A DNA stretch of 63,050 nt, filler included, from Octopus bimaculoides (lineage: Eukaryota): NCBI RefSeq assembly GCF_001194135.2. It is 5 parts of 5 records of this genome, joined end to end, with 100 filler letters (N's around TTAATTAATTAA, not from the genome) between each part and the next. Parts side by side here need not be neighbours in the genome. Positions count along the whole stretch, not along the records: positions 47,891 to 60,828 come from NC_069009.1; 4 more parts are not named here. The stretch is one strand, 5' to 3'. This document shows positions 1-63,050 of the stretch, piece after piece. The number at the start of each line of letters is the position of its first letter. Positions within the stretch are counted from its first letter, which is position 1. The notes beneath the pieces were generated by a model. It made no database searches. It had not been told where the DNA came from and worked only from the letters and a program-made list of their open reading frames with translations. The position numbers were made by a program, and so were the translations under genes.

Positions 1-958
1 TTCTTCATTTCCCGATATAATTCCTGTGGATTTGAAGCAAACACGATTTTTACAGACCAACTCAAAAAGTTTTCTATGATAACGAAGTTTTTCGTTCTGT
101 ATCTTGAATTCATTCTTTAAAATAGTTAACTGTCCCCTCAAGAGCTTAGCGTGAAGAATCGCCGTAAATGTTTCTTTTTTTGTTTTTTTTTTGCAAAAGA
201 TATAATTTGGCGTGTAAACACATTATTCTCCTCACATTTAATTATCGTGGTTAACCATCCAGTATGGTGACGCAGATTGTTGATGATTCAAGTTTTGTTT
301 TCCAATTGTGCTGCTTCCGTTTAGTAATTTCATTAGTACATGCACTGCATGTTGCTTTTAGGTGTTCTTTAAGAATAATAGCAGCTGTTTATAAGAAGGT
401 ATTAGTTGTCCAGTGATTAACAACACATGATTTCATATGCTCACCAACAACATCATCAATTACTTTCAACATGAGAGCTGTTTCTTTATTCTATAATCTC
501 ATTAAAACGGCCCTATCGCTCAACGCCAACTTAGAAAACTAGAAAAATCATTTACGAGCTGTGATATTCCGTTTAGTAACAATATCCGCTCCTGGTCAAC
601 ATTTTTATCAGTATCTCTTATGACAGATTTTGGCCGGTTCACAGTGGTTTGGATAAATCTATTCGCATCATGTGAATTGAAATAACAATTGCAATTTATG
701 ATACCCATGTTTAAAAATAAAGATACTTCTTGCATAAGCTCCTTTCAAATTGTTTAAGTTTGCATCAACTTCGCGCCAATAGTATTTCAATCGCTTTATA
801 CAGCTGATAATAGGGCCATCTCGGGCTTTTTCATAGCACCGAAGTAAATCTTGGTTTAAATGTAAAGACCAAGTGAAGTAAGAAGAGAACTTTCATCGTC
901 TTAAATAATTTACCAGTCTTCTAGAACTGCTCGTGCTGTTGTTATCAATATCAGCCAT
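1..958 (-). mobile_element. Degenerate R4/Dong-like non-LTR retrotransposon, N-terminal part of ORF
   Basis: Manual translation from ATG at 958 gives FTWSLHLNQDLLRCYEKARDGP..KRLKYYWREV, then WKTKLESS-NLRHHTGWLTTII and RYHRKLFE..KNRVFASNPQELYREMK, across stops and frameshifts. These resemble N-terminal motifs of R4/Dong-type REL-endonuclease LINEs. Confidence 0.62.
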
Positions 959-1496
959 GATTGTAAAGGCGAAATTCCACGTAGTGTAATGTATATATAT
1001 TGTAATCCGGTTCTGAATAACGCTAAGTTGATAAATAAAACGTGTTTCTCTTATTTACAACAGATGAAACAAAGAAGCGAACTGATTTAGGCTGCCAGAG
1101 TCGGCATTATTGTACAAGTAAACGTTCAAGTAAACATTTATAAACAGTCATCTACACCTACAAGTCTGATGGTGACGGCACCATATGTATGTATATACGT
1201 ATTATGTATGTATGTATGTATAATATGCATGCATTTCTGAATACGTGTACATGTTTATGTATGTGCACTTTAAAAAATTTTTAATACGTCATTCTTTATA
1301 TTATATAACGTGTCTTCTTTACTTCCGTTTCATAATTTTTAAACCGTTTTTCTTTTTCTTTTCTAGTCTACGTTATCTTTTCTTTCTTTGTAAGCCCTGA
1401 TGAAAGTTTCGTACTTTTTGTATTTCTTCGACCCCTAGTGACAAACAGTGAAAAGATTATTATTATTTTTTTTTAAAATTCTTATTGTTGTTATTC

Positions 1497-1790
1497 TTAC
1501 CTCCGTCCGTGGACAAGATATCTCAAGAACCGCTGGATGGATTCGAATGAAACTTTCAGGGATGTTTGGCCTCGTGCCTGGCACGAACTGATTAGATTTT
1601 GGGATCGATTCGATGCCAGACAAGGATTCTGGATTATTTTTCCTGTTTTTTACTTAAATTTTAGTATTCTCGTTTGTGAGAGCAGTCAAGTTTATTTCAG
1701 ATATTCTCATTCTAAAAATCATCTCTGGCTAATCGTCGAGAGGACGTTGGTGTTGCCTTGGCGGATGTTTGCACTCTATGAGTGCTCTTG
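1497..1790 (+). mobile_element. Non-autonomous Helentron/HINE-like element
   Basis: Subterminal inverted repeats ACCTCCG (1499-1505) and CTTGGCGGATGT (1757-1768), followed by hairpin GCACTC-TAT-GAGTGC (1771-1785). The body motif gatatctcaagaaccgctggatggattcgaatgaaactt is typical of this class. Confidence 0.6.
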
Positions 1791-2269
<479 letters not shown>

Positions 2270-2309
2270 AAATTCTTCCTCCTCTTCATCATCTTCATCA
2301 TCATTTTTT

Positions 2310-2905
2310 TATCAACGCCATGTCTGCAAAAGTTTCATCCGAGTTTCTATAGCACAACTAGGTTGCGCAGCATTGTCTATTGGGGTATATAGTTTTATGT
2401 TTTTAAGCAATATTTTGTTTATTCTTCTTGTTTCTAATATACATCAGTGTTTCATCTATCTGTCGTGCAGAATATACACAAAGTAAATTGTTTTAACTGT
2501 TTTCGGTAACACTGCTGTATATTATGTGCTGTGAGAGTCGTGCTGTATTTTTTAGCGTTGCTGTGGTGATATTTGTATTGCTAACTTTTTTTATGATCAG
2601 AGTCAAGAAGAACAACGCGTAGCAAACCTTGTGAGTGGCAAAGATAATGAGTAGCGTTAACAATTATCTTCTTATATTGCTCTCTGACACTCAATAGTTC
2701 CCATCTTCTCTTGTAAGGATGTACAGTCGTTGGCTGTGAAACGTATTGTATAGTGTGTGGTACGTTTTGTAGTATATTTCTCCTATTACAGTCTATGGAA
2801 TCTAGGTCTGTCACACTCCAGCCCAATACTATCAGAGTCATATGTTAAGACTGGAAATATTAACAGTCATGTTTGTATTGGCATTATTTGTAATTTGTTG
2901 CCCTT
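2310..2905 (-). mobile_element. Degenerate R4/Dong-like LINE, RT C-terminal/thumb region
   Basis: With frameshifts: PVLTY..VLGWSVTDLDSIDCNRRNIL..QRLYILTRED(G)LLSVREQYKKIIVNATHYL ... MKLLQTWR*KKM, matching the RLYLPRxxGGRGL region downstream of the RT domain. Confidence 0.62.
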
Positions 2906-4185
2906 GTAATGTCACCCATCCGTTGCCGTCGTAGCAATTATAAAACACCATTATATTGTGCGTAAACAAGAGACGGTAGCGGAGACGGTAAAGTATAGAA
3001 TTAAATGCCTGTGGCATTTAATTACATTCCCTTATGGTGCTGAGTTCGAAGCCCGCCATTCTTGAGGTAACTATATACATTTTCGTCTAATGCTAAGCTG
3101 TCATTACAGTGTCAATTCAATTTAAGGCAGTAATCGCGAACTAGTTGCTATACATTAAAATCGTTATGTAAACTGGTAAAAATGAGAATAAAACCATTCT
3201 TAAATGTTATTTACTCCATTATTAGTAATCAGTATATAATTTATTTCCATCATGTCTCCATTCTAACTTCTGCCGTTTTCATGGTGTTTTGAAAGCACCG
3301 CACGAAAATAAACGTACGCCACGTGTATATTGCACTCGTCTGCAGTTGGTGCATCGTCCTAGATTTGTTCACTAATGTAAATCGCAGGAACATTTTCAGG
3401 CAGACTGACAGAAAGTTCTTATAATTGCTGGAATATTTTCTTATTTCCAAGAGAAAGCCAAGTCTTTGAAACAAGTAACTTTGTCAATGTTAAATTTATG
3501 TCATTGGTTGTTGCATATTCATTTTCCTTGACTATGTAGTGTACTTCGCTGTGAAATAGTCAAGATTAAGAAGACAAAGTTTGGCTATGTTATACGCTTT
3601 CTTCTATTAAAACTGTCACACCAACAATATCAACAACAACAATGACAACAACAGCAACAATGGTATCACCAGCAACAACAACAAGGTCAACAGCAGCAAC
3701 AGTTGTAGTAAAATTTTCTTGGTTATAAAACAGTTCAAGCTAGGATGCCAAACATGGCTATGTTCTAGTTTCTATTTCTTGCGTAAAAATTGTTTACAAC
3801 AGCAGCTACAGTAGCAAGAGCATTTGAATAATTGGTCCCAACTTCTCATGGCATTGGAAATTTTATAAGAGAGGAATCGAAAATGGTCAAAGCTTTAGTA
3901 ATACATCTCTTCTTGCTATGTTCATTGTTGTAGGTGTAAAAAGAAGAAACATGCAATGCTGAACTCCTGTGAACAATACCTTGTGTGTACGATCCAGCGA
4001 GGGATCATGTACTTGGCAGTTCGGTCTACTAATAACAGTAGCCAAATCTCCCTCACATAAGTAAAGAAAAATCACATAAAATAGTATCATGTTACATGCA
4101 CCTCAAAAGATGAAACGATGGTGGATGGAAAGTCTTTGAACATAGATATCCTCAATTAGGATTGAACTGTGACTAAGTAAGAACA

Positions 4186-4560
4186 GTAGCCCTAAATAGA
4201 CTTACATCACTGCTAAAATGTCTTCTATTTTAGATCTGCTGGAGCAGGGCTGACCTGTATCTGAACATCACTACAACCACCACTATCATCATTATCATCA
4301 TCAACAACAACAACAAGGAGTTATTGGATAATGTAGTCCTAGATACATTTAGGTCACTATTAAAATGTCTTCTATCATAGCTCATCTACTTCATCAGGAC
4401 TGACCTGGATTTAAACAACACCTACAGCAGCAGGAAGGAAATTTTAGATAATGTAGCCCTAGGTACAGTTTGGTCACTGCTAAGATGTCGTCTATCATAG
4501 ATCATCTGCTTGAACAGGGACTGAGCTGGGTTCGAACAACCAATAATATCATCAACAACA
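4186..4560. repeat. Three diverged tandem copies of a ~125-140 bp unit
   Basis: The motif gtagYcctaRRtaca..tcactRYtaaRatgtcKtctat..tag.tc..ct....cagg.ctgaSctg recurs at ~4186, ~4330 and ~4452, each copy followed by a CAA/CAG-rich tail. Confidence 0.55.
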
Positions 4561-5309
4561 GCAGCGGCGGTAGTAACAGCAACAAGAAAACCAAGGTTAC
4601 GTCACATACAGAGGCACCTGTAATGTGTGTCACAATTACGACCAAACGACTTCAAAGAAAACAAAACGCAATCTTAAAGAAGAATTGTTCAGACAAAAAT
4701 AATTTCCACTCCGTCACATATGGTTCTACTTAAAAGTGACTCTGTCCCCCCTCCCCCTCTCTCTCACTCTCTTTCTCTCTCTCTTTCTCAAACTCCCTCT
4801 TCTTCTACCTCACATCTCTCTCACTCTCTAACGCTCTCTTTATCTTTCCCTCTCTCTCACGTTCTCTCTCTTCTTTACTCTTCCCGTCACCACCGCCGCC
4901 TACTTTGATGCTAATCAATGAATGCCCACAGCCGACTCCATTGCCGGATTCTATCCAACAATTAGTGCTGACGACGCAATAACGCTAACCCTACCACACT
5001 TACCTACTAACACACCTACCAACCTACTTATTTAACTACTGTACTGACACACATACATGCATACACAATACACACACACATATACAAATCCATACACGCA
5101 CGCACGTTAAAATAGGCCGACGTGTACATTTGCTTCGTATGTGTATTTGCTTGCTTGTACGTAATACAATATTTCAATCTGTTTGTGTGTTTGTATATGC
5201 ACATGCGTATGCGTGTGTGTGTGTGTGAACTGATGGATATACAATCTCAAACCGGTATGTCGCGCGATACTCCCCGAATGGCCGATCTCAAGTTGCTCTA
5301 AATACCATC

Positions 5310-5310
5310 A

Positions 5311-5373
<63 letters not shown>
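5310..5373. repeat. (AAT)n microsatellite
   Basis: Perfect AAT run abutting the LINE fragment. Confidence 0.97.
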
Positions 5374-5376
<3 letters not shown>

Positions 5377-5879
5377 GGGCTAAAATAAATGCAAAAGAAA
5401 TAGACAGAGAAGAATCCCAGCAATGGTTTTGAAGCTCAGGACTCAAAGCAGAGACTGAAGGATTTTTAATTGCAGCACAAGACCAAAGCCTCCCCCACCA
5501 GAAATTACCAAAAACATATAATGAAAAGAGACATTACAAGTAACTGGCGATGGACAAGAAACAATAAACCATATTATCTCTGGCTGCCCAGTCCTGGCTA
5601 AGAAGGAATATATTCACAGACACGACAGAGCTAGGACCTACATACACTGGAAGCTATGCCAACACTATGGAATAACAACAGAAAAAAGATGGTTTTAGCA
5701 GACGCCAGAAAAGGCCACAGAAAACGAGAAAGCAACCATACTCTGGGATATGCCAATACACACAGATAGAGAAATCGAGGCCAATAGACCAGATATAGTT
5801 GTCTGAGATCATGAAGAAAAAAATGCTTTCTAATTGATATATCAATACCAGCAGATGACAACGTTTCTCTAAAAGAAAT
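5371..5879 (+). mobile_element. R4/Dong-like LINE fragment: CCHC knuckle and restriction-like endonuclease (dead)
   Basis: YWAKINAKEIDREESQQWF*SSGLKAETEGFLIAAQDQSL..NYQKHIMKRDITS-(CRIC deleted)-GDGQETINHIISGCPVLAKKEYIHRHDR..HWKLCQHYG..ILWDMPIHTDREIEANRPDIVV*DHEEKKCFLIDISIPADDNVSLKE contains the PD-(D/E)xK motif. Confidence 0.9.
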
Positions 5880-5929
5880 ATATATATATATATATAGTGA
5901 GAATTCACAAAAAAAAAAAGACGAAGACA

Positions 5930-6050
5930 GGTGGTGTAGACAACAAACAGAGGTATTAGTTTAACGCTCGGGAATTGAAAAAGTCTTTAACGTTTCGAGC
6001 CTACGCTCTTCTATAGACAGGAACACAGAAAGAAACAAGGAGATACATAA
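5930..6050 (-). mobile_element. Penelope-like terminal-repeat fragment with degenerate hammerhead motif
   Basis: Reverse complement of 5983-6018 reads GU CUAUAGA A GAGC-GUAG-GCUC GAAACGUU AAAGAC. Stem II and GAAA are intact, the CUGANGA core is mutated. Confidence 0.5.
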
Positions 6051-6292
6051 GGTCCTGGTAGGATTTAAAGGTAGAGTATTTCCAAAGAACCATTCAACCC
6101 GAGTTCTTGTTTATCAGCACTGTCGGGGTCCAGACCAAAGCCGAAATTCTTGAAGTGTAGAAAATTCTGGTTTCACGACGATAACAGGATTTTGTAGCTT
6201 TGGCGTACACACACACACACACGTATGTATGTATTTATGTATGTACGCGTTAGGGTTAAGGATAGGGTTAGATATGTACATAGGTGCACAAA

Positions 6293-7095
6293 CATGCGCG
6301 TGACTGTGTGGTTAAGAAGCTTGCTTCCTAACCACGTGATCTTCAGTTCCATCTCACTGCACCACAAGTGTCTTCTATTACAGCCCTGTGCCAACCAATG
6401 CCTTGTGAGTGAATTTGGAAGAAGGAAGCTGAAAGAAACTTGTTTGAGTGTGTGTATGTTTGTGTGTGTGTATATTCCAGTGTGTGTATGTACGCGCGTG
6501 TTTGAGTGTGTATGTCTACATGTATATATGTATACATGCATGCATGTATGTAAGTATGTATGTATGTATGTATATGTATGTATGTGTGTGTATATGTGTC
6601 TTTGTATTTGTGTTGTGTGTCTCACGCGACAGTTTAACAACCGGTGTTTATTTGCTTAAATTCCAGTAACTTAGCGGTTTGGCAAAAACGAACCGCTAGA
6701 ATAAATAACAAGCTTCACGAAAATATCTAGTACTGGGTGATTTCTTCCAGTGGTTCCCAAACATTTTCAGGCTGCTGCCCCCTTGTCACCCGGGTCACAA
6801 CCCTAGCGTCCACCCACCAAAATCACCACATCAGACATAAACCATTTTATGCAACAAGTTCAAAACAGCAGTATTTCACAAATAAAACTTAACCTAATCA
6901 AATCAGTATTTTGGGGTGTTCTTGCTTCCCCATCATCGCCTTACTTTTCTTCAAACCCGCTGAATCTTTCCACTTCCTTCACGGGGGCAGTGCCACCCAC
7001 TTTGGGAACCACTGATTTATTCGACTAGACCCTTCATGACGGTGCCCCGGTTTGGCCGCAGTCCAATGGCTGAAATAAATAAGTAAAAGATAAAA
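6293..7095 (+). mobile_element. tRNA-derived SINE (ctgtgtggtaagaagcttgcttcc family) with internal microsatellite, interrupted by a MITE
   Basis: Head 6293-6440, GT-rich middle, body 6620-6747 and tail 7015-7095 are similar to the copies at 27779, 28090 and 60215. Confidence 0.75.
6748..7014. mobile_element. hAT-type MITE (267 bp)
   Basis: TIRs CAGTGGTTCCCAAA / TTTGGGAACCACTG. 8-bp TSD ATTTCTTC (6740-6747) / ATTTATTC (7015-7022), 7/8 match. Confidence 0.87.
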
Positions 7096-7352
7096 GAAGA
7101 TATACATACATACATACATATATACATACATTTTCTGTATATCAATATGTATTTCCTGCCCGTCTGGTTTTTTTGTGGGTGAAAATAGGGTAAATAAATT
7201 TAGAGGAGGTTTATGTTGCAGGATGTAGACGTCATATTATAGACATGTTCATCCGTTTAAGAACACCGTTTTTATAAACCGCACAACTTTAGGCATCAAC
7301 ATCTTAGCTTTTTTTAAAAAATCTATTCGAGGGTTAATTAGTGGAGAAAATA

Positions 7353-7409
<57 letters not shown>

Positions 7410-8840
7410 TACATACATACACAAACATACACACGATATATTTTCACCCATTCAAACACACGCATACGTGCACGCGTGCGGAGACTGGCTCACGCAAAAG
7501 GCAAATGTATTCTTCATCAATTTCGATTATGCCTATTCCAGTTCGATCGAGTATTCCACAGAGATGTGTATCCTTAATGTTATTTTTCTACTTGTTCTAC
7601 CATACATTTGAGCGCTTCGAAAAAAAAAAAACTTGTTTGTTTACATACAGCGTAAGCAATATTGTATTAATAAATAAATATATAAAGTGATCATTTAAAA
7701 AGATTTGAGAGACCTTAGGATCGTTTCATGAATATACTACCGTTGGAAATGAAATCCAAAGTTGATAACCATTATTAGGAAGTATATCCACTCGTCAGAG
7801 AAAAGGATGAATTTCTGTGTAGTAAATCGAATGATAGAGATGCTATTTAAAATCGTATGATAAAGGTGTTTTTTTTAAAAAGTTATTGGTATAGGTGTGT
7901 ATTGATGTAAATTGACGACATCTTTCGCATCCCACCAAAGACAGTGCATAGTGAGAGAAATATGCGAGAGAAGAATTTCTCGAACGAAACTAGCCAAACT
8001 GTTCCGATACTTGGAGCTACATTATTATTGAAAAAACAAATATTTCGCGCCACTTCTATTGCTGGAGATTCCTTTTTGGACTTATACAGCATGCAGTATA
8101 ATGATTTTAAAAGAGTAAAATCGATATAAATTTAACCATTATAGTATAAGGCAATCTGCAAAGGAAGTAAACTATTTGAGAACAAAGATGAACTCTTATT
8201 TTACCGCATATATTGAGAATCTACTTTCAAAGGATAATGCCAAAAACTAAACATTCCTTTCCTTACAACCTAATATGTAGAATCATTAAAGGAGTTATTT
8301 GTAAAAGAAAAGTTTATTTCAAATTTTATTGATTGTCGTTTAAAATATTTTCAAACATGCACACAAAAAAGTAAGAACGAAATGTAACACTAATACCGGA
8401 AATTATGTAGTCTCATTCTGGAAGAAATGTTAAGTAGATTAAAAATGGCGTTAGCTCAGAAAACGGAAATGAAATGATATCCCTAATTTCTTTTCGGTTA
8501 AATTATTTGCTTAGATGAGAATATTTTCAGCTTTCTGCAATTTAATGTCAACTTGTGTGAAGAAAATCTGAAAAATAAAAAAATAATAGTAATAATTTCT
8601 TACAAAATGGTGGCGAGCAGAAAAATGAAAATACAAAAACTTGCCACATTTTCTTCAGAAATAATTTAAAAACATTTGTACATACATACAAAAAAGAGAA
8701 AAATTGCTTCGAAAACGCCATCTCTTATATGCAAATTAAAAATTCACTCTTAAACGAATAATAATTGGTGCGCTTGGGTTCGTGAATAAATGCCTGAGTG
8801 ACAATCTAGATATGTTAGTTTTTTTTTTTTTTTTTTTCAG

Positions 8841-8932
8841 GAAAAGAAATCAGCCAGCTAGTTCGCACATTACAAATACAATCTGTAAATGGAACAATAA
8901 AAATATGCAAGACATTTCTCAAGTTTAAAATG
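8841..8932 (+). CDS. Candidate coding exon of an unidentified gene
   Basis: A long T tract plus CAG acceptor at 8838-8840 precedes the open frame (x)KEISQLVRTLQIQSVNGTIKICKTFLKFKM, which looks protein-like. No partner exons established and the 3' boundary is uncertain. Confidence 0.3.
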
Positions 8933-9246
8933 TTAATTTGTTTCTATTATCTACACATTCAAAGATGCAGCTTTGTATCTTTGTTAGAAACTAATTCTTT
9001 CCTCAGAGGAAGATGCCAAATACTTAAAAACAAAAGAGAATATGTATGCATACATACATACATACATACATACATACAGACAGACAGACAGACATACATA
9101 CATACAGACATACAGACAGACAGACAGACAGACAGACATGCATACATACATATGTACACATACAAATGGTATTACATAACATACATACACACACACACAT
9201 GCATATATGCATATATGTGTGTGTGTATATATATATATCCTAGATT

Positions 9247-9285
<39 letters not shown>

Positions 9286-9659
9286 CGCACATTGATAATT
9301 GGAGGGTTTTGAATTGACATAACCGGAGCTGCAGCGAACGAAGTTAATTGCTGAATTTGACGAAGCTCGATTGGGTTTTGAGTTTAAATCTTACCGATGT
9401 CGGCTTCTCAATTTCATTAGTCTAAAACCGATCAGCTAAATAATACTGGTGATGCACTGATATCGACTCAATACACAATGTCCTTATCATAAAATTTGTG
9501 ATCTCCTGACGTTTTTAGAAATTCTTATTTTGCTATTTTGTGGAGGAAGATGCAGAAATTAGTAACAGAAAAGACAACTTTTCAGTGGCGATGCAGCTTT
9601 TTATCGTAATGTAAGAGTCAGTGAATTGATGCTGCTGTTTCTGCACTTAATTTAATCTA

Positions 9660-9710
9660 TAAAACCCACTACATCTCTTAAAACCCACTGCATCTCTTAA
9701 AACCCACTGC
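9660..9710. repeat. 19-bp tandem repeat, ~2.6 copies
   Basis: Unit aaaacccactRcatctctt at 9661, 9680 and 9699. Confidence 0.8.
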
Positions 9711-10744
9711 GCCCAACAACTGTTACTCTAAACTAACATCTGTTCATCTGGTTTAAACGACAACTTAATATATACATATATGTTTATAAATATATATATA
9801 NNNNNNNNNNNNNNNNNNNNNNNNNNNNNNNNNNNNNNNNNNNNNNNNNNNNNNNNNNNNNNNNNNNNNNNNNNNNNNNNNNNNNNNNNNNNNNNNNNNN
9901 NNNNNNNNNNNNNNNNNNNNNNNNNNNNNNNNNNNNNNNNNNNNNNNNNNNNNNNNNNNNNNNNNNNNNNNNNNNNNNNNNNNNNNNNNNNNNNNNNNNN
10001 NNNNNNNNNNNNNNNNNNNNNNNNNNNNNNNNNNNNNNNNNNNNNNNNNNNNNNNNNNNNNNNNNNNNNNNNNNNNNNNNNNNNNNNNNNNNNNNNNNNN
10101 NNNNNNNNNNNNNNNNNNNNNNNNNNNNNNNNNNNNNNNNNNNNNNNNNNNNNNNNNNNNNNNNNNNNNNNNNNNNNNNNNNNNNNNNNNNNNNNNNNNN
10201 NNNNNNNNNNNNNNNNNNNNNNNNNNNNNNNNNNNNNNNNNNNNNNNNNNNNNNNNNNNNNNNNNNNNNNNNNNNNNNNNNNNNNNNNNNNNNNNNNNNN
10301 NNNNNNNNNNNNNNNNNNNNNNNNNNNNNNNNNNNNNNNNNNNNNNNNNNNNNNNNNNNNNNNNNNNNNNNNNNNNNNNNNNNNNNNNNNNNNNNNNNNN
10401 NNNNNNNNNNNNNNNNNNNNNNNNNNNNNNNNNNNNNNNNNNNNNNNNNNNNNNNNNNNNNNNNNNNNNNNNNNNNNNNNNNNNNNNNNNNNNNNNNNNN
10501 NNNNNNNNNNNNNNNNNNNNNNNNNNNNNNNNNNNNNNNNNNNNNNNNNNNNNNNNNNNNNNNNNNNNNNNNNNNNNNNNNNNNNNNNNNNNNNNNNNNN
10601 NNNNNNNNNNNNNNNNNNNNNNNNNNNNNNNNNNNNNNNNNNNNNNNNNNNNNNNNNNNNNNNNNNNNNNNNNNNNNNNNNNNNNNNNNNNNNNNNNNNN
10701 NNNNNNNNNNNNNNCTCTCTCTATCTATCTATCTATCTAGCCTA

Positions 10745-10787
<43 letters not shown>

Positions 10788-11069
10788 TCTCAAAGGTCCT
10801 TAACAGAAAATAAATGACTAGTTAAATATATAAACTTCGTTCTCTGCAACATGAGATTATTGAAAGTGCAGCGCAATACGTATCAATACATACATCAAAA
10901 GCAGAATTTTTTCATGAGCCCTTAAAATATTGTTGTGGATCTGTAATTTACTATTTTGCTGCGTGGATCCCTTAAAGTTTTATATGGACTCTCAGGGGTC
11001 ATATAGATTTTGGCTGAAAACCACTGCTTTAAATAGTCTTCATTATTACCAATTATACCAGCAGTTTGT

Positions 11070-11330
11070 TGGATCTCCTGTCGTAGACGACAGATGAGGG
11101 CTCGGCGATTTCTTGCTGAACAACCTACGCATACAAGCTCACTTCCTCCATCACATTGGCATTGGTGTACTCAGAGGTGCACTGCGTGTCACATGTCATC
11201 TCGAAATCATCGCTGAGTGATGTGAAATGGAAAATTTTACTCAAGAACACATCGCACCGCCGGTCCGGAAATCGAAACCACGATTTTGCGAACGAAAATT
11301 CAACACCTAAACCACCAGACCACGTGTCCT
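11070..11330 (-). mobile_element. Diverged tRNA-derived SINE
   Basis: Reverse complement shows A-box-like cgtggtctggtggtttagg, B-box-like ggtttcgatttcc and the conserved tgtgttcttgagYaa motif. Confidence 0.5.
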
Positions 11331-12129
11331 AATGGTACCACCGCCATTAATACTTTCGTCTTCCTCACTACCCACCGCCCACCGCCCTCCACTTTTCCTG
11401 CCACGGCTACCATCTCTAATAATACCCCAAATACAGTTTCGCGGTCAAATATAAATCTCCTGAATGTATAACCTAAATAAGAAAGGGGAGGAGTAGTGTG
11501 GAGTACTTTGAACGTACTCTTCCATGTTTTTGTTTGATCTTATTTTTTTTGTTTTTCTAGTTCTTCAGTTAGAATCATCCCGACTGTCTAATGATTTGGT
11601 AAAAAGAAAATTGCTTACCAGGTGCATGGTCACGTGATGAGATGCGGTATTATTGCATAAACACAGACAGATAAACATATGCATTCTCTTCACACACACC
11701 ACAAGCACCCCTACACACTCACATACACACACACATGGGCACATACTAACACACATGCACACACATAGATACTATATGCATTCTCTTCTACCTATGTACA
11801 CACATTTCCTATTTTCACTGCTATATTCCATTTGTTGCTATAAAAACAAAGGTGTCACGTGAATACGACGAGAAGCGTATATGACGCCATGATGACATGG
11901 TTTTCGTGTATCTGGGACATCTGTGTGTCTGAGCAATGTTTTGTCAACCTTTTAACGCTGGCCTCAAAAATCTTGCAATTGGGCCAGAAGAAAGCAATAA
12001 TGGTAAATTACAGCTGTTTCTATACAGTTGTTTAACTTCCTTCTAACCTAAATTATGCTAAGTACACTTCGCAAGAAATATCGAGAGAAAAATTGGTAAT
12101 TTTGCTTTTGGAAGTTTCTCCCCAACACT

Positions 12130-12360
12130 CCCTGACCTCTGGCCCAAAAATGTACCATCTTCTTGCTTAGCCTGTTCCATCGTTATTGCCACAGCCTCTG
12201 AATCCTCTTAACTTGTTAGTTGAATACCAGCTCCAACAAACTTACTCGACACACCAGCCTGTGCGTATCTCTTCTCCTTTTGCCGTGCTTTCTATAATCT
12301 TCATTAACCTCCACCCCAACAGATCTGCTCGTGCCATTTCAATCTTTCTTCTCTAGAATA
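12130..12360 (-). mobile_element. Possible highly degenerate RTE-like LINE C-terminal fragment
   Basis: Reverse strand gives EERLKWH... and ...SEAVAITMEQA, reminiscent of the RLRWxGH 3' ORF region, with many stops. Confidence 0.3.
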
Positions 12361-12474
12361 TTAAACGATTGTAATACCCTCTGTTATTTTACCTGCAGAT
12401 GTCAGCCGATTCATAATTTGATAACCACTGGGAAAAGGTTGATAATGTATGTGCATCGAGGAATCGATATATAT

Positions 12475-12513
<39 letters not shown>

Positions 12514-12680
12514 TATAATGATTTTAACGAAGGATTAAAATGTCAAATTACCATTAAATACGTTTCACTGAAAACTCCTGTATTTAATATTTCATATTAA
12601 ATGGAGGAGTTATGCAATGTAATATAGCATTGCACAATAAATCTAGAACCAGTCCACTTCGTCAGACATTTTTAGTGTGC

Positions 12681-12729
<49 letters not shown>

Positions 12730-13654
12730 GATATGTGTGCAGGTATTTTTATATGTATGCACATATATGACACATATACTCACACACATGCTCGTACAGA
12801 CAGATAGGCACACACATACACATACAAGTGGGATAAATAACGGACAACTTGATTTTTCATAATTAGAAGCATTAATTAATAAGATATGGTCTTCAAGATG
12901 TCATCTACTCTACTTGTAGACCTTCTTTTCCTAATCTAATATGCAGAAGCCAAGGTGCTCTATTTATCCTCCCTTTCACTTTCACTACAGTTACTCAAGG
13001 TCCTCTGAGCTAGCAGCTCTACACCCATCCGATCTGTATATATATATTTTTTTCTTCTCGTCATTCCTACCTACCTAATTATCTCCCTCTAACACGTTCT
13101 AATCATTCCACCCAATACTTCTTCCTCAGAAAGACTGTAGTCTAAGGACATCCTTCTGTTGCAGACATCTTGCCAAGAAGCGAGTGGACAACAGTCATCT
13201 GCCGCAGTTATATCTCGGGCTGGGTCGAAGTGGCTTGATCTGCAAGGGATTGGGGTTAGCAGAGCTAGGGATTCAGCTTACGTGGATCCTTTGACGGCAC
13301 TATGTATGACTATGGTACAGAGCCAGTCACTATATAGAACGCCTACCGTGATGCCCTCTACTGCAAGAACCATGTACTTCCGCTCACCTTGAAGTATATA
13401 TATAACGAAGAGGTTGTGAATGTAGTCATCTTTAGATGAACAAAATTTAACTAAATGGGAAATTGACCTATAAATATTATTCTAATGTTGAAGTTGAAGC
13501 TGAATATAAACAACATGAACGATACACCAGTCTGTAGGGAGGGAGGAAGTCATGTCTGTAAAAACTATGAGTAACGGTGCAAAAGAAAGCACTTCCAAGT
13601 CCATAGCATGATTTGTGTTCAATACTGCATGTTAATTACACCAGTATATTTTTC

Positions 13655-14080
13655 TACTCTAGGTACAAGGCCCGAAATTTTTCGGGAGCGGTCCAGTCGA
13701 TTAGATCGACTCCAGTACGTAACTGGTACTTAATTTATCGATCCTGAAAGGATGAAAGGCAAAGTCGACCTTGGCAGAATTTGAACTCAGAACATAAAGA
13801 CAGACGAAATACCGCTAAGCATTTTGCCTAGTGTACTAACGATTCTTATTTGTTTATTGCCCACAAGGGGCTAAACACAGAGGGGACAAAAAAAAGACAG
13901 ACAAAGGAATTGAGTCAATTACATGGACCCCAGTGCGTAAATGGTACTTAATTTATCGACCCCCGAAAGCATGAAAGGCAAAGTCGACCTCGGCAGAATT
14001 TGAACTCAGAACATAAAGACAGACGAAATACCGCTAAGCATTCGGCCGGCGCGCTAACGACTCTGCCAGCGCGCCGCCTT
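13655..14080 (-). mobile_element. Compound SINE: alternative-tailed unit (13846-14063) within a standard-tailed SINE
   Basis: Two head-to-tail units of the aaggcggcgagctggcaga family. Junction GCAATAAACAAATAA|GAATCGTTAG at 13845/13846. The outer unit ends with aatttcgggccttgtacctag. Confidence 0.9.
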
Positions 14081-14658
14081 ATTAATTACTTCCAGTATTG
14101 GATATAAAAATGTGCCTATCACATCGTGCAACTTTTTATGGTACCTATTTAGAACTAGTTTACTGAGCCAGACAAAGTTTAATTTGACAGACAGTGAAGT
14201 TCATTTTGTAATTGTTTACGTTCTCTTTCTTTCCCTCTCTCTCTCTTTTCGCCTTTTTCTCCTTCGATGCATCNNNNNNNNNNNNNNNNNNNNNNNNNNN
14301 NNNNNNNNNNNNNNNNNNNNNNNNNNNNNNNNNNNNNNNNNNNNNNNNNNNNNNNNNNNNNNNNNNNNNNNNNNNNNNNNNNNNNNNNNNNNNNNNNNNN
14401 NNNNNNNNNNNNNNNNNNNNNNNNNNNNNNNNNNNNNNNNNNNNNNNNNNNNNNNNNNNNNNNNNNNNNNNNNNNNNNNNNNNNNNNNNNNNNNNNNNNN
14501 NNNNNNNNNNNNNNNNNNNNNNNNNNNNNNNNNNNNNNNNNNNNNNNNNNNNNNNNNNNNNNNNNNNNNNNNNNNNNNNNNNNNNNNNNNNNNNNNNNNN
14601 NNNNNNNNNNNNNNNNNNNNNNNNNNNNNNNNNNNNNNNNNNNNNNNNNNNNNNNNNN

Positions 14659-14719
<61 letters not shown>

Positions 14720-14929
14720 GACAGACAGAGAGAGAGAGAGAGAGGGAGAGAAATTCAATATTATTCTAAATGAAAACTAAATAAGATTTAAGCATATAAA
14801 TATGTTTTACACATTAAATACACTTTGACATGCCGAACATGAACGGTTTGGTAATCTGGGTAGTCATGTGTAGAGGTTCAGATAAATAATGTTATCTTGT
14901 TAAAACTTCGTGTTAAAACTTTCTGCCTG

Positions 14930-15110
14930 CGACTGAACGGTAACGTCTCTTTACCAGAACTGCTTCCAGGTTACCGCGAGCAAGACACGTGATGCGTTCG
15001 ACACGTCGGTCTGAAAGCGGGACCAATAGATGAGACAGAAAACAAGAATAGCTGCGTTACCGGACACGTGACGTGGCCAGTGTTCTGTTGGACATAACCC
15101 GGTACAATGT
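14930..15110. promoter_or_regulatory. CpG-rich cluster of E-box/CRE/CCAAT-like motifs
   Basis: CACGTG at 14986 and 15065, CACGTC at 15002, TGACGTGG at 15069, CCAAT at 15023, in non-repetitive CpG-rich sequence. Confidence 0.3.
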
Positions 15111-15159
15111 AGGCTGTTGTGCAAGCAGAATTTGAAGAACATGGGCAGAATGTCTAGTG

Positions 15160-15421
15160 CAGTGGTTCTGAATCGTTTTTTTTTTTTTTGCTTATGGATG
15201 CCTTTCATTCCGATTTTATTCTCCTGGATCCCCCTAACCATTCGATATATATAAAAACAGTTCTACTGTGTTTTTATAATTAAATAGTAGAACTTGTATT
15301 AAAATAGTATTAAGATACTTTGTGCGTTGTAGAATTATAAGCAATTTATCGCACATAAATTTTAACAGCAAAATTTTATATAAACTCTCAAAAGCCATAT
15401 GGCCCCCGGTTAAGGACCTTG
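15160..15421. mobile_element. Degenerate hAT-type MITE
   Basis: 5' CAGTGGTTCTGAATCG and 3' ggcccccggttaaggaccttg termini resemble CAGGGGTTCTTAACC-type TIRs. TSD not recovered. Confidence 0.45.
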
Positions 15422-15628
15422 TGGTATGTGGTTATGTACTTCTATATTCCGAGTTCAAATTTTTATCGATGTTTACTTTACCTTCCAACAATTCTGTGTT
15501 CGATACAATTAGTACCTGACACATCCATTTTGGCGTCGCTTATTTGGCGTCGCCAATTCGATGCTGATTTATTTCGTATTAAACGTTTTAATGTTTCTCT
15601 CGTTTTCTCTTTCCGGCTCTCTCTTCTC

Positions 15629-15666
<38 letters not shown>

Positions 15667-15710
15667 NNNNNNNNNNNNNNNNNNNNNNNNNNNNNNNNNN
15701 NNNNNNNNNN

Positions 15711-15722
15711 TTAATTAATTAA
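15711..15722. other. Artificial scaffolding linker TTAATTAATTAA inside an N gap (also 32520-32531, 47835-47846, 60873-60884)
   Basis: The identical 12-mer, with stops in all six frames, sits within N runs at four places. Confidence 0.95.
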
Positions 15723-17099
15723 NNNNNNNNNNNNNNNNNNNNNNNNNNNNNNNNNNNNNNNNNNNNTGGTAAACTTACTTAGGTCAGTCAACCAATTTGT
15801 TAAAAACAATGGTAGCGATTCCATGCAAAAGTTCTAATGAAATATGTTCGCACACACACACACACACGCGCGCGCACACACATACACACACACGCATGCA
15901 TGCACGCACACATACATTATACAAGCGTGTGCATACGTAGAAATAGATAAACGTATCAGAGAAAAACATTACTCACATACATACATACACACGCATACAT
16001 ACATACATATATACGCACACACACACACACACACACATCTACATATAATGTATGAGATAGGATGATTGATAAGCGAAAAATTACTAAGTTTGCCGATGCC
16101 AACTTCTTCACTTCCTTTATCTTTTTAACCCTTCAATGCTCTGTAACAATCTCTCAATTTTTTACTATTTTATTCTCTCCCTAACCCTTCACCTATCACT
16201 ATCTCTTTCTATCGCCGAAATTTATCGAATTTGTTATTTTCAACTTCACTCCTNNNNNNNNNNNNNNNNNNNNNNNNNNNNNNNNNNNNNNNNNNNNNNN
16301 NNNNNNNNNNNNNNNNNNNNNNNNNNNNNNNNNNNNNNNNNNNNNNNNNNNNNNNNNNNNNNNNNNNNNNNNNNNNNNNNNNNNNNNNNNNNNNNNNNNN
16401 NNNNNNNNNNNNNNTATATAGATCTCTCACAGTTTTTACTTGGCGTTTCTCTTAATCTTTCATCCTCTTATAGTATCTGTTTCGTCTCTTGTTTCCTTCC
16501 CTCCACTACTTTCAGTTTTACTTTACTACCATTCGTATTCTTTCGCTTTCATTTTATCATTCTGTTTCCCCCCCTCTCTCTCTCTCTCTCTCTCTGATAC
16601 ACAACCCGACCCTGTTTACCTTTATATCATTCTCCCTCGTTTCTTTCTCTTCTAAATTTCTCTCCCTATTTTTTTTCCATCAAGAATCAATGAAGCATAA
16701 AGCTAATTCAGATCTGATATTCAGTGTCAGCATCACGTGACTGTACAGCCGTTGTGTGACCGCTTGAACGACATTATTATTCTCACACTTCACGTCTGCT
16801 TCTTCCACTTCTCGTCTCCCTATCGTCCTCGTCTTGTCTCGTCTTCGTTCTATATTGTTTGTTGGTATTACTTTCATTTTGCCTTTCTCTTTTTTTTAGC
16901 ATTCATATTTTTGTCTTAATTTTTGTTTTTGTTTATCCCGAAGTCAAATGAAATTAGAATTCCACAGCCGTTCGTTCATGGACATTGAAAATATGCTCAG
17001 TCAAATGGTGGCTATATTATGAGCGAGTTGTGTTGCTGGAGTGGGTTTGTGAGTTTACTGGTGGAGAGGGGTAACAATGCTGCAGTAGGGGGTAGTTGT

Positions 17100-17334
17100 T
17101 GATGAGGAGTAGGACGGCCGGCGTAGATAGTGTGATGAAGATGTTGATGATGCTGATCATTATAGGGGAGAAGAATGAGAGAGGAGGAAGAGCTGGAGGA
17201 AACGGAGAAGAAGAATGATGATCATCATCATCATGAGGAGGAGAAGGAGGAAGGGAGGAAGGGGAGGAGGAGGAAAAAGATTAAGGTGGTGGTGGTGGTG
17301 GCGATAATCGTCGAAGACGAAGCGATAATGGCGT

Positions 17335-17365
<31 letters not shown>

Positions 17366-17470
17366 AGTAGGGGAGAAGAATGACAGACGAGGAGGAACAG
17401 AAGGAGAAGGATGAGCACGATGGTGATGGTGATGAGTTGATGTTGATTATGATGATGATGATGATGAGAA
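17100..17470. repeat. GAT/GGA/GGT low-complexity trinucleotide region
   Basis: Mixed trinucleotide runs. Overlapping ORFs are poly-H/S/M/E artefacts. Confidence 0.9.
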
Positions 17471-17669
17471 GAATTTGTTGCAAAGCTTAAAAACAAAACA
17501 ATAAAAGGAAATAACACCGCTCTAACCCAGACATAACCACAAACATGTCAATAAAAAGACACCAATGCCACATAATATCGCATACGTACACCACAAATAC
17601 ACACATATGTACGCATCTACATGAACAGACACACACAAATATGCGCAGACGCGATTTTATATGTGTTTA

Positions 17670-17736
<67 letters not shown>

Positions 17737-17875
17737 GCATTGTTTGCGGACACTTAGACGCGCGCGTAGATATATACCAAGTCTCGCGGGACATCCGTAC
17801 AAAACTGACGACGGCTGTTTGGAAGCTGGGGATTCTGGGAAATCTTAGACTTAATTTATTGATTCTCACACCAAA

Positions 17876-17906
<31 letters not shown>

Positions 17907-18057
17907 CGCACGCACAAACACAAAAGAAACGTAACTAGGTCGATGAATAGATGATGATGATAGGGTGATCCCCAACTTCTTCATGACCTTTGTCGTCACG
18001 GCTAATGATAATAATAATAATAATATTCATTATTATTATTAGCTATAATAATAATTT

Positions 18058-18220
18058 CTCCTATAGGTACAACGCCTAAAATTTGTGAGAAGAGTCCTAA
18101 TCGATTACATCGATACCAGTGCTCAACTGGTATATATTTCATCGACCACGAAAGGATGAAAGGCAAAGTCGACTTCTGTGAAATTTGAACTCAGAACGTA
18201 AAGACGGAGGAAATGCCACT
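18058..18220 (-). mobile_element. 5'-truncated standard-tailed SINE
   Basis: Contains cgaaaggatgaaaggcaaagtcgac..tttgaactcagaacgtaaagac, shared with 13655-14080. Confidence 0.75.
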
Positions 18221-18988
18221 GTCATCATAAGAATTTGAAGCTCTTATTTACTGTTTGCTGTGGTTGTTGTTTAGCCCCTGGTCAAACCTGGTTGAGTAGA
18301 TCTATGATCAAAACATTCCAGTCATCATTTCATCTACATTTTCGATGCTGTGATGACACGATGTGATTTGCAGTGTGATTTAGCTACCGTTTCTTTAATG
18401 TCGAGCGACCTTATAGATTACTTGCTTCTTGATTCATATTTAGATTTTTGTAGCTTGTGAACAAGTTTTTCCTTTGGCATAGTTTCGATACTGGATTCAC
18501 AATCTTTAAGTCGTGGTTTCAATTCTTGTTTCCGTCCCTAGTTTCTTTGAGAAAAACAAATCGTCCGTCCCACAATACTTCAGTCTACTCTGCTGAAAAT
18601 TAGTACAGACGCAAGTTCAGCACTAGGTGCTTCTCTTCGACCAAATGGCATCCAATCCAAAACTATATTTTCCATGACCAAACGCTCCAATAGAACTGAA
18701 AACGTGTGTGTTTGTCTTGAACCTGGACAATGGCAGGATAGTAAATGGTACGCTCTGCCAAAGCACCAAATTACTGTCTGTCTGAGCATGAAACGTATCG
18801 TAGCTCATATATAAATCCTCTGTTTATTAAATAATAATTATTTACATACAGATATTCACACACACTCACACACATACACACATAAACATTTTTGCATGTA
18901 TCCACCTCTCTCTCACTATATATAAATATATATACACATAATGTGTGTGTGTACGTATGTATATTCCTCTCTATCTCTTTTTTCTCCG

Positions 18989-19022
<34 letters not shown>

Positions 19023-19492
19023 TAATTCCCATGGGACCTAATAGTTAATGTTCACGACGTCCCTCGTCAGACATTATTTCGTAAGGATAAAAAAGTGAGC
19101 TTTAACCGCATTAACCTTGTCCATTTATACATATACACCACAATCTGTCGAGAGGCTTCACAAAAGAAACAGCTCCCAGCAGCCCTCTTTTCTTTCTCTT
19201 CATTGCTTTCTTCTTTCTCACTCAGAGTAGCGTATCGATGCGTATATAGAAAAATATATGTTAAAAAAAAAATATGATGCGATTTATAAGTTTATCGCTT
19301 CGATGAATATAACGAGCTGTAATCAAATTATATATACACGTCGAAATAATTCTAATACACATTATTATTTTAATTTTTTTTATTTTTATATATATATCTA
19401 AGCAATGTATACCTCTGTAATATTGATAATAATACTTCTGTATATTTTGTAATTATGTGTAGATTTATTGGATATTATCTGTCTTATTATTA

Positions 19493-19539
<47 letters not shown>

Positions 19540-19741
19540 GGTATTTTTCTTCTTTTTTTTTGTAATTGTGGAAGGGACTTTTAATCAAATAATAAAAATG
19601 TATTGATGCGGGACATATATATCTTGCCAAATTGGCAATAAAGTTTAATTAATTAAACAAATAGACACACGCCCAGATATGCGTACGCCTCGCGCGCGCA
19701 CACACGCATACGCTCGCATATGTGTGTGTGTGTGTAGTTTG

Positions 19742-19783
<42 letters not shown>

Positions 19784-20065
19784 TGAGCGAGTACCGATTT
19801 TATTTATTTGAGCATATTTAATTAGCAACGCTACTTTGGACTGTTTTACAATATCGTATTTCTATTATTTCACATATTCCTATTAGTTCTTTTGTCTTTA
19901 GTTGCTATTTAGCAGCTTCTAAAATATGTTTTCGCATGTCTGTTTCATTGACGAGTGAAAGTCACGTGCTTTTCTGTTGCAAGATTCTTCAGACGCACGT
20001 CGTCCATTGTGTATCTGTATGAGCGTGTGTATTCGTGTACGCATTTGTGTGTGAATATATATATA

Positions 20066-20079
20066 AGATCGGAAGAGCA
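20066..20079 (+). other. Illumina adapter remnant at a contig end
   Basis: AGATCGGAAGAGCA immediately before an N gap. Confidence 0.88.
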
Positions 20080-20284
20080 NNNNNNNNNNNNNNNNNNNNN
20101 NNNNNNNNNNNNNNNNNNNNNNNNNNNNNNNNNNNNNNNNNNNNNNNNNNNNNNNNNNNNNNNNNNNNNNNNNNNNNNNNNNNNNNNNNNNNNNNNNNNN
20201 NNNNNNNNNNNNNNNNNNNNNNNNNNNNNNNNNNNNNNNNNNNNNNNNNNNNNNNNNNNNNNNNNNNNNNNNNNNNNNNNNNNN

Positions 20285-20332
<48 letters not shown>

Positions 20333-20496
20333 GTGTATATATGTACGCATATGTGTGTATGTGAATGTGTACGTATAGGAGAGAGAGATACATACATTAT
20401 TTCGCGATTTGCACCGAATGATGCACGGTAGTCAGCAATTATTGCGTCGCAATTCATACGGATTAGCACTTTCCTCCATTGGTAGATCTGGAAACG

Positions 20497-20530
<34 letters not shown>

Positions 20531-21694
20531 GGCGATCTCTTTTTTTTTATTTTTACTCTCTGAAAATGAAACAGTAAACACCTGTTTAGTTTGGTTTGGA
20601 CGAGTTGTAATAGATGAGTTGCTGGAGGAAAAAAAAAGAAACAAAATAATCTGCCTTAGAGCTCTCTTGATGTGGTCCTGTTTTGTATAAAAGATTGGTC
20701 ATGTAATTGAATCTGTCAAATTAACTTTAAAGGGACCAACCAGCACTCGTTGCAAACTTCTTTTTGCCGATCTTTCGCCCTTGTTTTCCATATATTTCGT
20801 CTACATTTATTTTTCAGATTTTAATTAAATTCTTCTTTTTCGCCTCACACGTTTTTATATATCCTACTCATGCTCTACCAATCATTCATTGATTCATTCA
20901 CTCACTCCCTGTCACTCCCTAAATCTCTACTCTCCCCTGTTATCTTATGCTGTCTCTATCGTCTACATAATTTTCTTTTCATTCTTTTTTTTTTGCGTTC
21001 TCCTTTTAGTGTTCATGCGCTCTTCTTCCTAACGTATCCCATTTAAAGTAATGTGATATTGATATTCTGCTGGGAGTAAAAATCGATATTAGCCAAATAC
21101 TGTTCACACGATATTGAACAGTATTCAAGAGATAGCCATAAACTTTTGCGTCGCCTTTTCTATATAACTAGAAACCGACATCCTGATATATTTACCAAAC
21201 AACGTTGAAACTCTCGTTCCAAATACATGCCTCATATTCTTATATAGTATTTTTTGTCGTTTACGTACCTACATATTTACCTTTAAACAATTATATTCAA
21301 GAGCATAATACGGCCAAATAGTTCACGATACTGTATGAAAATAGCATCCAAGAACACATTTGTAGCTTTCCGACTGACGATTCTGCTGGCTAAAAGACGC
21401 AAACAGATATTACCCAATCATACAATATTGCTGTATAATTAGTTGGTAACATTGTTTAACGTACTCGTAGATAAACCACGTTTGAGTAAAAGACGGAACA
21501 TTAATGGTACGAATGTCGGAAAGTTACTGATACAAATAATAGTGCTCACGAATATATTCAATCAGAGCCGACATAGTGATAAATAACGACAAAAACTGGA
21601 TGAAAAGAATTTCAATTAAACTGCTTTATTTTCGTCTGGTCTTTCCTTGGGCTGTTATATCCTTCATGGGGTCGTAGGGGCAATATTAGACATT

Positions 21695-21851
21695 CTCTTC
21701 TAATCTAGGCACAAGACCCGAAATTTTTTGGGGGGAGGGGCTATTCGATTAGATCGACCCAGTACGTAACTGGTATTTAATCTATCTACCCAGTACGCAA
21801 CTGATATTTAATCTATCGACCCCGAAAGGATGAAAGACAGAGCCGACCTCC
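21695..21851 (-). mobile_element. 5'-truncated SINE with 17-bp TSD and internal 31-bp duplication
   Basis: Flanked by GGGCAATATTAGACATT (21678-21694) and GGGCAATATTAGATATT (21852-21868). acccagtacgYaactgRtatttaatctatc occurs twice. Confidence 0.85.
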
Positions 21852-22524
21852 GGGCAATATTAGATATTGTCTCAACAATATGTCCCAGAAGGTCTCAACA
21901 TAGCCGATTTCTTCCAGAAAGAAGAAAAAACAGAGAAAAATAAATCAGATTAAGGAGAAGAGTAGACCCAACAAATCTATTGCTGATATTTTATTTAGTG
22001 GCGTTCGAAAATCTAAAAGACAAAATTGTACTTTGGTGAAGTTTGAACTCGGAGTGCATGTAACGGGAAATATGACCGAAGACTTACAGCAAGCTCGCTG
22101 AAATAAAACTAAAGTAAACAGGTTCACAGATATTTATGAAATGAAACAAATAATTAAAAATTTCTTTGTGGTTTGTAGGGGGTGGGGTTCAGTTCGTTTC
22201 GCACTACCTGCGAAACACTGACGATCAATGCAAAACAGGAATTTGTACCGCATCTGCGAAACGATTCAGAAACCGGATTTCTTTTACAATAAGCATAAGA
22301 AACTAAATGCATAATTGTGTCAGCTAATTGGATAGTGGGCGCGTCCATGTCATTCTGGTATACACACGTATATTATATATATATATATATATATGACTTA
22401 CTCGGTGCGTAACGATAAAAGAAACACATTTCTATATTTAATACATATATTGTTTAACTGTGAAGCAAAAATTATAGCAGACAGTATTCCTTACATTGTA
22501 AACAACATGGTACTGTTCTTGAGA

Positions 22525-22745
22525 ATATAGGCACAAGGCCTAAAGTTTTTTTGGGGGCTGGGGGGAGGGGTTTAATAGTCGATGTAATCAACCCCGGAAT
22601 TTCACTGTTACTTAATGTATCGACCCTAAAAGGACGAAAGGTAAAGTCGACCTCGGCGGAATTTGAAATCAGAACGTAGTGATGGGCGAAATACTGCTAA
22701 GTATTTTGTCCAGCCGGCTAACATCTTTGCCAGCTCGTCCTCTTA
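22525..22745 (-). mobile_element. Near full-length standard-tailed SINE
   Basis: Runs from tail taggcacaaggcctaaa to head tttgccagctcgtcctctt. Confidence 0.8.
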
Positions 22746-23482
22746 CGTTTTGTACTTAATATCGGACGCAATGTAAACTGAAGATTCGATTCGCATCTTT
22801 GTTGGGGCTTTTTCATCGCCGTTTTACCGAAGTAAAAAAGAAAACTTCATAAATATGCCGCGTGATCGCGACTGAAGATCAAAAGGATCGAAATTACCAA
22901 AGACGCGCATAATGATTTAGCAAACAAAAGGTAAAAATAATAATAATAACAGTTTTATTTCTGTAGGCAGAGGCAAGATACAAGAATATCATCTACTTAC
23001 TAATTCCCTATTTAGAATATGGTTTTAGTTCATACGAGCGCAAAACGAATTGCATGTTGAGTTTTATTGACAATAGGAACAATATTTCGAATTCACTAAT
23101 ATCCAATGATATTTTTTATTTTTTTTTATTTCGAAGTAACAACAATAATGATGATAAAGAACACCAGGACCACAATTATTTGAATCAAAATCTTCAGTAA
23201 TTTCGAAATTCGAATTTTCTGTATAAAATTTGAAGTATTTCACGATAATTTTATTAGGTGGTGTTGGATTGTTTCGTTACCTAGTAACTTCGCGTTTTGA
23301 CAAGAGACTAACAGAATAAGTTTCACTCTTTAAAAACAATTACTGGTATTGATTGGCACGATTAAAAACTAATGTAATGACTGAAAAACGAAAAGATAAA
23401 AATGTGTGTATATATATATGTCCGTCTATGTTTGTACTTATTTATCTATATGTATGTATATGTATATTTGTATGAACACGTA

Positions 23483-23534
<52 letters not shown>

Positions 23535-23956
23535 CGCACGCACTCATACAACTCCGTATATATGTATGTACAGGGAAAGAGAGAAGGATTGGCGGAGGGA
23601 GACACTGTGCAAGTGAAAAAGAGAAAATAGTGAAGAGAAACAGTAGCTGGAATTTGTAATAAAATCTAATATTGCAATTACTAATACTACATCGCTCAAC
23701 AACTCCATCCATGCGTTTGTGCAAATGATCCAGATTTATCGATCTCACTAAGAAATTATTACAAGATGCCGATAGACAATTGATGTTGCACTAATGTAAA
23801 TTAGCTGGGATATTTTATAGAATTCCAAAATGATTGCACGAAACGAAAGTAGGTCTTCCATGAATAGCTGTTTCCGAGCGCATACGTATGTTTTGTGTAC
23901 GTTTTCTGCATATGAAGGTTCTTATACGTTAATGGTAATATGTGAATACATATACA

Positions 23957-24001
<45 letters not shown>

Positions 24002-25456
24002 TTATTCATTTGTGGATATGTAATATTTATTTTAATAATTCATTTATTCATACTGTCTTTTGAAATCCAGTGCAATTCTATAGAAGCGTTTTTAAATTTG
24101 AACAAATAACTGTTATTATATTATTTTTCAAAAATCTGCATGAGCATGTATATATTTCTCTGTGTTGTTTTACGTTTTATTATTAAAACTTTTCACCATC
24201 TGAAAATATGCCGGTTTCTAAATCAGAAACAAGGCTCCTTCATCGGAATTTAGAAAACATCAGCTAAATAGCTGAGTATAACCGAGTGAATGTACGCTAG
24301 TATGTACGTGTATTATATATGTTTGTGCGTTTGTACCCACACGTATGTGCGCAGGCCTACATGTCATCGCGTTCATGGATTTGTATAGATTCATTTATGT
24401 ATAAGTACAAATAATATGTGTGTGTGTGTACCTGTTACATGCTCATCATTGATTAACACACACAGAGCACTGCCTGTCGTTGCCGCCATCACATATCAGA
24501 CGAATCATTTCACTCACTTAGAAATTCTTTACCTCACACCACCTCTCGTACTAACCGACTTTCTACCATCAGTCTTTCGTCAATATTCACATTTCATTCT
24601 CTGAATATAGCATAAATGAATAGTCTAAAACCAATCAAGATATTTAGCAATACGTATGGATGATTCCATCTTTAGTGTACCGAAATCAATATTCTGATCA
24701 TTATGTAAATTTGTCTTCGTTAAATTTGGCTGTTATTAAAAGCATATAGGACTTGTTACATTTTAGCTGTTCAGGAGTTGATTTCATGTATCTAAAACGA
24801 ATATTTCAATTAATATTTATTTTTATAAAATATATGTTCTAGTATTTTCGTATTTTTGTGATAGAATCATCAAAGGATGAGTATCATTCATGATATTTCA
24901 TAGGTTCGCTGGTCTGAGAAGGCAAAAGAGAAACGTTGGAACTGTCCTAAAATATCTGCAACAGATTAAACTCTGTAAAAATACCATACATACTGGCATC
25001 CGCGTTCTTGGACCTTCATGCCTAACAATGACAAATTTTCTACTGATTTATTTGCATCTTAGACTAATTATCTCCTGGTCTATACAGGTTATCATTGGGA
25101 CACGAGGTGTGTTTAACTTTTTTGCATGGAGACTGATTCACGTGATTTCAGGACATGCTCACACATCGTTAAGAAGCTTATTTGACATATATATATTAAG
25201 ACCACGTCACAACTGATTTCTGTATATTTTACTCACAACACCATCTTCCGTCATTCGAGCTGTAACTGGGACTCTTTAAAGTACTACCACTCAGGGCCAG
25301 AACGGGTTTGGGTGAAGTGTTAATGAGAAGTAATTCCTTATTGCTCAAACCTCCGAAACTCCCGAGATGCAACCTCATAACCGGAGACAATTTTTATGTA
25401 TTTCCTAGGATAACACTGGGTGTTGAAGTAGGACACGAATTAAGTCTATCAACCAA

Positions 25457-25530
<74 letters not shown>

Positions 25531-25739
25531 GTGGCTTAATGCATCACACAGTTTTATAATGTTTGCAATCTCAACATAGAAACGGAAAGTGGATACAGAG
25601 TATATAAAATAAGTGAAAAAGCAATCACCTAAGTACAAGGTGAAACAGAAATAAATAAGTCTTGGGACAACTGGGAAATGTAGATTCATGCCCCATCTAA
25701 CATTATTTTGCTATGTTTTGCGGTTATATGCTATCCACC

Positions 25740-26060
25740 CAATTCTAATACACAGTACCCTGCAACAACCACAACAACAACAACTAATACAACTGAAACT
25801 GCAGTATTATTAGTAAAAGTTGTATCATCAGTGAGAATAATATCAATAATAAATAAATATTTTGATGACGAACATGACGGCAGCGCCGACGACGACGACG
25901 ACGACGACGACGACGATATTGGCATTGACGATAACAACGATGGTGACGTCGGCAGAAACGTTGTTGACAACGACTACAAGAACGACGATATTGAAGACTA
26001 CAAGAGTGATGATGATAATGTTGTTGTTGTTGTTGTGGTGGTGGTGGTGGTGGGAGTTGT
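25740..26060. repeat. CAA/GAC/GAT/GTT low-complexity region
   Basis: Trinucleotide runs. ORFs here are poly-D/T/V artefacts. Confidence 0.88.
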
Positions 26061-26344
26061 CCTGGTGATTTCTAAATTTTAACGTATGAAAAAAAAATGT
26101 ACTGCGCTTAATGGAGTCTTTTATTTATTATTGTTTTTCTTTATTCTCTCTCTTTACTTTAAATATTCAGAAGGCTTGAAAGTAAATGTGTCATTGTTTT
26201 CTTCATTTACTCTTGTAGACAGTAGAAAATGCAAAAAGAAAAAAAAAGAAAAACACACCAAAAAGCCGGTACACACACAAACACGTACATACACACATAA
26301 ACAAGCAAAATCACATTGGCAAACAATAAAATACGCATAGTCAT

Positions 26345-26382
<38 letters not shown>

Positions 26383-27018
26383 GCACGCTCTTGTTTATCG
26401 GAAGCCGAAATATATAAACAAGTACACTTAATACAAACTAGCAATAAACAACGCAAAAATAAAATGTGAAACAAAAGAAAAATAACCAAGAAGTCTACGA
26501 ATGAAATTAGTCTTTTAAACGCCATCTCGCTGCTTAATAAGTGATCTGTTATTTAAATTAAAATACAATATGATGTACTGCAAGGCGTTGTTGTTTGCTC
26601 CAGTCGTTTTCTGTTCTTTTCTGTGCAGACATGATTTTCCTTTTTTATTTATTTCTTAAAATAAATTTATTTCGTTTAGTTATATTTGAAATTTATTATT
26701 GATTACAGACACACATAAGCAATTTTTTTTTCTCATCAAGTTACACCGCTCGGTCATTCTGTCAGTTGTAAACTCCAGTGATTAAGCCTTAATTTTAGAT
26801 ATTCATCTTCATTAAAGGGTTTATTATGAGATAATAAATAGACGAATAAATAAATCTATCAAAGAAAAGCAAAAGTAAAACAAAGGAACTATACACATAC
26901 ACATATGCAAGTTGTGGGTGTGTATAAATAAATATATATATATATATCCAGAACTTCAACCGTTTGTTTGTTTTTCGCACCGCACGCACACACACACACA
27001 CCCACACACACAAACAGA

Positions 27019-27067
<49 letters not shown>

Positions 27068-41439: not shown

Positions 41440-41809
41440 ATAAAGATAATTGAGAGAAATGGTGGTGAGAGGGGATGATAATGCAATTTGGAAAAAACAA
41501 GCATTGAAAAACAAAGAAATAGAGGTCAAGAGAGAAAAGGAAGAAAAGAGAAGAAGGTTTTATTAGCAGTGAATATCTGTCATTCACTATAATTGTGATT
41601 AAGAAACAAATATAAAATAACTACAAACTGGTGTTGAGAGAAAGCATTCAGCGTAAATTTGTTGCTCTCAAATGAAGTTGCTGAATCTATAGTAGTTAAT
41701 AGTGACCAGGGACAGTTTTCTGTACGAGAAACAGTTGTGAGAGATGGAAGAAAGCAGAATGTTTACTGGAAATACCAAAGACCAGAAGGGGCCACAGAGT
41801 GAGCATCCT

Positions 41810-42950
41810 CATCATCATCATCACCACCACCACCACCACCACCATCATCATCGTTTAACATCTGTTTTTCGTGCATAGATTGGGCATTTTGACAGGAGCT
41901 GGCCAGCCAGGGTGCTGTCCAGACACCAATTGTCTGTTATGGCATGGTTTTACAGTTGGATGCCCGCCCTAATGCGAATCATTTTACAGAGTGTTCTGAA
42001 TGCTTTTTTTGTACCACTGGCGCAAGTGTGTTTATGCAGCACCAGCACAAATACATTTTATGTAGGACCAGCACTTGTAAAGGACAAACATGTATGTAGG
42101 GATAACCATGATTTTAATTAGCTTGAAGTATCTTCTCAAGTACAGTAAATCACAACTCCTGGTCCCTTGTCATTTCCTTTTTGAGGCCCAGCATCTGATG
42201 AACCTTTCTCACCACTTCTTCCCACATCTTCCTGGGTCCATCCCTTCCACAGGTTCTCTCCACAATTAGAACTCAGCACTTCTTTACACAGCTGTCTTCA
42301 TCCATACACATCACATGACCAAACCAACACAGTCTTCTCTCTTGCACATAACATCTGATGCCTCTTATACCCTGTTTTCCTCTTAAATCATTTACACTCT
42401 GTTGTGTATGCACACTGACATTACCCATCCAGCAGAGCATGCTAGCTTCATTTTTTCAAGCCTTCATAAGTCCTCTGTAGTCATAGCCCATGTTTCAAAG
42501 CTATGTAGCATAGCTGTAAATGCACAGGCATCATACAATCTGCTTTTCACTCTGAGGGAGAGGCCCTTAGTTACCAACAAAGGTAGAAGTTCTCTGAATT
42601 TTGCCCAGCCCACTCTTATTCTAGCAACTATGCTTTCTTGATCACCTTGGTAACAGAAGCTATGTACTACTTCTAATGGTCTCCCCAAGCATTTGAGGAA
42701 GTCTATTGTCTGCACATTTTTAGTGCTTATTGTACCCTCACATTTGTCACACACAAAAACTATTTTCTCGGTTAACCTTTCTGTGATGCCATTACACCTC
42801 TTCTGTGTCCAAAGCTTGCACTGGGTACAACATATGGAGTTTCTACCAACACCCTTCCTACATATCAAGCATGGCTATCTCCCTGAAGGGACTTGTGATT
42901 TGTCTGTTATCCAACTTACTAGGACTTTGGTCTTTGCCAAATTAACCCTG
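41810..42950 (-). mobile_element. RTE-clade LINE 3' fragment (RT end with PHD-like Cys finger, 3' UTR, (GAT)n tail)
   Basis: RVNLAKTKVLVS..PCLICRKGVGRNSICCTQCKLWTQKRC..FVCDKC..EVVHSFCY..ARIRVGWAKFRELLPLL..RLYDAC. The 3' UTR carries the ttttacagttggatgccc stem-loop motif. Confidence 0.92.
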
Positions 42951-43550
42951 TGTCCAGAAAAAGGGAAAGGACTATTTGACTGGATCATTGGTCAGTGATG
43001 TACTGGTGAAAGTAATTCTGTTATGGATAAGACTGAAAGCTACTACCAAGATATTTCCCATCTGTTATTTAAAGATTCTAGGCCACAAACAGGCAAAACC
43101 ATCAGTACACCAGACAAAAGACTTAGCAGCTTTTCATCCGTCTTTACATTCTTAAGTTCTGGCAAGATTGACTTTGCCTTTCATTCTTTTAAGGTCATCA
43201 AAATAAAGACCAGTCAAGTACTGAGGTCAAAATAATGGACTTCCCTCTTACCTTAAAAACTGCTAGCCCAGTACCAAAATTTGAAACCCTTATTTAAAGA
43301 TTATAATGGACTTATGATTTTATGGTAAGAAAAATGTTTAATCTGTGACAGAAAACCAAAATATTCCAGAAACTACCACATAATTTCAGTTCTGAAACAA
43401 ATAAAGAACTTTGGTAATATGGATGATACAATTGACATCTAAGGAAGAAAGGAAGAATATTGATGCAATGAACATGAGATATGAAAGGATACATTTTACC
43501 AGACGTTAAATGATGATGCTGGTGATGATGATGATGATACATATGTATGC

Positions 43551-43584
<34 letters not shown>

Positions 43585-43594
<10 letters not shown>

Positions 43595-43946
43595 TTAATT
43601 AGAGCTTGTGTTAACCTCATGAAGGGCTGGTTTCCTCCAAGGAAATACTGGTTCAATACCTAGTATTTTGGGGGAATGAATTTCCTTGAAATAATCGGAA
43701 TATATAAAAACATACAGTTTATATTCATTTAAAAGAAGAAAATGGAGATTTGGAAGTTAATAATAAAAAATTAACTTCCCAAACGCCATTTTCTTCTTTT
43801 AAATGAATATAAACTATATGTTTTTATATATTCCTATTATTTCAAGGAAATTCATTCCCCCAAAATACTAGGTATTAAACCAGTATTTCCTTGGAGGAAA
43901 CCAGCCCTTCATGAGGTTAACACAACCGTTAATTAAATTTATATAT
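43585..43946. repeat. ~360-bp near-perfect palindrome (foldback)
   Basis: Arms 43585-43761 and 43770-43946 are reverse complements with about ten mismatches, around an 8-nt A-rich loop. Confidence 0.95.
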
Positions 43947-43947
43947 A

Positions 43948-44895
43948 AGAGAGAGGTTTGGAGATGCCACTATGAAAGGTTGTTCAATAAAGAAAATGAA
44001 TGAGAGAAAGAGAGTCTGCCGAATGTTGACCAACAGAGGGACCAGCTATCCGAGTTGACGGTACCATGGTAGATAAAGCAATTAAGAGTATGAAGACAGG
44101 GAAAGCCCTTGGCCCTTCAAGAATCACTGCAGCGATGCTCAAAATATCTGGCAGTGTCGGCTATAGCCTAGTCACCCGTATTGTTAACCAGGTGATACAC
44201 GAAGGAGTTATACCCAATGACTGGTGTAGCAGCACCATAGTCAACTGCTACAACGGTAAAGGTGACACTCTAGACACAAACAATTACAGAGGTATCAAGT
44301 TGTTCGATCAGGTAATGAAGGTCACAGAGAGGGTCATAGCCCAACTAATTAGGGAGAGAGTCAGTTTAGATGAGATGCAGTTTGGGTTCGTGCCAGGGAA
44401 AAGCACCACTGATGCTATATTTCTGGTAAGACAGCTGCAGGAGAAATACCTAGCCAAAGATAAACCTCTGTACCTGGCTTTCGTTGACATGGAGAAAGTC
44501 TTTGACAGGGTCCCCCGATCCCTTATCTGGTAGTCAATGAGGAAAGTAGGGACAGATGAATGGTTAGTGAGAGCTGTGCGAGCCATGTACAGAGATGCTG
44601 TCAGTAAGGTGAGGGTTGGCAACGAGGACAGTGAAGAATTCCGGGTAGAGGTAGGGATCCACCAAGGTTCAGTCCTCAGCCCCCTCCTATTTATCATAGT
44701 CCTCCAGGCAATAACACAGGAATTCAAGACAGGATGACCCTGGGAGCTCCTCTATGCTGATGACCTTGCTCTAATTGCTGAGTCACTATCAGAACTAGAG
44801 AAGAAGTTTCAGGTGTGGAAGCAAGGATTAGAATCGAAGGGCCTTAGAGTTAACCTAGCTAAAACCAAACTCCTAATAAGTAGGAAGGTAGACAA
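43948..44895 (+). mobile_element. RTE-clade LINE internal fragment, reverse transcriptase
   Basis: NYRGIKL..QFGFVPGKSTTDAIF..LAFVDMEKVFDRVPR..HQGSVLSPLLFIIVL..ELLYADDLALIAES..VNLAKTK, with two in-frame stops. Confidence 0.96.
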
Positions 44896-44899
44896 TCAC

Positions 44900-45040
44900 A
44901 TGTCAATTGTTGGCGAATTTTTCTCCTTCTTCCTTCTTTTCCTTTGGACATTCCTATTTTACCTGTTTCTGATGAAGAGCTACGCTTGAATTGTAAACCA
45001 ACAACTTTCTTCTTTCTCCGAATGTCATATTAATACGTTG
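44900..45040 (+). mobile_element. Penelope-like terminal-repeat fragment with inactivated hammerhead motif
   Basis: 44969-44995 reads CUGAUGA A GAGC-UAC-GCUU GAAUUGUA, where GAAACGUA is expected. Confidence 0.5.
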
Positions 45041-45130
45041 CTTGTGCTACATCGTCATGTTTGTTAGTTTTTCCTTTTACTTTTTCTCTGTTTTTTTAAT
45101 TGATTATATATGTATATATATATGTACGTG

Positions 45131-45196
<66 letters not shown>

Positions 45197-45798
45197 TATA
45201 TACATACATACATATATACATACATGCATCCATATATATGTGTAGGCATATGTATATATGTATGTATGTATGTATGCATGTATGATGATACTGATGATGA
45301 TGATGATGATGACGATGACAACGACCAGAACTTTGATGATAAAGATGAAAACAATGATGATCCTGATGATGAAAACAAAGGCAATTGTTGACAAAATAAA
45401 CATTGAAATACTGATCATTTAATTTATTTCTTGACAAAACACAAAAATAACTATTGAGAAATCACCACAATTGTCACTGTCATTATTATTATTATGAAAT
45501 ACAAGTATATTTATTGTGAAATACTTGTTATTTCACAATAATTAAATTACTGTTTAATTATTATTATTTCTTTAAAGGCATTCCTAGTAATAAGTACCAT
45601 GATTGTTGCACATCACAAAGTATTTAATTTGTCTGTGAAGTACTTGTTGTTATTGTAAAACAACAACAAGATATATTTCACAAATGGTGATTGTGAAATA
45701 CTCACAATAAAAATACTGTGATAGGTTTCCTGAGTTGCTTAACAATGTCAGTAGTTGGTTGGAGGTAATGAATGTGTTGGTGTAGACTTTGATCTTAC

Positions 45799-45924
45799 CA
45801 CATGTGGCCCTTAGAAAAGATTAGGGGGCACATGCTGGATGCCTTCAATGAACGGACCTAAGACAGAGCTGAGCCATTTCACCTGTTTTATGAATAGCCA
45901 GAAGTCAGCGTCTCCTGATTCATC
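45799..45924 (-). other. Candidate exon (126 nt), probably non-coding or UTR
   Basis: Acceptor ttatttatttcccAG and donor TG|GTAAGA. All three frames contain a stop. Confidence 0.22.
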
Positions 45925-46040
45925 CTGGGAAATAAATAACAACAACAACAATAATAATAATAAGGAATATAAAAGGAGGCATGATAGCAATACATATATG
46001 TGTGTACATATAATGTATGTATATATATATATATATATAC

Positions 46041-46086
<46 letters not shown>

Positions 46087-46110
46087 NNNNNNNNNNTCAA
46101 TATATATATA

Positions 46111-47410
46111 TTGGGTTGGCAACTAAGTTCCCGCCGTTTTTTTAAATTTAAATTTTTAAAAAGATTTAATAAAAAATAACAACTAATTAATCAATAATGT
46201 ATTCATTATTGTTGTTTACAACTTCTTCCCAACATTCAACAAGATTTTCAATATCTCGTTGGTAGAAATCACCCAATTTCGACTTGAAAATTTGATCCAA
46301 CTAAGCTCTCAATTCTGCATCAGTATTGAACAAAACTCCGCGCATAGCATTTGAAAAAGATCAAAAGAGATGGAAATCCATTGGTACCAAATCAGGAGAG
46401 TACGGTGGGTGTGGCAGTACTTCCCAGCCATGCATATTAATGGATTCCTTGATCATATTAGTGATATGAGGGCGGGCATTGTCGTGCAGCAGAAGAACTC
46501 CATGCTGCCAATTAGGTTTTTTTCTCTTGTATAGCCATGTTGAGTCGTTCTATCTATTTGAACATAGAGTTCCATGTTGACCATTTGGTTCCATTCAAGC
46601 AATTCGTAATAGATAATCCTTTCCCAGTCCCACCATACGCACAACATCATTTTACGCGGATGAAGATTTTGTTTCACACGCGGTGTCGCTTGTTTACCGG
46701 GGCTAAGCCATTCCTTACGCTGCTTCATATTGATGTACAGGCACCCTTTTTCATTACTAGTTACGATTCAGTAAAGAAATCGTTGCTTGTGTCCATGAGT
46801 TGAGCAGTGACGAGCAAGCAAACCAGTGGAGATTGTGGCTCGTTGATTTTTGTTATTGTCACTTAAAGCATGTGGAACCCATGCTCCATACTTCTGAACC
46901 TTTCCCATCGAGTGAAGATGCTTCTCTATAGCAGTGTAGGATCATTCCATTTTCTCTGCCAGTTCCCTTGTTGTTTGACGAGAATTTTCGTGCAAAAGTT
47001 GGTTTAATTGCTCTTCATCGAACTCAAATGGACAGCCAGAACAAGGTGCAGCTTTGAGGTCAAAAGTTCCTTTTTTGAACTTGGCATACCAATCACAAGT
47101 GGTTCCTTCAGCTATGGCACGTTCTCCATACACAGCACAAATGTGGCAAGCAGCTTTTGTGACCTTAGAACCTTGATTAAAAGCAAAAAGATGGCGGTGA
47201 AGAAAATGCTCATTTTACTAAACTTGATATTCCATTTTAATGATCTGAAAATAAACAAAAATTAACTAAAATTAACTAGAATAAAAAAACAAAATAGATT
47301 CTAAAATGATTCAAAAATAGAACTCTCAAAAAAAAAATAGATTCCAAAATTTAACAGCACAATAAATTCCAAAATTTAATAAAACGGCAGGAACTTAGTA
47401 GCTAACCCAA
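46111..47410 (-). mobile_element. Full-length (1300 bp) mariner transposon, transposase pseudogenised
   Basis: TIRs TTGGGTTGGCAACTAAGTTCCCGCCG / CGGCAGGAACTTAGTAGCTAACCCAA with TA TSD. Transposase 47235-46187 has WVPHAL, HDNARPH and YSPDL motifs, with stops and frameshifts. Confidence 0.96.
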
Positions 47411-47427
47411 TATATCAGTATATATAT

Positions 47428-47790
47428 TGTGGTGTGATGGAGGAAAAAGACAACAAGAAGCAAAAGGACAGAATGAAACGCTGGACCTTACCTTGTTGAC
47501 TGCAGCGGAGTAAACGATCGCTCCTGATCAAAACACGTCTTTCTCATAAGCTGTCTGTTTTCTGACTGCCCCCACGTGCTGGCCTTCGACCGCGTGTGTC
47601 CGACTTCCCATCTGACCCTTCCGGTCTGGCCCTTCCAGTCTGGCTTCACTTCTGTTTGCCTCATCTCTCTCCACCAACAACACACAGCTCATCACAGTCC
47701 ATAACACCACACGCCCCCCCTGATCTATAGATCATTCAACCGGCTCTCCCATTCACTCCTCGCTCCCGAACTACCTTAATTGGTTTCATA
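47428..47790 (-). mobile_element. Gypsy-type 3' LTR (47428-47711) plus PPT and a stub of internal sequence cut by a gap
   Basis: TGTGGTG...CACCACA inverted ends. On the minus strand the G-run AGGGGGGGCG directly precedes the LTR. Confidence 0.7.
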
Positions 47791-47890
47791 NNNNNNNNNN
47801 NNNNNNNNNNNNNNNNNNNNNNNNNNNNNNNNNNTTAATTAATTAANNNNNNNNNNNNNNNNNNNNNNNNNNNNNNNNNNNNNNNNNNNN

Positions 47891-47914
<24 letters not shown>

Positions 47915-47927
<13 letters not shown>

Positions 47928-49105
47928 TTTATTGAGATAGTATTTGGAAAATAAAGGTAAATATATATTTTGGAATATTAAAATGGTGTTTGAAACATAA
48001 CTGAAGACAGATATATATTGGGAAATTAAGGTGGTTTGTTGGGGAATTAATTAACAAAAGTCAAACATATATTGGTCTATTAAAATGGTGGTTGAGTCAT
48101 AAACAAAATATAAATATATAAACTGGTATGTTAAAATGGTACTTGGAACATAAGAAAATATAAATATATAATTTGGTGTTTTTAGAATGTTGCTTTGAAT
48201 ATAACTAAAGGCCGATATTTGGAACATAATAAAAGACTTATACATAGGCGCAAAAAAGCTACACGTTTCTATTATGTTATATATACAATAATAATAAAGG
48301 ACGTTACTGTATATATGTTTACAAACCAAGGACGATATATAGACCCCCTTGACTCAAGTTAGAGAAGGGGTGCGTATTATACACAAGGTTTAGGTTTTTC
48401 AGAGGTACAGCCGCCTTAAAATCCCCTGCGTATCATACTCAAGGGTGGAATATACTCGAGGATTTATGGTATGCTGCTGAAATCCACGACACACACTTCC
48501 AAGTGGTCGTTGGGTTGTAACTCAGATCCACGACACTTGTATGAGTGTCGTGGATTTTAGTAGCAACCCAATGATCACTGGAGAGTTTGCCAAAAATAAG
48601 GGTTTTTATAACTGTTCATACATGAATCCTAGAACCGTAACCCCGTGGAAGACTTCTTCAACGAAGTTCAAAATTCGTATATGGGCAGTAATTTTTAACC
48701 AATGAGAAATCAATAATTTCTCATGTTCAGGCAAACGAACCTACGTTCTCTCTCCACCTCTTATGAGTTTGCTACAGGTATATTAAAATGGTGCTTGGAA
48801 CATAATAAAAGATTTATATGGTATTGGTGTACTAAGATGGTGTTTGGTACCTTGGTAAAGAAAATTATATGTATATTGGTATATTGGGTTGGCATTTGGA
48901 ATGTAACAAAAGACATTAAGTACATTGGTACATTAAGATAGTGTTTGGGACATATATTGGTATATTAAGATGGTCTTTGGAACATAACAAAAGATAAATA
49001 TATATTGGTATACTTAGTTGGTGTTTGGGACAAAACAAATGGCAAATATATATTGCTATATTAAGATGATGTTTGGAACAAATTAACTGAAGATATTGGC
49101 AGAAA
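47915..49105. repeat. Diverged ~40-55 bp minisatellite in two blocks (47915-48245, 48775-49105)
   Basis: Consensus atatattggtatattaaRatggtgtttggaacataa recurs more than ten times. Confidence 0.7.
48295..48471 (-). mobile_element. Terminal fragment of a pogo/Tc1-like DNA element
   Basis: Ends with tatactcgaggatttatggta, the reverse complement of a TACCGTAAATCCTCGAGTATA-type terminus. Confidence 0.45.
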
Positions 49106-49205
49106 ATCATCCTGGGACATCTTAATTTGAATATGAAATCTTTTGTACAATCGCAACAGTGGTTAATCTCATGTTGGGTTTATAGCAATTTTGGAGAAAT
49201 TGCTA

Positions 49206-49423
49206 TCAGTGGAAGACGTTTAGTGTCAGAAGTAAAGCTGAATAAAATAATGTGATTGGCCGTTTCCAAATGTGACCACCCAGTGTCGTTGTGGCAGTGT
49301 TGCAACCATCCGTGTTGCAGTGGGTGTAGCAGAACTTTACGGTTTTATAGTCTTCCTTGCCGTAACTGCAGTTTTCGGACATTGGCAGGGGACTGCAGGC
49401 ACGGGTGAAACTTAGCTGTGTGT
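49206..49423 (-). CDS. Ly6/uPAR three-finger protein, terminal coding exon (C-terminal finger plus GPI-signal-like tail)
   Basis: Acceptor ctttcttctttctattccAG; (D)TQLSFTRACSPLPMSENCSYGKEDYKTVKFCYTHCNTDGCNTATTTLGGHIWKRPITLFYSALLLTLNVFH*. Has the CxxxCxxDxCN terminal motif and a hydrophobic C-terminus. Phase matches the exon at 52084-52254. Confidence 0.88.
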
Positions 49424-49804
49424 CTGGAATAGAAAGAAGAAAGTGTATATAAAAAAAATAACTAAAAATAAAAAATAAAAAATAATTAAGAAAATAATAA
49501 AAATAAAAAATCGAAAATAAAAATTAAAAAATTAAAAATAAGAAAGTGTATATAAAAAATAATAATAAAAAAAAATAAAAAAAGAAAATGGATATAAAAA
49601 TAAATAAAATAAAAAATAAAAATAGAAAAATTATAAAAATAAAAAATAGAAAATAGATAAAAATACAAAAGAAAATGTATATAAAAAAATAAAATAAAAT
49701 AAAATAAAAAATAAAAAATAATATACCACAATATATTGGTTTCTAATATTTCATTTTGTATAAAATATATTGATATGTAATAAAGATGAAAATAATAAAA
49801 TTTC

Positions 49805-49838
<34 letters not shown>

Positions 49839-49849
49839 TAATAATAATG

Positions 49850-49881
<32 letters not shown>

Positions 49882-50124
49882 CTTTGAAAAAAGAAATGAT
49901 AAGGCATTATTACTTTGACCAGTCAGCAATGAAATCTGTCAAAATGTTCTCCTTATAGAGTCTCCTGTTTGCAAGAGAAATAACAATGTTTTACGTCTGT
50001 TTATTTCCCGAAAGCAAAGGTGTTTATAAGCTATCTTCTAACTATATTAAAATTTATCTTGGATTTTGTAATACATGCTGACTGTCTGTAAAATATTTAT
50101 CAATTAGTTAATGATATGATATTG

Positions 50125-50500
50125 AAGGCGACGAGCTTGCAGAATCGTTAGCACGCCGGGCGAAATGCTTAGCGGTAGTTTGTCTGCCGCTACGCTCTGA
50201 GTTCAAATTCCGCCGAGGTCGTCTTAGCCTTTCATCCTTTCGGGGTCGATAAATTAAGTACCAGTGATACACTGGGGTCGATGTAATTGACTTAATCCCT
50301 TTGTCTGTCCTTGTTTGTCCCCTCTGTGTTTAGCCCCTTGTGGGCAATAAAGAAATAAGAATCGTTAGCATGCCGGGTGAAATGCTTAGTGGTATTTCGT
50401 CTGCCGTTACGTTCTGAGTTCAAATTCCGCCGAGGTCGACTTTGCCTTTCATCCTTTCGGGGGTCGATAAATTAAGTACCAGTTGCATACTGGGGTTGAT
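50125..50500 (+). mobile_element. Compound SINE, same architecture as 13655-14080
   Basis: Head 50125-50141, alternative-tailed unit 50142-50358, junction GCAATAAAGAAATAA|GAATCGTTAGC at 50358/50359. Confidence 0.92.
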
Positions 50501-50509
50501 AACGACGGC

Positions 50510-50518
50510 AGTGATGAC

Positions 50519-50550
<32 letters not shown>

Positions 50551-50730
50551 CGATGGTGGTGGTGGTAATTATGATGATAGTGATGACGACAACGATGATG
50601 ATGATAATGATGATGATGAAGAAGGCAGAGGCAGGGGCTGACGATGACAGCAACGATGTTGCGTCCTTTGCTGAAATGGTTGTTTCTGTGAAAACACACA
50701 CACACACATACACACACACACATACACACT

Positions 50731-50769
<39 letters not shown>

Positions 50770-50880
50770 ACTGACTGACACACGCACACACACCATGCAC
50801 ATACACGTGCACATACACACACACATACACACGCACATACACACAAACACAATCATAAACACGCACACACACATACACAC
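50510..50880. repeat. (GAT)n and (CA)n microsatellites
   Basis: Simple repeats inside the Ly6 intron. Confidence 0.92.
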
Positions 50881-51059
50881 AGAGCCGTGTTATTGATTTC
50901 TGTGAGAGTCTCAGAAATTCCTGCAAGTTCAATGGAACTGATTGATTTGGCAATAAAGACAGAATGGTAAACAGTCGACTTGAAAGAGTTCTCTGTGGCT
51001 CAGTCATGAAATGTCTGTCTGTTTGTCCTATGCTCAACCCTTATATTTACTCTACTGCC

Positions 51060-51610
51060 AACGCTGTTGCCACGACTGGACGCCTTCATCACAACCACTA
51101 CCGCCACCACCACTACAACTACAACCACAACCATGACCATGACCCACCACCACTACCGCCGTCACCACCACCACTACAACCACAACCACAACCACCTTCA
51201 CCACAACCACCACCACTACAACCACAACCACAGCCATGACCAATGCTGAGGCTATTAACACCATCATGAATATCACCACCACCACCATCACTACCACCAC
51301 CACCACCAAGACCACCACCACTACTACCATCACCACCAATACAACAACAACAACAACAACAACAACAACACCACTACTACCACCAACAACAACAACAACA
51401 ACAACAACAACACCACCACCACCATCACCAATACTACCATCACCACCACTACTAACACCACTACTATCACCACTACCACCACCACCACCACCACCAACAT
51501 CACCACTCCCACTACCACCACCTCCACAACTACCATCACTATCACTACTGCTGCCACCCCCACCGCCGCCACCATGACCATCACCACTACCACCACCATC
51601 ACAACCAGTG
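51060..51610. repeat. CAC/CAA/TAC low-complexity tract
   Basis: The poly-T/P/H/V ORFs here are repeat artefacts. Confidence 0.92.
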
Positions 51611-51611
51611 A

Positions 51612-52012
51612 GAACTGGTGAAATCGGATGGCAACACCAGGCTCCAATCTGATTTGGCAGAGTTTCTACAGCTGGATGCCCTTCCTAACGCCAACCACTC
51701 TGAGAGTGTAGTTTATTTATATATATATATATCATCATCATCATCGTTTAACGTCCGCTTTCCATGCTAGCATGGGTTGGATGATTTGACTGAGGACTGG
51801 TGAAACCAGATGGCTGCACCAGGCTCCAATCTGATCTGGCAGAGTTTCTACAGCTGGATGCCCTTCCTAATGCCAACCACTCCGAGAGTGTAGTGGGTGC
51901 TTTTACGTGCCACCAGCACGAGGGCCAGTCACACGGTACTGGCAACAGTCACCCTCAAATGGTGTATTTTACGTGCCACCGGCACAAGGGCCAGTCAGGT
52001 GGCACTGGCAAG
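51612..52012 (-). mobile_element. Two RTE 3'-UTR fragments (51612-51712, 51731-52012)
   Basis: tttctacagctggatgcccttcctaaYgccaaccac motif. The second copy has a (GAT)n tail on the minus strand. Confidence 0.85.
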
Positions 52013-52083
52013 TAAAGGATAAAAGATAAAACAGAAAATGGATTAAAGGAATAAAAAAATCAAAGAATTATGGAATATCTTAC

Positions 52084-52254
52084 CATTAATATATTCTGCA
52101 ACGGTGATGCAGTATTCATACTGCTTGTACTGTATGCACCGTTTGCTCTCATCATCGACGTGTAAGCAGTGTGTGCAATTGGTTGCAGGTGGAGGGTTTG
52201 ATTCACAATCAGGGGATTTCTCAGATGTGCACTGGGCACACAAGAGGGCCTCAC
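52084..52254 (-). CDS. Ly6/uPAR three-finger protein, internal exon (171 nt, phase 1-1)
   Basis: Acceptor ccttattttcAG, donor G|GTAAGA; (G)EALLCAQCTSEKSPDCESNPPPATNCTHCLHVDDESKRCIQYKQYEYCITVAEYIN. Has the LxCxxC start typical of mature LU domains. Confidence 0.88.
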
Positions 52255-52369
52255 CTGAAAATAAGGGGGGGGGAAAAAAAGATATAGTTATTTTGTTTTT
52301 TTTTTATTCTATTATTTCATTTGTCTTTCCTACCATTTTTTTCTCACTCTTTTATATTTTTAATTTTTT

Positions 52370-52408
52370 TTTTTCCTGATGAAGGACTCACGTCCGAAAC
52401 GTCAAGAT
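52370..52408 (+). ncRNA. Minimal type I hammerhead ribozyme-like motif (Penelope type)
   Basis: CUGAUGA (52376-52382), an extra A, stem II GGAC-UCAC-GUCC, then GAAA-CGU-C. Stem I is weak. Confidence 0.5.
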
Positions 52409-52439
52409 GCTTTCTCTTTCTCTTAAAACAATAAACTAA

Positions 52440-52640
52440 TGCATCATCGTCATCCTCCTCAGCATCGTCGTCATCATCGTCATTATCCTCATCACCATCA
52501 TCATCATCATCGTCATCATCATCATCCTCATCACCATCACCATTGTCATCGTCATCATCATCCTCCTCATCATTATCGTCATCATCGTCGTCATCATCAT
52601 CATCCTCCTCATCATTATCGTCGTCGTCGTCGTCATAATC
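52440..52640. repeat. (CAT/CGT/CCT)n microsatellite
   Basis: Trinucleotide runs producing poly-H and poly-M ORF artefacts. Confidence 0.92.
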
Positions 52641-52689
52641 ATACTATTAAATCTCATTCAATTTAAAAAAAGGTAAAATCGGACAGAAC

Positions 52690-52920
52690 TTATGGGATGA
52701 TCTGATACATGGCCCCCATCACAGGCAAGGTCTGTCTTGGCAAGGTTTTTAGAGCTGGATGCCCTTCCTAACACCAACCACCCAGCAGAGTGGACTGAGT
52801 GCATTTTATATGGCACCAGCACAGGTGAGGTAAGCTTTGGTATAGATTTTACAGCTGGATGCCCTTCCAAGTGCCAACCACTTCCCAGTGAGGACTGGAT
52901 GCTTTTTCCATGGCACCAGT
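52690..52920 (-). mobile_element. RTE-related 3'-UTR fragment
   Basis: Two copies of the agctggatgcccttcc motif. Confidence 0.7.
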
Positions 52921-53365
52921 GAATAAACAATAAATATGAAACAGGTTGATATTCTAACACAATGTTATTTCAGTTGCATAAACTGATTTCTGTAGTATTA
53001 TTAAGAAAATCTTTTTTATTGTTTTGCTGGATTCAGTCATTGGACCATGGCCATGCTGGGGCACTTCCCTCCCATGGTTTTGTCAGTTGTATCACCCTCC
53101 CATCCACACCCCTGACTTCTTTCCGAATATTTTACGTGGTTGGTGTGTTTTATATTGATTTCAATAGAAATGAAAAGCTAGTTGAAAGGGACACACACAC
53201 ACACACACATACACACATGTTGGGCGGTCATAAATAATACAAGATATTTACATTTCGTTTGATTCTGTGGATTTTGTTTGATCTGTGGTATATACACATA
53301 TACATACATACATACATACACATATACACTCTTTTCTATCTAATCTCTCACTCTCTCCATCTTTC

Positions 53366-53401
<36 letters not shown>

Positions 53402-53574
53402 NNNNNNNNNNNNNNNNNNNNNNNNNNNNNNNNNNNNNNNNNNNNNNNNNNNNNNNNNNNNNNNNNNNNNNNNNNNNNNNNNNNNNNNNNNNNNNNNNNN
53501 NTATATATATATATATATATACACACATACGTACATATGTATGTATATATGTGTGTATATATATGTGTGATTGT

Positions 53575-53745
53575 GTATGTTTCAGTCCCCTTACCTAGAC
53601 ATCATGTAATAGTCGTAAACGTGTGTCACTGTCGTACAAGCGGTGTTCGGTTCTAGTCATCTGTGGAGAGAAAACATGTCCCTCCATGGGGAAATATTAC
53701 CTCGCCCGGAAACAGGTGAGGATTGGTGACAGGAAGGGTATCCTG
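53575..53745 (+). mobile_element. SINE body with RTE-type tail
   Basis: ggggaaatattacctcgcccggaaacaggtgaggattggtgacaggaagggtatcc resembles the RTE 3' stem-loop in sense orientation. Confidence 0.55.
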
Positions 53746-53989
53746 CATCAATGTCTTATGAGTTTGAGGACCCATATGAAGGCTTTGAAAAATTGCCCCT
53801 TTTTTTTTGTCTGTAATGAAAACGGAACGAAGGAGAAATAACGACCCAACCGCTAAGGCCACACATCTTCCCTACACTCCCAGATGTAGTCACTCACTTC
53901 GTTTGTTACGATGACGAGTGTTCCGGTTGATTCAATCAACGCAACAGCCTGCTCGTGATATTAACATGCAAGTGGCATCTTGAGTTACG

Positions 53990-54262
53990 TATTGTCATTT
54001 AACGTCCGCTTTCCATGCTAGTATGGGTTGGACGATTTGACTGAGGACTGGTGAACTAGGTGGCTACACCAGGCTCCAATCTAATTTGGCAGAGTTTCTA
54101 CAGCTGGATGCCCTTCCTAATGCCAACCACTCCAAGAGTGTAGTGGGTGCTTTTACGTACCACCGGCATGAAGGCCAGTCAGGCGGTACTGGCAATGGCC
54201 GCGCTCAAAATGGTGTATTTTATGTGCCACCTGCACAGGAGCCAGTCCAGCGGCACTGGCAT
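53990..54262 (-). mobile_element. RTE 3'-UTR fragment
   Basis: Closely similar to 51731-52012. Confidence 0.87.
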
Positions 54263-54904
54263 CAACATTTTAATTCTAAATTATAATTTGTTTTGAAATT
54301 TTAACATATGAATTTTTTTTTAATTATTTTTTCATTGAATAGATAAGATTACTGGGGTAAGACTGCACCACACCCTAGATAGGATTACTAGGCATCGCAT
54401 CATGTTTGCACACAAGACTATTACTACACCGTACCTCACTGNNNNNNNNNNGTCAGGCGGTACTGGCAATGGCCGCGCTCAAAATGGTGTATTTTATGTG
54501 CCACCTGCACAGGAGCCAGTCCAGCGGCACTGGCATCAACATTTTAATTCTAAATTATAATTTGTTTTGAAATTTTAACATATGAATTTTTTTTTAATTA
54601 TTTTTTCATTGAATAGATAAGATTACTGGGGTAAGACTGCACCACACCCTAGATAGGATTACTAGGCATCGCATCATGTTTGCACACAAGACTATTACTA
54701 CACCGTACCTCACTGTCATTGTGCACCCCTAACACAGTAAACTATTTGATCCCGAAACCTGTGGTTACACACCCCCGATGTAGTGTGTGTTGTGTGTTGG
54801 CACTCCATCGCTTACGACGTCGAGGGTTCCAGTTGATTCGATCAACGGAACAGCCTGCTCGTGAAATTAACGTGCAAGTGGCTGAGCACTTCACAGAAAT
54901 GTGT

Positions 54905-55300
54905 ACCCTTCATTTGATCCCAAGACTGCTTCACACGCCAGACACAGTAACCCAGCAACTATACCACGCTAAACCCGCACACCCATCATTTGATCCCAAG
55001 CCTGCTCCACACGCCAGACACAGTAACCCAGCAACTATACCACGCTAAACCCGCACACCCCNNNNNNNNNNNNNNNTCACACGCCAGACACAGTAACCCA
55101 GCAACTATACCACGCTAAACCCGCACACCCCTAATTTGATCCCAAGACTGCCCCACACGCCAGACACAGTAACCCGGCAACTATACCATGCTAAACCTGC
55201 ACAGCCCTCATTTGATCCCAAGACTGCTCCACACACCAGACACAGTAACCCGGCAACTATACCATGCTAAACCTGCACAGTCCTCATTTGATCCCAAGAC
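54905..55300. repeat. 76-bp minisatellite, at least 5 copies, spanning a small gap
   Basis: tttgatcccaag begins at 54913, 54989, 55135, 55211 and 55287 (period 76). Confidence 0.93.
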
Positions 55301-55763
55301 CTCATCACACCATACTAGAGACACACACTCGAGGTATGGTGACCAACAATGCACTACGGCACACCAGTGCCACCCACACACCTTCAATTTCCTCCCAACA
55401 TCGCACCACACCATGACAACTGCACGCCCTGCAAATGCTCCTATAACCTCACCACGCTACGCAGTTGCTGTGTCCCCAACACTGTTCCACACACCATGTA
55501 ATAATCTGCGCAATTGTGCCCCGGGAGCCCTTAACCATCCGTGCTAGTATAGTCCCCATTATCCCCACCTATTTCCAGGTCAGTACTCTTTTTCCCCCCG
55601 CCCATATCTACCCATTTACTAAGCCTGCCACCCGAAATCCACACTCACCCTCCTGATTAACCCCCACTCCCTTCTTCGCCTCAGCTCTGCCCTGCCCTGC
55701 CACCACCACCGCTGCCGCCACCATCGCCGCCGCCGCCACCACCACCACAGCCACAACCCCCAG

Positions 55764-57374
55764 CTACAGATCATTCATGACGTCAAACTCCTTTGAGCAA
55801 TCCGAGTTCATGATGAAACAATGGTCCTGATTGGCCGAGAGAATCTGTAACACCGGCTGCATGTNNNNNNNNNNNNNNNNNNNNNNNNNNNNNNNNNNNN
55901 NNNNNNNNNNNNNNNNNNNNNNNNNNNNNNNNNNNNNNNNNNNNNNNNNNNNNNNNNNNNNNNNNNNNNNNNNNNNNNNNNNNNNNNNNNNNNNNNNNNN
56001 NNNNNNNNNNNNNNNNNNNNNNNNNNNNNNNNNNNNNNNNNNNNNNNNNNNNNNNNNNNNNNNNNNNNNNNNNNNNNNNNNNNNNNNNNNNNNNNNNNNN
56101 NNNNNNNNNNNNNNNNNNNNNNNNNNNNNNNNNNNNNNNNNNNNNNNNNNNNNNNNNNNNNNNNNNNNNNNNNNNNNNNNNNNNNNNNNNNNNNNNNNNN
56201 NNNNNNNNNNNNNNNNNNNNNNNNNNNNNNNNNNNNNNNNNNNNNNNNNNNNNNNNNNNNNNNNNNNNNNNNNNNNNNNNNNNNNNNNNNNNNNNNNNNN
56301 NNNNNNNNNNNNNNNNNNNNNNNNNNNNNNNNNCAAATGACCGGCCTGGTTCCGAGATCGGGATCGCCCCGAGTATTCGCTGCCACCCGAGTGGAGCTCA
56401 GAGTCCATCGCGCCGAAGCCATACGCGTCGCCGTAGTACGGCTGGCTCCAGGCGTCCAAGCTGCTGTCGACGGAGGTGGTGAGGGCTGTCGCTGTGATGG
56501 CCGAGATTGCGTTGCCTAGTAACCCTCGGTGTATCTTGGCGTGCCGGTTGCGCGTGCTAGCGTCGGAGAAGTGCTGCTCGCAGTAGTTGCACTTGTACGG
56601 CTTCTCGCCGGTGTGGATGCGCAAATGCCGGGTGAGAGTGAACGAGTGGAGGAAGGACTTGGCGCAGAAGTTGCACTGGAACGACCGCTTCTTTGTGTGA
56701 ATATTCATGTGTTTGGTCAAGCTGGAGGCACACGAGAACTTCTTGTGGCACACTTCGCATTCGGTGTTGTGGTTACTGCTGCTGTTACTCCCCCCACTGC
56801 GACTAGACTTGCTCGACTTCAAGGTGTGGCTGGAATCGTCGACAGTGGACGAGATTGCTAGGCTGTTGTCAAAGGTAACATTTTCGTTGGACGGGTCCAC
56901 ATCGTCGCCCGTTGTCATAGCAGCGTCCCCACGACCATCACTACTGCTTTTGTTGTTGTTGTTGTTGCTGTCCCCGCCGCCGTCGGACTGATGCAATGGA
57001 GACGCGTCCTTCGCATGGCTCTGCAGGTGTAATCCAAGCAGGTTGACACTGGTGAACAGCTGTTTGCAAGTGTAACATTCCAGTTTCTGGCCGGTGTGTG
57101 ATTTCAAGTGGTCGTTGAGCCGTGCCTCGCTGGCCACGCTTTTGCCACACAGCTCGCACGTGAACGAGCGGTGGGTCTTCTTGTGGGAGACCAACGCCCT
57201 GTACTGTTCGAATGTCTCATCGCAGTCGTTGCAGTGGTAGCGTTTCTCCCCCGTATGGCTTCGGATATGTGTCTTCAGGTACACAGGCTGCGAGAAGGAC
57301 TTCTCACAGAATTTACACTCAAACGTCGCCTTTGGTTTCGGATGAAGTTTGCCGAACGTCGCAAGAAAACTCAT
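55764..57374 (-). CDS. C2H2 zinc-finger protein (4+3 fingers); C-terminus crosses a 469-N gap
   Basis: Seven CxxC-x12-HxxxH motifs with HTGEK-type linkers. An in-frame TGA lies upstream of the ATG at 57374. The frame after the gap and the stop at 55764 are provisional. Confidence 0.9.
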   Translation of the reverse strand: MSFLATFGKLHPKPKATFECKFCEKSFSQPVYLKTHIRSHTGEKRYHCNDCDETFEQYRALVSHKKTHRSFTCELCGKSVASEARLNDHLKSHTGQKLECYTCKQLFTSVNLLGLHLQSHAKDASPLHQSDGGGDSNNNNNKSSSDGRGDAAMTTGDDVDPSNENVTFDNSLAISSTVDDSSHTLKSSKSSRSGGSNSSSNHNTECEVCHKKFSCASSLTKHMNIHTKKRSFQCNFCAKSFLHSFTLTRHLRIHTGEKPYKCNYCEQHFSDASTRNRHAKIHRGLLGNAISAITATALTTSVDSSLDAWSQPYYGDAYGFGAMDSELHSGGSEYSGRSRSRNQAGHLXXXXXXXXXXXXXXXXXXXXXXXXXXXXXXXXXXXXXXXXXXXXXXXXXXXXXXXXXXXXXXXXXXXXXXXXXXXXXXXXXXXXXXXXXXXXXXXXXXXXXXXXXXXXXXXXXXXXXXXXXXXXXXXXXXXXXXXXXXXXXXXXXXXXXXXXXXXXXMQPVLQILSANQDHCFIMNSDCSKEFDVMNDL

Positions 57375-57414
57375 TATTGTTGGTCAACATCGGCTAGCTC
57401 GGAAGATTGGTATA

Positions 57415-57900
57415 GAGGTGGGCAGATAGGCAGGCAGGCAGGTAGCAAGGTACGGAGGTGTGTAGGTAGGTTGTGTGGATAGGTAGGTAGACAGGTTGAA
57501 GGAAGCTAAATTAGTAATAGGTAGGAAAATAGCTAATTTAGTGAGCTAGATTGGTAACTAGACAGGTAGCTAGCTAGGTAGACTGGTGGTTAGACTGGTA
57601 ACCAGGCTGGAAGAATGGTATGTAGGCTATATAAATAGGCAAATAGCCAACTAACTAAATTGGTAACTGGTTAAGTTGGTAGATAGGTGACTATGTAGAT
57701 AGATTGGCAACTAGCTAGATGGGCAAGTAGCTATGTTCATACATAGGAATAGGTGGGTGGGTAGGTAGGCAGGTAGACAGGTAGGTGGATGAGTGGGTAT
57801 ACTGACAAGTAAAGTTGGTAGCTAGCTAATTAGGTAGCTAACTAAAGAGTTAAGTAGCTAATTATCTAGGTAGCTAGATAGGCAACCAGGTAGATAAAGT
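57415..57900. repeat. Degenerate TAGG/TAGC/TAGA tetranucleotide tract
   Basis: Repeated gtag/ctag/atag units upstream of the zinc-finger exon. Confidence 0.8.
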
Positions 57901-58699
57901 ATGAATCAAGGTGCGTAGATGGTTAATCAAGGCCAAGTGAATACCAAATGAAAAAAAAGACAACAAAAAATTACAAAATAAATAACCCCTGTTCTTGGTT
58001 TCGGAAACCCCACTCGAAATTTTAAACTAGATATTTTCCTGGTTACCACAAACAGTTTGTCACTATTTTTCTAGCTTTTATCCCTGCCAATACCATCTTG
58101 GGTTATGTATCAACACCTTAATTCTAAATTATAATTTTTGTTTTGAAATTTTAACATATGAATTTTTTTTTTNNNNNNNNNNNNNNNNNNNNNNNNNNNN
58201 NNNNNNNNNNNNNNNNNNNNNNNNNNNNNNNNNNNNNNNNNNNNNNNNNNNNNNNNNNNNNNNNNNNNNNNNNNNNNNNNNNNNNNNNNATAGATGGATA
58301 GATAGAGACAGATAGATAGCTAGATAGATAGATGTGAGGTTTGTCACTTAAATCAAACCTCGTATACCACTGGTACTTATTTGAATATCAAAAGACCAGC
58401 AATCCCTGCAGTTGATGGAATGGAAAAAAAGGCAAATTGGACCCCTATTTTTTTTTTATCTCCCCAATGGCAGGATTTCAATTCAATGTTTTTAAGAAGA
58501 ACCCACAAAAAAAAAAACAAAAAAAACCTAGTCCCTGGATGTTATTTTGAAAGAATTGGGTGAAAATTTATAAGTTCGAGAGAGCCTATAATATGTTCAT
58601 ATATATGGGTGTTTGTGTGAGTGTGTATGTATATGTGTGCTATGAAGCCAAAACTTCAAAGTCACTATTAACCTTTTCCTTGTAAAAATTATACATACA

Positions 58700-58738
<39 letters not shown>

Positions 58739-58963
58739 GTTTATATATGTATGTGTGTATATATATGTGTATGTGTGATTTATGTATATATATATAGTCA
58801 ACAAAATTTTAACGAGAAGAAATTCGTTATGTTGCCAAGGTGAGAGTTTTTGGTTTCAAATCACAGTAGCAAAATTGTCTCAACAGACTTGGATAGCCAG
58901 GGGGGGAAGCAAATTTAAATCTTTTTTTTTTATATATATAAATTTAATTTTATTTATTTATCA

Positions 58964-59010
<47 letters not shown>

Positions 59011-59696
59011 GTTGTTGTTATTATTTTTTCCTTTTGGTCAAAAATATTTGCTCACATTTCAAAAAAAAAAATTCTGCTGTTTTGGGTAAGTTTCATAAAC
59101 AAACAATACTTATAATGCAGCAATAATAATAATAATAATAATAAATTAATTAATAATTGCAATTAATAATAGGTAATTCCAGGTGTCTTGCAATTTTTTC
59201 TGCTTTTTTTAAAATAACTTATTTTCTTTTTATGTTTGGTTACCCTCAACAGGTTTTATAGCTTTGTGGGTTTTTTTAAGGGTTTTTTTTGTATGCTAGT
59301 GACACCCCAAAAACAAGAAGAGGTTTCTCACATACCCAAAACCAGTAAGGAATCTAACAAATTGCCAGAAGAAAGGGGGGGGGAAAAGTTAATGTAAAGA
59401 ATTACAGCGGAACAGACAGTTAATGTTATTTTGGAGTTTGACCAACTTTTTGGGTGTTTCGCAATTCGGTTTTTAAAAAAAAAATTTTTTTTTTTTTTTT
59501 GTGTGTGTGTGTTTTGTTGGCGTTTATCTTTGACGACGTTTTGTCATTTTATCAAATTGGAGGGCTTGAATTTCAAATTTCAAATTTGGACAAGCAAAAT
59601 GTCAACAGACTTTGGTAACAAGAACTCTGCAAAATCGTTCGCTGTCGGAACAATTTAAAAGAATCACAGAACCAGCTTGTTAAGATTTAAACGTCG

Positions 59697-59716
59697 TTTT
59701 GGCGGGAATTTTGAAA
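59697..59716 (+). promoter_or_regulatory. E2F/CDE plus CHR-like tandem element
   Basis: TTTTGGCGGGAATTTTGAAA is GGCGG, a 4-nt spacer, then TTTGAA. Two more TTTCAAA motifs lie at ~59570-59585. Confidence 0.35.
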
Positions 59717-60214
59717 TGCAGACGGATTACTGCTGATGACGATGATGAAGATGATGATGACAACAAGGATGACAGTGACAGATAACACCCACTTTAGGGG
59801 TAAATATGATCCTTCTTTCTTTTTCTTTTTCTTTAGTCACAGCCCAAACAAGTTTCTGAGTTTCAAGATACAAATAGGAGTCTGGTTAATTCTATTTCTT
59901 CCTTTAGACAGGATCTGTAAAATGGAACAAGAAAGAAAAAAGAAAATCACAAATTTAGATTGATGTTTAGTAATGGGAAATATGAAGCTGATGATATGCG
60001 TTGTCTATCTTTCAATTAATTTTGAAACTAACGAAGAATTTAGTGAAATAATTTTATCATAATTAAACTGGTGTTTGGAACATAAATGAACAAGAAATTT
60101 TGATGGAAGGTTTTAAGACCACTTTGACTCTTTTGTTACCATATTTCTGTTGTTGTTTCAATTAATTTAGAAAATAATGAAGTATAGGCACAGGAGTACT
60201 CTTTACTCTTTTTA

Positions 60215-60626
60215 CTCTCTTTTACTTGTTTCAGCCATTTGACTGTGGCCATACTGGAGCACCGCCTTTTAGTCGAGCAAATCAACCCCAAGNNNNNNNN
60301 NNCCGCCTTTTAGTCGAGCAAATCAACCCCAAGACTTATTCTATCGGTCTATTTTGCCGAACCGCTAAGTTACGGGGACATAAACACACCAGCTTCAGTT
60401 ATCAAGCGATGTTGGGGGTGACAAACACAGACACACAAACATATACACGCACATACATATATACGACGGGCTTCTTTCAGTTTCCGTCTGCCAAATCCAC
60501 TCACAGGGCTTTGGTCGGCCCGAGGCTATAGTAGAAGACACTTGCGCAAGGTGCCAAACAGTGGGACTGAACTCGGAACCATATGGTTTGTAAGCAAACT
60601 ACTTAACCACACAGCCACCCCTGCGC
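60215..60626 (-). mobile_element. Full-length SINE (ctgtgtggtaag family)
   Basis: Head at 60626 and tail ..gtaaaagagtaaaa at ~60215. A 31-bp artefactual duplication spans the 10-N gap. Confidence 0.9.
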
Positions 60627-61379
60627 ATATGTAGATGATATTTGGGATCTTTTTTAAAATGGGGGCCACATTTTTCATTAATGTTTTACGTAGTGTTTTT
60701 GGTATCGAAAGACTTTCAAACTTCGTATACTTATCTATTTTGTGTTATAGAACAGAAAAATATTTTTGTATTCAAATTTATTTCATGTAAAAAATTGTCT
60801 TTTTTCGATAATTTCAACCAATCACTGANNNNNNNNNNNNNNNNNNNNNNNNNNNNNNNNNNNNNNNNNNNNTTAATTAATTAANNNNNNNNNNNNNNNN
60901 NNNNNNNNNNNNNNNNNNNNNNNNNNNNAAGAATACATAATGTAGGTAAATGTATATGCAAAAATACCTATTTGATGTGGTACTGTAAATCATGATAAAC
61001 TAACGTATTATATCCCGCCAGAGAAAAACATGCTTCTTATATATTACTATATAGCATAGATAAAGTACAAGTATCGATATATCTTCAAAAAAAATATACT
61101 TATAGATAAAGAAATAAATGAATTAAAAGTGGATTTAGGAGGATTTGGGGGAGATGAATGAAGGGTAGTTAGCATGAAATTTACTTTATAAACTTACTTA
61201 CGATAACAAAATCGATAGTATATATGTAAATATACTTAAAACTCTATGTATATAAACTTTACGGGGGTTAAACTAACTGTAATAACTTGAGAAGGAGAGA
61301 GAGTGGGATCAGCTGGTGTTGGAGTTAGATATAATTGTTATTTTAGATAATATTATAATGTTATTATGGAGATGTACTT

Positions 61380-61985
61380 GCATAGCAAGTGACCTGATCT
61401 GAGATCGTGTGCTGGAACGAAAACAATTGCAGCGTGGAAAGTGTTTATAAGCCATTTAAAATAACACACAAAATCCGTTAGATTCACTTCAACATTTAAA
61501 TTTAATTTGTCAAAATATTTTCGTCGCTTTGAGACCGCGACCTATTCACTGACAAAATGTTATTATTCTTATTATTGTTATTATTATAAATATAAAAAAT
61601 GAATTTATTATTATTACTATTACTGTTATTATTATTAATATTATTTTTAAGGAGATGGATATGTAATAATAATATTTTCATTACTATAAAAAATAAGTAA
61701 ATTAATAAAAAAATTAGTAAATGAATGAATAAACAAAAAATAAAATAAAATAATAGAAAAAAACCTATGTGTATAGGTAGTGGGAGAAGTATGATGGACA
61801 AATTAAAAGAGATATTGATGTCAATGAAAAATTGATATTAAAGTTATGGTCCAGTGTGTACGATGCAGAGACGCTGCATTAACATATCTGGTTACAAAGG
61901 TGGGAAACAAAAATTACAAAGTTATAATTAACTAAAATATATTTGAGTATGATTATAAACCCAATGGATAAAAAAACTACAAAAA

Positions 61986-62023
<38 letters not shown>

Positions 62024-63050
62024 TAATAAGAGGACCAACAAGCAATAAGGAAAAGTTGTAGGGATGGACCAAATGGGTAACTGGAGGTAACTGGAGGAAA
62101 TTTAATACCTAAATTTAATAAAAATAATTACAAAGTGAGGTGATTGTACATACCACATATTAAGTGGCGGTTAACTAGTGAGTATGTTGATAGGTAAAAA
62201 AAGAATGAAATTAATGAAACGAGCTTAAGGTGTGTTTCCTCCAATGCTGGCATCTGTATGCTCTCTGTGTTATTTGGTTCACTAAATTATTCTTGGAGAA
62301 CAGAATGTGGAATAGCTCCAAGTTACAGAGAGGACAAAAATCTTTACCCTTGTCATAGGGTATTGAGGTAGCCAGTATTGACCATTCTAAAGAGCATTGC
62401 TTATTGCAGTCCTTAAGTTTCCAGATTAACTTACTAAGACCGGTACTATTATATTCCTATCCCTAAAAGTTGAGTAATGGTTAGAGATTCTCCTAGAGAC
62501 CTGCAAAGAAGAGCAACCTATGTAATGCAAGACCTCTGTGTTAGTTGTTACCTTACATTGATAAATCACATTTTTGGTCCTAGCATTCACACTCATAAAC
62601 TTGATTCTATTACAATTAGATTCCGAGGTACTAATCTTATTGTTGTAAGAGGTATTGTTATATTTACTAATGTTGTACTTATTACCTATATCTTTATCTA
62701 AATAACTATTGCTACCATAGGAGTGTGTCGTATTACTGGAGTAATTGTTATTATTATTATTATTATCATTACTATTATTATCATAATTGGTTTGGCTGTC
62801 TAGATGTGAATCTAAAAGTCTAAAATTATGGGAAGAAATATTTGTAACATTTTTCGTATTAGAAAACCCAAATCTAACCTTGTGTGTGTTGACGATTGGG
62901 TAATAGTGAGAACCCCTAGAAAAGTTCCTATTCACCGCATCACAGAACTGCAAAACCAAATTAGATTTAATTTGTTTCCCAAATGGGATGATGAACCAGA
63001 TATTGAAAATGTGGGAGTTAGAGGAAAGTTTAGACAATCAAAGTGAAATA
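61380..63050 (-). mobile_element. Penelope-like element 3' portion: RT linker, GIY-YIG endonuclease and 3' repeat
   Basis: IWFIIPFGKQIKSN..NVIYQCKV..HYIGCSS..RISNHYSTFRDRN-(frameshift)-STGLSKLIWKLKD..WSIL..PYDKG..CPLCNLE..CQHWRKH* with the stop at 62211-62213. A hammerhead-like fold lies at 61506-61556. Confidence 0.88.

Follow-up and report, generated by a model that had tools for sequence, protein, structure and literature searches.

Two exons of a conserved Ly6/Quiver-type gene in Octopus bimaculoides encode a 12-cysteine protein with a putatively stapled insert

In the window, meaning the whole 63,050-nucleotide stretch of joined Octopus bimaculoides DNA that was analyzed, we located a Ly6-type gene that is read on the minus strand, with exons at 52254-52084 and 49423-49206 that splice into a 129-residue product. 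Its sequence (GEALLCAQC...CYTHCNTDGCN-TATTTLGGHIWKRPITLFYSALLLTLNVFH*) has 12 cysteines, found at positions 6, 9, 17, 27, 30, 40, 49, 67, 76, 89, 93, and 98. Very probably, these are the final two exons of a conserved three-exon gene whose product is a small Ly6/uPAR (LU) protein with a single domain, from the Quiver (QVR) branch and with the mode of action proposed below. The gene contains a 14-codon insert, CLHVDDESKRCIQY (52127..52168, minus strand; residues 30-43), which is placed between the consensus Cys4 and Cys5, carries the non-consensus C30 and C40, and is absent from 10-Cys relatives. Judging by sequence, the protein would belong to a conserved Ly6/Quiver subfamily of molluscs, brachiopods, and nemerteans with a sixth disulfide, its pairing putative, between Cys4 and Cys5.

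Both exons are bounded by AG/GT sites and both junctions are in phase 1, and so the canonical splice sites, the matching phase, and the intron at 49424-52083 given in the preliminary description all held. Exon 2 (52084..52254, minus strand, 171 nt) has TTTTTTTCCCCCCCCCTTATTTTCAG directly before it and GTAAGA directly after it, and encodes residues 1-57 together with the opening base of codon 58. The preceding 3′ end of intron 1 (52255..52280, minus strand) consists of a polypyrimidine tract and a phase-1 acceptor (TTTTTTTCCCCCCCCCTTATTTTCAG|), with the same acceptor being present in O. vulgaris (L001). In content, exon 2 supplies the last signal-peptide residues (G-E-A) and then the LU domain from Cys1 into the first strand of loop 2; it starts with the codon xGT, which reads GGT in O. 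vulgaris, and the G|AC at the exon 2/3 junction makes Asp58. Intron 2 (49424..52083, minus strand, 2660 nt, GTAAG...CCAG, phase 1) has a collinear counterpart of 10.1 kb in O. vulgaris. This intron is packed with microsatellites and SINE-like repeats, and ARAGORN found no tRNA in the latter. The coding part of exon 3 (49206..49423, minus strand, 218 nt including the TGA stop at 49208-49206) is preceded by CTTTCTTCTTTCTATTCCAG and supplies residues 58-129, i.e., the remainder of loop 2, loop 3, the C-x3-C-x4-C-N stretch, and the C-terminal tail. The ORF track was described earlier as missing this last exon, but the mechanical ORF list includes pieces of both exons (52043-52243 and 49206-49382), the last one thus being there in part.

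The O. vulgaris gene has three exons in a locus collinear with the window, and the two exons here correspond to exons 2 and 3. In O. vulgaris, the signal-peptide exon (exon 1) sits 22.5 kb upstream, while exon 1 of O. bimaculoides lies beyond the examined piece. Scanning the 3.5 kb between exon 2 and a zinc-finger ORF for an ATG, a hydrophobic stretch, and a phase-1 donor gave no credible candidate for exon 1, and neither did a tblastn search of the entire piece with the O. vulgaris signal peptide. Exon 1 ends in a phase-1 donor in both O. vulgaris and Lingula, with the latter having the same three exons and both introns matching in position and phase. Moreover, the 3′ boundary of exon 2, after ..N + G, is shared with Argonauta and Lingula. 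We rejected the idea that the Ly6 exons belong to one transcript with the zinc-finger ORF, as this ORF ends in a stop at 55764, and also a second Ly6 paralog in the piece, where the two exons are the sole C-x-C-x-CN motif and the sole tblastn matches.

That the gene is real, far beyond chance, is established by a dN/dS of 0.08 relative to O. vulgaris (28 synonymous and 11 non-synonymous differences) and by the unbroken coding sequence of an ortholog (P0003) in Logan contigs of 2-2.6 kb (five contigs checked; indexed in 76 collection blocks). Compared with O. vulgaris, exon 2 is 87% identical at the nucleotide and 89% at the amino acid level, and exon 3 is 92.6% identical in nucleotides. In addition, all 12 cysteines are conserved in four cephalopod orthologs. 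Chance ORFs or a decayed pseudogene might be suspected from the start codon and signal-peptide exon being absent from the piece, but with such a dN/dS, an intact frame, every cysteine kept across cephalopods, splice sites conserved as far as Lingula, and ortholog contigs from many sequencing runs, the probability of this is negligible. The gene is also not a hidden one, as had been proposed, since the exact product is in UniParc (100% identity) and the annotations of O. vulgaris and Argonauta hians include orthologs. An exact look-up of the window protein in the contig collection returned no record.

The three-finger Ly6/uPAR fold anticipated in the preliminary description was corroborated by profile matches and by structure prediction. 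The product matches the Pfam QVR profile from end to end (positions 1-86 of 86) with an E-value of 8e-6 and 27.2 bits, this being 0.1 bit short of the gathering cut-off of 27.3, and the insert probably accounts for the missing fraction of a bit. Orthologs score 25.7-26.3 bits, and 28 of the 36 family members match QVR at E<=1e-3. An HMM of the 10-Cys relatives aligns all ten consensus cysteines (86 bits), while in the 36-sequence family alignment C6, C9, C17, C27, C49, C67, C89, C93, and C98 are invariant, and C76 is nearly so. Equally invariant in this alignment is N99, which stands right after the tenth cysteine (C98-N99 in CNTDGCN), as is typical of the LU domain (PMC6600238). The gene layout also follows the LU pattern of three exons, the first for the signal peptide and the others for the domain, separated by phase-1 introns (PMC6600238), exon 1 being seen in O. 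vulgaris and Lingula. Against PDB sequences, the single sequence had no match, whereas the family profile retrieved uPAR (9.5e-8), LYPD3 (7e-6), and LYPD6 (2e-4). The AF2 model built with 36 sequences has a pLDDT of 90.5, with residues 1-100 above 92, and β-hairpins at 48-68 and 76-93; a model from three sequences (pLDDT 58) was not used. In the Foldseek search with this model, the top PDB matches were all three-finger proteins, namely TbRII, uPAR, C4.4A, LYPD6, Lynx1, and MT7, with probabilities of 0.98-1.0 and a target-normalized TM of up to 0.72, though with E-values of about 6e-3 or weaker.

The 12-Cys form was also found in the bivalves Ruditapes, Mactra, and Mya, the brachiopod Lingula, and the nemertean Lineus, and so the earlier suggestion of a lineage-specific coleoid variant does not hold. 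Our searches recovered one 12-Cys gene per species, and a third round of the word-indexed homolog search, run with the 36-sequence profile, yielded few further proteins. Outside this group, the nearest relatives (E-values of 1e-16 to 1e-6) are 10-Cys proteins from Tubulanus (XP_074647957.1), and from copepods, horseshoe crab, mayfly, Artemia, prawn, and Haliotis, which are listed as ‘U-scoloptoxin(05)-like’ or uncharacterized. On relatives, labels like ‘bou-like’, ‘quiver’, and ‘U-scoloptoxin(05)-like’ are automatic annotations and not functional data. In common with the octopus protein, these relatives have the C-x-Q-C-x-S...P-x-C...PPxPxxC head motif, the R-x-C-S core, the T-D-G-C-N end, and a hydrophobic tail, but their Cys4-Cys5 interval spans only 4-18 residues and is free of cysteine. 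Literature searches on Ly6/three-finger proteins in octopus, molluscs, and brachiopods, and on scoloptoxin-05, gave no description of the subfamily, and the Cys4-Cys5 position is absent from the extra disulfides listed in the LU-domain review (PMC6600238). Its proteins are already in the databases as ‘uncharacterized’, and the finding opens no long-standing question.

With regard to the extra cysteines, an HMM made from only 27 ten-Cys relatives treats residues 30-43 as a single insertion, and MAFFT alignments agree. Among 90 relatives, C30 and C40 are both found in 17 and both missing in 73, with neither ever occurring alone. C30 and C40 thus likely pair with each other, and the earlier count of 12 cysteines, with an extra pair in CLHVDDESKRC, proved correct. 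Its range of 8-10 cysteines for canonical LU domains is not a limit, as non-consensus extra disulfides are known in LU domains such as LYPD6, long-chain α-neurotoxins, and the TGF-β type II receptor (PMC6600238). By homology, the ten consensus cysteines would pair as C6-C49, C9-C17, C27-C67, C76-C89, and C93-C98, and a sixth, non-consensus disulfide (C30-C40) would staple the 14-residue insert at the junction of fingers 1 and 2; the whole connectivity (1-5, 2-3, 4-6, 7-8, 9-10) is accordingly a putative one. The AF2 strands at 29-33 and 40-44 do not by their pattern alone set C30 opposite C40. This lack of obvious opposition might instead suit an insert that re-wires finger 1 as in the TbRII ectodomain (e.g., C9-C30, C17-C27, and C40-C67), as might the best Foldseek E-values, which belong to TbRII ectodomains that also have 12 cysteines and a long finger 1, and the C40-x8-C49 spacing, which equals the usual Cys4-Cys5 spacing of the 10-Cys relatives. 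Such re-wiring seems unlikely, however, considering that the TbRII superpositions are poor (rmsd of ~13 Å, TM of 0.31-0.37) and that the PPxPxxC motif marks C27 as the invariant Cys4, both in MAFFT alignments and in an HMM made without any 12-Cys sequence. Moreover, the extra cysteines are gained or lost strictly together, and a history in which the five ancestral bonds were kept is the more parsimonious one.

At the C-terminus, the tail TATTTLGGHIWKRPITLFYSALLLTLNVFH (49209..49298, minus strand) resembles a GPI-attachment signal, with small residues, a short polar spacer, and a hydrophobic end of ~15 residues, and without a cytoplasmic extension. By heuristic inspection, its layout of TATTTLGGHIWKRP followed by ITLFYSALLLTLNVFH recurs in all orthologs. 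The best Kyte-Doolittle 12-residue window reaches 2.05, the last 15 residues include no charged ones, and the ORF ends at its stop (49208-49206) after 129 residues, four past this most hydrophobic window. In the AF2 model, the tail starts as a flexible linker (pLDDT 57) that leads into a helix (113-128). Both the tail and the two sequons (NCT and NDT) are kept in orthologs. An N-terminal signal peptide is found in the orthologs P0004, P0002, and P0003 and in the bivalve, Lingula, and Lineus proteins, and the annotated O. vulgaris ortholog carries MMATTPSFVLLHLVLLFVLLLLLAIHPG; the octopus N-terminus is known from orthologs only. The GPI-type tail suggested earlier was thus confirmed at the level of a GPI-signal-like sequence, as judged heuristically, and the protein is predicted to be GPI-anchored.

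As a mode of action, we infer that the signal peptide from the upstream exon would direct the protein into the ER, where the ten consensus cysteines would hold about 95 residues in a three-finger fold, and that a GPI anchor, attached to a small residue in the N99-G106 stretch, would replace the hydrophobic tail. Once on the outer membrane leaflet, with N-glycans on its conserved NCT and NDT sequons, the protein would serve as a binding or accessory subunit of another membrane protein. The studied QVR-family members all aid the assembly or trafficking of membrane complexes, with Sleepless acting on Shaker and nAChR, and Boudin, Crooked, and Coiled on septate-junction components (PMC6600238). 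Sequence alone cannot separate channel-modulating prototoxins (Lynx1, Sleepless) from septate-junction Ly6 proteins. Because the 12-Cys form is common to molluscs, a brachiopod, and a nemertean and is under strong constraint, we favor, by analogy, an old conserved cell-biological role in helping membrane complexes to assemble or traffic, and not a coleoid-specific innovation.

A coleoid-specific, extra-disulfide ‘prototoxin’ that, like Lynx1 or Sleepless, modulates nicotinic receptors, nAChR-derived chemotactile receptors, or K+ channels would be in keeping with the Pfam family shared with Sleepless, with Lynx1 (2l03) among the Foldseek matches, and with the modulation of nAChR and Shaker by some QVR/Ly6 proteins (PMC6600238). 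Nonetheless, we find it improbable, as the 12-Cys form in bivalves, Lingula, and Lineus is older than the coleoid receptor expansion, the dN/dS of 0.08 signifies conservation and not diversification, and a 10-Cys octopus gene (P0006; UniRef ‘Protein sleepless’) fits QVR better (37.5 vs 27.2 bits). Far less likely still is a secreted toxin or salivary-gland three-finger protein that is not membrane-anchored, even if several 10-Cys relatives carry the NCBI name ‘U-scoloptoxin(05)-like’, taken from centipede venom-gland sequences, and the fold matches include three-finger toxins of snakes and mambas. Against it, every ortholog retains a hydrophobic C-terminal tail, the single 12-Cys gene recovered per species is under strong purifying selection with no toxin-style expansion seen, and the protein is present in non-venomous bivalves and brachiopods. 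A more speculative reading, to which we give only a slim chance, is that the stapled insert forms an extra, fourth β-hairpin between fingers 1 and 2, marking an ancient ‘LU-plus’ subfamily, so far only from lophotrochozoan phyla, with its own membrane partner, which in cephalopods might be a member of the expanded nAChR-like receptors. Should the insert make a new binding surface, the subfamily would become a defined candidate for membrane-complex assembly in invertebrates (septate junctions, ion channels). From another perspective, a tool-free reader had correctly assembled a split eukaryotic gene and recognized its fold.

In comparisons with known systems, the single-sequence similarity of the octopus protein to any PDB chain is not significant. 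Closest in kind is Pfam PF17064 QVR (Drosophila Sleepless/Quiver, Boudin, Crooked, and Coiled), with which it has in common a single LU domain of ~95 residues, ten consensus cysteines, the C-x4-C-N end, a GPI-signal-like tail, an end-to-end profile match, and, going by its orthologs, a signal peptide, but from which it differs in its score (27.2 bits, against a cut-off of 27.3) and in carrying, between Cys4 and Cys5, 14 inserted residues that include two additional cysteines. With LYPD6 (PDB ID: 6GBI, 6IB6), which is a sequence-profile as well as a fold match, long-chain α-neurotoxins, BMPR2/ACVR2, and TbRII, it shares the three-finger fold and more than the five consensus disulfides, the sixth being putative here. 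The known extra LU bonds are found in loop 1, at the loop 2 tip, or in loop 3/strand E (PMC6600238), whereas the octopus pair is located in the link between loops 1 and 2. TbRII is also a transmembrane kinase receptor, while the octopus protein ends directly after its hydrophobic tail; membership of the TGF-β type II receptor family was rejected, as there is no transmembrane segment with a cytoplasmic Ser/Thr kinase (stop at 49208-49206) and the superposition has an rmsd of ~13 Å. Mammalian GPI-anchored Ly6 proteins of the Lynx1/CD59 type (PMC6600238) resemble it in their three exons, phase-1 introns, ten consensus cysteines, Asn after Cys10, and GPI-type tail, with Lynx1 (PDB ID: 2L03) being a fold match; set against these, the octopus protein has a longer, proline-rich finger 1 region and the putatively stapled insert.

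Re-reading the sequence fully confirmed the preliminary description of the Ly6/uPAR (LU) gene in its coordinates, its splice sites and their phase, and its number of cysteines. Here, exon A (52254-52084, minus strand, 171 nt), the second of three, has a long polypyrimidine tract and CAG before it and GTAAGA after it, while exon B (49423-49206, minus strand, 218 nt), the third, is immediately preceded by CTTTCTTCTTTCTATTCCAG and ends in TGA. Both splice junctions are in phase 1, codon 1 (xGT) needing one base from the upstream exon, and the spliced exons encode a 129-residue product, GEALLCAQCTSEKSPDCESNPPPATNCTHCLHVDDESKRCIQYKQYEYCITVAEYINDTQLSFTRACSPLPMSENCSYGKEDYKTVKFCYTHCNTDGCNTATTTLGGHIWKRPITLFYSALLLTLNVFH, with 12 cysteines (residues 6, 9, 17, 27, 30, 40, 49, 67, 76, 89, 93, and 98). 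Fragments of both exons also appear in a purely mechanical ORF list. Since no signal-peptide exon was found in the 8.6 kb of upstream sequence within the piece, this exon must lie beyond the piece edge.

Nor is the gene hidden, given that UniParc UPI00071E53B0 (128 aa) is 100% identical to the spliced product and shares a cluster with CAI9744003.1, a 156-aa protein annotated in Octopus vulgaris that additionally carries the signal peptide MMATTPSFVLLHLVLLFVLLLLLAIHPG, and that Argonauta hians GAB1610000.1 has 73% identity. The O. vulgaris gene has three exons across 33 kb (introns of 22.5 and 10.1 kb), and its locus and the window are collinear on either side of both exons. Their coding sequences differ by 28 synonymous and 11 non-synonymous changes, and because dN/dS is 0.08 (dN 0.037, dS 0.45), we judge the gene to be under strong purifying selection. 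Taken with the UniParc identity, this dS suggests an Octopus other than O. vulgaris as the source of the DNA. For P0003, a more distant cephalopod ortholog (54% identity), the coding sequence is intact in 2-2.6 kb contigs built from sequencing runs (indexed in 76 blocks of the contig collection), and in five of these a single alignment crosses both exon junctions, so that they are most simply spliced mRNA. Moreover, the gene of the brachiopod Lingula also has three exons, with the positions and phase of both introns identical, and the exon 2 boundary is identical in Argonauta. The locus is thus a real gene.

With regard to the surrounding sequence, intron 2 (49424-52083, 2.66 kb; 10.1 kb in O. 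vulgaris) consists almost entirely of repeats. An A-rich array occupies 49447-49721 and (AAT)n 49805-49881. Two or three SINE-like units of ~190 nt each follow in tandem (~50120-50490); ARAGORN called no tRNA in them, and the O. vulgaris locus contains numerous copies. Beyond them lie (TGA)n (50512-50619), (AC)n (50694-50881), and (CAC)n (51090-51607). A dispersed ~200-nt repeat, with a translation containing LQSDLAEFLQLDALPNANHSESVV, flanks exon A on both sides (51620-52010, 52700-52920, and 53990-54720) and is likewise found many times over in the O. vulgaris locus. At 54178-54715, a 274-nt tandem duplication, 100% identical and enclosing a 10-N gap, looks like an assembly artefact. Six N runs, which are assembly gaps, are found in the piece (53402-53501, 54442-54451, 55062-55076, 55865-56333, 58173-58289, and 60293-60302), and ORFs crossing them are not real. 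The presumed intron 1 contains, in the orientation of the Ly6 gene, a C2H2 zinc-finger ORF (55764-57374, minus). At least six stretches of it match Pfam zf-C2H2 (E 1e-22 to 1e-29), though its 536 aa are partly artificial because the N run at 55865-56333 breaks it in frame. A tblastn search of the corresponding O. vulgaris intron and the 10 kb upstream of that intron found no counterpart, and the ORF may have arisen by lineage-specific insertion or duplication. Just past the Ly6 stop, in the presumed 3' UTR, there is a tandem repeat of 48-nt period (48924-49082, 2.7 copies), with a similar 51-nt array at 48073-48171; the 254 nt past the stop are 87% conserved with O. vulgaris, and the sole AATAAA past it within the piece is at ~47933. 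In the A. hians locus (L007 37113-38849), at least six extra copies of a HCNTDGCNIATS(HHHHH)-coding fragment extend over 1.7 kb on the 3' side of the ortholog's exon 3, so that the 3' end of this exon, along with its His/Tyr-rich microsatellite-like tail, has been amplified locally in tandem.

The preliminary assignment to the three-finger fold is borne out by profile and structure searches. The Pfam QVR model (PF17064, Quiver-family Ly6/uPAR-like) aligns to the product over its whole length (positions 1-86 of 86; E 8e-6) at 27.2 bits, with the curated cut-off 0.1 bit higher; three orthologs behave in the same way, and QVR matches 28 of 36 family members. Our exhaustive HMMER search gave 91 relatives, and a profile of 36 of them matched PDB sequences of uPAR domain 3 (9.5e-8), LYPD3/C4.4A (7e-6), and LYPD6 (2e-4). 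The AlphaFold2 model from the 36-sequence alignment (mean pLDDT 90.5; >92 at residues 1-100) has β-hairpins at 48-68 and 76-93, then a flexible linker and a terminal helix. Foldseek gave as top PDB matches the three-finger proteins TbRII (TGF-beta type II receptor), uPAR, C4.4A, LYPD6, Lynx1, GPIHBP1, and muscarinic toxins, with probabilities of 0.98-1.0 and modest E-values (~6e-3 and weaker). The octopus gene and protein show the LU consensus features (PMC6600238): ten cysteines with an Asn following the last of them, three exons separated by phase-1 introns, and a GPI-type signal in the final exon. The earlier structural interpretation is largely supported.

Of the ten consensus cysteines, C76 is nearly invariant across the family alignment and the other nine are fully so, while C30 and C40 lie inside an insert present in only some members. 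An HMM made from 27 ten-cysteine relatives alone gives the octopus protein an alignment score of 86 bits and places residues 30-43 (CLHVDDESKRCIQY; 52168-52127) as a single insertion between consensus Cys4 (C27) and Cys5 (C49), with both members of the extra pair, as correctly named beforehand, in this one insert. Among the 90 relatives covering the region, the Cys4-Cys5 link is without cysteine in 73 (4-18 residues) and has exactly two in 17 (20-22 residues; one of 30), with a single cysteine in none. This strict co-occurrence argues that C30 and C40 are bonded to each other. A TbRII-like re-wired disulfide map would pair them otherwise, and the AlphaFold2 strands at 29-33 and 40-44 form a pattern that does not settle the pairing; given the co-occurrence, we regard re-wiring as a minority alternative to the putative C30-C40 bond.

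The 12-cysteine form also occurs in the bivalves Ruditapes philippinarum, Mactra antiquata, and Mya arenaria, the brachiopod Lingula anatina, and the nemertean Lineus longissimus. Because of this spread, the insert would have an early lophotrochozoan origin or have been lost repeatedly, which leaves no basis for the proposed lineage-specific tie to coleoid receptor expansions. The closest ten-cysteine forms are from the nemertean Tubulanus, copepods, horseshoe crabs, a mayfly, Artemia, prawns, abalone, and a nematomorph, many of them bearing the automatic NCBI names 'U-scoloptoxin(05)-like' or 'bou-like'. One ten-cysteine subgroup of related proteins (P0016, P0024, P0027, P0032, P0042, P0047, P0063, P0066, P0068-P0070, and P0072) has, in place of the hydrophobic tail, the conserved polar motif LHH(V/L)LDLLRRRR(K) at the C-terminus, and its members would be LU-family versions that are secreted or processed in another way.

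As for the mode of action, entry into the secretory pathway is suggested by the cysteine framework, by the ortholog signal peptides, and by two sequons conserved in orthologs, NCT at N26 and NDT at N57. The C-terminal tail has small residues, a HIWKRP spacer, and a ~15-residue hydrophobic end, then the stop without charged cytoplasmic residues, a layout kept in all orthologs, and fits the GPI-attachment signal proposed earlier, here still putative. From these features, the product would most likely sit on the outer leaflet as a glycosylated LU protein with six disulfides and a GPI anchor. There it would bind another membrane protein as putative partner, and the stapled insert would add or alter a surface where fingers 1 and 2 have their base. 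QVR-family proteins so far studied act in channel tuning (Sleepless with Shaker and nAChR) or septate-junction assembly (Boudin, Crooked, and Coiled) (PMC6600238). The deep conservation and low dN/dS make a conserved role in cell biology more likely, in our view, than either a neuromodulator specific to cephalopods or a toxin.

Our literature searches found no description of the 12-cysteine subfamily. An extra disulfide is not in itself without precedent in LU domains, non-consensus ones being known from LYPD6, long-chain α-neurotoxins, BMPR2/ACVR2, and TbRII (PMC6600238). However, the octopus pair is located in the link between loops 1 and 2, a position absent from the list in that review. 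The octopus protein belongs to a known family, within which its structure is a modestly new variant.
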